A stretch of DNA of 64,000 bases from Pseudobdellovibrionaceae bacterium (GTDB taxonomy: Bacteria; Bdellovibrionota; Bdellovibrionia; Bdellovibrionales; Bdellovibrionaceae): positions 11,393 through 75,392 of the forward strand of contig JBDHWW010000012.1 of NCBI GenBank assembly GCA_039810425.1, written 5' to 3'. This document shows positions 1-64,000 of the stretch, piece after piece; the first letter of the stretch is position 1; each line of letters opens with the position of its first letter. Below the pieces are notes generated by a model, which ran no database searches, was not told the origin of the DNA, and worked only from the letters and a program-made list of their open reading frames with translations. A program made the position numbers and the translations under genes.

Positions 1-34
1 GACCGCGTTCACGATATGTAATCTTATGCGCCAT
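1..34 (-). CDS. possible 5' end of a CDS running off the window (MAHKITYRERG...)
   Basis: ATG at 34 on the minus strand, open to the window edge, downstream of the co-oriented gene; only 11 codons visible. Confidence 0.25.
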   Translation of the reverse strand, partial: MAHKITYRERG

Positions 35-104
35 GCTCACTTTTCGGTAGGGCGCGTTTCCATGTTAACTGGACCGAGGTCCGTGAGGCCTTCTCAGATC
101 AAAA

Positions 105-638
105 CTACAAGCTGCCACCGCCGGATAGAACAACAAAATACTGTGTTTCATCCTTCGGCAGGACGACATTGTTCTGCTCTTCACGAGTTTTAAAATAAGA
201 CAGGTACTTAGCACCGCCACCGACTTTGATGCCACCGAGGGTGAAAATCACGCCGGCCTCCGCCGTGGCGGCATTGTTATCCGCCGATGCCAACCGGACA
301 CCGGGACCTGCAAAAACCTGAAAGCCGAGCGTACGGCTCTCGTTGCTGACATCATAAGCGGCAAGAAGCGCCGAATCCAAACCACTCACGGATTGAATGT
401 TGGAACCAAAGCGACTGAAAACACCGTTTCTCCAGTTGAGCCAATCCGCCAGGTACCAGTTTAAATTCAGTTTGAGTTCCGAATACGCATTGCCGTTTTC
501 CGTTCCTGAGGAAGCACTGATGTCGTAAGTAAACGTCGGATGAGAGTCTGGAATCGATCTCATCGCAGGCATCGAGCGGGCCTGCGCGAAAGAAGTCATA
601 AGAATTAAAACACCTGTCGCCAGAAGAATCCTTCTCAT
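105..638 (-). CDS. hypothetical exported protein, probable small outer-membrane beta-barrel
   Basis: ATG at 638 after GAGGGTGG; signal peptide MRRILLATGVLILMTSFAQA; alternating amphipathic strands with aromatic residues. Confidence 0.65.
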   Translation of the reverse strand: MRRILLATGVLILMTSFAQARSMPAMRSIPDSHPTFTYDISASSGTENGNAYSELKLNLNWYLADWLNWRNGVFSRFGSNIQSVSGLDSALLAAYDVSNESRTLGFQVFAGPGVRLASADNNAATAEAGVIFTLGGIKVGGGAKYLSYFKTREEQNNVVLPKDETQYFVVLSGGGSL

Positions 639-650
639 AGCCACCCTCAC

Positions 651-1307
651 TTAGTTTTTAGGCTGTTGTGGTTTTTGCTGACCGTCTTGCTTCTGCTTGT
701 TTTTATTTTGCTGCTTATTCTGGTTCTGATTTCTATTTTGATTCTGGTTTTGCGGCTTGCTCTGCTGTTGCTTACCTTGTTGTTGCTTCTGACCGTGCTG
801 TCTGTTTTGCTGCTGTTGCTTTTTGTGTTGCTGATGCTGCTTCGGCTGTTGAGGGCGTGGCTCCCCTTCAGCGCGCTCGCCTTGTTGGGAGTCCGGCCTT
901 TGATTCTCTGGCTTATCTTCAGGTTTTTCAGTGAGCAACATCGTATCTTGAACCGCGCGCGATTCGACATGTTTCTGAGTGCGGAAACCCCGGACTTTTT
1001 TGCTTTGATTTTCCTGGCGCTCAATTTGCTCGGTCAAATCCACAGTGATGTTGCCGAAGCAACGAACTTGGCAAGAAAGACGCCGGCTATCAATACGCCA
1101 ATTCGTACCAATCAGGCCAAGTTCCGTCTTATTAGGCGGAAGTACGTTGTTTTCGCCTTCAACGATGCGTACGCGGCACTCCGCGCAGCTCGGAACCCCC
1201 TTACAGATGGATTTGATCTCGATCTGGTTTTCCGTCGCGATCTGCAACAAACTCTTCTCGGGAGTCACATCCACTTCAATATTTTGCGGGACAAATTTAA
1301 CTTTCAT
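651..1307 (-). CDS. 2Fe-2S ferredoxin-domain protein with Q/N/K-rich C-terminal tail
   Basis: C-x5-C-x2-C (CKGVPSCAEC) and RLSCQ motifs; low-complexity tail. Confidence 0.85.
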   Translation of the reverse strand: MKVKFVPQNIEVDVTPEKSLLQIATENQIEIKSICKGVPSCAECRVRIVEGENNVLPPNKTELGLIGTNWRIDSRRLSCQVRCFGNITVDLTEQIERQENQSKKVRGFRTQKHVESRAVQDTMLLTEKPEDKPENQRPDSQQGERAEGEPRPQQPKQHQQHKKQQQQNRQHGQKQQQGKQQQSKPQNQNQNRNQNQNKQQNKNKQKQDGQQKPQQPKN

Positions 1308-1365
1308 TACTTCACCATACTACTTCAGTTCCGAGCCGGAGGCATTCCACCCGGCGGTCTCTGAC

Positions 1366-2589
1366 CTACTTCACCACAAACTTAATGAATTTCTTTTTAC
1401 CGGCTTTCAAAACAAAGCTCTCGCCGGTCTTCAAGTCCCAGCGCGCTTTCGCGTCGGCCAGTTTCACGCCATCACGTTGAACACCGCCTCCCGAGATCAA
1501 TCTTCCGGCCTCGCCATTGCTGGCCGCCATCCCCGCCTTCACCATCAGCGCGGCAATGCCCACTTGGTTTTCAGCAAAGACTTCAAATACCGGAACCTCA
1601 TCCGGCAAACCTTTATCGACAAAAATACGATTGAACTCCTCTTCCGCTTGCTCCGCGGCTGTCTCTGAGTGGAAACGCTTGATCAAAAATTTCGCCAAAG
1701 CCACTTTCACATCACGAGGGTGCTTGCGTTTTTCAGCAACATCCGTACGCAGCTGCGACAGTGCCGGAGCGGTAATATCCGTCAGCAATTGATACCAACG
1801 GTACATCAAATCGTCCGAGATTCTCATCGTCTTCCCGAACATGTCTTTCGGCGTATCGATCACCGAAATATAATTATCCAAGCTCTTCGACATTTTGTTC
1901 ACGCCGTCAATCCCTTCAAGAATCGGCATCGTGAGGACACACTGTGGTTCCTGGCCATAAGCACTTTGCAAGTCGCGACCCACAAGCAGATTGAACTTCT
2001 GATCCGTCCCGCCGAGCTCCACGTCTGTTTTCAAAGCCACGGAGTCGTAGCCTTGCGTCAGTGGATACAAGAACTCGTGCAAAGCAATCGGGCTGCCTGA
2101 TTTATAACGGTTCGTGAAATCATCACGCTCCAGCATGCGAGCCACGGTATACTTTGAAGCCAGCCGAATCAAGTCGGCGAAGTTCAGCTGACTGCACCAA
2201 TGAGAGTTAAAAACAATCTCAGTTTTCTCAGGATCGAGAATCTTAAAAATCTGTTTTTTGTAAGTGACCGCGTTGGCTTCAATCTCTTGCGGGGTCAACA
2301 TCGGACGAGTCGTATTCTTTCCGGACGGATCCCCGATCAACGCCGTGAAATCCCCGATCAGAAATTGAATGTGATGGCCCAAATCTTGGAAAGTCTTCAG
2401 TTTATTAATCACAACCGTGTGACCGATATGAATATCAGGACGTGTCGGATCCGCCCCGAGTTTGATTCTCAGAGGTTGATTCTTTTCTTTACTGCGCTTG
2501 AGTTTTTTCAGCATGTCTTCATCGCTGATGAATTCAGCCACGCCGAATTTGATTCTCTCAAGCTGTTCCCGAGGATCCATGAAAGACAT
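1366..2589 (-). CDS. tyrS: tyrosine--tRNA ligase
   Basis: GADPT...[17 protein letters not shown] motifs, C-terminal S4 domain. Confidence 0.97.
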
Positions 2590-2594
2590 GCTAT

Positions 2595-4160
2595 CTACCT
2601 CGCGTGTTCAACAGTGCGGCTCTCGCGAACCACGGTGACTTTAACTTGCCCAGCTTGTGGCATTTCACGCTCGATCTTACGAGCGATATCCCGTGCCAGC
2701 ATTGTTGACTGATCGTCGGTCACTTTACCGCTCTCAACCATCACACGCACCTCACGGCCGGCTTGCAATGCGAACGTTTTTAAAACGCCGTCAAAGCTGT
2801 TGCCGATGCTCTCAAGATCTTCCAAGCGATGGATGTAAGCATCCATGTGCGGACGACGCGCGCCCGGACGAGAAGCGGACAGGATATTTGCCGCATGGAT
2901 GATCCACGCCAAAGCGGATGTTGGTTTTTCATCGTCTTGGTGGGCACGGATGGCGTGGCAGATCTCTTCGGATTCGCCATATTTTTTTGCCCACTCGGCG
3001 CCAACCAAGGCATAGCTGCCTTCAGCGGTGTGCTCAATCGCGCGGCCGATTTCATGCAAGATCCCCGCCCGGCGGGCTTGCTTTACGTTCATACCCATTT
3101 CGCCAGCCAAGAGGCCCGCGATGTAAGCCACTTCCAAAGAATGATTCAATACATTCTGCGCGTGGGTTGAACGGTACTTCAGGCTACCGATGAGTTTTAC
3201 CAACTCAGGGTGGATGTTCGGAATACCGAGCTCCACAACGACACGTTCGCCTTCTTCCTTAATAGATTTAGTGATTTCGTTCTTTTGTTTTTCGACGACT
3301 TCCTCAATACGAGCTGGATGAACACGACCATCCTCCATGAGCTTTTCAATCGTGCGCTTCGCCAGTTCACGGCGAACCGGGTCGAAGCCGGAAATAACCA
3401 CGGCCTCTGGAGTGTCATCCACGATCAAATCCACGCCGCACATTGCTTCCAACGTACGGATATTACGGCCTTCACGGCCTATGATTTTACCTTTCATCTC
3501 ATCGCTTGGCAGAGCTAACACACTGACCGTTCTTTCAGACGTATACTCGGAAGCAAATCGAGACAATGCCGTGCTGATAATGCGACGAGCTTTTTTGTCG
3601 GCCTCTTTTTGCGCTTCTTCTTCGATCGCGGAAATTTTCTTGGAAGCTTCCACTTTCGCCTCATCTTCAAGGGCCGTGACCAATTGGCGGCGAGCCTCTT
3701 CCGCTGTCATTGCCGCGATAGACTCCAATTTCAACTTCATTTCACCAATGTGGGTTTCCGCTTTTTTCTCGAGGTCTTTAATGCGTGTTTCAGTGATCGC
3801 GACTTTTTCTTCGCGGTCTTTCAACTGACCGACAAAACGGTCGTTCTCTTCCAGCTTCACTTTGAACTGATCGTCGACCTCTTTAAGACGACGCTCCAAC
3901 TGAGCCTCTTTATTCTTCATCTGCGCTTTTTGCTTGTGAATATCAGCCTCGACGTTTTTACGCGCTCGGGCTTCGAAATCCTTCGCCTTATTTTCAGAAT
4001 CTTTCTTCACTTTCGCCGCTTCAGACTTCGCCTTGTTGATGATGCGGTCTGATTCAGCACGCGCTGACTTCTTTTGGGATTCATCTTGAATTCGTTTTAC
4101 AACGAAGACAAGAACGCCCCCGATAGCCAACCCAAGAATCGATGCGATAACAACTTCCAT
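2595..4160 (-). CDS. rny: ribonuclease Y family protein (HD motif degenerate)
   Basis: N-terminal TM, coiled coil, KH domain ([13 protein letters not shown]), HD-like domain, C-terminal [10 protein letters not shown]. Confidence 0.93.
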
Positions 4161-4174
4161 AACCGGACTCCTAC

Positions 4175-4744
4175 CTACTTACACTGAATAATTTCGTTTT
4201 CGGTGACAACAAAGTCGACGTTAATGTCGTGCTCTTCCACCGGAAAGTTCTCAGCAAGGACCTGGCAGCCAAAACAGATGCCAACCTTGGGACCTTTGTA
4301 ATCAGCCAGGGCTTTGTCATAAAACCCACGGCCTCTACCTAAACGATTGCCTTTTTTATTAAATCCTAAACCCGGAACTAAAACTCCGGTGAGCTTCTCG
4401 AGATCCAACTTACGGGAATCCTCGAAGGGCTCCATCACCCCAAACGGGCCTTTGATGAAATTTTGCGAGACATAAAAGGTCAAGTGACCGGCTTCCATGC
4501 GCGGAAAAGCCCATTCGATTTTTTCGGAATGATGAAACACCGGACTCAAATCCGGTTCCTGGGGAAGGGCATTATAACCCGCCCAAGTGCCCTGTCTTTG
4601 ACTGATGAATTCTGTGAGATTTTCACAGAGCTGCTGCTGGATTTGCACGGACGAATGCGGGGACTCTTTTTGCAAAAGAGCCTTCAGGTGGTCACGCCAT
4701 TGACGTTTACCCCACGCTTGCATTTTATCTATACGCAAACTCAT
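4175..4744 (-). CDS. 5-formyltetrahydrofolate cyclo-ligase
   Basis: VPGLGF...RLGRGRGFYD and EEHD motifs; lies between zapA and rny. Confidence 0.93.
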   Translation of the reverse strand: MSLRIDKMQAWGKRQWRDHLKALLQKESPHSSVQIQQQLCENLTEFISQRQGTWAGYNALPQEPDLSPVFHHSEKIEWAFPRMEAGHLTFYVSQNFIKGPFGVMEPFEDSRKLDLEKLTGVLVPGLGFNKKGNRLGRGRGFYDKALADYKGPKVGICFGCQVLAENFPVEEHDINVDFVVTENEIIQCK

Positions 4745-4780
4745 CCCAGCCTCAAAACGAAAACAGAAATTTAAAGTTAA

Positions 4781-5083
4781 CTAAACTGTTCTGTTGAGCT
4801 TGGAATTTTCTAGATCGATAGAGAGTTTAAGTGCCTTTTCTTCTATTTTCTCAAGCTCGCGGTGAGCTTTTCTTTTGAGAAGAATTAGTTCCTCAGCCAC
4901 ATTAAGAGCTGTTAGAACCGCTGCATTTTGAAAAGAACCGTACTTCGTCACCGACAAAGCTTGGTCCATTTTATTGTTCACAAATTCGACGAGTTCCTGA
5001 ACAGTCGCATCATCATGGGAAGTTTTTAACTTATATGGGACTCCCGCAATAAGGAAGTCGTAGGTTTTTTTCTCAGATGCCAC
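4781..5083 (-). CDS. zapA: cell division protein ZapA
   Basis: IAGVPY N-terminus, AAVLTALNVAEEL motif, C-terminal coiled coil, 100 aa. Confidence 0.88.
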   Translation of the reverse strand: MASEKKTYDFLIAGVPYKLKTSHDDATVQELVEFVNNKMDQALSVTKYGSFQNAAVLTALNVAEELILLKRKAHRELEKIEEKALKLSIDLENSKLNRTV

Positions 5084-5256
5084 TCGGACCTCGTGGGCCG
5101 TTCTTGGCCCTCACAAATCTTAAACTAAATCTTTAAACCGTCTGTCTTAATACTTTGTAAGTATCCTCAAGGGTTCTAGAAAATCCTTTTCAACAGTACT
5201 TAAAAATTATAACTGACTTCACAGACTTAGCAACTTTTGTTTGTCAGATAGCTGCG

Positions 5257-5853
5257 TTATTTTTGAAAACAGGTGCAAACCGTGCCCAAGCCATTCTTCT
5301 CTTCGCAGAAAAGACGCTGATGGGCCTTTTCATCATTAAACTCCAGCTCGAAAATCTTTTGAAAAGCGCGTTTAAAACTCAATGTCTGTCCATTAAGCTT
5401 GGTGTCATAGTAGGAGCGCTCATCCTCGACCACGTCTTGATTGAGAAAATACTGATCGAGGTCCTTCTGACTCGGATCCATGCGCTGAGCGGCAGGGATG
5501 ATGATGGGCGTCCCCACTCCCTTGGCATCGAGGCTTTCAATGCTCAGGAGATAGCTGGCCTTGCCATTTTTCACCGGTTTTGCTGAAAGTTTGAGCCGCT
5601 TCTGCTGTCCCGTGGAATCTTTGAGCAGCACTTGGCGGTAGCGAAGGAGTGACTGCGACGTGACATAGCTCTTATCAACATCGTCCTTCAAAACGTTCAA
5701 GTCGACTTTGAGGGATTGAGCTTCATTTTTTAAACCGGGAAAGCATTTAATCACGTTGGTATAGGAAACAGAAATAGGTTTTTCCTTGGCTTCAGCCTCT
5801 GAAAAAACACCTAAAGTGATTACACACGCCGTAGATAAAAATGCCTTTAGCAA
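5257..5853 (-). CDS. hypothetical secreted protein
   Basis: probable TTG start at 5853 after GGGGG; signal peptide ending AEA; C-terminal Cys residues. Confidence 0.6.
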   Translation of the reverse strand: MLKAFLSTACVITLGVFSEAEAKEKPISVSYTNVIKCFPGLKNEAQSLKVDLNVLKDDVDKSYVTSQSLLRYRQVLLKDSTGQQKRLKLSAKPVKNGKASYLLSIESLDAKGVGTPIIIPAAQRMDPSQKDLDQYFLNQDVVEDERSYYDTKLNGQTLSFKRAFQKIFELEFNDEKAHQRLFCEEKNGLGTVCTCFQK

Positions 5854-5896
5854 ATAGCCCCCAAGAGGCCCAATCAAAGGCCCCTTCAGAATGCTA

Positions 5897-7645
5897 TTAA
5901 TATTTACTGAGGAATGCAATCACGTCCAAATCTTGGCCGTTCGCCACCCCGGCCCCCCCCGGCATTGGCCCAGTCAGTTGATCCAAAGTGTATCCCGTGA
6001 AGGCATCGGTGTTACGGTCATGCTGGAAGCGCAGCCATTTTTCGCGATCATACCATTGCTTCTTGGTATCGTCGTCACGACAAGTTGCAAGCTCATTGCC
6101 TTGAGCGCCCCAACGAAGTTCCGGGCAGTGATACGGATCAAAACTCAATCCATAGATCCTGGCACGCGCTTTTTCCAAGTTGATGGTAACACCTTGGCCG
6201 ACGCTGTTTTTGTAAGTGATTTGGCAAGCAGTCGCCGTTTGCTTATATGCATTCAACATATCTGCCGCGATATTTTTGCCATCATATCCAACTTTTCCAT
6301 CACGAGCTTTATAGTGACGAATCGCCTCTTGCACATAGGTGCGGAGCTCTTGGAAGGCCACTTTTAAACGTGCGTCACGAGCTGGGGTTGCGTAAGTTTC
6401 CCACTCACCGTCGGCACCGTAAATATTGTTCGGAAGCGCATAGGGATGTTCTTTTTGATTGATACCGGCTGAAATTGCCACTTGCACTGCATCGGCGCGC
6501 TCTTGCATTCCGTTACACAACTCGGTTGTCATGACTTTGACATCATCAATGGGGTTTTCTACGAGCGGCCCGTCAGCCAAACGGTTACGAACCCAATCGT
6601 AATAATCCATCTGCTGACCTTGAAACGCAAAGCCTGCTTGACGCCAATCCTGGCTTGCCGTCGTTCCGAAGTATTGTTCGGTGCTGTACATGGGAAGATC
6701 GCGGTCTTTGGCGCCAACGATTTTACCGCCGACATATCCAACACTCGCATTCCACACCGCGCCTGTCAGACGCAGAGGACGCCAATTTTTAAAACCCGCC
6801 CCTTGCCCCGGGTAAGAACGGATAAAGCGAGAGTTGTACAAACCTGAAGTCAGACTGTTATCCGGATGCGCATCGATATAATAAATGCGCCCGTCCTTTG
6901 TCACTTTGTAGACCGTCACCACGTGACCGTTGGGATCATAGATCACCGTGCCCGGGCGAACGGCGTCGCGCGTGATACGCACGGGATAAAAATCTGAAAA
7001 AAGTTTATCCGCATCCATCCCCGAATAGCTCACGCGGAAATTCGCCGAAGAGACTTCGTCCGGCAAAGTCCCATTGAAAATCTCTAGGGCGTTTGTCACT
7101 CTCGGGCTGCCGAAGCGGGCCGGCTCGGTGAGCACCGCAAAGCGGGAACGAACTGTATTTCCATATGGAGAGTAGCGAATGTCTTTAACCACATCTCCCG
7201 GTCCTTGAATCGGACTCACACTGCTGACGAAGCTAAATGGCAGCTGATTTTTCCAAGCATAGTAGGCGCGCAAGAAGTACGGAAAATCCGCGCAGTCTGA
7301 ATAGAATTTCAGATAGGCCACATCCGATTGCGCATAGGGATTTACTTGAGGATTACGGAAGCAACTCGACACCGTCGCACAGAGACCGCGGGAAACTCCC
7401 TCTCCCACCATGGAGATATAGCGGATGTAGTTTTGCTCCTCTGCAACCCCCCACTCGGTCTTGGTCAGGGGCCAGGGTTCTGAGACCGCTAAAAGCTCGG
7501 CATCAAAAGGTCTCACGGCATCGCGTGAATATCCCTCTTGGGCGTAGCCATCGAAGGCGATGAGCAACGTTAATACGATGAATATAAAAAAGAAGCTGAG
7601 ATTGCGGTCTTTGCCGCCGCGAATAGTGGTGCCTCGATTTGTCAC
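5897..7645 (-). CDS. secreted protein with putative papain-like (NlpC/P60-superfamily) Cys-His catalytic domain
   Basis: GTG start at 7645 after GGAGGG; signal peptide; DCADF and PGTVIYDPNGHV...YIDAH motifs. Confidence 0.6.
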   Translation of the reverse strand: MTNRGTTIRGGKDRNLSFFFIFIVLTLLIAFDGYAQEGYSRDAVRPFDAELLAVSEPWPLTKTEWGVAEEQNYIRYISMVGEGVSRGLCATVSSCFRNPQVNPYAQSDVAYLKFYSDCADFPYFLRAYYAWKNQLPFSFVSSVSPIQGPGDVVKDIRYSPYGNTVRSRFAVLTEPARFGSPRVTNALEIFNGTLPDEVSSANFRVSYSGMDADKLFSDFYPVRITRDAVRPGTVIYDPNGHVVTVYKVTKDGRIYYIDAHPDNSLTSGLYNSRFIRSYPGQGAGFKNWRPLRLTGAVWNASVGYVGGKIVGAKDRDLPMYSTEQYFGTTASQDWRQAGFAFQGQQMDYYDWVRNRLADGPLVENPIDDVKVMTTELCNGMQERADAVQVAISAGINQKEHPYALPNNIYGADGEWETYATPARDARLKVAFQELRTYVQEAIRHYKARDGKVGYDGKNIAADMLNAYKQTATACQITYKNSVGQGVTINLEKARARIYGLSFDPYHCPELRWGAQGNELATCRDDDTKKQWYDREKWLRFQHDRNTDAFTGYTLDQLTGPMPGGAGVANGQDLDVIAFLSKY

Positions 7646-7826
7646 TGTGCCCTCCAGAGCTATCAATATTTTTGACAGGTCAGAAAGACTTACAGGATGT
7701 CTTTTACCAGGGTTCACTATAATGCGGAAGAAACTGTCACACTTATTGCTTTAAAGGCTGGCAGTTGAATTTTCAAAGTGATTTTTGCCCTGTGGTGTTC
7801 GACCCCCCTTGGACCCACGGAGCACC

Positions 7827-7861
7827 AAAACGGAGCGCCAAAACGCTCCGTTTTCTTTTTT
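7827..7861 (+). terminator. intrinsic terminator-like hairpin
   Basis: AAAACGGAGCG-CCAAAA-CGCTCCGTTTT followed by CTTTTTT. Confidence 0.6.
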
Positions 7862-7977
7862 GTCCCGTCCGCATCTTCGGAGTGAGCCCTGCAATTGAAT
7901 TTATCCGACCGGCCATTGACTCATCCGGACGCCACTGTCGCTTCAATCTCTTTTAAAAAATCATAGCTTGCAAACAG

Positions 7978-8003
7978 AAAAAGCGGCCCTAGAAGCCGCT
8001 TTT
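7978..8003 (-). terminator. intrinsic terminator (possibly bidirectional)
   Basis: AAAAAGCGGC...GCCGCTTTT; extra G-U pairs and a T5 tail on the minus strand. Confidence 0.65.
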
Positions 8004-8040
8004 AAGGATGAGAGACTCCCTTTTCGCGAAGGAGACTCTT

Positions 8041-8139
8041 ATGAATCGAAATACCAAGCATATTTCTTTTCGGCTATTTAATAAAAAACTGCAGGTCCTG
8101 CTCTTAATTTTGTTATTGCTGTTGAGCTGCTGCAGTTAG
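8041..8139 (+). CDS. small hydrophobic peptide (32 aa, MNRNTKHISFRLFNKKLQVLLLILLLLLSCCS); candidate type I toxin or membrane micro-protein
   Basis: AAGGAG SD at 8029-8034, ATG 8041, TAG 8137-8139; basic N-region plus Leu-rich helix; too short for the ORF track. Confidence 0.45.
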   Translation: MNRNTKHISFRLFNKKLQVLLLILLLLLSCCS

Positions 8140-8247
8140 ATTTTAGATGGATCCTAAACGGGCTTAGTTTAGAACTATAGTCCTGGTAAGTGGGCAACCA
8201 GGCTTTAAACTTGGAGTGCGATGCAATGACGAAGCTTCTGGGGCCAC

Positions 8248-8589
8248 CTATATTTGCACAGGTAGCAAAAAGGTTCCATCGTTCTGAACAGGAAAATCTA
8301 CGACCCCAACAACTGCATCTAAATTTAACGGTCCATAGATATGCGGATAGTCTTCATTGAGATTGTAGAGGTCTTCGTATTTCACAAGGTGATCTAATTT
8401 ACTTTCATCAATTACTAAAAGAACGAGACCCTGCTTGCCTTTAAAATTGTAGTTAGCCACTTCCACGACCTGCTCGCCTAGTGAACAATGAATAAAGCCG
8501 TCTTTTTTCAAAGAAGGAGCCGTATAGACTCCTTCCGCCTGCGCCTTCTTCCAATCACTAACCGATGTTATGTGAAGAATCTTTCCCAC
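8248..8589 (-). CDS. DUF952 domain protein
   Basis: ILHI...SL..DGFIHCS...YPHIYGPLNLDAV motifs; GTG start after GAGG. Confidence 0.88.
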   Translation of the reverse strand: MGKILHITSVSDWKKAQAEGVYTAPSLKKDGFIHCSLGEQVVEVANYNFKGKQGLVLLVIDESKLDHLVKYEDLYNLNEDYPHIYGPLNLDAVVGVVDFPVQNDGTFLLPVQI

Positions 8590-8602
8590 GACATTCCTCA
8601 AA

Positions 8603-9781
8603 CTAGTTGGCGAAAATGCTTTCAACAAATTCATGTGGGCTGAAGTGGCGGAGATCTTGGATGCGCTCGCCGACGCCGATGAACTTGATTGGGATTTGCA
8701 ATTCGTTCGCGAGGCCCACGGCTACGCCGCCTTTTGCAGTGCCATCCATTTTAGTCAAGATCGCGCCCGTCAAAGTCAGAGCTTTGTGGTATTCCTTCGC
8801 TTGAATCAAAGCGTTTTGGCCGGAGTTTGCATCGAGTACGATAATCACTTCGTGAGGTGCATCAGGAATAACCTTCGTCATCACGCGCTTCATTTTCTTG
8901 AGCTCTTCCATCAGGTTTTCTTGCGTGTGCAAGCGGCCTGCGGTGTCGATGATGACGATGTCATAGTTTTGACCCTTGGCTTTTGAAACCGCATCGAAAG
9001 CGACAGCACTTGGATCTTTCACCCCATCTGGAGAGAAGATTTCAACCTGCGCACGCTCCGTCCACACTTTCAACTGCCCACCAGCCGCTGCACGGAAGGT
9101 ATCACCCGCTGCCACGAGGACGCGTTTGCCTTGGCTCGCGAACTGCGCTGACAACTTACCGATACTTGTGGTTTTACCAGCACCGTTCACGCCAACGACC
9201 ATCAAAACTGTTGGACCGTCTTTAGAGAACTGCAAATCATTGCTCGGAAGATTTGAGAACACACCTTCCATTTCGGTTTTCAAAGTGTCGCGCACTTTAC
9301 CGAGATCGGCTTTTTCTTTGCGATTCATGTCCTCGAGAGCACCCATCAAGCGCTGAACTGTTTCAGGGCCCAAGTCGCTCGTGTAGAGAACTTCTTCGAT
9401 GTCTTCTAAGTGCGATGAGGCTTCGTTGGCTTTAAAGAGATTCTTGATACGACCGAAGATGTTTTCTTCTGTCGCTCGAAGGGCCTTCTTAAGATCGACT
9501 TCTTTTTCTTCAGCAACGGGAGCTGGCGCCGGCGCTGGAGCCGCGGCTTTAACCGGAACGGCTTCGGGCTCTGGCTTTGCGGCTTCTTTCAGTTGTTCTG
9601 AAAGTGGCTTTTCTTGAGTTTGGGCGATTTGCTCCGCCGCTTTTCTGGCAGCAGTATCACGTGGGTTTTCGCCTTTGTTTCTTAGGAGGAAGTACCAAAG
9701 CGCGATAAAGATCAGAGTAAAAACAACGCCGAGGAGTCCAAAGATGGCGATCACATGGTCTTCATTCACATTTTGAAACAT
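8603..9781 (-). CDS. ftsY: signal recognition particle receptor FtsY with N-terminal TM helix
   Basis: GVNGAGKTT, DTFRAAA, DTAGR, TKMDGTAKGG motifs; ATG at 9781. Confidence 0.96.
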   Translation of the reverse strand: MFQNVNEDHVIAIFGLLGVVFTLIFIALWYFLLRNKGENPRDTAARKAAEQIAQTQEKPLSEQLKEAAKPEPEAVPVKAAAPAPAPAPVAEEKEVDLKKALRATEENIFGRIKNLFKANEASSHLEDIEEVLYTSDLGPETVQRLMGALEDMNRKEKADLGKVRDTLKTEMEGVFSNLPSNDLQFSKDGPTVLMVVGVNGAGKTTSIGKLSAQFASQGKRVLVAAGDTFRAAAGGQLKVWTERAQVEIFSPDGVKDPSAVAFDAVSKAKGQNYDIVIIDTAGRLHTQENLMEELKKMKRVMTKVIPDAPHEVIIVLDANSGQNALIQAKEYHKALTLTGAILTKMDGTAKGGVAVGLANELQIPIKFIGVGERIQDLRHFSPHEFVESIFAN

Positions 9782-9783
9782 GG

Positions 9784-13622
<3,839 letters not shown>

Positions 13623-13919
13623 TTTACTGTCCCCTCAAAATATCCCCGGCCTGTATGCCGAAATAGTAACAAGTCCGCCCAGCAAAAGACGGCAAGTCTT
13701 TGGTCGAGTTCTTCCAAAGACCCAATAACTGTCGCTAGGGATTGAGACCGTGTCAATCAAAGCCTACTAAACAGCCTTCGCAAGCTGAAAAGTTCAGCAG
13801 AGTTAGTGGCCGATTGCGCAATGCGTTTACTGCGCCGCCATGTGTACCTCTTACTTACCAACACTCTGCCCGCGAAGAAAGGGCGCCAGGACAAGCCGCA
13901 GCCCATCCCCAGGGCTCTG

Positions 13920-16900
13920 TCAATGCGTGATCTCTTTTTCAGAAAGCGGCATCGGCTTCACGTCTTCGCCGAGAATTTTGAGAGCTTCCTGTAAATCCTT
14001 TTCGTGGCGATGACCCTCCAGACGATGAGTCAAGCTATAGGCACAAGGGACCACCAACAAAGTTAAGAAGGTCGATACAGTCACACCTCCCACTACCGCA
14101 ATACCCATTGGACGAATGACCTCAGAGCCCGAGCCTGTTGCAAAGGCTTCAGGAATGGCGCCCGCAATTGTTGCAATCGACGTCATCAAAATCGGGCGCA
14201 GACGTAAGGGACAGGCCTCGAGCAAGGCCTCGGTGACTTCTAAACCTTCTTTGCGTTTACGATTGGTAAAGTCCACAAGCAGAATCGAGTTCTTTTTTAC
14301 GATCCCCATCAGCAGCAACATGCCGATCAAGCTGTAGATGTTGATAGACGTATCCGTCAACCACATCCCGAACAAAGCGCCTGTGATCGAAAAAGGTAAG
14401 GCCAGCAAAATCACCACCGGATGCAAGAAACTATTGAATTGGCTCGCAAGAACCATGTAGGCGACAAAAATCCCCAGCACCAATGCCACCATCAAACTGC
14501 GGAAGGATTCGGTGAAAGCCTGCGAACTTCCCGACAGCAGCAGGTGATAACCCGGCGGCAACACTTCTTTTCCGAGTTTTTCAACGTAGGCCATCACCTC
14601 GGCCTGAGACTTTCCTGGGACAAAGTTCCCGAAAACACCGATGGCCCGTTCCCGGTTGTAGCGAGTGATGGTTAAGAGCGTGCTGCTATCTTTGATTTTT
14701 ATCACCGCCGCCAAAGGCACGATTTCCCCTTGGGCATTGCGCACCCAGATTTTTTTAATATCGTCGGCGGTCAGATTTTCCCCGGGATCGAGCTTGATCT
14801 GGATGTCATCGCGGTGACCGGCAGCATCGGTGTATTTATTCGGCAGAAGCTTCACCCCGCCCACCATGGCGGCCACCGCATTTGAAATGGTTGTAACACT
14901 CACTCCCCGCGTCGCGGCCGCATCGCGATCCGGAATGATTTCGGACTGAGGCATATTCGGATTGTAATCACTATCCACATCCGCCATGTATCCAGAAGCT
15001 ACAAGACGCTTACGCATTTCTAAAGAAAGCTCCGCAAGTTTATTCCAATCCGGGCCTTGCAGCTCAAACTCGACCGGATAGCCGCGCTGGGCGCTAAAAC
15101 CAGTGAGTGACAAATCGAGAATCGCCACCCGCTGAACGCCTTGGATTTTTGCAAGCTCTGCGCGCAGATACCCCATAAACTCTTGCTGCGTAGGACGCTT
15201 CTTAAACGGCGCCGCCACGGGCCGATCGCCGGGATCCTTCATTGTGATAAATGAAATCCCCTGATTTACCAAGCCACCGCCAAAGCCCCCCACCGCCACG
15301 TAGTAAGCATCGATTTCCGGGCGGGATTTATACAGAACTTCGGCCCGGCGAAAGACCGCGTCAGTGTAAGAAATCGACGAACCCATTTCAGTGTAAAGTG
15401 TTACCAGGAAACGGCTTTGATCTTGTGGCGGCAAAAATTCTTTTCTTAGGCCGCCGACCGTGAGCAGCGACACGATAAAAAACCCGGTCGCAATAGCCAA
15501 CACCGTCCATCGCCAATTCAAACAAAGACGCAAGATTTTTTTATAAAAGCCCGAGAGGAATACCGTCCCCTGACTGACTTTATGGGTGACCACGTTCTCA
15601 CGCCCGACCTGCAGAAACTGCGAACAGCGCATGGGCGCTAAGGTCAGGGCCTCGAGCAGCGATAGTGAAACGGCGGTCGCCATCGCAATACCGAATTGAA
15701 AGAAGAACTTACCAATTATCCCCTGCATGAAGACTACAGGTACGAAAATCGCAAGAATCGCCAAAGAAGCCGCCACTGCGGCGCCAGTGATTTCGCGGGC
15801 CCCGACAAGGGCCGCCAACACACGGTTTTTACCTTCTTCAAAGTGGCGCGTGATATTCTCTAGCACCATGATGGCATCATCCACCACGATTCCCACCGAA
15901 AGCGACAGCGCCATCAAAGTGAAGGTGTTGATCGTAAAACCGAGAAAATGCAAAATTAAAAACGAACCGACCAATGAGACCGGGATCGCCAAGATCACGT
16001 TAAAGGCCGAACTGAGGTTTCCAAGGAACAGATAACACACAAGCGCTGTCAGCAATACGGCCATTCCCAGAGTGCGCAACAGCTCCGCAATGGCGTCTTG
16101 GATAAACACCGTCGTATCGGCAACGACCGCCATCTCGGTCCCCTTAGGCAAGGACGGAGCCAGCTGTTTCAGTTTCTTTTTCACGTTGTCGCCGATTTCA
16201 ACCGCGTTGGTCCCATGCTGTTTGATAACCCCCACCCCGATCGTCGGCTGAATCCCGTCATAGCGGGAAATTCTGCGGACTTCATCAGTGGCCTCTTCGC
16301 AGGTCGCGACCTGTTTAATGCGGATTTGCCGCCAAACGGGCAAACCCAAGCGAGTCGGAATCGTGAGGTTGTTACATTGCTCAGCGTTTGTAAACTCAGA
16401 CTGCAGCCGGATGAAGTTTTCTTTCTCGCCTAAGTCCTGATAACCCGTTGGAACGAGCTGATGCTCATTGTTAATCGCCGCGATAACATCATCGGAAGTG
16501 ATTTCCAGATCATACATTTTTTTTGAATGCAGCCAGATTCTCATCTGCGGATCGACATAGCCTCCGATTGCCACGTCCCCCACTCCGGTGATGGTTGTGA
16601 TGGTGTCTTTCAAATGATCGCGCACAAACAACGCCAGTTCGCGCAATGTGCCCGTGTGGCTATAAACCGCCGTCCACATAATCGGCTGATCGTTAGGATT
16701 GGTTTTCGTGATGATCGGTGGATCAATGGTTTGTGGTAAGTTCTTTTGTGCCTGCGAGATCTTGGTTTGAACTTGTTGAAGGGCTACATTGATATCCTGA
16801 TCCAAATGGAATTGAATCACAATCTGTGTCGAGCCCAACTGCGAGGCCGACTGCACGTGATCAACCCCGTCGACACTCATCACGGCATCTTCGATCACGT

Positions 16901-17093
16901 CGGCTACGGAGGACTCCATCACATCGGGCGAAGCGCCAGCCCAAGTAACCGTCACGGTCACCACTGGAAAATCCACATCTGGCAATTGGCTGATCCCCAT
17001 TAAAAAATACGAGATCGTACCAAAGACTAAAAGCCCCACCATCAGCATCCACGCAAAGACAGGCCTTTTAATCGAGATGTCTGAAAGAGTCAT
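13920..17093 (-). CDS. RND efflux permease (AcrB/AcrD/AcrF family), copy 1
   Basis: 1057 aa; RPVFAW N-terminus, GIVVDDAIMVLENI, GIVKKNSILLVDF, RLRPILMTS. Confidence 0.95.
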   Translation of the reverse strand: MTLSDISIKRPVFAWMLMVGLLVFGTISYFLMGISQLPDVDFPVVTVTVTWAGASPDVMESSVADVIEDAVMSVDGVDHVQSASQLGSTQIVIQFHLDQDINVALQQVQTKISQAQKNLPQTIDPPIITKTNPNDQPIMWTAVYSHTGTLRELALFVRDHLKDTITTITGVGDVAIGGYVDPQMRIWLHSKKMYDLEITSDDVIAAINNEHQLVPTGYQDLGEKENFIRLQSEFTNAEQCNNLTIPTRLGLPVWRQIRIKQVATCEEATDEVRRISRYDGIQPTIGVGVIKQHGTNAVEIGDNVKKKLKQLAPSLPKGTEMAVVADTTVFIQDAIAELLRTLGMAVLLTALVCYLFLGNLSSAFNVILAIPVSLVGSFLILHFLGFTINTFTLMALSLSVGIVVDDAIMVLENITRHFEEGKNRVLAALVGAREITGAAVAASLAILAIFVPVVFMQGIIGKFFFQFGIAMATAVSLSLLEALTLAPMRCSQFLQVGRENVVTHKVSQGTVFLSGFYKKILRLCLNWRWTVLAIATGFFIVSLLTVGGLRKEFLPPQDQSRFLVTLYTEMGSSISYTDAVFRRAEVLYKSRPEIDAYYVAVGGFGGGLVNQGISFITMKDPGDRPVAAPFKKRPTQQEFMGYLRAELAKIQGVQRVAILDLSLTGFSAQRGYPVEFELQGPDWNKLAELSLEMRKRLVASGYMADVDSDYNPNMPQSEIIPDRDAAATRGVSVTTISNAVAAMVGGVKLLPNKYTDAAGHRDDIQIKLDPGENLTADDIKKIWVRNAQGEIVPLAAVIKIKDSSTLLTITRYNRERAIGVFGNFVPGKSQAEVMAYVEKLGKEVLPPGYHLLLSGSSQAFTESFRSLMVALVLGIFVAYMVLASQFNSFLHPVVILLALPFSITGALFGMWLTDTSINIYSLIGMLLLMGIVKKNSILLVDFTNRKRKEGLEVTEALLEACPLRLRPILMTSIATIAGAIPEAFATGSGSEVIRPMGIAVVGGVTVSTFLTLLVVPCAYSLTHRLEGHRHEKDLQEALKILGEDVKPMPLSEKEITH

Positions 17094-17099
17094 AGGTTT

Positions 17100-18458
17100 C
17101 TACTTTGCTCGGCAAAGCTCCATCAAAGGAACAAGTTTATTGGGATGAACTATACGACGGATCACCCCACCGCCGCCGATTTGTGAAACTTTACACGCGC
17201 GAATACCGGCGAACTTGTCTAAAATCAAAGAACGATTCAGTGTCACACGCTGCGAGTCCAGATCGATCTGCGCCTGTAAGCGCGTCACGGATGCCTGGGC
17301 CAGTGAGTTCGCCGCAGTCAGAACATGCAGAAGGTCCGTGGTTCCTAAAGTATACTGAGTCAAGTACGCGTTATAGGCCCTCTTGAAATTGTTTTCGGCG
17401 TCCGTGGCTGACGCCAGTTGCAGTTTCGTCGAACGCACCGAGGCCAGTGCGGATTCAAGAATCTGCGCTTGCTCTTGCACCACCGCCTGACGGCGCAAGT
17501 ACATGTCTTGAATGTTGAGATTGCTCAAGGTGATGTTAGGAAAGTAACCAAAGCCAAAATTAAACGACCCTTCCCCGGCAACTCTTCCGAAGGAAACTCC
17601 TCCGCCTTGGCCACTGCTTTGGGCGCTGACCGTGGCACCGTTAAAGAAACTAAAAACTTTGCTCCACTTATCTGCCTTGGCTGCTAAAATGAGCGCATCA
17701 ATTTGCGCCATTTCCGGCGCTTTCTTTAAAACTTCCGGCAACAAGCTCTCGGCGTCGGCGTTCTCATATCGGTCAACCTGGTCCGGATGAAGGAGATCAA
17801 AACGGATGTCAACACTCAAATCAAGCCCCAGCATTTGTCGAATGGAAGCCCGTTCTTGCGCGATCAACTCTTCAAACTGCCCCACTTGGGTTTTCATCAT
17901 TGAGGTCTGCGCTTGAGCCGAATAGAGGTCCGTGATCGGGCGAAGCCCCAGCTTCACCGCCAAATCGACGTTATTTTGAATGTCTAAAAGATTTTTATAC
18001 TGAGAGTACAAAACGTCTTGCAAAGCAAAATCACCAACAATGGTCATGTAAACCGAATAGGCCGAAGCATATTCGTTGAGTTGCAAAATATAGTAGGACT
18101 TCACTTCAGCATTCAGCAAGTACTGGCTTTCGCGCAGATTGATCCAATTGCTAGGTAGAAGGAATGGCAACAAAAACACCGCAGAGGCGAGATAAAAACC
18201 GCCGCCACTGATTCCCGCGCCAAGATTCAACGAAGGCAATAACTGTGCCCTGGCAAGGTCGACATTCACTTTTGCCTTGTAAACATTATTGAGCTCTTGA
18301 AGCAGATTGTTGTTCTGCGCCAGAAGTAAAGTTTGTAAGGATTGTGGATTAACCCGCACGGTTTTCACCGCTGCCGGCGTCATCTCGTCAACTGCAAAAA
18401 CGGGTTGCACTCCCAAACCCAAAGCCAATACACACGGAATGATTCTTCTCTTAAACAT
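17100..18458 (-). CDS. TolC-family outer-membrane protein (divergent)
   Basis: ATG 18458 after GGGGG; signal peptide; ARAQLLPSLNL and YTLGTTDLLHVL OEP-repeat motifs. Confidence 0.8.
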   Translation of the reverse strand: MFKRRIIPCVLALGLGVQPVFAVDEMTPAAVKTVRVNPQSLQTLLLAQNNNLLQELNNVYKAKVNVDLARAQLLPSLNLGAGISGGGFYLASAVFLLPFLLPSNWINLRESQYLLNAEVKSYYILQLNEYASAYSVYMTIVGDFALQDVLYSQYKNLLDIQNNVDLAVKLGLRPITDLYSAQAQTSMMKTQVGQFEELIAQERASIRQMLGLDLSVDIRFDLLHPDQVDRYENADAESLLPEVLKKAPEMAQIDALILAAKADKWSKVFSFFNGATVSAQSSGQGGGVSFGRVAGEGSFNFGFGYFPNITLSNLNIQDMYLRRQAVVQEQAQILESALASVRSTKLQLASATDAENNFKRAYNAYLTQYTLGTTDLLHVLTAANSLAQASVTRLQAQIDLDSQRVTLNRSLILDKFAGIRACKVSQIGGGGVIRRIVHPNKLVPLMELCRAK

Positions 18459-18589
18459 ATCGCCCCCGCGTTGGAGATTGGGACGATTTTCCATCACTGT
18501 CAAATCCGGCTTATATCCTGAAAACGCGAAGAAATAGTGACGTCTTGCAATTACAAAGTTGTGCTAGCGTGAACCCACAAGGACATTAC

Positions 18590-19903
18590 ATGAAGAGCTT
18601 TTTCGTCTTAAGCATGCTTTTTCTATCGGTGGCCCGAGCCCAAGCACCGGTACAGGACCTGAGCATTCACGATGCGGTTCAGCTTGCTATACAAAACAAT
18701 CCTGCTTTCCGTGAGTCTGTCGAGAAAATCACACAGGCTGAGACGGAAGTTCCTCTGGCCAGAGCCCTGATTTTTCCCACTCTCGCAGCGGTTGGGGATG
18801 CACAGCGGGTTAAAGACTCCAATCTCGGTCAGAATCCGCGCTTTGACGGCAAACCTTTCAATCAATATGACGCGTCCTTAAAGTTGACACAAATTATTTT
18901 TCAAATGGGAACTTTGTCGGGCATCAGTGCGGCACAAAAAGATGCGAGCATTAGCAAACTCAATGCGCAAATATCAGCCCGCAACCTGATGAACTTAACA
19001 ATTCAAGCTTACTACCAGGTGGTGCTGAGCTCACGCAATATTGAAACTCTTCTCCGTCAACAACGGATCGTAAGGGAATCCCTGGATGTTGCCCAACACA
19101 GGGAGCGTAACGGTCGTGGTCAGGTCCTAGATGTCCTGCAAGTAAAAACGCAGCTGGCACTCCTTGACGGCCAGATCGCCACGGCCCGCAATCAACTGGC
19201 AATTGCGGTTGCGAGCCTCGCTAATACCATCGGAGGAGCCACGCAAAACATGATTCGCGTCAAAGATCATCTTGAGGCTCCGGATATTCCTGATGTCGAT
19301 CAGGATGTGGATCTAAAGAACTACACAATTCCTGAAATTGAATCGGATCTTCTTTCAATCCAACGTCTTGATGACCAACGGCAGGTGATGTGGGGGCAAA
19401 ACCTGCCTAATATAAGTCTTTTCGGTAACTATAATTTTACCAACTACAAGCAATCCGATCTCTTCGATGACAGCGCGAACTCTTGGAGCTTTGGCTTGCA
19501 GCTGACGATTCCCCTTTTCTCGGGCCTCTCGACGATTTATCAAAACCGCTCTTTACTGTCACAGCGCCTGCAATTGGAGTTCGATAAGAAAAATGTCGAA
19601 AACCAAGTGGCCTATCAACAGATCACCAGCCGCAAAAACCTTGAAACCGCCAAAGATTCCATTTCCACCGGCATCGACGCTCTTAAGTTGGCGGAGGCTT
19701 CCTCGAATGAGGCCCGCCGTAACTACCGTAATGCAACGATCGACTTCGTTCAGCTTTTAACGGTGGAACAATCCTTTGTTCAAGCAGAGCAAACTCTCAA
19801 CTCCTCTCGCTATAATTACATTACGGCATTGGCAAATTACTATGCGGCCTCAGGGCAGGACATGGCCAAGCTTGTGGCGCTGTTAGAAAGGACCAACAAA
19901 TGA
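18590..19903 (+). CDS. TolC-family outer-membrane efflux protein
   Basis: signal peptide; AIQNNP, FPTL, LQLTIPLFSG, YRNATIDFVQLL OEP-repeat motifs. Confidence 0.92.
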   Translation: MKSFFVLSMLFLSVARAQAPVQDLSIHDAVQLAIQNNPAFRESVEKITQAETEVPLARALIFPTLAAVGDAQRVKDSNLGQNPRFDGKPFNQYDASLKLTQIIFQMGTLSGISAAQKDASISKLNAQISARNLMNLTIQAYYQVVLSSRNIETLLRQQRIVRESLDVAQHRERNGRGQVLDVLQVKTQLALLDGQIATARNQLAIAVASLANTIGGATQNMIRVKDHLEAPDIPDVDQDVDLKNYTIPEIESDLLSIQRLDDQRQVMWGQNLPNISLFGNYNFTNYKQSDLFDDSANSWSFGLQLTIPLFSGLSTIYQNRSLLSQRLQLEFDKKNVENQVAYQQITSRKNLETAKDSISTGIDALKLAEASSNEARRNYRNATIDFVQLLTVEQSFVQAEQTLNSSRYNYITALANYYAASGQDMAKLVALLERTNK

Positions 19904-20616
19904 CGGGCATGAAGTCCTTACTGATATTCTCGTTATGGATCGTGGGATCAAGGACGCTGGCAGCGACTAAAACACCCACAAACATCGTCGTGCCCATTCC
20001 GCAAAGCGAGATCGTCTATCCGGAAAGTTTGGCGACTCCACCGCCGCCGATCACAAACTATTTTTTTCAGCTTCAAGTCTCGTCATGGGCTCCGAACCAG
20101 ATCCTCCAGCCCAGTTACCTGCCAAACACAACGGACTTCAAAAGCATTTCACCGCAGTTTTCCCTGCTGATGGGAAGCCCCCTGAGCGAAGGTGAGTCCG
20201 TTCGCTGGACCACGCTCATGGGTGTTTCCTATGTTGAAATGCAACGCTCAGGAACTCTCGGTTATGACGTGAATGCGTTTACGGTGTCGCAAAATCTAAA
20301 TCTGTATCAGATACAACTCGGAGTGGAAGCGACTTTTAAAAAAATATTTAAAGATCAACTGCATCCTCTATTCGGCCTGACTTTAAATCCGGCTTGGAGC
20401 CAAGCCCCCGCCTCGGAGTTTAACGATGGCATTAGTCAAGTGGATTGGCTCGTGCGTGTGATGGCCGGTGTTTCCTGGAGCTTTCCTAAATTTGCGGCTT
20501 CCATCGGCCTTACAGACACGTCTCTTTTATTTGGGGCGGAAGCCACTAAAAGTATCAGTGCCGAGGACTACTCCGGATCGGGATTGTGGATCGCGACCCG
20601 GATGAATTGGCACTAA
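19900..20616 (+). CDS. hypothetical exported protein, predicted outer-membrane beta-barrel
   Basis: ATGA-type overlap with tolC; signal peptide; amphipathic strands; C-terminal LWIATRMNWH. Confidence 0.6.
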   Translation: MTGMKSLLIFSLWIVGSRTLAATKTPTNIVVPIPQSEIVYPESLATPPPPITNYFFQLQVSSWAPNQILQPSYLPNTTDFKSISPQFSLLMGSPLSEGESVRWTTLMGVSYVEMQRSGTLGYDVNAFTVSQNLNLYQIQLGVEATFKKIFKDQLHPLFGLTLNPAWSQAPASEFNDGISQVDWLVRVMAGVSWSFPKFAASIGLTDTSLLFGAEATKSISAEDYSGSGLWIATRMNWH

Positions 20617-20640
20617 AGAACTAATTATAAGGAGTCTTTT

Positions 20641-22011
20641 ATGAAAACCCTTCTCTTCATTCTCCTCGCCTCGGCCCTAGGGCTGCAGGCTTGCAGCAAA
20701 GATCAATCTTTGGATGATTACAAACAAACCCGCCTCGATCAGAATTTAGCTCAGCTCCAAGCCGTTCAGGGACGTTATTCAGGCATCATGACTTCCAAGC
20801 GAACTGGAAAAACTCTGGGGGCTTTGCAGTTAACTTTGAAAGCCACCACGCAAGTTCAACCGAGCCCCGATGAGTCGAAAGCCACCGCCCAGCCGATACT
20901 CGTTGCCAATGTCGACTTTCAAGGTGCCTCCCGCATTTCAGTCGTCGCACAGAATAGTTATTTTGATCCCAATAGCGGTAAGTTCCAGGCCAATATCCCC
21001 GTTCAAGAAACGGATGCCTCTGGACAAACGCAAACTGAAAACATCAGTATCACGGGTGCTATACAAAACGGCGCCCTCTCAGGAACTCTGGAGGCCGCCG
21101 GCTATTCAGATTATGGCAGCACCTTTCTGTTAGCAAGAGACGGCCGGGACATTGGATCGCTTGCCGGCGAATCCGATATCGACCCGAGCACGGTGTTTAC
21201 GCAAAAAAACTATGTGGGCACGACCGACTTTGCCAATGGGACATCAAAGGCAGTGGTGATGATTTTACTAAAGCCGCCGACGACTTCGGAAATTGACTTT
21301 TTAAGTCTGCTGACACCTGAACGCGCACTTCAGATCAATCTCAACTACGGAAATGGTGCCCATGTTATTTTTAACAACGGCACCTGGGATCAGCGCACAG
21401 GAAGCCTCACTGGCCAAACGCCCCTGTCGCGCACTCTGATTCCTGGTGACAACACGAGCACCCAAACGGTCACCTTGTACTTGAATCCTTGTCAGATGTC
21501 CCAAGACACGACTCGCGTTGATTGCACGATCTCGACCAGTAGCTCACAAGGCCCTGTCGCGCATTTACAGCTGCAAGCAAGCTCCACTTCGAACTCAGAA
21601 CCGCCCGCAGATAAAAATGGCCAAATCGATGCGATCATTCGCGTCTATAACGGCACCGCCCAGTTAACTCCGGGAGCTTCCTGGATTCCAGCGACGATGA
21701 ATGTCGTCGATCCGGCGCAAACACGCATGCAAGAGATCACGGATCTGCTCTTTCCTCCGTCAGAGAAAATCTTGCAGGTGTCTATTTCGTTTCCGGGAGC
21801 TCAAGTCGGCATCAGCTTTCCGGCAACAAAGTGGGATGTGAACCGGCAAACGTTGGATGGGAACCAGACCATGGTTGTCGATAATCAGTCCAACAACCTT
21901 TCGCTGTCCTGTCAGAACTTTGGCTTCTCGGCCAGTCAATACTCTTTTACTTGTACGTACATAAGCAGTCTCAGGAGCACTTATGTCCAATTTAAGTTTG
22001 CCTCCAATTGA
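20641..22011 (+). CDS. lipoprotein with three tandem beta-rich repeat domains
   Basis: AAGGAG SD; lipobox LQAC; internal repeats Y-x-G...(F/W)D. Confidence 0.75.
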   Translation: MKTLLFILLASALGLQACSKDQSLDDYKQTRLDQNLAQLQAVQGRYSGIMTSKRTGKTLGALQLTLKATTQVQPSPDESKATAQPILVANVDFQGASRISVVAQNSYFDPNSGKFQANIPVQETDASGQTQTENISITGAIQNGALSGTLEAAGYSDYGSTFLLARDGRDIGSLAGESDIDPSTVFTQKNYVGTTDFANGTSKAVVMILLKPPTTSEIDFLSLLTPERALQINLNYGNGAHVIFNNGTWDQRTGSLTGQTPLSRTLIPGDNTSTQTVTLYLNPCQMSQDTTRVDCTISTSSSQGPVAHLQLQASSTSNSEPPADKNGQIDAIIRVYNGTAQLTPGASWIPATMNVVDPAQTRMQEITDLLFPPSEKILQVSISFPGAQVGISFPATKWDVNRQTLDGNQTMVVDNQSNNLSLSCQNFGFSASQYSFTCTYISSLRSTYVQFKFASN

Positions 22012-22074
22012 GGAAGACCGATTTGGCATTTTGACATTGATGATCAGGATCATCCTGCGCACGATACGCGGCAT

Positions 22075-25000
22075 ATGAATATCTCAGAAATTTCCATCAA
22101 TCGGCCCGTCTTTGCCTGGATGCTTATGTTCGGGATGATCATCTTTGGGGCGATCTCTTTTAGCCGCATGGGGATCAGCCAGATGCCGGATATCAACTTT
22201 CCGGTGGTGAACATCTCGCTTCGTTTAGACAATGCGGCCCCCGAAATGATGGAGACCAATGTCGTTGATGTCATCGAAGATGCCGTTATGGGAATCGAAG
22301 GGCTGACGCGAGTCACCTCGAGTGTCAGCCAAGGGGTTGCCAACATCACTTGTGAGTTCAAGCTTGATCACGATATCGATGTCGCCCAGCAGGAAGTGCA
22401 AAACCGCATCACCCAAGTTCAAAATCTTTTGCCTTCCGCTTTGTATCCTCCGGTGATTACTAAAACGAACCCTGAGGACCAGCCTATCTTGTGGGTGATG
22501 GTGACGGCCGATGACCAGATTCCCCTTTATCAAGAGATGATCTATGCCAGAAACGACCTCAAGGATCAGCTTTCGACTCTTGCTGGCGTCGGCAACATTG
22601 TTCTGCAAGGTTATGTTGATCCGAATCTTCGTGTCTGGCTGGATCCTAAGAAGCTGCGTGCCCAAGATCTGACTGCCAGTGACATCGTCAATGCCATTCA
22701 GAATGAGCAGATCGAGCAACCGGCTGGACGCCTTGAGGCCGCCGCCACTGAAACCAATATCCGTGTCCTCGGTGAAGCGGCCAGTCCCGAAGACTTCGGT
22801 AAGATTCGCATCAACACCCGCTCGGGTGCGCCTAATTATAAACCGCAAATCATTGCCGATGTCGCAAGAATTGAAGAGGGTCTTTCCGATATACGGGCGA
22901 CCTCGCGCTTTGACGGCAAACGCACCGTGGGCCTTGGCATCGTCAAACAGCGTGGCGCCAATGCGGTGGCGGTTCAGAAACTGGTTCGCGACCGCGTGGA
23001 GCTGATGAGGAAAGGACTTCTACCTGGGTATCACCTCGATATCAATCTCGATACGACGACCTTCATCCGAGAGTCGGTCAACGAACTCAATACGACGCTG
23101 CTGCTTTCAGCTTTGCTGACATCAGTGGTTTGTTTTTTCTTTCTCGGCTCTTGGTCCTCGACAATCAATGTTCTTTTGGCGATTCCAACGTCGATTGTCG
23201 GCGCCTTTATCTTTTTGTACTTCTTTGGTTTTACCCTGAATTCGTTTACGCTGCTGGGACTGAGTCTTGCGATCGGCATTGTCGTTGATGACGCCATCAT
23301 GATGCTTGAGAACATCGTCCGTCATTTTGAAATGGGCAAAGACCGGCGCCAGGCCGCTTTAGATGGCTCAAAGGAAATCACCTTTGCCGCGATTGCCACA
23401 ACGATTGCGATCGCGGCGATTTTCATTCCGGTGGTGTTCATGCAAGGTGTTGTCGGCCGGTTTTTCTACCAGTACGGCATCACCGCCACCGTGGCGGTTT
23501 TTTTGTCTTTGCTTGAAGCTTTGACACTAACACCCATGCGCTGCTCGCGCTTTTTGCATTCTTCTAAAATAGAAAAACCCGGTTGGATCACTCATCACAT
23601 GGATCGCTTCATGAGCTGGCTTACGGCCATTTACCGCCACGCTCTTGAGTGGGCTCTGCGCCAGCGCGCGATTGTCGTGGGCGCCACTGTCCTCATCTTT
23701 AGCCTGTCGATGGGATCGCTTTATTTTCTAAAAAAAGAGCTCATTCCCCCGCAAGATCAGGCGTTGTTCTTGTTAAACCTGAAAACTCCGGTCGGCACCT
23801 CTCTTGAAGCCACGGACAAAGTCTTTCGGCAAGCCGAAGAGTATCTGAAAAAACAGTCCGAGGTTTCAGACAACTACGCCACCGTTGGCAACTACGAAAA
23901 CAACAACGTCGTGAACGCCGGAACGATCTATGTCATCCTGAAAGACAAAAAACATCGCGACCTCAGCCAGCGCGAAATGATGGATAAGGTCCGTCAAGAT
24001 CTCGGCCAAATCCTGCCACGGGATACAGAGATCTTTACTCAAGACTTGTCGCTGACGGGATTTAGCGCTTCCCGCGGGTACCCCATCGAGTTTGTGCTGG
24101 TCGGACCTGACTGGAATAAACTGGCATCGCTTTCAAAAGAGTTTGTCGAAAAATTCCGTGCGACCGGACTCATCGAGGACTTAAACTCGGACTTTCAGGA
24201 GGGAATGCCGACTGTTTGGCTGACTCCTGACAGAGATCGCGCCGCCACTCACGGCGTAAGCACTTCTGAGATCGGGCAAGAAATCAGCACGATGATCGGT
24301 GGTTACCTTTTCAGTGCCAACACTGAATATCCTAAGAGCGGTCATCGCTACAATATCCGTGTCCGTGCCGAACCGGACTACACGCAGAACGTGCAGGATT
24401 TTAATTACGTTCTTTTGCGGAATAACCGCGCGAACTCGGAGCTTGTTCCGGTGCCGAACACGGTGGACATCACCCCTGTCGAGGGACCACAGCTGATCTC
24501 GCGGGTGAATCGCTTTAGGGCCGTGCCGTTCTATGGGAATATCAAAGGCGATGAGTCCCAAAAAGACGTGCTTGAAGCCGCCATGAAAATCGCCAAAGAC
24601 ATACTACCGCCGGGCTACCATTTGGATATCACCGGGAACGCAGCCGCTTTTCAAGAGGCCTTCAGCAGTTTGATCTTTGCCCTTATTCTTGGCGTGATTG
24701 TCGCCTATATGGTTCTGGCCTCGCAGTTTAATAGCTTTATTCACCCTGTGACCGTCTTAATGGCGCTGCCTTTTAGTTTGTCGGGGGCCTTGCTCGCACT
24801 TTACATCAGTCATCAATCACTGAGTCTTTTTAGTATGATCGGGTTGGTTCTGCTGATGGGGATTGTAAAGAAGAACTCGATCCTGCTTGTGGACTTTACC
24901 AATCGGCAGCGCCACGAGGGACTTTCACCCCATGATGCTCTTCTGAAAGCCTGCCCGATCCGCCTGCGACCGATTCTCATGACCTCCGTGGCAACGGTCG

Positions 25001-25191
25001 CCGGCGCTTTGCCGGCCGCCCTGAACTTCGGGGCTGGTGCCGAAACCCGCGTGCCCATGGCGATCTCGGTCATTGGCGGCGTTTCCGTGTCGACGCTGCT
25101 GACTTTATTTGTCGTGCCGTGCGTATACAGTTACTTTACCCGCCTGGAGCGTCCCGAGATAACCGAAGCTCCTGAAGGAGGCCACTCGTGA
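22075..25191 (+). CDS. RND efflux permease, copy 2
   Basis: 1038 aa; GIVVDDAIMMLENI, GIVKKNSILLVDF, RLRPILMTS. Confidence 0.95.
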   Translation: MNISEISINRPVFAWMLMFGMIIFGAISFSRMGISQMPDINFPVVNISLRLDNAAPEMMETNVVDVIEDAVMGIEGLTRVTSSVSQGVANITCEFKLDHDIDVAQQEVQNRITQVQNLLPSALYPPVITKTNPEDQPILWVMVTADDQIPLYQEMIYARNDLKDQLSTLAGVGNIVLQGYVDPNLRVWLDPKKLRAQDLTASDIVNAIQNEQIEQPAGRLEAAATETNIRVLGEAASPEDFGKIRINTRSGAPNYKPQIIADVARIEEGLSDIRATSRFDGKRTVGLGIVKQRGANAVAVQKLVRDRVELMRKGLLPGYHLDINLDTTTFIRESVNELNTTLLLSALLTSVVCFFFLGSWSSTINVLLAIPTSIVGAFIFLYFFGFTLNSFTLLGLSLAIGIVVDDAIMMLENIVRHFEMGKDRRQAALDGSKEITFAAIATTIAIAAIFIPVVFMQGVVGRFFYQYGITATVAVFLSLLEALTLTPMRCSRFLHSSKIEKPGWITHHMDRFMSWLTAIYRHALEWALRQRAIVVGATVLIFSLSMGSLYFLKKELIPPQDQALFLLNLKTPVGTSLEATDKVFRQAEEYLKKQSEVSDNYATVGNYENNNVVNAGTIYVILKDKKHRDLSQREMMDKVRQDLGQILPRDTEIFTQDLSLTGFSASRGYPIEFVLVGPDWNKLASLSKEFVEKFRATGLIEDLNSDFQEGMPTVWLTPDRDRAATHGVSTSEIGQEISTMIGGYLFSANTEYPKSGHRYNIRVRAEPDYTQNVQDFNYVLLRNNRANSELVPVPNTVDITPVEGPQLISRVNRFRAVPFYGNIKGDESQKDVLEAAMKIAKDILPPGYHLDITGNAAAFQEAFSSLIFALILGVIVAYMVLASQFNSFIHPVTVLMALPFSLSGALLALYISHQSLSLFSMIGLVLLMGIVKKNSILLVDFTNRQRHEGLSPHDALLKACPIRLRPILMTSVATVAGALPAALNFGAGAETRVPMAISVIGGVSVSTLLTLFVVPCVYSYFTRLERPEITEAPEGGHS

Positions 25192-28100
25192 GCCTCTCAG
25201 AAATTTCCATTCGACGGCCGGTTTTTGCCTGGATGTTGATGGCGGCCATCATTCTCTTCGGCGTTCTCTCATTTAAAAAGCTCGGCATCAGTCAGTTTCC
25301 TGACGTCAACTTTCCGGTGGTCAGTGTTTCGCTCAGTTTAAATGGCGCGGCCCCCGAAGTGATGGAAAGCCAGGTGCTGGATCCGCTGGAAGACTCCATC
25401 ATGCAAATCGACGGCATTCGCAGCGTGACCTCAGCGGCCCAACAGAGCTCCGCTTCGATCGCCGTTGAGTTTGAGCTCAATCAAGATATCGATAAAGCGA
25501 TGCAGGATGTGGAAAATCACATCAATCAGGTTTTGAATCTTTTGCCGAAAGACCTGCAGCCGCCGCTGGTTCGTAAAACCAACCCCGAAGATCAACCAAT
25601 TCTCTGGGTGGCCCTGACCAGCGACGATCCAAAAACCAAGCCGATTGATATGATGATCTATGCGCGGAACTATCTCTATGACCAGTTGGGGGTTTTACCG
25701 GGGGTTGGTGATATTGCTCTCGGCGGCTATGTGGCACCGGCGCTGCGGGTGTGGGTCAATAATAATAAACTTCGTAAATTCAATCTTACTTCAGATGATC
25801 TGATTCAAGCGATTGAAACTGAGCACATCGAAGTCCCCGTGGGCACGATTCAAGATTCGCAGGAAGAATACGGCATTCGCTTTTTGGGCGAAGCAAAGAC
25901 GCCGCAAGAGTTCGGCGAAATCCGTATCCAGAACCGCGCGTCTCAAGGACCAAACTATCGCCCGACACCGCTGAAAGAGGTCGGTGAAATCGAAGAAGGT
26001 CTTGCCGATGTTCGCAAAATTTCGCGCTTCAACGGGCTTCGCGCGATTGGGCTTGGCATTATTAAGCAACATGGAGCCAATGCCGTTGAGGTCGCTGACG
26101 CCGTGAAGGCAAAAGTAGCCGCTCTTCAATCAGAACTCCCGGCCCACTTTCAAGTTTCAGTCCGTTCAGACAATACCCGCTTTATCAAGCAGTCCGTGAA
26201 TGAGCTGATGTTCGCACTTTCCCTGTCCGCGATTCTGACGTCCATCGTCTGCTATCTGTTTTTAGGCTCATGGACTTCGACGATGAATATTCTTATGGCA
26301 ATTCCGACGTCTATTATCGGAGCCTTCACAGCTTTGTACTTTTTTGGTTTTACTCTGAATACATTTACCTTGCTAGGACTCAGCCTGGCGATCGGCATTG
26401 TGGTTGATGATGCAATTATGATGCTTGAGAATATCGTCCGGCACCGCCAAATGGGCCAAGGAAAAATCACAGCCGCCATCAATGGCTCACGCGAAATCAC
26501 CTTTGCTTCGCTGGCTGCGACTCTGGCGATTGCCGCGATTTTTTTGCCCGTGGTCTTTATGAAAGGAATTGTCGGGCGGTATTTTCTTCAGTACGGAATC
26601 ACCGTGACAGTCGCCGTGTTTTTATCACTGCTTGAAGCCCTGACCCTGACGCCGATGCGATGCTCAAGGTATCTGCGAGTCACCGATCACGAAACCGGCC
26701 TTGCGGGCTTTGTCGACAGGATCTTCCAACGGCTCGCTTCACTCTATGAAAAACTCTTACGCGTTCTTCTACACCACCGCTGGAAAACCGTGACGATCGC
26801 GACCTTGGTGTTTTTCGCAAGCATTCTGCTGGCAAAAATACTCCCGTGGGAAATGATGCCGGCCCAAGATCAATCGATGTTCCTCCTGCGCTTTAAACTC
26901 CCGGTAGGAACCGCTTTAGAAGTCACCAACGATAAAATCAAGCAGGTGGAAAGTTATCTTCTGAAATTCCCCGAAATCAACGGCGTGTATAGCGCCGTGG
27001 GCGGCTTCGGTGGCGACGCCGTCAATCAGGCGAATGCTTTTGCCACGATGGTGGATCAAAAAAAAAGACATGTTTCACAACAGCAGATGATCAACAGGGT
27101 TCGCCGTGATCTTAAAAAGCTGTTCCCTGAAATGCAGACGATTGTGCAGGATTTGTCTTTGCGTGGTTTTGCTTCGACTCGTGGTTTTCCCGTGGAGTTT
27201 ATTATTCAAGGACCCGACTGGAACCGGCTGACACAAATCACGAACGACTTGATGGAAAAAATCCGTGATTCCGGCAAAGCCACCGATGTGAACACCGATG
27301 TCCAAGGCGGTATGCCCGAATTGCAGATCACGCCCGACCGGCAAAAGCTCGCTGAACATGGCATCAGTGTGAACACGGTCACAAAAGTTCTGAACGCCCT
27401 TATCGGCGGCCAGGTATTCACCCGCACGGCCGAATACACCAAAGCCAATCATCGTTATGAAGTCGAACTGAGGCTCGTTGCGGATGAACGTACGAAAATG
27501 CCGGACCTCAACCTCATCGAACTTCGCAACAGCTTCGGCCAAACCGTGGCTCTTCCGAAGTTAGTCAAGCAAGATGTCCAACCGAGCCTGATGCTCATTT
27601 CGCGCCTCAACCGGGCTCGAGCTATTACGGTTTACGCAAACCCCACGCAAGGACATTCACAAGAAGAGGTGCTTAAATACATCGAGGACCTTGCCCGCAA
27701 AACTTTACCTCCGGGATATACCATCAAGATGGTGGGAAGCTCGCAAAGTTTTCGTGAATCGTTTGTCAGTCTTGTCTACGCGATGATCCTCGGAATTATC
27801 GTCTCGTACATGGTGCTTGCAAGTCAGTTCAACAGCTTTCTACATCCCTTCACGGTGTTGCTGGCCCTGCCATTTAGTATCTCGGGAGCCTTTTTAGGTC
27901 TTTTAGTTTTTCACCAGTCCATTAACATTTACAGCTTGATCGGCTTTATCCTGCTTATGGGGATTGTGAAGAAGAACTCGATTCTGCTTGTGGATTTTAC
28001 CAATCAAGTCCGCCGTGAAGGAGCTTCGGTGAATGAGGCCCTGTTAAAGGCCTGCCCGATTCGTTTAAGACCCATCCTGATGACATCCATTGCGACCGTC

Positions 28101-28265
28101 GCCGCAGCCGTCCCCGAAGCCTTCGCTGTTGGGCCCGGATCTGAAACCACGATTCCGATGGCCGTGGCCATTATCGGCGGCGTTGTCGTTTCCACGACAC
28201 TAACCCTGTTTGTGGTGCCTTGCTTTTACAGCCTCGCAAGCAGGCTCGAAAGACCACATAAATAA
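25188..28265 (+). CDS. RND efflux permease, copy 3
   Basis: 1025 aa; GTGA overlap with copy 2; same proton-relay motifs. Confidence 0.95.
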   Translation: MSLSEISIRRPVFAWMLMAAIILFGVLSFKKLGISQFPDVNFPVVSVSLSLNGAAPEVMESQVLDPLEDSIMQIDGIRSVTSAAQQSSASIAVEFELNQDIDKAMQDVENHINQVLNLLPKDLQPPLVRKTNPEDQPILWVALTSDDPKTKPIDMMIYARNYLYDQLGVLPGVGDIALGGYVAPALRVWVNNNKLRKFNLTSDDLIQAIETEHIEVPVGTIQDSQEEYGIRFLGEAKTPQEFGEIRIQNRASQGPNYRPTPLKEVGEIEEGLADVRKISRFNGLRAIGLGIIKQHGANAVEVADAVKAKVAALQSELPAHFQVSVRSDNTRFIKQSVNELMFALSLSAILTSIVCYLFLGSWTSTMNILMAIPTSIIGAFTALYFFGFTLNTFTLLGLSLAIGIVVDDAIMMLENIVRHRQMGQGKITAAINGSREITFASLAATLAIAAIFLPVVFMKGIVGRYFLQYGITVTVAVFLSLLEALTLTPMRCSRYLRVTDHETGLAGFVDRIFQRLASLYEKLLRVLLHHRWKTVTIATLVFFASILLAKILPWEMMPAQDQSMFLLRFKLPVGTALEVTNDKIKQVESYLLKFPEINGVYSAVGGFGGDAVNQANAFATMVDQKKRHVSQQQMINRVRRDLKKLFPEMQTIVQDLSLRGFASTRGFPVEFIIQGPDWNRLTQITNDLMEKIRDSGKATDVNTDVQGGMPELQITPDRQKLAEHGISVNTVTKVLNALIGGQVFTRTAEYTKANHRYEVELRLVADERTKMPDLNLIELRNSFGQTVALPKLVKQDVQPSLMLISRLNRARAITVYANPTQGHSQEEVLKYIEDLARKTLPPGYTIKMVGSSQSFRESFVSLVYAMILGIIVSYMVLASQFNSFLHPFTVLLALPFSISGAFLGLLVFHQSINIYSLIGFILLMGIVKKNSILLVDFTNQVRREGASVNEALLKACPIRLRPILMTSIATVAAAVPEAFAVGPGSETTIPMAVAIIGGVVVSTTLTLFVVPCFYSLASRLERPHK

Positions 28266-28313
28266 AAAACAGGATTTACCTCTTGGCTGTGCTTCCCACA
28301 AATTCCGCCGGCT

Positions 28314-31025
28314 CTAGTGCAACTTCTTGTTCATCAATGTCGCACGCGCCGCCGCCAACCGGGCAATCGGCACGCGGAACGGAGAGCAAGAAACGTAGTC
28401 CAAACCGACAGAGTTGAAGAACTCGATAGAATCCGGATCACCACCGTGTTCACCACACACGCCCACCTTTAAATGAGGCTTTGAGCGGCGGCCCAACTCC
28501 GTGGCTGTGCGAACCAACGAACCCACGCCGACCTTATCGATCGTCACGAAGGGATCTTTTGCGAAGATGCCCGCGCTCACGTAAGAGCCCAAGAATCTGC
28601 CGGCATCGTCACGAGACAAGCCGAGCGCTGTTTGCGTCAGGTCATTCGTACCAAAGCTGAAGAAGTCGGCGTAGTCCGCAATAGCATCCGCCGTCACCGC
28701 CGCACGTGGAAGCTCGATCATTGTACCGACGAGGTAATCGAACTTAACACCTTTCTCTTTCATCACTTTTTCGACTTCTACCACGGTCAAACCGCGAAGC
28801 ATTTCGAGTTCTTTGTCTGTTGCAATCAGTGGAATCATGATTTCCGGAACAAGCTTCTTACCAGCCTTCACCATTTCAGCCGCAGCTTCGGCAATCGCGC
28901 GCACCTGCATTTGATAGATTTCCGGGTAAGTGATCGCCAAACGGCAGCCACGATGACCCAACATTGGATTGAACTCGTGCAAAGATTTCACTTTCGCGCG
29001 GAGTTTATCAACGTCATAACCGATACGGCCCGCGAGCTCGATCATTTCTTTATCCGTGTGAGGCACGAACTCGTGCAATGGCGGATCCAGGAGACGGATG
29101 GTCACTGGCAAGCCATCCATGATTTTGAAAAGTTCCTGGAAGTCTGAACGCTGCATCGGCAAAAGTTTCACCAACGCTTTTTCCCGTTCCTGTTTGCTTT
29201 CAGCCAAGATCATTTCACGAACCGAGTCGATGCGGTCCGCGCCGAAGAACATGTGCTCCGTGCGGCAAAGACCGATACCTTCAGCTCCGAAAGCCCGTGC
29301 TGTTTGCGCATCTTTCGGAGTGTCCGCGTTCGTGCGAACTTTCAAGCGACGGGTTTTATCAGCAATCTTCATGATGCGTTCAAAGTCTGCATCCAGCTTT
29401 GGCTCGATTGTTTTTACTTCACCCAAGAACACTTCGCCCGTAGAACCATCCAAAGTGATCACTTCGCCCTTTTTCAGAACATAGCCTTTCACTTTCATGG
29501 TTTCAGAGTTGTAATCCACTTCGACTTCACCGCAACCCGCAACGCAGCACTTACCCATACCGCGAGCCACCACCGCCGCGTGTGATGTCATACCACCGCG
29601 AGTAGTAAAGATCCCTTGAGCGGCCACCATACCGGCGATATCCTCCGGAGAGGTCTCGATACGCACGAGGATGACTTTCTTACCTTGCTCTTTCCACTCG
29701 ACGGCATCTTCCGGCGTAAACACGATTTGACCGTGAACACCGCCCGGGCTTGCCGGAAGACCTTTAGCCAAAATCGTTTTTTGCGCTTTCGGATCGAGTG
29801 TCGGGTGAAGCAACTGATCCAAAGAAGCGGGGTCCAAACGCAAAATGGCGTCTTCTTCGCTGATCAGTTTTTCATCAATCATGTCACAGGCAATTTTCAA
29901 TGCCGCTTTCGCCGTACGTTTGCCATTACGGGTTTGCAACATCCAGAGTTTGTCCTTTTCGATCGTGAACTCAATGTCCTGCATATCACGGTAGTGTGAT
30001 TCGAGTTTTTTGTAGATCGCGACCAGTTGGGCGTAAGCCTCCGGCATCGCCTCTTCGAGAGATTTCGCGCCCGACTTTGCCGCTGCCGCAATCGTGATGG
30101 GCTGCGGAGTGCGGATGCCGGCCACGACGTCTTCACCTTGGGCATTAATCAAAAATTCGCCGTAGAACGCCCTCTCGCCCGTGCTCGGATCGCGAGTGAA
30201 TGCCACACCCGTTGCGGAGTCATCGCCCATGTTGCCGAAAACCATCGACTGGATGTTGACAGCCGTGCCCCAAGCCGCCGGAATATCATGAAGTTCACGG
30301 TAAGTGATCGCCCGCGGAGTATTCCAAGAGTGGAAAACGGCAGAGATCGAACCCCAGAGCTGCTCGTATGGATCCGCCGGGAATGTGCGACCCGTCATTT
30401 GGTGGACGAGGTCTTTGAATTTTTTAACCAGGCGCTTAAGGTCCTCTACTTGAAGTTCGGTGTCGAGTTTATAACCTTTTTCGTCTTTCAGGTCCTCGAG
30501 AGTCACCTCAAGCAATGAAGAGTTCATACCCATCACGACATCAGAGTACATCTGAATGAAACGACGGTAAGAGTCCCACGCAAAACGTGGATTGTTAGAA
30601 GATTTCGCCAGGCCCTCAACCGTTTGATCGTTCAGGCCGAGATTTAAAATTGTATCCATCATGCCCGGCATGGAAGCGCGCGCGCCCGAGCGAACTGAAA
30701 CCAACAATGGATTGGCAACGTCGCCGAATTTTTTGCCGATTTTAACTTCGACTTTTTTCATCGCTTCCAAAACTGCGGGACGAACCCACTCAGGAAGTTT
30801 TCCACCGGCTTCGTAGAAGTGGGCGCAGATTTCAGTTGAAATCGTGAAGCCCGGAGGAACGGGAATTCCCAATGAGGTCATCTCTGCGAGGTTCGCACCC
30901 TTGCCGCCAAGGATGTTCTTCATACCAGCGTTTCCTTCGGAATCGCCAGCCGCAAAAAAATAAACAAACTTTTGTGGAATGGCTGTTTTCATGCCAGAGC
31001 CAGTAGTTGTTGTTTGTGTGTGCAT
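28314..31025 (-). CDS. ppdK: pyruvate, phosphate dikinase
   Basis: LGGKGANLAEM, SVRSGARASMPGMMDT, phospho-His motif GGMTSHAAVVARG, FSFGTNDLTQ. Confidence 0.97.
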   Translation of the reverse strand: MHTQTTTTGSGMKTAIPQKFVYFFAAGDSEGNAGMKNILGGKGANLAEMTSLGIPVPPGFTISTEICAHFYEAGGKLPEWVRPAVLEAMKKVEVKIGKKFGDVANPLLVSVRSGARASMPGMMDTILNLGLNDQTVEGLAKSSNNPRFAWDSYRRFIQMYSDVVMGMNSSLLEVTLEDLKDEKGYKLDTELQVEDLKRLVKKFKDLVHQMTGRTFPADPYEQLWGSISAVFHSWNTPRAITYRELHDIPAAWGTAVNIQSMVFGNMGDDSATGVAFTRDPSTGERAFYGEFLINAQGEDVVAGIRTPQPITIAAAAKSGAKSLEEAMPEAYAQLVAIYKKLESHYRDMQDIEFTIEKDKLWMLQTRNGKRTAKAALKIACDMIDEKLISEEDAILRLDPASLDQLLHPTLDPKAQKTILAKGLPASPGGVHGQIVFTPEDAVEWKEQGKKVILVRIETSPEDIAGMVAAQGIFTTRGGMTSHAAVVARGMGKCCVAGCGEVEVDYNSETMKVKGYVLKKGEVITLDGSTGEVFLGEVKTIEPKLDADFERIMKIADKTRRLKVRTNADTPKDAQTARAFGAEGIGLCRTEHMFFGADRIDSVREMILAESKQEREKALVKLLPMQRSDFQELFKIMDGLPVTIRLLDPPLHEFVPHTDKEMIELAGRIGYDVDKLRAKVKSLHEFNPMLGHRGCRLAITYPEIYQMQVRAIAEAAAEMVKAGKKLVPEIMIPLIATDKELEMLRGLTVVEVEKVMKEKGVKFDYLVGTMIELPRAAVTADAIADYADFFSFGTNDLTQTALGLSRDDAGRFLGSYVSAGIFAKDPFVTIDKVGVGSLVRTATELGRRSKPHLKVGVCGEHGGDPDSIEFFNSVGLDYVSCSPFRVPIARLAAARATLMNKKLH

Positions 31026-31209
31026 TTTTGTCTCCTGTTATGCGCCCCCCACAAGACCATAGGAGATGCTGCGACATCAAGGATTTTCGTGAACACTTCC
31101 GGCAATTTAGCGCCTTGTTCCCTAGAGCATTTGCTAAAATGCCTGCTTGAAGTCAAAAAAACTGCCAGCACAAAATTTCAAGGCAAGAATCTCAAACACA
31201 GAGCTTCTA

Positions 31210-32553
31210 TTAATTCGCGTAGAAGTTCTTAAGTCTCTTCATGATGTATTCGTTGAGACCTTCCATGGGAACGCGCTCTTGCAACATGGTATCGCGATGA
31301 CGAACCGTCACGGCTTTGTCGTTCAAGGTATCAAAGTCGACCGTCACGCAGAACGGCGTCCCGATCTCATCCTGGCGACGATAGCGCTTACCGATAGAGG
31401 CCGCTTCATCGTAGGTCACATCGAAGTCCGCGGCGAGCTGATCACGCAATTGATTTGCCGGCACGGCGAGCTCCTCTTTTTTGGAAAGCGGCAGCACTGC
31501 GACTTTCATTGGTGCGATGTCTGGATGGAAACCCATTACCACACGAACGTCTTCACTGCCCTTTTCGTCAGACGTGATTTCTTCGCGGTATGCATCGCAC
31601 ATGAACGCCAAGATCAAACGGTCGCAACCAACCGCGGTCTCGATGACGTAGGGGATGTATTTTTCCTTGCTCACTTCATCGAAGTACTCCAATGACTTAC
31701 CTGAGAATTTTATGTGTTGTGACAGATCGAAATCGGAGCGATTGTGGATGCCTTCCAACTCACTAAAGCCCATTGGGAACTTGTACTCCACGTCGACCGC
31801 CGCCTTCGCGTAGTGAGCCAGCTTCTCGTGCGGCTTAAAGTTCAAATTTTCTTTTTTAATGCCGTACTTCAAATAAAACGCCATGCGTGTTTCTTTCCAC
31901 TGATCAAAGAAACCTGAGTCCGTGCCTGGCTTCACGAAATATTGCATTTCCATTTGTTCGAACTCGCGCGTACGGAAAATAAAATTTCCCGGCGTGATTT
32001 CGTTACGGAATGACTTGCCAATCGCCGCAATACCAAACGGCACTTTGTAACGAGAGCTCTGTTGGCAGTTCAAGAAATTCACGAAGTGGCCTTGGGCGGT
32101 CTCGGGGCGGAGATAAATCACACTGCCGGAATCTTCCACCGGACCCATGTGCGTTTTAAACATCAAGTTGAAGCTGCGCTCTTCAGACAAGTTCTTGCTG
32201 CCGCAATTCGGGCATTTCTTTTCATTGATGTACGACTCTGTGTTGTCAGCACGGAAACGTGTCTTACACTCTTTGCAGTCGACCAAAGGATCCGAGAAGC
32301 CATCGACGTGCCCCGAGGCTTTCCACACCATGGGGTGCATCAGGATCGCGGCATCAAGACCGACAATGTCGTTTCTGCGGGTCATCGCATTCCACCAAAC
32401 ACGTTTTACATTTTGCTTCAGAATTGAACCCAAAGGTCCATAGTCCCAGCACGAAGCCAAGCCTCCGTAGATCTCACTACTTGGAAATACAAAACCACGA
32501 CGTTTGGATAGTGAAACGAGAGTACTTAAGTCCTCGAGATGTTTGATTTTCAT
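31210..32553 (-). CDS. glyQS: glycine--tRNA ligase, homodimeric (alpha2) type
   Basis: [61 protein letters not shown] 32553. Confidence 0.96.
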
Positions 32554-32680
32554 GAAATCCCCTATGGCGGAAAAAAAGCTCTCTCTTTGGGTAACATTGC
32601 CCCCTAGACCAGTCAAGAAATCAGACTTGTGTGACGGGAGGGGTTCACGGAAAATAGAAGAAGTAATTCCAGGATGGAAA

Positions 32681-33049
32681 ATGAAGAATAACGCAACATA
32701 TTACAAGTCTCTCGTCGTCTTCGGTGCGGCGATTTTCATCATCATGATGATTCTCTCTCCAAAGGGCTACACTGAATCCGCGAGCAAAATCAAAACCAGC
32801 GAAGACAAAATCCGCCAAGACATGATCGTGATCTCTCGGCAACTGGGGGTGACTTGTTCAGAGTGCCACAACATTCAGAATTTCACGTCGAACGAAAAGA
32901 AAAGTTTTAAGGTCGCTAAAGATCATATGCGCATCGTAGAAACCCTGCGCAGCAACGGCTTTGATGGCAAAAAAGGTCCCGAAGCCAGCTGCTACATGTG
33001 TCACCAGGGTGATCTTCGCCCGGACTATAAAGAAACTGCCGAGAAATAA
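32681..33049 (+). CDS. di-heme c-type cytochrome, reaction-centre cytochrome (PufC)-like family
   Basis: signal peptide; [14 protein letters not shown] and CYMCHQG heme motifs. Confidence 0.75.
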
Positions 33050-34030
33050 TTAATAACTTGTCGGTTTGACCACGAACTCATAGGTCGTGGCTTCAGACTT
33101 CTTAAGGCCCGCGGACTCGGCCCACGCAGTGATGCGATAACGTCCTGGCTTCATGGCTTTGTCTAAAATCACTTCCTTGGCATTTTTCGAAGTGAATTTA
33201 TCAACCGGAATCCATTCGTCACCAAAAAAGTACCGATACTCGAGGGTCCCGACGGTGTCGGCAACGGTAGAAGTCGCTTTCCAGCGAAGAGTCGGCACTC
33301 CTTTGGTTTGCGGCAAACGGTGAGTTTTTAGTTTCGGATCCGTCACGTCCGGCACTTCTTCAAAGGCGAACACCGGTTTTTCAAGCTGCACAGTTTCGAT
33401 CACGGCTTGCCCAGGCAAGGTCACGGGCTCCGACTCAATGCCATCGGCCCCCACGGAAGTCAGTGTTGCCGTATAGGTGCCGGCTTTCAGGTGGGTCTTA
33501 TAGGCAAAGCCTTTAATAAGTTCTTCACAAACACTCTGGCCGTTTTGATCAGTCACCTTCACGCGAAACTGCGTTGCCCCTGGAGCTTCGCCCCAATGCC
33601 ACATCACCTCGCCGGTCAAAGTTTTCGGATCAATCACGCCCTTCGTAGCAACTGCTTTTTCGGGGAGCTTCGCCGGCTTTGGCTGTACAGTGAACTCGGT
33701 TAAGACCGACCACTCCCCATAGACTTTCCGGTCATCCGCCACGCGGCTACGGACTTTGTATCTTCCGACTTTGAATTTAAATTTGAAGACATTGTTCGGA
33801 GATTTAAACACCGCAAGGGTTTTTCCCTCGTAGTTTTGAAATTCCGTCTCATAGAACTTCGCTCCCGCGATTCTTTCCCATTCAAGTTCTACCGGAACTT
33901 TCTCGCTTTCAACCGCCAAGTGATGGGCCGTCGGCGCCGGTGCCGGTGCCGGGACCGGGGCTTTCTCTTCGGCCATCGCCGCCCAAGCCAGCAAGAGCGG
34001 AAAAAGAACGCTACTTCTTAGGAGCTTCAT
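33050..34030 (-). CDS. secreted protein with tandem FN3/Ig-like beta-sandwich domains
   Basis: signal peptide; three W...Y...G-x-Y...S patterns (LEW..GRYKVRSRV, WHW..GTYTATL, LRW..GRYRITA). Confidence 0.6.
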   Translation of the reverse strand: MKLLRSSVLFPLLLAWAAMAEEKAPVPAPAPAPTAHHLAVESEKVPVELEWERIAGAKFYETEFQNYEGKTLAVFKSPNNVFKFKFKVGRYKVRSRVADDRKVYGEWSVLTEFTVQPKPAKLPEKAVATKGVIDPKTLTGEVMWHWGEAPGATQFRVKVTDQNGQSVCEELIKGFAYKTHLKAGTYTATLTSVGADGIESEPVTLPGQAVIETVQLEKPVFAFEEVPDVTDPKLKTHRLPQTKGVPTLRWKATSTVADTVGTLEYRYFFGDEWIPVDKFTSKNAKEVILDKAMKPGRYRITAWAESAGLKKSEATTYEFVVKPTSY

Positions 34031-34922
34031 CGAGATCCTCTTTACCTTGGGGAGGCAAAGACTGCTTCGCCAGGCGGAGCGCCAAGTTCATCGCGTTGGT
34101 ATGATCGATGGTAATCTTATTTGAGCCCAGCGCATACTCCATCGCGGCCTGGAAATTCTCAGGGGCTTTCGGGCCATAGGCGAAAACCTTCGGCACGAGA
34201 TTCAAAGAATCAATCACTGAAAGGCCCATGCGTTTATCCGCGCGCAAAAAAGTATAGAACTTCTCGAAAGAATCATAAAGGCCGCCGGGAAACTTCGGCG
34301 TGTGGTCCACGATCTTTAACGCCAATTCCGCGCACTGGCGCAGTGGCAACGCCGCCTTGTCATTATGGGTGCAAAACTTCACAAGCTTGATAAAGTCCTC
34401 GCGCACATCTTTTGCTTTTCCTTCGTAATCACGCGAGAGCTGAAAGCTGACTTTATAGGCCGTGGCGAAGTCAAAATCGAGAACACTTTCAAGATACATC
34501 TTCGCGAACACTTCGTTGAAGTTGTTCAAGCGCTCATCATCTAAAACCGCAAAATCCAAACCGACTTCAACGGCTTTGGTGAGAGCCACGCCGGTTTTCT
34601 TCATCATCTCATAGGCCTTAAAGAAACGATTTGCCGAACCATTGCAGCCTTTGCTGATTTGCAATGAGAGGCGTGCGCCTTTTTCTTCACCAAGCGCAAG
34701 ATCGCGGTCTTGCATCAATCCTTCGTAGGCTGTTTGAAACTCCTTGAAGCTCTCGCACGCTTTGCTTTTGTTACTAAAAGCCGCCGACAGATCCACGCCG
34801 CCGCTATGCGGACCGACCGTGTAGGTGTTCTCGCGCTCTTGCGGGGATTTTACCTCCACCGCCGGAGCACGCATAACACAGAGAAGACTGATGAGGTAAA
34901 TTGCCGTCTGCAGGGCCTTCAT
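34011..34922 (-). CDS. hypothetical secreted helical-repeat protein
   Basis: signal peptide; ~40-aa amphipathic repeats; overlaps the downstream gene. Confidence 0.6.
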   Translation of the reverse strand: MKALQTAIYLISLLCVMRAPAVEVKSPQERENTYTVGPHSGGVDLSAAFSNKSKACESFKEFQTAYEGLMQDRDLALGEEKGARLSLQISKGCNGSANRFFKAYEMMKKTGVALTKAVEVGLDFAVLDDERLNNFNEVFAKMYLESVLDFDFATAYKVSFQLSRDYEGKAKDVREDFIKLVKFCTHNDKAALPLRQCAELALKIVDHTPKFPGGLYDSFEKFYTFLRADKRMGLSVIDSLNLVPKVFAYGPKAPENFQAAMEYALGSNKITIDHTNAMNLALRLAKQSLPPQGKEDLDEAPKK

Positions 34923-35746
34923 CAGAAGCTCCAGTTGGCGCTCAACTGCGGAGTGAACTCTTTAGTGTCTTTGTGATACTGCCAGTCAAAACCAACGAAC
35001 GGAGTGTAGATTTTGCGCTTATACTCAAGTTGCTTGTTCCAGTTATCGACATAGCGGTTGCTGAACATCCAAGGCAGGAACGAAGCCACTAAACCAACTG
35101 CGGCATAAGTACGCACATCGCCATTGGCTTGTGACGCCACGGCGATATTCGCAAGACCATTCAGAGTGACAGAGACCGTGGTCAGCATGTTAATCAAATG
35201 CGCCGGCTTTTCAAGGGCCTCTTCCGCCATGCGCTCGCGCAAAAGTTCGCTGCGTTTATCCGTCGTTTTCATTGGCCTAATGCGTTTGTAGGCATCGCCA
35301 TACAGGTCACTTTTAATGAGGTAAACCGAAAGCCCCAAACCTCCGATTCCGACCGCCATCGCGGCCATCGCCAGGTTATCGCTGTCTTTTTTTTCTTGAT
35401 CTAAAATGACGTTGTCTTTGTAATTTCCGCGCAAACGATTCCCGGCCAAAACAGTTGCAATTGATGAAACTTGGTAGGGCCAAAACGCCACCCAGCCGTA
35501 GTCTTTTTCATTTTGAGTTTCCATGGCCAGGCGATCCGACGCGCGGGGAACCACTTGCAACTCCGGATAATCGAGGCCTTTTAAGATATCATCGTCCTTG
35601 CTTTCACGCGGTGGAATCACCACGCTCTTGGAAGCTTCTTTTGCGGATTCTTTGACGGTAGCCGCTTCTTTTTTCTCTTGTGCCCAAGCCAACTGGGCAG
35701 AAAGGACCAACGACAGGACAACACCGAAAGACACAGCTCTTTTCAT
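34922..35746 (-). CDS. hypothetical membrane/exported protein
   Basis: signal peptide, hydrophobic helices, C-terminal beta-signal-like QLSANWSF. Confidence 0.6.
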   Translation of the reverse strand: MKRAVSFGVVLSLVLSAQLAWAQEKKEAATVKESAKEASKSVVIPPRESKDDDILKGLDYPELQVVPRASDRLAMETQNEKDYGWVAFWPYQVSSIATVLAGNRLRGNYKDNVILDQEKKDSDNLAMAAMAVGIGGLGLSVYLIKSDLYGDAYKRIRPMKTTDKRSELLRERMAEEALEKPAHLINMLTTVSVTLNGLANIAVASQANGDVRTYAAVGLVASFLPWMFSNRYVDNWNKQLEYKRKIYTPFVGFDWQYHKDTKEFTPQLSANWSF

Positions 35747-35847
35747 ACACTTCCCTTACGTGTTTGAGTATTTTTCCTTTCTAGCATAGACGAGGAAGGC
35801 GGGAGTGGGTACTGGACCGGAGACCAAACGTGGCTTTGGTAAGAGTT

Positions 35848-36276
35848 TTATTTTCTCGAGAGAATTGTTTTGAACGCCGTCTCTAAAAACTCATGTGAAT
35901 CGGGCTCAGAAGCTTTCAGCATGCCCTGATAGGCTTTGGTAACATCGACGAGGCTGGCGCCCGCCGGCAGGCCGAGCACCTCATATGCGTCCCAAGTGTG
36001 GCCATTATAATTAAATAAAATATTAAGATCTTTGCTTTCACCGCTCGGAAGTGGTGTTTCTTCGAGGTACTTCTGATAGCGCGGGTGACTGTAGCGGCCA
36101 CTCTGGGTTCTTACCCCATTCCGGTTTTTTTGCAATACACCGCCCGGGTTTTGATTCCCCTCCTTCATTTTAAGCCGAGTGGTCTTTTTAGACGATCCTC
36201 GCCGCCCAGCGAGAAACCAGATGATAAAGAACGATAAAATAGCGATGTTGATAAGCAAAAACTGTTGGCTATTCAC
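35848..36276 (-). CDS. membrane-anchored protein with degenerate DnaJ-like C-terminal domain
   Basis: N-terminal TM; DAYEVLGLPAGASLVDVTKAY resembles J-domain helices I-II; no HPD. Confidence 0.6.
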   Translation of the reverse strand: MNSQQFLLINIAILSFFIIWFLAGRRGSSKKTTRLKMKEGNQNPGGVLQKNRNGVRTQSGRYSHPRYQKYLEETPLPSGESKDLNILFNYNGHTWDAYEVLGLPAGASLVDVTKAYQGMLKASEPDSHEFLETAFKTILSRK

Positions 36277-36327
36277 TTAATTTTTATTATTGGTGTTGAG
36301 CGCTTATTTAGCAAGTAGGAGTTCTCA

Positions 36328-37122
36328 ATGGCCACCCCTAATCCTTTCGACCAACAAGTCGCTATTCCTGGAGTTAAACACATTATTGCTGTGAGTTCGG
36401 GCAAGGGAGGCGTCGGCAAAAGCACGGTTGCTGCAAATCTAGCCACGGCCCTTGGGCAGAAGAATAAGGTTGGACTGCTGGACGCTGATATCTACGGCCC
36501 GAGTATTCCGCGCATGTTAGGTTCTTTGAATCAAAAACCGGGCATCAATTCCGCCCAACGCCTCGAGCCGGTTCAAAGATACGGTATCAAATTGATGAGT
36601 ATTGGCTTCTTGATCGATGAAAATGCCGCCGTCGTTTGGCGTGGTCCTATGCTCTTTAAAGCCATGGACCAATTCCTGCGTGACGTGGAATGGGGTGAAC
36701 TGGATTACCTCGTGGTCGATCTTCCTCCCGGCACGGGCGACGTTCAACTGTCGTTAGCACAAAAAGTACCGGTCGCCGGGGCCGTGATGGTCTGCACTCC
36801 GCAGAACGTAGCCCTCACCGATGTCAAACGTGGCGTGGATATGTTCCAACGCGTGGGCATTCGCATGCTCGGGCTGGTTGAAAACATGTCTTACATGATC
36901 AACCCTGCAAATGGCGAAAAGATTCAGATGTTTCCTAAGGGAGAGCTCGAATCTTTCATGGCTTCAAAAGAAATTCCGAAATTGGGCGAGATTCCGTTCA
37001 ACCCGTCTGTGGGGCTTTCTTGCGAAGCCGGTATTCCGATTGTTGAAAGCAACAAAAACGGCGTCGAAGCCCAGGAGTTCCTGCGCATTGCCGATCGCAT
37101 TCGCGAATTGCTGCCAGTCTAG
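36328..37122 (+). CDS. mrp: Mrp/ApbC (NBP35) family P-loop ATPase
   Basis: SGKGGVGKST, DADIYGPS, VVWRGP, DLPPGTGD, VENMS; AGGAG SD. Confidence 0.93.
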   Translation: MATPNPFDQQVAIPGVKHIIAVSSGKGGVGKSTVAANLATALGQKNKVGLLDADIYGPSIPRMLGSLNQKPGINSAQRLEPVQRYGIKLMSIGFLIDENAAVVWRGPMLFKAMDQFLRDVEWGELDYLVVDLPPGTGDVQLSLAQKVPVAGAVMVCTPQNVALTDVKRGVDMFQRVGIRMLGLVENMSYMINPANGEKIQMFPKGELESFMASKEIPKLGEIPFNPSVGLSCEAGIPIVESNKNGVEAQEFLRIADRIRELLPV

Positions 37123-37470
37123 CTAGCCCATTTCCCCGCTCTCGCTACTCCTGCGCCCAGTCCGAGGATGAATCTCACTCTGAGACTCAAGCACCTGAAC
37201 TTATTTGAGAATCTTCAGCAAGAAACTTTCAAAAAGACTTAGGTCTAGGTATTCTGGATTTGTTAGCGACAAGGCCCGGTTTACTTCCGCTCTGAGGGCC
37301 GGCATAAGGGGGGTTCAGAATGTTGATTCGCCATCGCGATCACAATGACAAGTCACCGAAGTGACGATGCAGTAAAAAAAGTTAGACTCTAGTTTTCGAG
37401 AAATACTCAACCCAGGATATCTTAATAGGAGGTTCCTAGCGGTCATTCTCTAAGGATTTAGATCCTTCTT

Positions 37471-37568
37471 TTGCCTCAAGGTAAACCATCGGAAACGGTG
37501 GGGCACAAAGCTACAGGGACTACAGCTCGTACACTTAAGAGCCAAGTCAGCCAGTCTGCCAAAGGTAA
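37471..37568 (+). ncRNA. cyclic di-GMP-I (GEMM-I) riboswitch aptamer within a stand-alone RNA
   Basis: GGTAAACCATCGGAAACGGTGGGGCACAAAGC P2 with GAAA tetraloop, P3 ...CAGCCAGTCTGCC, P1 TTGCCT/AGGTAA. Confidence 0.9.
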
Positions 37569-37595
37569 TGAGTCACCCGAGGAGTAGGTGAGCAA

Positions 37596-37655
37596 ATGGA
37601 AGGTCAAGTTTCTAAAAATTCTATCACGGATTGGTTTCATTCCCCTAGCCTATGA
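37596..37655 (+). CDS. putative 19-aa micro-ORF (MEGQVSKNSITDWFHSPSL) downstream of riboswitch
   Basis: GAGGAG/AGGTGAG SD-like sequences just upstream; stop lies inside the terminator stem. Confidence 0.3.
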   Translation: MEGQVSKNSITDWFHSPSL

Positions 37656-37690
37656 GTTATTAGGATTATTTCTCATAGGCACTTTTTTTT
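37648..37690 (+). terminator. intrinsic terminator ending the riboswitch RNA
   Basis: GCCTATGAG...CTCATAGGC stem followed by ACTTTTTTTT. Confidence 0.8.
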
Positions 37691-37703
37691 GCCTATCCAG
37701 ACA

Positions 37704-38258
37704 CTACGGTTCAGCCAAAGTCTTCTTCAGCAATGCCAGAAACTCCTCTGCCGAGCTATCGTAACCTTCGACTGTTTTCAAAATTTCGCCCTCTTTATTC
37801 AGCAAAATAATATTATTCGAATGAACATAGGCGCCACCCGCTAAGCGTTTGTATTGGACGCCCAAAAGGCCCGCAAGCTCCGCCACGGTCGTTTTATCGC
37901 CACGATAGATATTCCACTGCGCCGAAGTGATTTTGTATTTTTTCGTAAAGGCCTTTAAAGCCTCTGGAGTATCCCGCTCATGATCAAAAGAAAACAAATC
38001 CACCCCAACCTTTTCAGCCTCTTTCGCTGACAGCTTCGACAAGAAATGCTTCACATCCCCCACCAGCATGGGGCAGGCGGAAGTGCACTGGGTGAAAACC
38101 ATCGAGACGATCCGCACCCGGCCCTTGAGATTGGCAAAGGGCTCCGTTTTGCCGTCTTGATTGGTCCACTTTCCCTGCAGGTGATACACCGAATTCGGAC
38201 TCAGCGCCTGGGCACTGAAAGAAATAAGTAACAAGATGGCTACGCCAAATGATTTCAT
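37704..38258 (-). CDS. SCO1/SenC family copper chaperone
   Basis: FTQCTSACP (CxxxC), RDTPE, conserved His (YVHS); ATGA overlap with upstream gene. Confidence 0.9.
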   Translation of the reverse strand: MKSFGVAILLLISFSAQALSPNSVYHLQGKWTNQDGKTEPFANLKGRVRIVSMVFTQCTSACPMLVGDVKHFLSKLSAKEAEKVGVDLFSFDHERDTPEALKAFTKKYKITSAQWNIYRGDKTTVAELAGLLGVQYKRLAGGAYVHSNNIILLNKEGEILKTVEGYDSSAEEFLALLKKTLAEP

Positions 38259-39004
38259 GGCTGAATATCCTTTCCACAACGAAAACCTAAATTCTCGGTG
38301 ACGTAATTTCCTTTAAGACTGCTCCGAAACGCAAACCGCATGAAGGTCGCATACTCCTCCGTCGAGGCCGCGCCGAGGGAACCACTGCCGCAAAAAAGGT
38401 TTTTTTCGCGGCTATTGTCCGAGCGTGAGTCCCCTTTGATCATCACCGAGGCATAATCCTCAACCCACTCCCAAATCAGCCCGTGCATATCATACACGCC
38501 GAATTTATTAGCTTTGCCGGTCTTGACCGCGCCGAGTTGCGAGTTCGGACGCCCGTACCATTCCAGGATTTTTTCCGCATGGGCGGGATTTTCACTGTCG
38601 CTCGCATACTCCCACTCGTTCACCGTCAATAAACGCTTGCCCTTGGACTCGCAGTACTTTCTTGCGGCAAACCAGGAGACCGAAACCACCGGATAGCTTT
38701 CCTTACCGGCAGGGATCGTCTCCGCATTCGGCCAGCCCTGCAGATAATTCGTGGTCGCAAAAACTGTCGGTACCGCCGCCTTTTTCCATTCAGGATTTTT
38801 CTTTACAAACTCCAAATAGTCTTTGTTAGTGACTGGGAATTTATCAATAAAAAAGGAACTCACCGGGGCGAATTCCTTTTGGTCTTTTTCTTTATAGAAC
38901 AATTTATAAGCGCCGGCCTTTACTTCGACCATGCCCGCCGGGAGTGGCTCCGCCGCCACCTTGCCCGCAAGTAGGAGAGTAAAAATCAGCGCCGGGAGCT
39001 TCAT
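38255..39004 (-). CDS. nirV: formylglycine-generating-enzyme family protein, NirV-like
   Basis: PVT, PVVSVSW..A..YC..GKRL, YDMHGLIWEW, LGFRC; directly downstream of nirK. Confidence 0.8.
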   Translation of the reverse strand: MKLPALIFTLLLAGKVAAEPLPAGMVEVKAGAYKLFYKEKDQKEFAPVSSFFIDKFPVTNKDYLEFVKKNPEWKKAAVPTVFATTNYLQGWPNAETIPAGKESYPVVSVSWFAARKYCESKGKRLLTVNEWEYASDSENPAHAEKILEWYGRPNSQLGAVKTGKANKFGVYDMHGLIWEWVEDYASVMIKGDSRSDNSREKNLFCGSGSLGAASTEEYATFMRFAFRSSLKGNYVTENLGFRCGKDIQP

Positions 39005-39007
39005 AAC

Positions 39008-40426
39008 CTATTTCCCGCGAAGGGCTTTGACTTCTTTCATATTTACAAGGTCCCCTTTGTTGCCCCATGAGTTGCGCACATAAGTCAGAACATTGGCAAC
39101 ATCGTCGTCACTCAAGCCCAACGCCGGCATCACCCCATTGTAAACTTGACCATTCACTTTCACGTCGCCAGTCAAGCCGTTGAGCACGACACCGATGGCT
39201 CTCTTCTTATCTTTCATCAAGAAATCAGATTTTGCCAGTGGTGGGAACGCATTTGGGATCCCCTCTCCTTGCAATTGGTGGCAGGCCGCGCAATTTTGTG
39301 CGTAGACAGTTTTGCCGACTTCCATGCGCTGAGCAAAAGTTTTCTCAGTGATTTCTTCTTTTTTCTCAGCCACTGGGATTTCCTGGATCGCCCCGCCTTC
39401 TGGCAGATAGATTCCGTCCTCAGTTTTTCCACTGTAGATGGTTGCATCTTTGTCCCCTTCGACTTTCAACATTCCCAAGGCGCCTTTGTTAAACGCACGG
39501 AAGATCGAGTGGTCGACCAGAATGTAAGTCGCAGGAATCTCAGTTTTGAATTCAACAATCGCAGAACCGCCCGCCGGGATTAAAGTCGTTTGCACGTTTT
39601 TCTGGTTCGGGATGATGCCGCCCTCAGTGTAAACCTGATCAAAAATCTCACCGATGACATGGAATGAAGAAACCAAACTCGGTCCACCGTTGCCGACGAA
39701 CATACGAATGGTGTCTCCCGCCTTTGCTTTCAGGGCGTTGTCATTGGTAATAGCGCCGACGGAACCGTTGAAGACCACATAATCCGGCTGCTCTTTCACC
39801 GCTTTAGTCATGTCAAACGGCTGCAGGCCACGGGCGCCGTATTTGCCTTTGGTATAGAACTCGCTCTGAAGAACATAGAATTCCTTGCTCACTGGTGGCA
39901 GACCTTTTTCAGGCTCCACCAAAATCAGGCCATACATTCCGTTTGCAATATGCATCCCGACGGGAGCCGTCGCGCAATGGTAAATATAAAGACCCGCATT
40001 GAGTGCACGGAAAGAAAAGGTTGAGCTGTGACCTGGGGCTGTGAAGGAGCCTTCCGCCCCTCCCCCTTGGCCAGTCACCGCATGAAGGTCAATATTGTGC
40101 GGCATTTTGCTGCTAGGATGGTTGGCTAAAGTAAAATCGACATAGTCCCCTTCACGAATACGAATGAAAGGTCCCGGAACCGAGCCTCCGAAAGTCCAAA
40201 AAGTGTAGTCAACTCCGTCGGCCAGTCTTTTAACAACTTCCTTTGTTTCAAGATGGATTTTCACACGTGCTGGTTTTTTCCTGGTGATTGGTGGTGGAAC
40301 GTCCGGGGCATGTGTTAAGACAGCCTTTTCCACAGGTAAAGAGTTAATATCGATTTTTTCAGCACTCCAAGCAGTTTCCAACGCTAGAATGACAGCAACC
40401 GACGAGACAAGTTTCAGGGTTTTCAT
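39008..40426 (-). CDS. nirK: copper-containing nitrite reductase with C-terminal cytochrome c domain
   Basis: [43 protein letters not shown]-terminal CAACH with Met ligand (GVMP). Confidence 0.96.
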
Positions 40427-40473
40427 TTGAGCCTCCGATATCTATAGATTAATATAGTATGTGTAAGTGCAAA

Positions 40474-40487
40474 TTGATTTGAATCAA
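40474..40487. promoter_or_regulatory. FNR/DNR box upstream of nirK
   Basis: perfect TTGAT-TTGA-ATCAA between divergent nirK and Crp/Fnr genes. Confidence 0.85.
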
Positions 40488-40532
40488 ATTGTTTAGATTT
40501 CGTTCCATCTGGACCACCTCAGGAGAGAGCTT

Positions 40533-41207
40533 GTGACAAAAAGTCCCAACCCCGCCCTTTTTAAAACCCGCCCCACGGATCATTGTCCCATCTGCTCGAC
40601 CCAAGAAGAGACAGTGACCAACCAGATTCTGAAGACCCTTCAGCATAAGACCTACCCTAAAGGAACAATTGTTTTTAGCCAAGAGCAAGCCAGCAGCGGA
40701 CTTTTCCTGGTCTACAAAGGTACCATCAAAGTGTCGCGCATTTCTCCTGCGGGAAAAGAAATTATTATCGAGATTTTGGGTTCTAGAAAGACTCTGGGCG
40801 AAAGCAGTCTCTTTGGCCAAGGCCAGCACTCCGATACGGCCGTCACCGCCGAGACTGCGGAACTGTTTCTCATCCCTAAAGATGATTTCAAAAAACTTCT
40901 GGCAGATCATCCTCAACTTTATCAAAATGTTCTCCACAGCCTGGTTCAATGGATGGATAAGCTCAATGCAGTGATCGAGAATATCAATATTTCGTCCGCT
41001 AAGGATAGAATTTATGCCTATCTGATGAAAATGCAAAAAGAACAACAGCGAACCCTGATCCATCTCACTGGCAAAAAACACGAAGTCGCGTTGATGTTAG
41101 GACTTCGTCCCGAGACCTTTTCACGCACGCTGGCGGAACTCGAAACCGAGGGGTTGATTAAAATGAATCACAAACAGATTCAGATTTTGGTCAGCAAAGA
41201 AACTTAG
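40533..41207 (+). CDS. Crp/Fnr family transcriptional regulator
   Basis: cNMP-binding barrel (G.IKVSR...GKE..LGE), HTH recognition helix RPETFSRTL. Confidence 0.93.
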   Translation: MTKSPNPALFKTRPTDHCPICSTQEETVTNQILKTLQHKTYPKGTIVFSQEQASSGLFLVYKGTIKVSRISPAGKEIIIEILGSRKTLGESSLFGQGQHSDTAVTAETAELFLIPKDDFKKLLADHPQLYQNVLHSLVQWMDKLNAVIENINISSAKDRIYAYLMKMQKEQQRTLIHLTGKKHEVALMLGLRPETFSRTLAELETEGLIKMNHKQIQILVSKET

Positions 41208-41230
41208 ATCTAACAATCAATTGCTAGGCG

Positions 41231-42370
41231 TTATGCCACCGACTTCAGACGCAAAATCTTGGGCAGAAACACGCCTCCCCAGACGAGCAGCCCTAGAATC
41301 CAGGCATACGATGCATAGACAAGATGCGACTGGTAAATATGGGGAGCAAATCCCGCCGACAAACGCGTAAGCCCCGCAAGAATCACCAGAAGCGCGCCAA
41401 AGAGCAATGCCTTGGAGTTCTTTTCGAGGCTCATGTCATGCTTGCCATGGGACAAACACACTCGAGTCGCGATCATCAAAGTCATGAGCGCAAGGCCGGA
41501 AACAAAGACCACGTGCAGAAGATGAATACGATAGTCCGGAAACAAAGCGACGCCCCATTGTCCCAGAACAAGAAACCAAGCCGAGCCCCACAGCCAGAAG
41601 GCTTGACGGTCCTTACGTTTCGGCCGCTTGTGCAAATGCCAGAAATTAAACCCAATCACCGAGAACACGACCGCCCGCAAAACATTCGCCGTTTGAAAGT
41701 GATAAAATACTTCCAAGATGTAGGTCATAAAAAAGATCACGGCTAGCGCCACAAACACTCTTAGCTTCGGCGGCAGACGTCCCTCCAAGGGCATCGGCGC
41801 CCATCCCAGCAAAGCCGGAATCAGCCGGCTGCCGACCCCCATCACCAACGAAAGAATATACGCCTGAAGAAAAAACAACCGTCCGAGATTAAAAATATTC
41901 CCGGGAACATCCATGACTTCAGCGCACAACAAGACTCCATTTCCGACGAGGCCCGAAATCAAACCGAATCCCACGAACACGAAGGCATCCGGAGGATTGA
42001 TCTTGCGGGCCAAAAAGCGACGGCCCAAGAACTGGATCAAAAATAAAAACAGAAGAAGATCAACGACATAGAAAAAGGTCTTTTCCGCAATCACCGCACC
42101 GACAAGAAGCAAGGCTATCAAGCCCTGGGCGGCGATGTGTTCCCACTTTTGCGGCCCAAACGACTCCGTAAACCGCGGGGCCGCCGTCATTAAAAATCCG
42201 CACACAAAACAGAGAAAGAAGCCTCCCATCATGATTTCCGGGTGAAACAGGCCCGGATACACGCTCCACTGGTGGGGGAACAAAATCCAGAGCAAAACGC
42301 CCCAAATCCCCAAAATCCAGCCAGCCGGAAAAAAGTACCTGTAACCGTCAAGTTGCACTGATGCACCCAT
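41231..42370 (-). CDS. nnrS: NnrS family membrane protein
   Basis: YRYFFP, HPEIMMGGF, GFLMTAAPRF, H..F...L.L...TRV.LSH; multi-TM; NO-metabolism context. Confidence 0.85.
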   Translation of the reverse strand: MGASVQLDGYRYFFPAGWILGIWGVLLWILFPHQWSVYPGLFHPEIMMGGFFLCFVCGFLMTAAPRFTESFGPQKWEHIAAQGLIALLLVGAVIAEKTFFYVVDLLLFLFLIQFLGRRFLARKINPPDAFVFVGFGLISGLVGNGVLLCAEVMDVPGNIFNLGRLFFLQAYILSLVMGVGSRLIPALLGWAPMPLEGRLPPKLRVFVALAVIFFMTYILEVFYHFQTANVLRAVVFSVIGFNFWHLHKRPKRKDRQAFWLWGSAWFLVLGQWGVALFPDYRIHLLHVVFVSGLALMTLMIATRVCLSHGKHDMSLEKNSKALLFGALLVILAGLTRLSAGFAPHIYQSHLVYASYAWILGLLVWGGVFLPKILRLKSVA

Positions 42371-42419
42371 AAAAACCTCATTTCAAAACCAATGTATCAG
42401 ATCGGTTCACAGGTCGTAC

Positions 42420-42433
42420 ATGATCGAGGTCAA
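42420..42433. promoter_or_regulatory. FNR-like box upstream of nnrS
   Basis: ATGAT-CGAG-GTCAA. Confidence 0.55.
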
Positions 42434-42465
42434 AAAAAGATCAAATGATAAAAGAATGGAAAAAT

Positions 42466-42479
42466 ATGACCTGGATCAT
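42466..42479. promoter_or_regulatory. FNR-like box upstream of second Crp/Fnr gene
   Basis: ATGAC-CTGG-ATCAT. Confidence 0.5.
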
Positions 42480-42526
42480 ATTTTCCCGGTTCAGGTTCAG
42501 GCATTCTAATAACAAGGAGGCCCAAA

Positions 42527-43273
42527 ATGCCTGACCAATCGATCTTGCGTAAACTACAAAGTTTTGATTATTTTCAGAAGCTTTCAACGCTCGATCTTGC
42601 CGCCATTGCCTCTCATACCGATTTGATTCATGTCAACCACGGCCGGACTTTGTTTAAAGAGGGGGCGGCGATTGAGGCCGTCTATCTTATTTTGTATGGA
42701 TCTTTTAAAATTCAGCAAAAGGCCCGCAATGAAGATGCCGCGGTTTTCTATTTTTTGAGCCGTGGAGATTTTCTCGGAATCGCCATGGCCGGCCTCAGCC
42801 ATCCATTTTATCCGGCTTCGGCCATCGCCAATGAAGAGAGCGCGGTTCTTAGACTGCCGTTAAAATTTTATAACGACATTTTTTTGCAGCACCCTTCGCT
42901 GAGAGAGGTCATCAATCGGCAGATTTCAGATCGCTTTTTTGAGTTTCAAAATGACCGCTGCATGACCAAGGCGCTGACACCGCAAAAACTGGCGGATCTT
43001 CTGCTGCGCACGTTGGACCGGCAGCCGAAAGAGCACGGCCATCGCATCCATATTCCTCTCACCCGCTATGATATGGCTCGGAAAATCGGCTCACAAGCCG
43101 AGACGGTCATCCGCTTTATCAGCGAATGGACGAAGCGCGGCTGGATTCGCACGGAAAACAAACATATTGAAATTATCAACCGCGCCAAGCTCGAGGAGGT
43201 TCTCAATGAAAAATGTTCTCGCAGATCTTCGCGAACAACATCAATTTATTCTGCAGCGGCTCGAAGACCCTGA
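42527..43273 (+). CDS. Crp/Fnr family transcriptional regulator
   Basis: LFKEG, GDFLG, YPASA, PLTR.D.A..IGS.AETVIR HTH; GGAGG SD. Confidence 0.92.
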   Translation: MPDQSILRKLQSFDYFQKLSTLDLAAIASHTDLIHVNHGRTLFKEGAAIEAVYLILYGSFKIQQKARNEDAAVFYFLSRGDFLGIAMAGLSHPFYPASAIANEESAVLRLPLKFYNDIFLQHPSLREVINRQISDRFFEFQNDRCMTKALTPQKLADLLLRTLDRQPKEHGHRIHIPLTRYDMARKIGSQAETVIRFISEWTKRGWIRTENKHIEIINRAKLEEVLNEKCSRRSSRTTSIYSAAARRP

Positions 43274-43721
43274 TGGCTTGGTTGAGCTGATCCGGTTTGT
43301 TGAGGAGGTCCATCATCCTCTGGAAGAAACCGCTCTCTTCCCACTGATCAGCCAGGCCCCTTGGATCTGCCGTGGCGGTCCTCGTTGCACATTACACATG
43401 GGGATCCGGCTGGAACAAGATCCGCTAGGTAGAATTGAAAGGCATCTCTTGGACTATTCGCGAAAATCTGGCTGGGTGCCGACACCATTTACAAACCCAC
43501 CGTGGCTGACGCCGCAAAATCCCCTGAGCGTGCCGATGGAAGAGCACGCAGTCAGTCATCGCCTGTCGGAGGCTCTGAAAGAGCTTTGCAAAGATCGTGA
43601 GAAACCCCTCGCGCGCGAATTCTTTCCGATCCTTTATAGCGACTTCTGTGAGTTGATGAAAATGCACATCGACAAAGAGGATCACTGCCTCTTTGTCATG
43701 TGCGAAATGAATTTGAAATAG
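43206..43721 (+). CDS. hemerythrin (HHE) domain protein
   Basis: GAGGAGG SD; EQH, HHPLEE..LFP, MEEH, HIDKED..LF motifs. Confidence 0.85.
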   Translation: MKNVLADLREQHQFILQRLEDPDGLVELIRFVEEVHHPLEETALFPLISQAPWICRGGPRCTLHMGIRLEQDPLGRIERHLLDYSRKSGWVPTPFTNPPWLTPQNPLSVPMEEHAVSHRLSEALKELCKDREKPLAREFFPILYSDFCELMKMHIDKEDHCLFVMCEMNLK

Positions 43722-43728
43722 GCCGGTA

Positions 43729-43989
43729 CTAAGACCCGCAGAAGCCGCAACAGCCTTCTTTAGCTTTTTTGGTTAGGCGCAAACGCCAGGTTTTTGGGCC
43801 TTGCTCCAAATATTCAAAAGCGAACTGCTCCGGACGGACTTCCTGAAACTGCCTTAAAAGTGGAATGGGGTCGTGATTATTAACGATCACAAGACTGTCG
43901 CCACTTTCTAAATTATCAAAGCTTTGGAAAATAAAACTGTGCCGCTCCCGAGGTGGGATTGTTTGTGCTTCGATGACGAATTCTTTCAT
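43729..43989 (-). CDS. DUF2249 domain protein
   Basis: PPRERHS.IF..FD.L..G....NNHDPIPL..Q...YLEQGP..W; C-terminal CCGFCG. Confidence 0.88.
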   Translation of the reverse strand: MKEFVIEAQTIPPRERHSFIFQSFDNLESGDSLVIVNNHDPIPLLRQFQEVRPEQFAFEYLEQGPKTWRLRLTKKAKEGCCGFCGS

Positions 43990-44045
43990 TTGAGACTCCT
44001 ATGATACTTTTTAAAAAAGCATACAGGGCGCCCAATGCATCTTCC

Positions 44046-44059
44046 TTGATCAGAATCAA
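44046..44059. promoter_or_regulatory. FNR/DNR box upstream of DUF2249 gene
   Basis: perfect TTGAT-CAGA-ATCAA. Confidence 0.8.
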
Positions 44060-44116
44060 TTTCTTGAACTTTAGGCTCGAGGAGAGCCTTAGCCCTCCCC
44101 GATGCTCCGTAGAAAA

Positions 44117-44506
44117 CTAAGCCTTCTTATTCCAAGAAGCGCACCAACCGTTTCCAACAACCAATTTGCCGGCAAAAATAGTGCAAGTGCCGACTTCTTT
44201 ACCATTGCGATCTTCTTTTTTCGTGTAAAAGCCGCATGTGGAGCACTTATTCCCTTTGGCATCAGCCGCTTTTGTATGGTCCTCAGCGTATTTCACGGCC
44301 TTTGCCACGGAATCATTGGGATCAACCATTGGCATCGCACCGGCTGCCTGGCCGCCACTTTGTGCAGGACCCGCTTTGCGTCTTTTTTCTTCAGCCGCAG
44401 CTTTGGAACCGAAAACAGTATTCAAAACAGCCGGTGCCACCAAGGTGACTCCCGCAAGTGAAGCGGCCGCTTTGAAAAACTCACGACGATTTAAACTTTT
44501 AGTCAT
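44117..44506 (-). CDS. high-potential iron-sulfur protein (HiPIP), Tat-exported
   Basis: LNRREFFK Tat signal; CSTCGFY...CTIF...GWCASW four-Cys motif. Confidence 0.92.
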   Translation of the reverse strand: MTKSLNRREFFKAAASLAGVTLVAPAVLNTVFGSKAAAEEKRRKAGPAQSGGQAAGAMPMVDPNDSVAKAVKYAEDHTKAADAKGNKCSTCGFYTKKEDRNGKEVGTCTIFAGKLVVGNGWCASWNKKA

Positions 44507-44604
44507 TCTATAGCCTCCATTTAGTCTTTTCCCCTATCCTAGGACTTTTCATTTGGTTTTCAATTATAAATTGCACAAAACCTAACCGCGCTGCGCGCCA
44601 ACAG

Positions 44605-44637
44605 AAATAAAAAAAGCCCCGCAGGGCCTTTTTATTT
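44605..44637 (-). terminator. intrinsic terminator downstream of LysM transglycosylase gene
   Basis: minus strand AAAAAGGCCC-TGC-GGGGCTTTTTTT. Confidence 0.7.
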
Positions 44638-44663
44638 CTATATGCCACTTTTCATATGTGCAC

Positions 44664-46289
44664 TTATTCAGCAGCAACCGCCTGAGGGATAAAAATCTTT
44701 GCCCCCACGTACAACTTTGAAGGGTTCAACTTTTTATTCGAATTCTGGATTGAAGCCAACGACACTTTGTATTTGCCTGCGATACTGGCGAGGTTATCGC
44801 CTTTTCTAACAACGTGGTACTTGCTCTTCAAAGCCACGCGGTTTTTCGCAGTCGCCGGCATACGTTTGGCACCATCGTTTAAAGAGTTCTCGGTGTTGCC
44901 CGGAATCGACAAACGGATACCGACTTTCAACATACGGCCACGGCGGATGTTATTCGCGCGCTTCAACTGATTAATGCTGACGGAGTACTTCTTCGCAATG
45001 GAAGACAATGTATCACCAGACTGAACCGTATAGAAACGACTATTGCCCACGACCACGTTCTCCGGTGTCACAGAGGACGATGGCTTAGCCTCTGTCTTTT
45101 TTCTCGCAACAACACTGCGCTTAGGAGCCACCGGAGTCCGGTCAGGGACATAGAGCTTCATGCCGATTTTCAAGCGCTTGCCCTTTGGAATGTCATTGAG
45201 GTCACGAAGATACGCCACGGTCGTCCGGTACTTACGAGCGACCGTGTGGAGAGTATCACCTCGGCGAATACGGTAAACTTCCGTGTCGCCTGCATCGGCA
45301 ATAAATTCCGCTTTTTCCACGATACTCTCGTTCGCGGCCACCGTGGCTTGTTCCAACATTCCTGGCGGAATACGAAGCTCTAACTTATTGTCCGCCGCCA
45401 AAGGAGCGATCTCGCCCTTGAACTTTGGATTCAAATCTTTGAAATCTTCGTAGTTGATCCCCATTTTTTCGGCCATCACACGAAGGTTCACTGGCTTATC
45501 CAACTTCGCATGGTCGAATTCGATGGGAGTCATGTAGTCGATTTCGCCGAAGCCATACTTATTAGGGTCTTTGGCAATCAACTTCGCGGCGATGAATTTG
45601 GGAATATAGTGAATCGTTTCTTTTGGGAAACGCTTTTTCTTTGCAAGCTCCCAGAAGTCACGCGTGTAGTGATTCATCACTTCACGTTTTACACGGTTTT
45701 CACCCACGTTGTACGAAGCCATGGCCAAGTACCAAGAGCCGAAAACGCTGTAGAGACCTTTAAAGTACTCCGCCGCTGCTTGAGTGGCCAAAACCGGGTC
45801 TTTACGTTCGTCCAACATCGTATTGATTTGCAAACCATAGCGTTTTCCAGTTCCGCGGATGAACTGCCAATAACCAACGGCTGCCGCGTGCGACCGCGCC
45901 TGGGTATTGAAACCAGATTCGATCAAGGCAATGTAGAAAAGATCTTCAGGCAGACCATTGTCTTTCAAAACTTTTTTCATGAGCTTTTCATAACGAGTAG
46001 AACGAGCCAAATAGCGTTCCATATGGCGGCGGCCACGGCCTTGGAAATATGAAATCCATTGTTCAACCAATGGGTTTACTTCCGTAGGAATTGATTCCAA
46101 CTCTTGGTCGACAACTTGAGGCCCTTCAGCATCTTTCACGCGGAAAGAATCGAGGTCTTTCAACGGTGTGGCATCGCCGTCTTTTGTCGTCGCAGCTGTT
46201 GACCCGTTGGTCGCATCTGGCGCGGTCGGATTGTGAGCACAAGCGCTCAAGAACGCCAGGACCAAGGTCAGGGTAATATACTTCCGCAT
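44664..46289 (-). CDS. mltD: membrane-bound lytic murein transglycosylase D-like lipoprotein (SLT + 3 LysM)
   Basis: lipobox LSAC; IESG, AVGYWQF, SYNVGE; three GD(T/N)L..(I/V)A LysM repeats. Confidence 0.88.
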   Translation of the reverse strand: MRKYITLTLVLAFLSACAHNPTAPDATNGSTAATTKDGDATPLKDLDSFRVKDAEGPQVVDQELESIPTEVNPLVEQWISYFQGRGRRHMERYLARSTRYEKLMKKVLKDNGLPEDLFYIALIESGFNTQARSHAAAVGYWQFIRGTGKRYGLQINTMLDERKDPVLATQAAAEYFKGLYSVFGSWYLAMASYNVGENRVKREVMNHYTRDFWELAKKKRFPKETIHYIPKFIAAKLIAKDPNKYGFGEIDYMTPIEFDHAKLDKPVNLRVMAEKMGINYEDFKDLNPKFKGEIAPLAADNKLELRIPPGMLEQATVAANESIVEKAEFIADAGDTEVYRIRRGDTLHTVARKYRTTVAYLRDLNDIPKGKRLKIGMKLYVPDRTPVAPKRSVVARKKTEAKPSSSVTPENVVVGNSRFYTVQSGDTLSSIAKKYSVSINQLKRANNIRRGRMLKVGIRLSIPGNTENSLNDGAKRMPATAKNRVALKSKYHVVRKGDNLASIAGKYKVSLASIQNSNKKLNPSKLYVGAKIFIPQAVAAE

Positions 46290-46345
46290 GAATCCTCCAA
46301 GTAATTTCCAGGCTACAAAAAGGACTCGGGATTATCAATAAAACA

Positions 46346-48610
46346 TCACTTGATAATTGCTTTTTTGCTATGCAAGTCCTGCCAAAGGACCAGATTCCAA
46401 TCAACTTTCATGGAATCCAACAATTTATACAGCAACGTGTTTCGCAGAATGGCTTTGATATAAAAGCTTGTTTCGCTCCACGGAAGCTCGTCAAACCAGA
46501 TTTCGTCCATCGGATTTGAAGAGGGTGTTGTCATTAGATCCTTCACTTCATCGCGCGCTTCCGCGAATATTTTCATCTTCGTAGGTCCCGCGTTGTAGGC
46601 TCCCAGCGCGAAGGGCACGCTACCACCGAATTGATCCAGCATCATCGAAATGTAGGTCGTGCCGAGAGGAATATTGATCTCCGGGCGGAACACATCTTCA
46701 GGAATATCGATTTTTTTAATCCCCATCCGGCGCGCCACTTCTTGCGCTGTCGGTGGAATCAACTGCATGAGACCTTGCGCGTTGGACGTCGATTGCGCGC
46801 GGATCCCAAAAGCGCTCTCTTGACGAATGAGGCTGCGTACCAAAATCGGATTTAAGCTATATTTCTTAGCTTCAGCATCAATCCATGGCCCGAAGGCCTT
46901 CGGATAAATGAATGATAAGGCCTCAGGACTGCGCAGAGAGTTTTCCAAGTCCATGGCGTCACTCATCCAGCGAATCGCTGCCGGAAACTGATTGCTTCGC
47001 GACATGAATTTTGCGTAGTGATACTCAATCCATGGATTTTTTACGACGGGTAAAAGCTGGATTTCTGCCTGCGCCTCCAGCAGCCAGCCGGCCTTCGTGA
47101 GCCCCTTAAAACGGCTCCAGGCATTTTTCTGTTCTCCTGAAATCCACATCTCGTCCATGTTCGCAGGGATCGTGGTGCCCGCGTTGGGCCACACGTACTC
47201 ACCTTTGTTTCCTTCCGCGGTCAAACGGAGGCCGTAGTAGGAAAATGGATACCGCGCCACCAAAGCTTTTGCTTCGGTTGCCGCACGTTCCTTTTCTTTA
47301 TCAATACTTTCTAAGCTGCGAACGAGCCAGTAACGGGCTTGCAAATCATAGCGGTCTTTTTTCTGGGCCAACAGTTTTTCAAATTGGGATTTCGCCGTGC
47401 TGAAATTTTTCAAACGAAGACTGATAAGCCCTGAACGCAGCATGGCCTCCGCCGATTCATCCGTGCCGGCATGAAATTCAATCAACTTTGAAAAATGCAT
47501 TTGTGCCCGTTCATACTGCCCGACCATGTGGGCGGAACGGCCCGCGATCCAGTACAACACGGTCGCCTGCTGGCTGTGATGAAGGTCTTTCAATGCACTT
47601 TCGGCAAAGATCAGGGCTTGGTCATAGTCCGCGCGCCGATGCAGGGTTTGCGCCCACTCCGCACGCCGAAGTGGATCGATTTTTTCAAGCTCGGCAAAAC
47701 CCTTTTCATCTTTTTCATCACTCGGACTGCCTTCAAAAACCTGCTGATAGATTTCAAACGGCTTATCACGCAGGCCTCGAGCCACTTTACTGCCCGCATA
47801 CTCCGTTTGAATTATAACGGACGTTTTTAACGCCCCCATCAAGTCGCCGGCTTTAAGGCTTTTACTCATTTTCTCTTCGAGCGCCGCCTCAGCGCCTTCA
47901 TTTTCGAGCACGCCCTCGATTTGCGGTGACGTTGTATTGAATTTCAAAGACAGCGCGTTTTTCACCGCTTCAAAGCGATCGCGCGTCGGCTTACTTTCAC
48001 GAAGCTGCAAGCTTTGCTCATAGTAAAACAGAGCCTTGCGGTTGTCTTTTTTCTTTTCAGCAAACTCCCCAGCGTAGAAAAGCAAAGCCGCACGCGCCTC
48101 TTTGGGGATTTGCTCGGTGTAGTCTAAAAGCTCATTCACGCGCGCCGGTGTGCGGTTGACTTCTAGCAAAGTCATTGAGGCCGCAATATAGTCCTGCCAC
48201 AAAGCCACACGCCAGGGGCCGCTCCTCACGAGCTCTTTGTGTTTGTGAACCCACTCTACGGGCTTCGCGAGTGATTTCTTATCTTTCGCGCCCTCGCTGT
48301 TCTTGATTTCACAGCGGATCCAACTGCTCGCGATCCAGCCTTGGAGATCTTTATCGCCACTGATGACTTTCGTCCCCAAAGCGCCACATTCTTTCCAGCG
48401 TTTTTTGATTTCAAAAAATTTCATGCGTGAAAGAACAGGCAAACTGGATTCTTTCACCTTGGGGTCCACGTCATACAGATTCATCGCCGAGAGCTTCGAC
48501 AGCTCTTTTGTTAAATTCACTTTCTGCGCTTCTCGACCGGTCGCAAGGACCATTTGGGACCAAAAGACGACACCCACTACCAAACTAAATTTTAATTCAC
48601 AAAAAGCCAT
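46346..48610 (-). CDS. slt: soluble lytic murein transglycosylase (Slt70-like, TPR repeats)
   Basis: IRQESAF, GLMQLIPPTA, AYNAGP, ETSFYI; TPR-like helical N-terminal region. Confidence 0.85.
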   Translation of the reverse strand: MAFCELKFSLVVGVVFWSQMVLATGREAQKVNLTKELSKLSAMNLYDVDPKVKESSLPVLSRMKFFEIKKRWKECGALGTKVISGDKDLQGWIASSWIRCEIKNSEGAKDKKSLAKPVEWVHKHKELVRSGPWRVALWQDYIAASMTLLEVNRTPARVNELLDYTEQIPKEARAALLFYAGEFAEKKKDNRKALFYYEQSLQLRESKPTRDRFEAVKNALSLKFNTTSPQIEGVLENEGAEAALEEKMSKSLKAGDLMGALKTSVIIQTEYAGSKVARGLRDKPFEIYQQVFEGSPSDEKDEKGFAELEKIDPLRRAEWAQTLHRRADYDQALIFAESALKDLHHSQQATVLYWIAGRSAHMVGQYERAQMHFSKLIEFHAGTDESAEAMLRSGLISLRLKNFSTAKSQFEKLLAQKKDRYDLQARYWLVRSLESIDKEKERAATEAKALVARYPFSYYGLRLTAEGNKGEYVWPNAGTTIPANMDEMWISGEQKNAWSRFKGLTKAGWLLEAQAEIQLLPVVKNPWIEYHYAKFMSRSNQFPAAIRWMSDAMDLENSLRSPEALSFIYPKAFGPWIDAEAKKYSLNPILVRSLIRQESAFGIRAQSTSNAQGLMQLIPPTAQEVARRMGIKKIDIPEDVFRPEINIPLGTTYISMMLDQFGGSVPFALGAYNAGPTKMKIFAEARDEVKDLMTTPSSNPMDEIWFDELPWSETSFYIKAILRNTLLYKLLDSMKVDWNLVLWQDLHSKKAIIK

Positions 48611-48616
48611 ACCCGC

Positions 48617-50299
48617 CTACTTCTGTTCAAAAGTGTACAGTTCATGATCCAAAGCTTCGCCCACTTTTAACAGATTATCAGGCGGAAAAGGCAGCTTTTC
48701 TCGACGCTTTTCCAGGGGCCCGCTGTAAACCCACTTCACCTGGTCTTTCGGCAGGCTGTCAACGGCTTCCGATTCTCCGTCATAAACGCGGTTCACCAAG
48801 GATTCTCGCGCCGTATAGTTGTAACCGTGCGACCAAACGTGCCCCGGGTAACCCAGGAATAATTTGTGTCCCAGAAGCATCACAGGATGATCGTAGGCCG
48901 GCGTTATCATCACCGCTTCATTTACATCGCGGTCCTTCAAAAGGACACCGGCCTTGTTGACCTCGCGCTCTGATCCCCATTGAATGCCGCGAGAATAAAT
49001 CGGTAGCGAGCGCATGAACACGATGAAGCCCGGAATTAAGCAGAAACAAACCAGCGCTTTAAACCAGCGCTGGCGTTCGTACCACAGAAAGTCCGTGAGT
49101 CCCATAAGCGCAAAAATATAACACCACACCAGAAGCTTGATGTTGTCCCAGTTCCACGGCGCCAGAATCAGATGCGAAAAAAGCATGAATAACACAAAAG
49201 ACATCGCCGTCGGCACAAAAAGATTCCATTTCTTTTGACGCGCAAAAGCCACCAGTGCCGCGACCACCGCCACGATCCAGAAACCTAAGTTAAGGCTCCA
49301 GTAGGTGAAATAGTTCACTTCTGCCGGGCGGTTCCAACCGCGCCAGTTCCAGTGGATCAGGGAGTTCATGCCAACCTCTGGAATCAGGGCGTTCATCACA
49401 AACGGCAGGCCCAAAAGGCCGGCAATCACGGCCGGCAAAATCCAGACACGCAACGCACGCCGCGATAAGATCCAAAGGCCTAAGAACAAACTGACAAAGA
49501 AGAAAGTGTGCAGATGGAAAAAGCCAAGAGCCCCCCAGATAATACCGATGATGATTTTCTCGGCTAACGACGGCGCCCATTCTCCGGCAAACGACTTTTG
49601 AGCCGCGCGATAAAGTAAAACGCCCGCAGGCATTGCATACAAAAACCCACGCTGGGTCAGAAGGATCGTCAAAAAGATATTCTTAAAATCCAGCGGCTGT
49701 TGCAGCTGAAAATAGTCCGTGCTGGGGATTCCGCCGATAAAGTTGAAGTAGCCGCAGCTAAAGAACACGGCAAAAACCACCAACGGACCACCCGCGCCGT
49801 GCAAAGTAAAAAACACCACAAGCAGCGCCAGCAAAGTCACCAGCGGCAAGTGTCTCATGATATCAAAGCCGAGATTTTCCAAGAACGAATTAAAGAAATC
49901 CATTCCAAACGGATAGCGGAAGCGATAGCCGCCATAAATCGGATTCTCTGGCCAAAAGTGCAAGCCTTTAGCGATCGAACGGATCGCGCTCCAGTGGAAT
50001 GACATATCACCGAGATTAAAATTATTCTGAATCCAATAGTTGCCGTCTTTAAAATACACGAGAAAAATGGAGTGGAAATAAATCCCAACAATAATCAGCG
50101 CATAAAGAAAAAATACCGGCAGACTGACCGGCGGAACCCGCAAACGCAGTTTCCAGCGTCGCGAAAGGCAAAGCGCGATGGCCGCGCCGCCCACAAGACT
50201 CACAGCACTCACGGCCGGCACTAGGTGACCAACAAGCAAAGCCCCCAAACCGCCGATAAATGCACTCAGAGATAGAAATAGCAACGAGAAGACTATCAT
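48617..50299 (-). CDS. polytopic membrane protein, GT-C-like glycosyltransferase candidate
   Basis: about 13 TM segments; LGDMSFH, WPENPIY..YPF, NWDNIK, GYPGHVWSHG loop motifs; overlaps upstream gene. Confidence 0.55.
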   Translation of the reverse strand: MIVFSLLFLSLSAFIGGLGALLVGHLVPAVSAVSLVGGAAIALCLSRRWKLRLRVPPVSLPVFFLYALIIVGIYFHSIFLVYFKDGNYWIQNNFNLGDMSFHWSAIRSIAKGLHFWPENPIYGGYRFRYPFGMDFFNSFLENLGFDIMRHLPLVTLLALLVVFFTLHGAGGPLVVFAVFFSCGYFNFIGGIPSTDYFQLQQPLDFKNIFLTILLTQRGFLYAMPAGVLLYRAAQKSFAGEWAPSLAEKIIIGIIWGALGFFHLHTFFFVSLFLGLWILSRRALRVWILPAVIAGLLGLPFVMNALIPEVGMNSLIHWNWRGWNRPAEVNYFTYWSLNLGFWIVAVVAALVAFARQKKWNLFVPTAMSFVLFMLFSHLILAPWNWDNIKLLVWCYIFALMGLTDFLWYERQRWFKALVCFCLIPGFIVFMRSLPIYSRGIQWGSEREVNKAGVLLKDRDVNEAVMITPAYDHPVMLLGHKLFLGYPGHVWSHGYNYTARESLVNRVYDGESEAVDSLPKDQVKWVYSGPLEKRREKLPFPPDNLLKVGEALDHELYTFEQK

Positions 50300-51837
50300 A
50301 GAGGAGCTCCCAGGTCCTTGAGCTCCCACGAGAATCGGTTTTGGAATAAATCACGTTTCACATAAACATAAATCGGCGCATGGCTTTGGCGTACGTCCAA
50401 TGTGAACACCCCATACTCGCCGGCTTTACCGGTTTCTTTGAGTTTATCTTCGACGATCTTTTGGTCTTTTGTTTCCACCATGTAGATCAACGCGCCGTCT
50501 TCAATTTTCTGACCCGCTTTGAAGTAGCTCAGATTATAAAACTTCGCAAACACGATTGGAACCGGCCAGGACTCCTCGGTGCCAACCTGCACGGTCTGTT
50601 CACGCAAGAGCGGTTGCTCCCGCACCAATTCCTGTGTTCTCGCGATGAACTCTTTCATCTGATACGTCGAATTGACGTAGACATATGGATGGGTCATATC
50701 AATCGGATTATTATAGACGATCTGATACTGAATCTTTGCTTCCCATGCACACATCCCGAAAACGACGATGCCGACCAGCGCGCGCCGCCCACCCGACCAA
50801 CATGCCGTGAGGTCCTCAATCACCAGACCGCTGACAATCGCAAATGGCCAAATGATTGAGATAATGCACCAAGGGGTTTTGTAGGGAATCGCCGAGTAGA
50901 TTAGCCACAAGAAAAACGTCATGACCAGATAAAAGCGGATCCATTTATTTTTAAAAACAAAGGGAATGGCCACTATGAAACCCACCAGGACCGCGAACTC
51001 GTTCACCCCCATCAGCTTTGTCCAATGCAGGAATTCTTTTTCGTGACCGCTGCCGCCGACACCGGTTTTTAACCAGGGCATCAACGCGACAAAGAAATCA
51101 CGCAAACCTTTTGGATTGCCACCGAAGCCCGAATAGACGCCGATAAACAGCAGCAACATCGCAAACAGTGGTATATATACTTCACGTTTTTTGAAATTCA
51201 ATTTTAAATCCGCCCACCACACCGAGTACTTCAGCGCCTTGCGCTCCGTGACCATCACCACCAGCAATGCCGGCAGCAGCGCCAGAAATAAAACGATGAA
51301 AGTTTCTTTTAAGGCCATCATGCCAAAAAGGCTTCCACCGAAAGTCCACCAGAATTTTCTAAAATCCTTTCCCACCAGGTAGTGAAACGACATAAAACCC
51401 AAGACTTGGAAAAACACAAAAGAAGACTCGTGAATCCCCGAGCGTCCGTAAAAAGACATCGCAGGGCTCGCGAGCAACAGCAAACTGGCCCAGCGGAAAG
51501 CCACGCGGTGTTTCAGCGGCCCCATCCACAGCATAAAAATCGTCAAAAAAGAAAATATCGAAGCGACAATACGCGTGCTGAGGAAATCAAAACCGGTAAA
51601 AAATTGCACAAAGTGAACCATGTAAAACATCAACGGACCGTGATAGTTGGTTGGATCGTAAGTGAAATACCCGTCCTGCCAAATTCTTTGCACGAACCAC
51701 ATGTTGATGCTCTCGTCGAAATGAATGGGCTTGTTATCCAGAAGAGCAAAACGCAAGATCGCCGCAAACAGCAAAAAGATGATACTAAAAATGCACGTCC
51801 GTGGTTTTTCTTTGAATTTTGCCATAATGTTTGTCAT
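50296..51837 (-). CDS. PMT/ArnT-like (TIGR03663-type) GT-C membrane glycosyltransferase
   Basis: LRF..L..KPIHFDE, YDP..YHGP, KE, YS.IPYKTPW motifs. Confidence 0.75.
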   Translation of the reverse strand: MTNIMAKFKEKPRTCIFSIIFLLFAAILRFALLDNKPIHFDESINMWFVQRIWQDGYFTYDPTNYHGPLMFYMVHFVQFFTGFDFLSTRIVASIFSFLTIFMLWMGPLKHRVAFRWASLLLLASPAMSFYGRSGIHESSFVFFQVLGFMSFHYLVGKDFRKFWWTFGGSLFGMMALKETFIVLFLALLPALLVVMVTERKALKYSVWWADLKLNFKKREVYIPLFAMLLLFIGVYSGFGGNPKGLRDFFVALMPWLKTGVGGSGHEKEFLHWTKLMGVNEFAVLVGFIVAIPFVFKNKWIRFYLVMTFFLWLIYSAIPYKTPWCIISIIWPFAIVSGLVIEDLTACWSGGRRALVGIVVFGMCAWEAKIQYQIVYNNPIDMTHPYVYVNSTYQMKEFIARTQELVREQPLLREQTVQVGTEESWPVPIVFAKFYNLSYFKAGQKIEDGALIYMVETKDQKIVEDKLKETGKAGEYGVFTLDVRQSHAPIYVYVKRDLFQNRFSWELKDLGAPL

Positions 51838-51879
51838 GAAATTATTCTAAGTTTTGCCAGTTAGAAGGAAAAGTGAAAA

Positions 51880-52584
51880 ATGATTCCACGCCCACAACTC
51901 TCTCTCTGCATTCCGGTCACAAGCGACACGGAACTGATTCAAGAGTTTGTGGAAAACGTCAGTCAATTCTTTCAAAAGTTCCCCTTGCCGTATGAAATTC
52001 TTTTCGCTGTGAATCCGCATCAGGATCAAAGTCTGTCTTTACTTCAATACTTAGCCGAACGAAATCCCCATTACCGTATCGTGGAGAACAAATCCAAGCG
52101 CAGCCGCGCTCAAAATATATGCAATTTATTCTCCCAGGCGTATGGTGATGTGCTGATCGCGACGGACCTTGGTCTGGCAGCTCCGCTCAGTGAAGTGTTC
52201 AAGATGCTCGAAGTTTTCTATTCCGATAAGGAAACAGAGGTGGTCTTCGGCAACCGTTTCAAATCGAAGAAGAATCTGGAAACACTTGTCGCCGAAACAG
52301 ACCCGATGGAGGACTTCTTTCGTGATGTTTTGAAGGATAAAACTCGCTGGCCGTTTGCGGACCCCTTCTGCCCGATCGCGGGCGTTCGCCGCACAAGCCT
52401 TGAAAAGATCAAAAACGATTTGAAACCCCGCGGCTGGCACTGCACGCAAGAACTTCAACGTGCCGCCCTCACGCGACAGTTGAAATACCAGGAAATTCCT
52501 ATTTACCTTGGTTCCCGAAAGGGAACCAAGCCCCCGAAATCGGAGCCTTTGTATTTACTCAACTTCATTTTGTTCCGGATTTGA
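51880..52584 (+). CDS. GT2/polyprenol-phosphate glycosyltransferase-like protein, divergent
   Basis: LSLCIP, YEIL, GDVLIATDLGL, VVFGNR, DPFCP pattern of DPM1-like GT2 with altered acidic motifs. Confidence 0.65.
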   Translation: MIPRPQLSLCIPVTSDTELIQEFVENVSQFFQKFPLPYEILFAVNPHQDQSLSLLQYLAERNPHYRIVENKSKRSRAQNICNLFSQAYGDVLIATDLGLAAPLSEVFKMLEVFYSDKETEVVFGNRFKSKKNLETLVAETDPMEDFFRDVLKDKTRWPFADPFCPIAGVRRTSLEKIKNDLKPRGWHCTQELQRAALTRQLKYQEIPIYLGSRKGTKPPKSEPLYLLNFILFRI

Positions 52585-54609
52585 GTTGATTATTTTTTGC
52601 AACAGCTCTTTTGCCTGCGCCACTTGTTTTTGAACGGTGGCGGCATCTTTATAAACTCCCAGCATATCTTCCGGCGCAAAACTCATCACTTGGAAGACCT
52701 CATACTGTTTGGCGATCGCATCGCCGTACTCACGACGAAGGCTGGGCGGGATCCGCACAAGCACGCGCTCCAGTTCGAGCCCCGAAGCCTCCTGCCCCGA
52801 GATACTTCCGAGAACGAGGCTGAAAACATTTATCATCTCAGCCCCAATGCCGCGATAGTCGTTTTTCTTCAAAAGCGCATCCAACTTTTTGTAGCGCTTG
52901 CCCACAAGATCACGCAGATTCTGGCGGCGGCGGCCCCAACCAAGTTCCACTTTCGAGCGCCAAACGAAGAGTAAAGCAACCAAACCATAAATGCCGCCCC
53001 AGAAACCCGGTATCGCGGCAAAATGGAAGCGGCCAGGACTTTCCCAAGTCAGAATCAAATCCGGAAGTACATTTCCTGAAAGCTTGTTCGGTACGGGCGC
53101 TGCTGGAGCGTTCCCTCCGGGAGGTGTCGTACCCGCCGCCCCCACATTGCCGGAAGGCGCATTGGGATTTGGTTCAATGTGCAAAATGATTTCCTGAGTC
53201 TGGCGCTTTTCGTATTTCTTCGCCCGCGGATCAAAAGTACCGACACTGATAGCCGGAATTTTCAATTCGCCTTCTTGGCGCGGGATTAAAAGAACTTCGA
53301 ACTCTTTATAGCTGCGGCCGTTTTTAAAGAACTTCGCGTCTGATTTTGTATCGTAAACTTCCACAGTCTTTGGCCACTCAATCGCCGGGAGCTCAATCAG
53401 TTTCGCATTGCCGGTCCCTTCAAAGCGCACTTTCAAGCTGAACGGCTGGTTCACCAGAAAATTCTGCCCATCGGCTGTTGCATGCACATCAAACTGCCCA
53501 ACCGCACCCGAGAAATCAGACGGGCGGCCTTCTTGCGGGAGTGGCTTCACGTTGATTTTCACGCGCTGGGAACTTTTGGTGTACTCGTAAGCCTGGCCAA
53601 AACCAAAACCGCCAAAGCCACTGGTCGGAAGGCGCACGCGGGACTTGATTTTGTATTCATCAATCACCGCCGTGCCCGCTTTAATCGGAAATAGCGCGTG
53701 CGAAGCAAGCAAGGCCTTCTTATACACAACGCCGTTGATGATCTCTTCGCTGAACTGGATGGATGGGACCTCTTCGATGATCTCTTTCCAGAAACCTTTT
53801 AAGTCCGGAAACTTCAAGCGATCCAAGCTCTCCATCTGGCCGCGGGTATAAATGTACCAACTTGCGGTGACTTGTTCGCCTTCATAGACATCGGTTTTAT
53901 CCACTTCCACTTGAATAAAGAAAGCCTCATTCGGATTTGATGGCAAGGACCTGTACTGCGGCTCTGCTTGGGGGCGGCCGTTGTTGACTCCGGGGCCTAC
54001 TCCACCTCCCATGCTCGGAGGCATGGCCCCACCACGGCGTTGAAGGAGCTGGTTGAAAAGCTCCTCTTCGGCACGATCCATTTCATCCATCAAATCTTGA
54101 CCAGGCACATTGCCACCAAAACCCTGCTGCATCTGACGACGTAGCTGCTGGGCGCGCGATCCGCCACGCGGCTGAACCGCACCACGGCCGGAACCGGCTT
54201 CACCGACTGAAATAGTCACAGGCTGCGTGTTATAAACCTTACCTTCAACCACAACTTCAAAGGCTCCGACGCTGTAAGTGCCTTTTTTGCGAGGAGCGAG
54301 AAGGTAACTAAAATCCTTCCGGCGTTGAACTTCAAACTGCATGCCGCCGGAGCCGTTCACTAATCTTTGCGAGGTGCTGCTGGATTGCCAGCTGTTGAGA
54401 AGCTCAAAGCCATCCATATCCGGAGCGCGCGGCTCCTTGATGTCGACAGATTCATCAGAAATAACAGAGACCGCAAGAGTAAATGAATCCCCCACCGCCA
54501 TTTCATTGCGATCGACTGTGGCTTGCACGCTGACTTTGGCCATCGCGGCCGGCGCAACGAACGCCGCTAACAAAAGAGCCTGACATAAATACTTACCAAT
54601 CTTTGTCAC
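52555..54609 (-). CDS. batD: BatD family protein
   Basis: signal peptide; VYEGEQV, VKPLP...FSGAVGQF, GTGN, FDP...Y; C-terminal TM; bat operon position. Confidence 0.88.
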   Translation of the reverse strand: MTKIGKYLCQALLLAAFVAPAAMAKVSVQATVDRNEMAVGDSFTLAVSVISDESVDIKEPRAPDMDGFELLNSWQSSSTSQRLVNGSGGMQFEVQRRKDFSYLLAPRKKGTYSVGAFEVVVEGKVYNTQPVTISVGEAGSGRGAVQPRGGSRAQQLRRQMQQGFGGNVPGQDLMDEMDRAEEELFNQLLQRRGGAMPPSMGGGVGPGVNNGRPQAEPQYRSLPSNPNEAFFIQVEVDKTDVYEGEQVTASWYIYTRGQMESLDRLKFPDLKGFWKEIIEEVPSIQFSEEIINGVVYKKALLASHALFPIKAGTAVIDEYKIKSRVRLPTSGFGGFGFGQAYEYTKSSQRVKINVKPLPQEGRPSDFSGAVGQFDVHATADGQNFLVNQPFSLKVRFEGTGNAKLIELPAIEWPKTVEVYDTKSDAKFFKNGRSYKEFEVLLIPRQEGELKIPAISVGTFDPRAKKYEKRQTQEIILHIEPNPNAPSGNVGAAGTTPPGGNAPAAPVPNKLSGNVLPDLILTWESPGRFHFAAIPGFWGGIYGLVALLFVWRSKVELGWGRRRQNLRDLVGKRYKKLDALLKKNDYRGIGAEMINVFSLVLGSISGQEASGLELERVLVRIPPSLRREYGDAIAKQYEVFQVMSFAPEDMLGVYKDAATVQKQVAQAKELLQKIINSNPEQNEVE

Positions 54610-55432
54610 GAGGCTGCTCCTTCACTTCCTTACGATTGTACTCAGAACGAATTTTTTGTTCTTGCTGCTTAATTTCACCGAGGATCTTTTTCACATCCCC
54701 TTCGGAAAGCTCTTGGCCCTTGAAAGGACGCGGCTGTTGTTTTGGGTTCTGACCGTATTGCCGAGGCGACTCTTTTTTCTTATCCTTACCGTCTTTGTCG
54801 TCCTGCTTCTGATCCTTATTATCTTTCTGATCTTTCTTTTGGTCTTGATTGTCTTTTTGATCTTGCTTGTCTTGCTGATTTTTATCTTGGTCTTTTTGAT
54901 CCTTTTGATCTTTCTTATCATCGCCGCCACCTTTTTGGTCTTGCTGCTGCAACTGGATCAAAAGTTCAATATTGTGTTTCGTCTCTTTTGAAGCGGGCTC
55001 AACGCCGAGGGCCTTTTGATAAAGTGCCAAAGCCTCATCGACTTTTTTTTCTTTACCAAGAAGTTGTGCTTGATTGAAGTACGCCATGAATTTGACGTCA
55101 TCATTCTTTGCGTACTTTAACGCGTTTTCGTAAGACGGCGCGGCTTTCTCAGGCTGCTTTTGCCCTTCATAGGTCAGACCCAAATCCAGGTGCGTTTCTG
55201 CCGAAAACGGATCAAACTCGAGGGTTTTAATATAACTGTCAAAGGCGGTCGTGTAGTTCTGCGCTTTTAACTGCGTGTTCGCCTGACGATTGAGCCAGAG
55301 CGATTTCAAATGCGGAAAATTCACTGAATACGACCAGGACGGTGAAATACGAATGAGGCCACTCCAGCTTAAAAAACAGAGCGATAGAACCAACATCAAG
55401 ATGAGCAGAAGGGCCATTGTCAGCTTCTTCAT
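54593..55432 (-). CDS. batC: BatC-like TPR protein with D/Q/K-rich linker
   Basis: TPR repeats, K.NIEL, low-complexity DQK tract, C-terminal KDW. Confidence 0.78.
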   Translation of the reverse strand: MKKLTMALLLILMLVLSLCFLSWSGLIRISPSWSYSVNFPHLKSLWLNRQANTQLKAQNYTTAFDSYIKTLEFDPFSAETHLDLGLTYEGQKQPEKAAPSYENALKYAKNDDVKFMAYFNQAQLLGKEKKVDEALALYQKALGVEPASKETKHNIELLIQLQQQDQKGGGDDKKDQKDQKDQDKNQQDKQDQKDNQDQKKDQKDNKDQKQDDKDGKDKKKESPRQYGQNPKQQPRPFKGQELSEGDVKKILGEIKQQEQKIRSEYNRKEVKEQPRDKDW

Positions 55433-56490
55433 ACCGGCGGCACCTCAAAACGACCCTTCCACAAACGGAAGCCCGCGCGTCGTTCACCCAAAAACAGTTC
55501 CACCAGGCCTAATAAAACTCCAATCAGCAAAAACAATTGAAAGCGTTCCTCGTACTGAATGGCCATCTTGGATTCAAACTCCGCTTTTTCGAGCTTTTCG
55601 AGATCGTTTGCGACACTTTTAATATAGTCACTGCCGTAGGTCGCAAAATAGAAAGAGCCCTCACCGGCCGCAGCCAGCGCCCGCAGTTCGTCCCCCTTCA
55701 CGGTTGTAATGACCGTTTGGCCCGAGCGATCCTTTTTATTGGCCTTCCAAAAACCCATGCCGTCTTTCATTGGAATCGGGCCGCCTTTTTCAGTTCCGTA
55801 GGCCAGAGTAAATATCTTCACGCCGGACTGCGCGAGCTTCTTCGCCGCTTCAATCGCCCCCGGCTCGTGATCTTCACCGTCGGAGGCGATCAAGATCACC
55901 CGAGTGACTTTTGTTGTATCATCATTCGCGACACCGCCACGCTTGAAAGAATCCACCGCGAGCTTTAGCGCCTCCTCAAAGCTCGTGCCTTGGCTGCTGA
56001 CGGAAGAAGGACTCAAAGATTCGAGATACATTTTGACCGCGTTCGGGTCATTTGAGAGCGGCGCCAACACCGCCGCCGAACCCGCAAAAGCAATGACCCC
56101 CACGCGGTTTCCCGGCAGGCGATCGAGCAAACGGCTTAAATCCGTCTTCGCTTGCTCCAAACGGCTTGGGCGCACATCTTCGGCAAGCATGCTTTCAGAG
56201 ACGTCGACGGCGAACATGATCTCGACGCCCTCGCTTTTAATCTCTTGCATGCTTTGCCCCATTTGCGGGCGCGACAATGCCATCACAAAGAATAGAATCA
56301 CTAGACCTTGCAAAACGCGCTTGATGTTGCGTTTTTTAGAAGACACCGAGCTTGAAAGGAACGGATACAAACGCGCGCCGATGACTCCGGCCATTTTCGC
56401 CTGCGCGCGTTTTTGAAAAAGCACGGCCAGAACCCACAGCAGTGGGATCGTCCAAAGAAAGTAAAATGCCATGGGATTTTCAAATCGCAT
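55429..56490 (-). CDS. batB: BatB-like VWA membrane protein
   Basis: DVSESM MIDAS, SDGEDH, GTEKGGPIP; N- and C-terminal TMs. Confidence 0.85.
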   Translation of the reverse strand: MRFENPMAFYFLWTIPLLWVLAVLFQKRAQAKMAGVIGARLYPFLSSSVSSKKRNIKRVLQGLVILFFVMALSRPQMGQSMQEIKSEGVEIMFAVDVSESMLAEDVRPSRLEQAKTDLSRLLDRLPGNRVGVIAFAGSAAVLAPLSNDPNAVKMYLESLSPSSVSSQGTSFEEALKLAVDSFKRGGVANDDTTKVTRVILIASDGEDHEPGAIEAAKKLAQSGVKIFTLAYGTEKGGPIPMKDGMGFWKANKKDRSGQTVITTVKGDELRALAAAGEGSFYFATYGSDYIKSVANDLEKLEKAEFESKMAIQYEERFQLFLLIGVLLGLVELFLGERRAGFRLWKGRFEVPPV

Positions 56491-57503
56491 TATGGCACCC
56501 TCCTTAAGAAGGTCGTCACCAGCAGCGTCGCTATCAGATAACAAATCAAAGCAGCTTGCAGGTATGGCGGGAACTTTTCCGTATAGCGAGTGTACTTATT
56601 CACGTCGACCTTGGTTTTTTCCAAAGAGTCGATCTCTTTAAAAATGCCCTCAAGGGAGTCTTCCTTTGAAGCACGGAAGTATTTACCACCGGTATCTTTC
56701 GCCATCCGCGAAAGCAAATCTTCATTTACCGTGCTATCAAATGGCTGATACGTTTTTACCTTATTGCCGAAAATGTCCCGCTGATAGATTGGGATCTTCG
56801 TCGGCCCATCTTTACCGATGCCGATTGAATAGATTTTCAGATCATAGCCCTTTGCGATTTCCAGGGCCGTTTCAGGGTCAATCGTCCCACTGTTGTTTTC
56901 CCCGTCCGTCATAAAGATCATGATGCGGCTTTTCGCCGTAGAGTCTTTCAAGCGGCCTGCGGCATTCGCCAATGCAACCCCGATCGCCGTACCGTCTTTG
57001 ATATTGGCGTTTGCTGCGGTCGTGATTTCTTTAACCCGTTCGAGGATGAGTTGATAATCCAAGGTCAGCGGAACCAGCGTAAAACTTTCGCCGGCGAAAA
57101 CCACAAGACCGATCCGATCCGATGTCCGTTTTTCAATAAACTGCCGAATAGTTTCTTTCGCGGCCTCCAACCGATTTGTCGGCTTCATGTCCTCAATCAG
57201 CATACTGTCAGAAACGTCGAGGCAGATCACGATGTCGATCCCCTCCACGTTCTTCTTTACTTTTGTATTCGCTTCCTGCGGCCGTGCCAATGCCACAATC
57301 GCCAACCCCAAAGCCACGGCTTTTAGAAGCGACGGTAACATCATAAAACGAGTGCGTGGACTTGGCGGAATCGATTTAATTAATTTTAACGAACTAAACT
57401 GCAGTGAAGGAATCTTGCGCTTGCGGTGCAAGAAGTTCCAAACCAGAATCGCGACTAATGGGACAAAAAGAGCCAGCGCCCAAAGGGTTTTCAACGACGT
57501 CAT
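56490..57503 (-). CDS. batA: BatA-like VWA membrane protein
   Basis: ALARPQ, DVSDSM MIDAS, DGTAIG, TDGENNSG. Confidence 0.88.
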   Translation of the reverse strand: MTSLKTLWALALFVPLVAILVWNFLHRKRKIPSLQFSSLKLIKSIPPSPRTRFMMLPSLLKAVALGLAIVALARPQEANTKVKKNVEGIDIVICLDVSDSMLIEDMKPTNRLEAAKETIRQFIEKRTSDRIGLVVFAGESFTLVPLTLDYQLILERVKEITTAANANIKDGTAIGVALANAAGRLKDSTAKSRIMIFMTDGENNSGTIDPETALEIAKGYDLKIYSIGIGKDGPTKIPIYQRDIFGNKVKTYQPFDSTVNEDLLSRMAKDTGGKYFRASKEDSLEGIFKEIDSLEKTKVDVNKYTRYTEKFPPYLQAALICYLIATLLVTTFLRRVP

Positions 57504-58435
57504 CGTGCCCCCTTCTTTGCGGTCTCTTCACGGTTCATAAAGGCCTCAATACCTTCCAGAGTCTTACGGAGAGTTTCAGACAACTGACTCACGTCGCTTG
57601 CAGAAAGTTTCGCCTTCATCGTCTCAGCTTTTTTAAATTCCGTGAACAAAGCACGGATCTTACCCGCGTACTCCGCGTACACCAGAGGATGGTAGCGGCG
57701 GATATCGTTTAAGATCAATCTTTCGCCCCATTCAAACGCCGGCACATGCAAGCGGCGACTCACGAAAATTTTAAACATGCGAGAAAGTTCCGTCACGCCG
57801 CTATGAAGATCCTCAACCGTGCCTTCTTTGCCGTAAAATACGGGATTGGCGCGCTGGAGTTTGCGCATTGTTTGATGGAATTCCTGCAACGGACTGAGGG
57901 CCACATCGTGCTCTTTCAGGCGCAGCAACATTTCACGGCGTTGATTTAAACGCCAGATACGCAAGAACACCATCAAGGCCACAAAGCCGATGGAGCCCAA
58001 TAAAACCAACCAATAGAGCAAAGGCACGGGAATCACCGCCGGACCGAAAGGGCCAAACGGCTCCGGCTTTGCCGGTGGCCCCTGGCCTTGTTGCATCGCT
58101 GCGGCTGGATCGGGTTTTGGCAAAACACTGGCGACTTCAAACTGCAATGGCCCGAGATCGATTTCTTTTGCCCCGTCGGTCAGAAGCAGCTGCGGGATTT
58201 GAACTTTACCGGCGATATAAGTCGTCACTTTGATGTCGGCCTCTTCGGGCGAACGGAACTCAAAGCCCATAACTTTAAGGGCGTACTTCATATTGCCATC
58301 GCCCTTAAAGCTTAACTTTTCCTGATTGAGATCTTTCGGCCAATCGCCTTTGCAATTTAAATAGAATTCCCGGCCCACTGTGAGCTGATTGTCCTCAAGA
58401 CCTGAGATTTTAGGAATGTCCAAATTGCACTGCAT
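57500..58435 (-). CDS. membrane protein of moxR-bat operon (DUF4381-like position)
   Basis: single central TM; located between DUF58 and batA. Confidence 0.65.
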   Translation of the reverse strand: MQCNLDIPKISGLEDNQLTVGREFYLNCKGDWPKDLNQEKLSFKGDGNMKYALKVMGFEFRSPEEADIKVTTYIAGKVQIPQLLLTDGAKEIDLGPLQFEVASVLPKPDPAAAMQQGQGPPAKPEPFGPFGPAVIPVPLLYWLVLLGSIGFVALMVFLRIWRLNQRREMLLRLKEHDVALSPLQEFHQTMRKLQRANPVFYGKEGTVEDLHSGVTELSRMFKIFVSRRLHVPAFEWGERLILNDIRRYHPLVYAEYAGKIRALFTEFKKAETMKAKLSASDVSQLSETLRKTLEGIEAFMNREETAKKGAR

Positions 58436-58442
58436 ATATCAA

Positions 58443-59309
58443 CTATCTCTTTTTGAAGAACGCCACGAGTGGGTCTATGTAGTTCCCACTCGAGTTCACA
58501 TCCACCCGTTCCACTTGTGCCAGGCGAAGCTGCTTATCACGCACCTCTTGGCGTTTTTTAAGCTCACGCAAATAATCGCGCTGAAACACGGAGGACGACG
58601 TATCGACCGTAATCACTTCGCCGGTTTCAGGATCTTGGAGTTCAACCACGCCCAAATCCGGCAACTGCGCTTCGGCCGCATCATTTACCACGCAGGCGAC
58701 CACTTCATGTCTTCGCCCCAAAAGGCGCAAAGCCTGTTCATAGTTATCATCAAAAAAGTCCGAGAAAATAAACACGGTTGCGCGCTTCTTCAACAATCCC
58801 TGCAAATAAGTAAGGGCACTCGAAATCTTGGTCTCGTGGCTCTTAGGTTTATAGTAGAACAAATCGCGCAAGATACGATGAACATGCCCCCGGCCTTTTT
58901 TCGGCGGCACAAAGTGCTCAACCTGATCGCTAAACAACAGCAAACCCACTTGGTCATTGTTTTTAACCGCCGAAAACGCGAGTAACGCCGCCAATTGAGT
59001 CATCACTTCGCCTTTGAAATAGCCACCGGTTCCAAAATCCGTCGAGCCGCTCACGTCGACCGCGAGAATAATTGTCAACTCACGTTCTTCTTCAAAAGTT
59101 TTGATATAGGTCTTTCCGGTGCGCGCCGTGAGCGGCCACGAAATCGCGCGCACGTCATCGCCCGGAACGTATTCTCGGAAATCCGAGAAAGTCATCCCTT
59201 GCCCTTTGAAGTGAGTGTGGTACTCACCCGCAAAGAGATTGTTCACAAGTTTTCTTGTGTTGATCTCAAGAAGCTTAACCTTCTTGAGAACCTCAGGGGG
59301 CAGGCCCAA
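58443..59309 (-). CDS. DUF58 domain protein
   Basis: GQGMTFSDFREYVPGDDVR.I.W..TAR, DVSGS, SDF. Confidence 0.93.
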   Translation of the reverse strand: MGLPPEVLKKVKLLEINTRKLVNNLFAGEYHTHFKGQGMTFSDFREYVPGDDVRAISWPLTARTGKTYIKTFEEERELTIILAVDVSGSTDFGTGGYFKGEVMTQLAALLAFSAVKNNDQVGLLLFSDQVEHFVPPKKGRGHVHRILRDLFYYKPKSHETKISSALTYLQGLLKKRATVFIFSDFFDDNYEQALRLLGRRHEVVACVVNDAAEAQLPDLGVVELQDPETGEVITVDTSSSVFQRDYLRELKKRQEVRDKQLRLAQVERVDVNSSGNYIDPLVAFFKKR

Positions 59310-59310
59310 G

Positions 59311-60303
59311 CTAATTCACCTCAATTTGTGTCAAGATTTCTTTGATCACATCGTCAGTTCTAATATTTTCGGCTTCCGCTTCGTAAGTCAGAATCATACG
59401 GTGACGAAGAACCTTGTAAGCAATCGCCTTCACGTCCTCTGCGGTGACATAACCACGTCCGCGAATAAACGCATGGGCTTTTGCGGCACGGAACAACCCG
59501 ATAGTGGCGCGCGGGGAACCACCGACATTCACCAAGTTGGCAATACGGCTCAGGCCATATTCTCCCGGGTGACGAGACGCCATCACGATCTCAACGATGT
59601 AGTTTTTTATCTTATTATCAACATAGATTTGATCCGCGCGCGAAGACACGCGCAAAAGGTCTTCTTTTGAGATCACCGGGCTCACGACAGGCTTTTGATT
59701 CGTGCCCATGCGGTTTAAAATTTCAAGTTCATCTCCCTTTGTTGGGTAAATGACGTTGATCTTGAACATAAAACGGTCCATTTGCGCTTCTGGCAGCGGG
59801 TAAGTGCCCTCTTGCTCAAGCGGATTCTGAGTCGCCAAAACCAGAAAAGGGTTTTCGAGCCCGTAGGATTGCTCACCGATCGTAACTTGCTTTTCAGCCA
59901 TCGCCTCCAGCAGGGCGGATTGAACTTTCGCCGGCGCACGATTGATCTCGTCGGCCAGCACGATATTCGTGAATACGGGACCCTTACGCGGATTGAATTC
60001 TCCGGTTTTAGGGTTAAAAATCATGGTCCCGATGAGGTCCGTCGGCAGCAGGTCGGGAGTGAATTGAATGCGCTGAAAATCGAGAGAGATTGTCTTTGAA
60101 ACCGTCGCGATCGTCAGCGTCTTCGCAAGTCCCGGCACACCTTCCAGGAGAATGTGACCACCGGTGAGGAGCCCCATCATAATCCCTTCGACCATTTCCT
60201 TCTGGCCCACCACGACCTTGCTGATTTCTTGCATCATCTTATCAACGAATTGGCTTTCTTGTTTTATCGCAGCATTCAACGCCAGAATATCGATTTCGCT
60301 CAC
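59311..60303 (-). CDS. moxR: MoxR family AAA+ ATPase
   Basis: EGVPGLAKT, RIQFTPDLLP, DEINRAPAKVQSALLEAM, ATQNP.EQEGTYPLPEAQMDRF. Confidence 0.95.
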   Translation of the reverse strand: MSEIDILALNAAIKQESQFVDKMMQEISKVVVGQKEMVEGIMMGLLTGGHILLEGVPGLAKTLTIATVSKTISLDFQRIQFTPDLLPTDLIGTMIFNPKTGEFNPRKGPVFTNIVLADEINRAPAKVQSALLEAMAEKQVTIGEQSYGLENPFLVLATQNPLEQEGTYPLPEAQMDRFMFKINVIYPTKGDELEILNRMGTNQKPVVSPVISKEDLLRVSSRADQIYVDNKIKNYIVEIVMASRHPGEYGLSRIANLVNVGGSPRATIGLFRAAKAHAFIRGRGYVTAEDVKAIAYKVLRHRMILTYEAEAENIRTDDVIKEILTQIEVN

Positions 60304-60430
60304 AAAATACCTCCGATGAGACCAAGGTTTATTTCACAATTTTGCTGTGATATTCGCAAGCTAAGTCTTGCTGCCGCTACGCGCCACTTACGGTTGCCAA
60401 CACCTTCAGTGCATGGGACAAAATAAGAGT

Positions 60431-61264
60431 ATGACAGCAAACTCTACCAAGGTCTGGATTTTCATTCTAATAAGCTCCCTCACACTGCTGATTCTTGGCT
60501 ACGAAATCGGCGAACGCGCGGGGCTCTTCATTGGGTTCTTGTGTTCCGTGGGCTTAAACTTCTTCGTCTTCTTTTACGGAGAGTCGCAAATATTGAATTC
60601 GCTTCACGCCAAACAAATCAAAGGCCAAGATGCCTGGGGCCTGGAAGAAGTTTTAGAAAAGTACTCCGCCCACTTGGGGATCGAAGCTCCGGATCTTTAC
60701 TTAGTCCCTTCTGAAACTGAAACCGCGTTCTGCGTAAACCACCTGTGGCGGCGCGGCTCGCTGGCGGTCACCACGGGATTGTTGAAGTGCTTCCACAAAG
60801 AAGACCTCGAAGCGGTTCTTGCCTATCAACTCTGTTCACTAAATAAGTTGGATTCCTTCACGGTGGGAGTCACCAGCACGCTTGCCAATGCGCTGATCGG
60901 TTTAGGACTTTTGCTCGATCATTTCTGGCCGCCGAATTATTTTTTACTCAAGGGCCAAAAACAAAAGCCCTTCTTGAGGTTTTTCACTCCGATCGGCTGG
61001 GGACTTATTAAGCTCGCCAACGGGCACAAGCGTTTTTACCAAAATGATTTACAAGCCGCGGAGCTTATTCACGACCGTTTCCGGATGGCTGAAGTCTTAT
61101 GGCGTCTTGAGGGCTTGGCGCAAACTCAGCCGCTGCGCCCCCCGCCGTGCTCAAGTCATTTATTTATTGTGAACCCAGAGGGCTATCACCAGAAATTATT
61201 ATTCAAATCCCATCCTTCGATCGAAGTTCGTTTGCAAAAACTGATGGGATATTATCCGATCTAA
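60431..61264 (+). CDS. HtpX/M48 family homolog lacking the HEXXH motif
   Basis: N-terminal TMs, P.LY, AF, AVTTGLL, ELEAVLA-like DLEAVLAYQLCS, HLFIVNP, SHP..E.R. Confidence 0.8.
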   Translation: MTANSTKVWIFILISSLTLLILGYEIGERAGLFIGFLCSVGLNFFVFFYGESQILNSLHAKQIKGQDAWGLEEVLEKYSAHLGIEAPDLYLVPSETETAFCVNHLWRRGSLAVTTGLLKCFHKEDLEAVLAYQLCSLNKLDSFTVGVTSTLANALIGLGLLLDHFWPPNYFLLKGQKQKPFLRFFTPIGWGLIKLANGHKRFYQNDLQAAELIHDRFRMAEVLWRLEGLAQTQPLRPPPCSSHLFIVNPEGYHQKLLFKSHPSIEVRLQKLMGYYPI

Positions 61265-61276
61265 AAGAGGTTTTTC

Positions 61277-61525
61277 ATGCCGGAAAAAATGGAAGCATCG
61301 TTTTCTATTCTTGCTATGTCTATCGCTTCATCGGCCGTGATGTCGATGGGCCTTGCCCCCGATCCGAACACCGGCAAAACCAGCAAGGATAAAAACATGG
61401 CTCGTTTCAACATTGATCTGCTCATGATGTTACAAGAGAAAACAAAGAATAATTTAAATAAGGAAGAACAGCAGTTCCTTGAAAACATAATCAGCGATTT
61501 GCAAGTTAAGTTTGTGCAGGCATAA
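61277..61525 (+). CDS. DUF1844 domain protein
   Basis: F...S.A..A..MG..PDP.TG....A...ID.L..L.EKTK.NL...E pattern. Confidence 0.85.
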   Translation: MPEKMEASFSILAMSIASSAVMSMGLAPDPNTGKTSKDKNMARFNIDLLMMLQEKTKNNLNKEEQQFLENIISDLQVKFVQA

Positions 61526-61550
61526 AGCACGCTTTCAGGAGAAGACACCC

Positions 61551-62996
61551 ATGAAAAAAGTATTTTTCGCTCTCATCATCGTCCTCGCCGCCGGATTGGG
61601 ATACGCTCAAATTCCACAAAGGACTCCACCGCCCATGAAGCTGTCGGATCCATTGCCGGCCAACCTCTTTGTTGAGCTCGGCAAAGCCATCAACCCGGCG
61701 GTGGTAAATATCTCTACCCTTGCCATCCCCCGCGTCCCAAGAGGAGGCATGCAACGCGATCCCATGCTCGACATGCTTGAACAGTTCTACGGCGTGCCAC
61801 TCCAACCGCGCCAGCAAGCGCCGGTTCAACCGGGTAAGCCTCGTCCCTATGGCCTCGGCACGGGTTTTATTATTCGTGAAGATGGCCTGATCGTGACCAA
61901 CAATCACGTGATCCAAGGCGCAGATGGCATTCAAGTTCAGCTCACTGAAAAATCCGATAAGCTCTACGACGCGAAAGTCATAGGTTATGATGAACGCACC
62001 GATATTGCACTTATCAAAATCAATCCTGACGGCAAACTCCCGGTCGCGGCATTGGGCACGAGCAAAGATCTCGAAGTGGGCGAATGGGTCGCCGCCTTCG
62101 GGAACCCTTACGGCCACGGCCACTCAATGACCAAAGGGATTGTCTCGTCAAAAGGTCGTGAGATCGGAGAGATTAACAAAATCCCTCTCATCCAAACAGA
62201 CGCGAGTATCAACCCCGGGAACTCCGGCGGTCCGCTCGTAAATACGAAAGGCTATGTGATCGGCGTGAACTCCGCAATCGATGCGCGCGCACAAGGGATC
62301 GGCTTTGCGATTCCGATTGATGAGGTGAAAGCCATCATTCCACAGCTTGAAAAATCAGGACGCATCGAAAAGGGTTTCATCGGTGTCAGGCCCGGTGATC
62401 TTGATCCAAGCGTGGATCCGTCGTACCTGGGCCTTGAAGCGGCTGAGGGCGCGGTCATCACCGGCTTAGAGAAAAACGGCCCGGCCGCTAAAGCGGGTTT
62501 GCGGCCTTACGACATTGTCGTGGAATTCAATGGCCGCAAAATCAAGTCCTCCATGGATTTGATGGATGCCGTGGGTGATGCGAAAATCGGAAGCACCGTT
62601 CCGCTTAAAGTCGTTCGCGAGCGCAAACCGGTCAGTGCCCGCGTCACCGTCCTGGAGCGCCCGGATTTCAACGCCGCGAAAAATGCTTCAGCCCCAAAAA
62701 ATTACAAAGGTCAAAAAGCTCCGTTCGGTTTGGGCTTCTCGGTGACTGATCTGAACCAGGAACTCCGCACGGAGTACATGATTCCGCCGGATGTCCAAAA
62801 TCCGATGATTATTGAGGTTGAGCGCAGCAGCGTTGCGTCCTTGGCCGGACTTAGGGTCGGAGACTTGGTTTTGGATATAAATAAAAAAGAAGTCACAAAG
62901 GCCCTCGATGTCGGTAAAGCATTGAAGAAGGGGACCAATACATTGCGTTTGGCAAGGGGCAACCGCCTAATGATTGTAACGATTGACACAAAATAA
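61551..62996 (+). CDS. degP: DegP/HtrA (Do family) serine protease with two PDZ domains
   Basis: TNNHV, DIALIK, QTDASINPGNSGGPL catalytic triad; PDZ domains; signal peptide. Confidence 0.92.
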   Translation: MKKVFFALIIVLAAGLGYAQIPQRTPPPMKLSDPLPANLFVELGKAINPAVVNISTLAIPRVPRGGMQRDPMLDMLEQFYGVPLQPRQQAPVQPGKPRPYGLGTGFIIREDGLIVTNNHVIQGADGIQVQLTEKSDKLYDAKVIGYDERTDIALIKINPDGKLPVAALGTSKDLEVGEWVAAFGNPYGHGHSMTKGIVSSKGREIGEINKIPLIQTDASINPGNSGGPLVNTKGYVIGVNSAIDARAQGIGFAIPIDEVKAIIPQLEKSGRIEKGFIGVRPGDLDPSVDPSYLGLEAAEGAVITGLEKNGPAAKAGLRPYDIVVEFNGRKIKSSMDLMDAVGDAKIGSTVPLKVVRERKPVSARVTVLERPDFNAAKNASAPKNYKGQKAPFGLGFSVTDLNQELRTEYMIPPDVQNPMIIEVERSSVASLAGLRVGDLVLDINKKEVTKALDVGKALKKGTNTLRLARGNRLMIVTIDTK

Positions 62997-63030
62997 AATT
63001 TGATTTATAGATAAAAAGATGTTTTCTTAG

Positions 63031-63060
63031 AAAGCTCACGATGATACGTGGGCTTTTTTT
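63031..63060 (+). terminator. intrinsic terminator after degP
   Basis: AAAGCTCACG-ATGATA-CGTGGGCTTTTTTT. Confidence 0.75.
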
Positions 63061-63244
63061 ATGTTTTTTGTACGCATTCCAAAACGAGACATTTTTCTCT
63101 TACAGTGGTGATGGAGCGCAGTTAGTTTAGACTTAGGTCTTAAGAATTAACCCGAACTAGCCGTTGGTTTATATGGAAGAAACAAAAGAGCATAACAACA
63201 ATAGAAGTCCCCTAATTAAGCACGTAACAGCAAAGGATGGACAC

Positions 63245-63568
63245 ATGAAGATCACCGAAGTTAAGGTCTTTCCCGTGAACGAAGATCGGCTAAAGGCCTA
63301 TGTATCAATCACAATAGACAGCAGCTTTGTCATCCGAGATCTCAAAATCATACAAGGGCCGAGCGGGCTCTTCGTAGCGATGCCCAGCAAAAAGCGCAAA
63401 GACGGTCAATTTCGAGATATAGCACATCCTCTCAATCAGGACACAAGGACGATGATCGAAGACATGGTTTTCGAGGCTTACGAAAAGGAACTCAAATCCA
63501 TGGGCGCCACCCTAGTAAACCTAAAGCGCCAAAAAGCCCCCGCAAACACCTACGACGATGAACTTTAG
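63245..63568 (+). CDS. spoVG: SpoVG family protein
   Basis: [33 protein letters not shown]. Confidence 0.95.
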
Positions 63569-63692
63569 GGTACGCCGTACCTTTTTCGGATGCGTCGCAC
63601 AATTCGCGCTTCTTAATTGCGCGGTTTCAAGAAACTGCTTGCTCTTGAGACCGCTTTTTTTTAACTTACGGGCTTCATAATCATACCCATGT

Positions 63693-63768
63693 TGGGGCGT
63701 CGACAAGTTGGTAAGTTAGCAGATTTTGATTCTGCCATTCGCTGGTTCGAGTCCAGCCGCCCCATCCA
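63693..63768 (+). tRNA. tRNA-Gln(TTG)
   Basis: acceptor TGGGGCG/CGCCCCA, anticodon stem GCAGA/TCTGC with TTG at 63726-63728, T-arm GCTGG-TTCGAGT-CCAGC, encoded CCA. Confidence 0.96.
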
Positions 63769-63810
63769 ATTTTCTCCTTAAAATCTAGTGATTTCAATAA
63801 CTTAGACCAC

Positions 63811-63848
63811 TTTCATTCGCTGTTATAAGCCGTTTTTCATTCGCTGTT
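63811..63848. repeat. 14-bp direct repeat pair TTTCATTCGCTGTT downstream of tRNA-Gln
   Basis: exact copies at 63811-63824 and 63835-63848, partial third copy TTCGCTATT at 63849-63857. Confidence 0.7.
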
Positions 63849-64000
63849 TTCGCTATTCTGTACATTCTACCTATTGAAAGCTGTGATTCACTGACCGATA
63901 AATTCAGATATGAGCTATATAACACCCGGATCCGTGGAATCTCCGCAGCAATCCTCTCCGATCCGTTAAATTTTATTTTTTGAATTTTCCGATGCCGTGA

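Follow-up and report, generated by a model that had tools for sequence, protein, structure and literature searches.

RND permeases encoded beside TolC, without a membrane-fusion protein, in a Pseudobdellovibrionaceae locus

Genes of the locus and their predicted products

The window, a stretch of 64,000 nucleotides from a Pseudobdellovibrionaceae bacterium, contains seven ORFs at 13920..28265, located where the initial annotation had placed them and forming two divergent units. The minus-strand unit consists of RND1 (13920..17093, 1057 aa), a permease of the adaptor-less subfamily described below, and a divergent TolC, TolC1 (17100..18458, 452 aa; ATG at 18458, stop at 17100). The plus-strand unit comprises TolC2 (18590..19903, 437 aa; ATG at 18590), a small predicted outer-membrane beta-barrel (19900..20616, 238 aa), a lipoprotein with lipobox Cys18 (20641..22011, 456 aa), and the tandem permeases RND2 (22075..25191, 1038 aa) and RND3 (25188..28265, 1025 aa), whose ORFs overlap by 4 bp. 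The two ATGs are separated by the 131 bp noted earlier (18459..18589), a region in which no sigma-70 consensus sites were found above chance. The contigs of run X1, a possible source of the window and not an independent one, gave two pieces of even depth with no sign of misassembly.

RND1, RND2, and RND3 each match ACR_tran across the whole model (879, 913, and 919 bits) and contain the relay motifs VVDDA, KKNSI, and RLRPILMTS (in RND1, D405-D406, K933/934, and the R964-T971 region). They possess the TM4 Asp-Asp, TM10 Lys, and TM11 Arg/Thr expected of proton-driven AcrB/MdtB-like RNDs, so that their earlier description as full-length proteins with intact proton-relay residues holds. Calling them closely paralogous was too strong: they share 47-53% identity and fall into three old sub-clades. 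RND1, 96% identical to the copy in a relative, G005, falls in a sub-clade distinct from those of RND2 and RND3, which are sister clades with support of 1.0 each. Tandem pairs of the RND2/RND3 type occur in the window and at loci L010, L013, L016, L073, L074, L075, and L167. The suggestion of a heteromeric RND thus survives as a conserved tandem pair like MdtB/MdtC, whereas a single machine of three RNDs is unsupported.

Both TolC proteins match OEP (61 bits for TolC1 and 169 bits for TolC2), giving the locus the TolC-family channel expected of a canonical tripartite pump, and they are unlike each other. The model of TolC1 (pLDDT 82.6) matches TolC/OprM at a TM of about 0.65; in the TolC tree, which takes in one sequence with no OEP match (C11:69967-71448), it falls in a separate 25-sequence clade (support 0.999), a type that travels with the lipoprotein module. 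TolC2, the likely exit channel, has a normal length compared to PDB entries for TolC and groups weakly (support 0.56) with the C-termini of six RND::TolC fusions. The small barrel resembles unnamed clusters of outer-membrane beta-barrels (Atlas feature score 0.96), the nearest named family being PF13505, and its family consensus has a conserved N-terminal VEVPxS peptide. None of 33 members matched Pfam, and a word search returned just four close relatives.

The lipoprotein model (pLDDT 92.5) displays one 17-residue helix (residues 24-40) and three closed 8-stranded barrels, with no coiled-coil hairpin. Its previous designation as a repeat protein was borne out by hhalign, with a probability of 99% for domains 2 and 3 and about 50% for domain 1 against the others. 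Fold matches were generic up-down barrels from unrelated proteins (Z of 6.6-10.8, the best being 10.8); TbpB was the top Foldseek match at a TM of only 0.15, and VIA placed unrelated barrels above it. Atlas matches reached at most 0.90 with low recognition, no Pfam family was detected at E ≤ 0.01 in 58 members, and there was no sequence relative in the PDB. The protein has 315 relatives in a highly variable alignment, with one to four or more tandem domains as judged by length. The possibility that this protein is a canonical membrane-fusion protein (MFP) was rejected: it does not model as one, lacking an alpha-helical hairpin between lipoyl halves, and it matched no HlyD-family profile. No MFP appeared among the rows of the fold search, an absence that by itself does not exclude one. 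The predicted complex of the lipoprotein (residues 19-320) with TolC2 and the barrel scored 0.00 and is evidence neither way.

A scan of 12 proteins from the locus and its surroundings gave no matches to an MFP or regulator family, and the genome-wide search with TIGR01730 gave no match on the window's contig, in agreement with the initial annotation that no MFP is encoded in the 14 kb. The accompanying claim of no regulator is correct for the locus itself but not as a general trait, as a MarR-like profile gave 20 matches in 19 of 65 related lipoprotein loci, including the closest relative.

Distribution of the RND subfamily and of the lipoprotein module

The window's permeases belong to a discrete RND subfamily (profile scores of 1358-1797 for members versus at most 855 outside) that is monophyletic in the tree (128/128, support 0.999) and is present in at least 276 of 401 Bdellovibrionota genomes and in several other phyla. 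We assembled 76 loci from Bdellovibrionota, Elusimicrobiota, Omnitrophota, spirochaetes, FCPU426, and others; the final neighbor counts for these and for the 65 lipoprotein loci derive from six-frame scans with an MFP profile built from seven MFPs. Most members consist of one RND that follows tolC. A TolC lies within 3 kb of the RND at 61/76 loci (40/46 of those with full flanks) and is not nearby at the other 15 (6/46). An MFP is near the RND at two loci, and neither clearly belongs to that RND: in L146 it sits ahead of an MFS transporter, and in L086 it comes after a second, different TolC. For plant-associated bacteria, by comparison, 94% (3032/3239) of RNDs have an adjacent adaptor (bioRxiv 10.64898/2026.02.24.707749). 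Absence of an adaptor characterizes the entire RND subfamily and is not peculiar to the window locus. The flanks of the 76 loci share no conserved gene of unknown function. We found no paper describing the subfamily; Barabote et al. 2007, on the transport proteins of Bdellovibrio bacteriovorus, may already note an imbalance of RNDs and MFPs.

Several further features bear on how these permeases meet TolC. Ten genomes (93-99% complete) contain 2-6 RND matches each with no match to TIGR01730, PF16576, or PF13437; these are unclosed assemblies of 20-250 contigs chosen partly for few pumps, and all three models would miss an adaptor that is truncated or highly divergent. In all five of the MFP-free genomes checked, tolC is directly upstream of an RND. 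Fusions of RND to TolC exist within the subfamily (L018, L019, L022, L024, L077, L095, and L138), and the operon-type TolCs cluster in a separate 48-member clade (support 1.0). The docking domain of the permeases is complete and its tips are conserved: in 92 dereplicated sequences R249, G251, and N783 are ~90% conserved compared to a docking-domain mean of 0.57-0.58, although this conservation could be structural. The N-terminal tip hairpin (RGGxPNY) is three residues longer, and the second tip hairpin is VRNNR. Neither the RND nor the TolC contains an extra domain able to bridge the gap. Genes for MarR or TetR are often first in the operons, resembling stress-regulated efflux.

The TolC-barrel-lipoprotein module has a different distribution. 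It recurs in 65 loci, with TolC at 63 and an MFP at none, and it accompanies three RND lineages, including CusA-type (metal-efflux) pumps, none with a nearby MFP. Loss or relocation has left about half of the lipoprotein loci with no RND, and the RND copy number at related loci is zero to two; the 94% identical relative G005 lacks RND2 and RND3. The exact seven-gene set is therefore a local composite, and we rejected it as a fixed unit; what stands of the proposed synteny is that its parts recur together elsewhere.

Two systems of B. bacteriovorus have RNDs of the same subfamily: Bd0998-Bd1001, where the RND is divergent from a barrel-TolC-lipoprotein operon as in the window, and Bd0887-Bd0888, a plain tolC-RND copy. 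The former represents a paralogous branch, whose ortholog in the window's source genome lies in two places, the RND on C59 and the barrel-TolC-lipoprotein part on C11. Direct profile tests related the Bd0998 lipoprotein to the window family weakly (E of 2e-4) and the Bd1000 barrel barely (E of 0.013). The data found on these two systems are expression and Tn-seq only. Over the predatory cycle RND Bd1001 and TolC Bd0999 vary just 1.2-1.3-fold, whereas the lipoprotein (Bd0998) and the barrel (Bd1000) change in step by 6-7-fold (r = 0.97) (PMC12546842). A requirement for Bd0998-Bd1001 in predation was rejected, with insertions in all four genes giving predation fitness of 1.2-2.9 (tags mapped by gene order; PMC6561027).

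A proposed two-part pump and alternative explanations

We favor, with about even confidence, the interpretation that the RNDs of this subfamily are two-part proton-driven pumps that dock directly on TolC, and that the lipoprotein and barrel are likely outer-membrane accessories rather than an adaptor. The frequent tolC and rare MFP neighbors, set against the published adaptor baseline, support such a pump, as do the ten MFP-free genomes, the RND::TolC fusions, and the conserved tip residues. An accessory role is suggested by the near-constant presence of TolC at lipoprotein loci, the association with CusA-type pumps, and the flat pump and channel versus swinging lipoprotein and barrel in B. 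bacteriovorus. The two-part pump is weakened by reviews that call the adaptor mandatory for pump activity (PMC8277102), by the lack of a bridging domain in either partner, by the MFPs found in most genomes, by the 15 loci with no nearby TolC, and by the paralog status of the B. bacteriovorus system. Mechanistically, the permease would likely dock on TolC with no adaptor, and the RGGxPNY and VRNNR hairpins atop it may seal against the TolC tips. RND2 and RND3 would form a heterotrimer, as MdtB and MdtC do, and use TolC2; RND1 would assemble into a separate trimer that uses either TolC1 or TolC2. The substrates are presumably small hydrophobic or amphiphilic molecules. The lipoprotein and barrel might conceivably help to assemble or anchor TolC during envelope building and then be turned over. 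A broader version, which we hold more tentatively, is that a multi-phylum RND-TolC family dropped its adaptor and docks tip-to-tip, that this is a general Bdellovibrionota design involving several RND lineages and some adaptor-free genomes, and that the lipoprotein-barrel module serves to build or gate the channel while progeny cells divide.

RNDs of the MmpL/HpnN type function without TolC, and the subfamily permeases might likewise act alone, delivering substrate to the periplasm or lipid to a carrier, with the TolCs being loosely coupled pores or serving other systems. The loci with full flanks and no TolC, together with solo RNDs on C59 and C23 of the source genome, fit this scheme. We judge it unlikely because tolC neighbors the RND across phyla and is fused to it in several genomes, the operon-type TolCs are a clade of their own, and the permeases keep their docking domain and tips.

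A similarly unlikely reading is that the pumps rely on an adaptor from some other part of the genome, be it the known MFP of a different system or a protein that has diverged beyond detection. AcrD uses AcrA in Escherichia coli, and at least one MFP occurs in 67 of 80 genomes that contain the subfamily (40/53 from the phylum and 27/27 reached via other loci). Cut-down adaptors also exist in the lineage, as the CusA-type pumps of the source genome have neighbors of 134-148 aa, one weakly matching the MFP C-terminal domain. These small proteins, however, have no homologs elsewhere in that genome beyond metal-pump loci, and each of its six full MFPs adjoins its own MFS, ABC, or RND transporter, so the search for an orphan full-length MFP, proposed earlier, found none. 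The ten genomes with RNDs and no MFP match, and the lack of a conserved unknown gene at the 76 loci, also argue against borrowing.

At loci that encode it, the lipoprotein (together with the barrel) could serve as an adaptor unrelated to the MFPs, suspended from the outer membrane and linking TolC with the permease. Its company of TolC without MFP beside three RND lineages and its variable number of tandem domains are compatible with such a role, which we nonetheless consider quite unlikely. It is near only 2/76 loci of the window's RND subfamily and was found in 67/401 Bdellovibrionota genomes versus 276 for the RND, and so it is not a general adaptor; the idea that it is a required novel adaptor is unsupported on the same count. 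Moreover, the level of the B. bacteriovorus paralog swings 7-fold while pump and channel remain flat, and the model lacks a coiled-coil hairpin. Also quite unlikely is a dedicated envelope-building exporter with the lipoprotein or barrel as cargo or surface-exposed product timed to progeny division: the barrels resemble the surface lipoproteins TbpB and fHbp, the Bd0998-Bd1001 layout is fixed in 10/10 Bdellovibrio-genus loci fetched, and the levels of Bd0998 and Bd1000 are highest at 3 h and down by 6 h, for which a role at exit was suggested (PMC12546842), but the fold matches are generic, the same module occurs inside CusA-type metal-efflux operons, the insertion mutants retain predation fitness, and MarR regulation suggests a response to chemical stress.

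Efflux biologists have long disputed whether RND and TolC can make contact and function in the absence of an adaptor; in current structures the adaptor is the seal. The natural two-gene operons and RND::TolC fusions offer a test of adaptor-free coupling, and Bd0887-Bd0888 and Bd0998-Bd1001 lie in a genetically tractable and non-pathogenic predator studied as a living antibiotic. If the two-part pump is true, it provides a simpler object for structural work and for how TolC opens. The lipoprotein and barrel constitute two unnamed families tied to TolC.

Comparison with known efflux systems

The subfamily shares with AcrAB-TolC and MexAB-OprM a full-length proton-relay RND and a TolC of normal length, often with an adjacent MarR or TetR. 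It differs in having no adaptor at the locus (and none detectable genome-wide in the ten genomes) and in its longer conserved N-terminal tip hairpin. Among solved structures, MdtB (PDB 9lyq) matches the subfamily permease profile best, and MdtABC-TolC of E. coli and MuxABC-OpmB keep tandem old paralogs paired, as RND2 and RND3 are. The window RNDs score 557-592 bits with the MdtB and MdtC models, far under the cut-offs of 1584 and 1774, and the locus has no MdtA-type adaptor. BesABC of Borrelia burgdorferi is a working RND pump whose adaptor, BesA, is reported to lack the TolC-gripping alpha-hairpin (PMC3807786), a precedent for a different RND-TolC coupling; BesA keeps its lipoyl, barrel, and membrane-proximal domains, whereas in the window subfamily the whole adaptor is missing. 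YbjP of E. coli is a lipoprotein that binds non-lipidated TolC and is reported to be dispensable for efflux in standard tests (PMC13082787). The TolCs of the window group likewise mostly lack a lipobox (only 3/90 have one). The window lipoprotein differs from YbjP in having no DUF3828 match, in its three-barrel fold, and in sharing its locus with tolC and a small-barrel gene, its partnership with TolC being putative.

Composition of the locus

The seven genes between positions 13920 and 28265 of the window, i.e., TolC1 and RND1 on the minus strand and TolC2, barrel, lipoprotein, RND2, and RND3 on the plus strand, were all found with the strands and the 131-bp divergent gap given in the initial annotation. 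ACR_tran matched RND1, RND2, and RND3 from end to end, as expected for the full-length permeases that had been described, and their proton-relay motifs were intact; pairwise identity among the three was 47-53%. Both TolC proteins matched the OEP family, with no BLAST match between them, and no Pfam or NCBIfam model matched the barrel or the lipoprotein. GC content is flat, and the locus is flanked by smc and ftsY (left) and ppdK and glyS (right). The C-terminus of TolC1 (window 17100-17250) carries an extension with two cysteines, kept in the family consensus, that is possibly a disulfide-bonded extra domain; the TolC1 barrel strands were short and of low confidence in the predicted model.

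The complete set was not supported as a conserved unit: layouts differ in related loci, but subsets recur. The close relative G005 (94% identical) has RND1-TolC1 divergent from TolC2-barrel-lipoprotein and no RND2/3 ortholog; the end of its lipoprotein gene is overlapped by a MarR-like gene. Loci L013 and L016 have TolC2-barrel-lipoprotein-RND2-RND3 without RND1. Added together, these two layouts give that of the window locus. The block shared with G005 ends at 22070, and window 22012-22074 gave a faint remnant match (E 0.005). The initial annotation is confirmed in its observations and partly supported in its interpretation.

RND permeases without adjacent adaptors

A 19-member profile cleanly separated the subfamily containing RND1-3 (1358-1797 bits) from other permeases (at most 855), and the subfamily was monophyletic (128/128, FastTree support 0.999). 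When two candidates were scored per genome, it was present in at least 276 of 401 Bdellovibrionota genomes, including 30/30 Bdellovibrio genomes. The best 76 of 815 confirmed stretches from a GTDB scan, analysed as subfamily loci, came from Bdellovibrionota, Elusimicrobiota, Omnitrophota, spirochaetes, FCPU426, and some further groups. Among these 76, TolC lay within 3 kb of the permease in 61 (40 of the 46 with full flanks) and a membrane-fusion protein (MFP) in two, and the lipoprotein lay within 6 kb in two. Of the 134 flanking ORFs on the same strand, 130 were scanned with Pfam, which recovered these two MFPs and numerous MarR/TetR regulators; one MFP precedes an MFS gene (L146), and the other follows a second TolC (L086). 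According to the available text of a survey of 282 plant-associated bacteria, an adaptor adjoins 94% (3032/3239) of RNDs, and its variants 4 and 5 are without description in that text (bioRxiv 10.64898/2026.02.24.707749). Seven loci encode RND::TolC fusions of 1440-1545 aa (L018, L019, L022, L024, L077, L095, and L138; L145 appears to repeat L022). Another fusion within the subfamily occurs at G095:C11.

The genome of the window (G000; 99.9% complete) holds 11 full RND genes. A genome-wide search for orphan MFPs bore out the reported lack of an adaptor: a full MFP adjoins only one of the 11 (contig C30), and the other five full MFPs accompany MFS or ABC transporters, as assigned from neighbouring sequences. 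Since the remaining RNDs have no adjacent full MFP, the missing adaptor is a habit of this genome. C27 and C34 carry tolC-RND pairs, and the RNDs on C59 and C23 stand alone. At three metal-type RNDs, the sole neighbours where CusB/CzcB would be expected are secreted, often His-rich proteins of 134-148 aa (C15:35519-35941, C28:17007-17453, C45:13671-14075 and 17238-17660), of which that on C28 gave a weak match (E 1e-4) to the C-terminal domain of MFPs. Reduction of the adaptor seems to extend across the lineage. A second RND group, scoring 772-855 bits on the subfamily profile, likewise is without MFP (C27:17058-22258, TetR-tolC-RND; C34:28203-32815, tolC-RND; C23:47859-51736, RND then a 215-aa barrel-like gene). 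A second TolC1-type gene (C62:13998-15455) has no RND or MFP nearby.

We searched 80 genomes with TIGR01730, comprising 53 Bdellovibrionota genomes with a subfamily RND (some picked as closed assemblies, some for their small number of pumps) and 27 that the GTDB-scan loci led to. The model was unmatched in 13 of the 53 and in none of the 27. For ten of the 13, PF16576 and PF13437 also stayed without a match at E <= 0.01. Of the other three, G034 gave partial MFP-model matches, and G050 and G072 marginal ones of 31-33 residues. The ten match-free, unclosed assemblies (93-99% complete) hold 2-6 RND matches each, with tolC directly upstream of an RND in all five checked. G145 is a closed genome with seven RNDs, and every MFP match listed for it is more than 70 kb away from each of them.

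The TolC-barrel-lipoprotein module

The lipoprotein has 315 relatives at E <= 0.001, and its profile matches 67 of 401 Bdellovibrionota genomes. The predicted structure (58 relatives in the alignment; pLDDT 92.5) has a lipobox and a single helix besides three barrels of eight strands each; it has no helical hairpin, so the protein does not model as a canonical MFP, in agreement with the initial annotation. Fold searches returned generic up-down barrels only (TbpB, TM 0.15; best VIA match, Z 10.8 over about 100 residues). Asp followed the lipobox Cys in 0/69 lipobox matches, counted by crude regex among 78 homologs, a sequence feature that fits outer-membrane sorting.

We compared 65 lipoprotein loci, omitting the weakest matches and several contigs of very short length. 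Within 6.5 kb of the lipoprotein, 63 of the loci have a TolC and 48 a barrel homolog; an RND of any kind is present in 39 and one of the subfamily in 32. A home-made profile from seven MFPs matched at none of the 65. Gene order varies among the loci. The module is also found in CusA-type operons (L057 and L060, exceeding the TIGR00914 cut-off) and beside other RNDs (L051 and L062). These loci, too, have no MFP in the vicinity, and the recurrence speaks against the barrel and lipoprotein being cargo and for a channel accessory. Because most pump loci lack the module, it does not serve as the general adaptor. L056, L057, L059, and L060, with no MFP nearby, reuse the module in metal efflux: a sensor kinase with its regulator is combined with two genes of the lipoprotein family, one barrel-like gene, a CusA-type RND, a small His-rich gene, and TolC.

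In all ten Bdellovibrio loci retrieved around the RND, the permease gene is transcribed divergently from barrel-TolC-lipoprotein. L152 and L161 encode proteins identical to the B. bacteriovorus ATCC 15356 entries CAE78935, CAE78933, CAE78932, and CAE78832; judged by their annotation, gene order, and length, these are Bd1001, Bd0999, Bd0998, and Bd0888. The Bd0998-Bd1001 system is a paralog of that in the window; its ortholog in G000 is on C59 and C11. Direct profile comparison linked its lipoprotein only weakly to that of the window (E 2e-4), and the link between the barrels was negligible. The B. bacteriovorus data bear on the window by analogy only. In the genus of the window's genome this system is split between contigs (barrel-TolC-lipoprotein, C11:66818-69974; RND alone, C59:7516-10668). 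All six genes (Bd0998-Bd1001 and Bd0887-Bd0888) are reported as growth-phase induced (PMC3627812). In a proteomic time course, on a log2 scale deduced from the paper's 3.5-fold figure, Bd1001 and Bd0999 vary 1.2-1.3-fold, and Bd0998 (7.3-fold) and Bd1000 (6.2-fold) both peak at 3 h with profiles correlating at 0.97 (data PMC12546842); its authors suggest an operon role at exit. Tn-seq fitness values for Bd0998-Bd1001 in the screened strain, with tags mapped by gene order, are 1.2-2.9, like their neighbours (PMC6561027, available data). The lipoprotein and barrel may be a TolC channel accessory, perhaps one for assembly or anchoring. The transient Bd0998/Bd1000 peak would fit such a factor; this is the weakest step of the argument. 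YbjP, a known TolC lipoprotein partner, is described as dispensable for efflux (PMC13082787; PMC13095208).

Possible permease-TolC coupling and known pumps

Neither permease nor TolC has an added domain. The N-terminal tip hairpin of the permease (consensus RGGxPNY) is three residues longer than in four solved pumps aligned, and the C-terminal tip reads VRNNR; by comparison with AcrB, these hairpins would form the top of the permease. Conservation reaches about 90% at R249, G251, and N783, versus 0.57-0.58 for the docking domain. The tip sequences suggest a direct RND-TolC interface, and we give direct docking in the adaptor-less family roughly even chances.

In our search of openly accessible literature, neither a tolC-RND family lacking adaptors nor the module turned up as described; Bd0998 and Bd1000 were found only in the proteomics paper (PMC12546842) and its preprint, and the consulted part of PMC2797640 has nothing on the Bd0998-Bd1001 or Bd0887-Bd0888 genes. 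The locus is one composite member of a widespread and apparently undescribed adaptor-less RND-TolC family, together with a Bdellovibrionota accessory module. In the sections available, an RND-permease phylogeny describes MFP and permease as co-transcribed and leaves Bdellovibrio unmentioned (PMC10872679), and according to a review, pumps cannot do without the adaptor (PMC8277102). The nearest precedent is BesA, an adaptor without its hairpin (PMC3807786).
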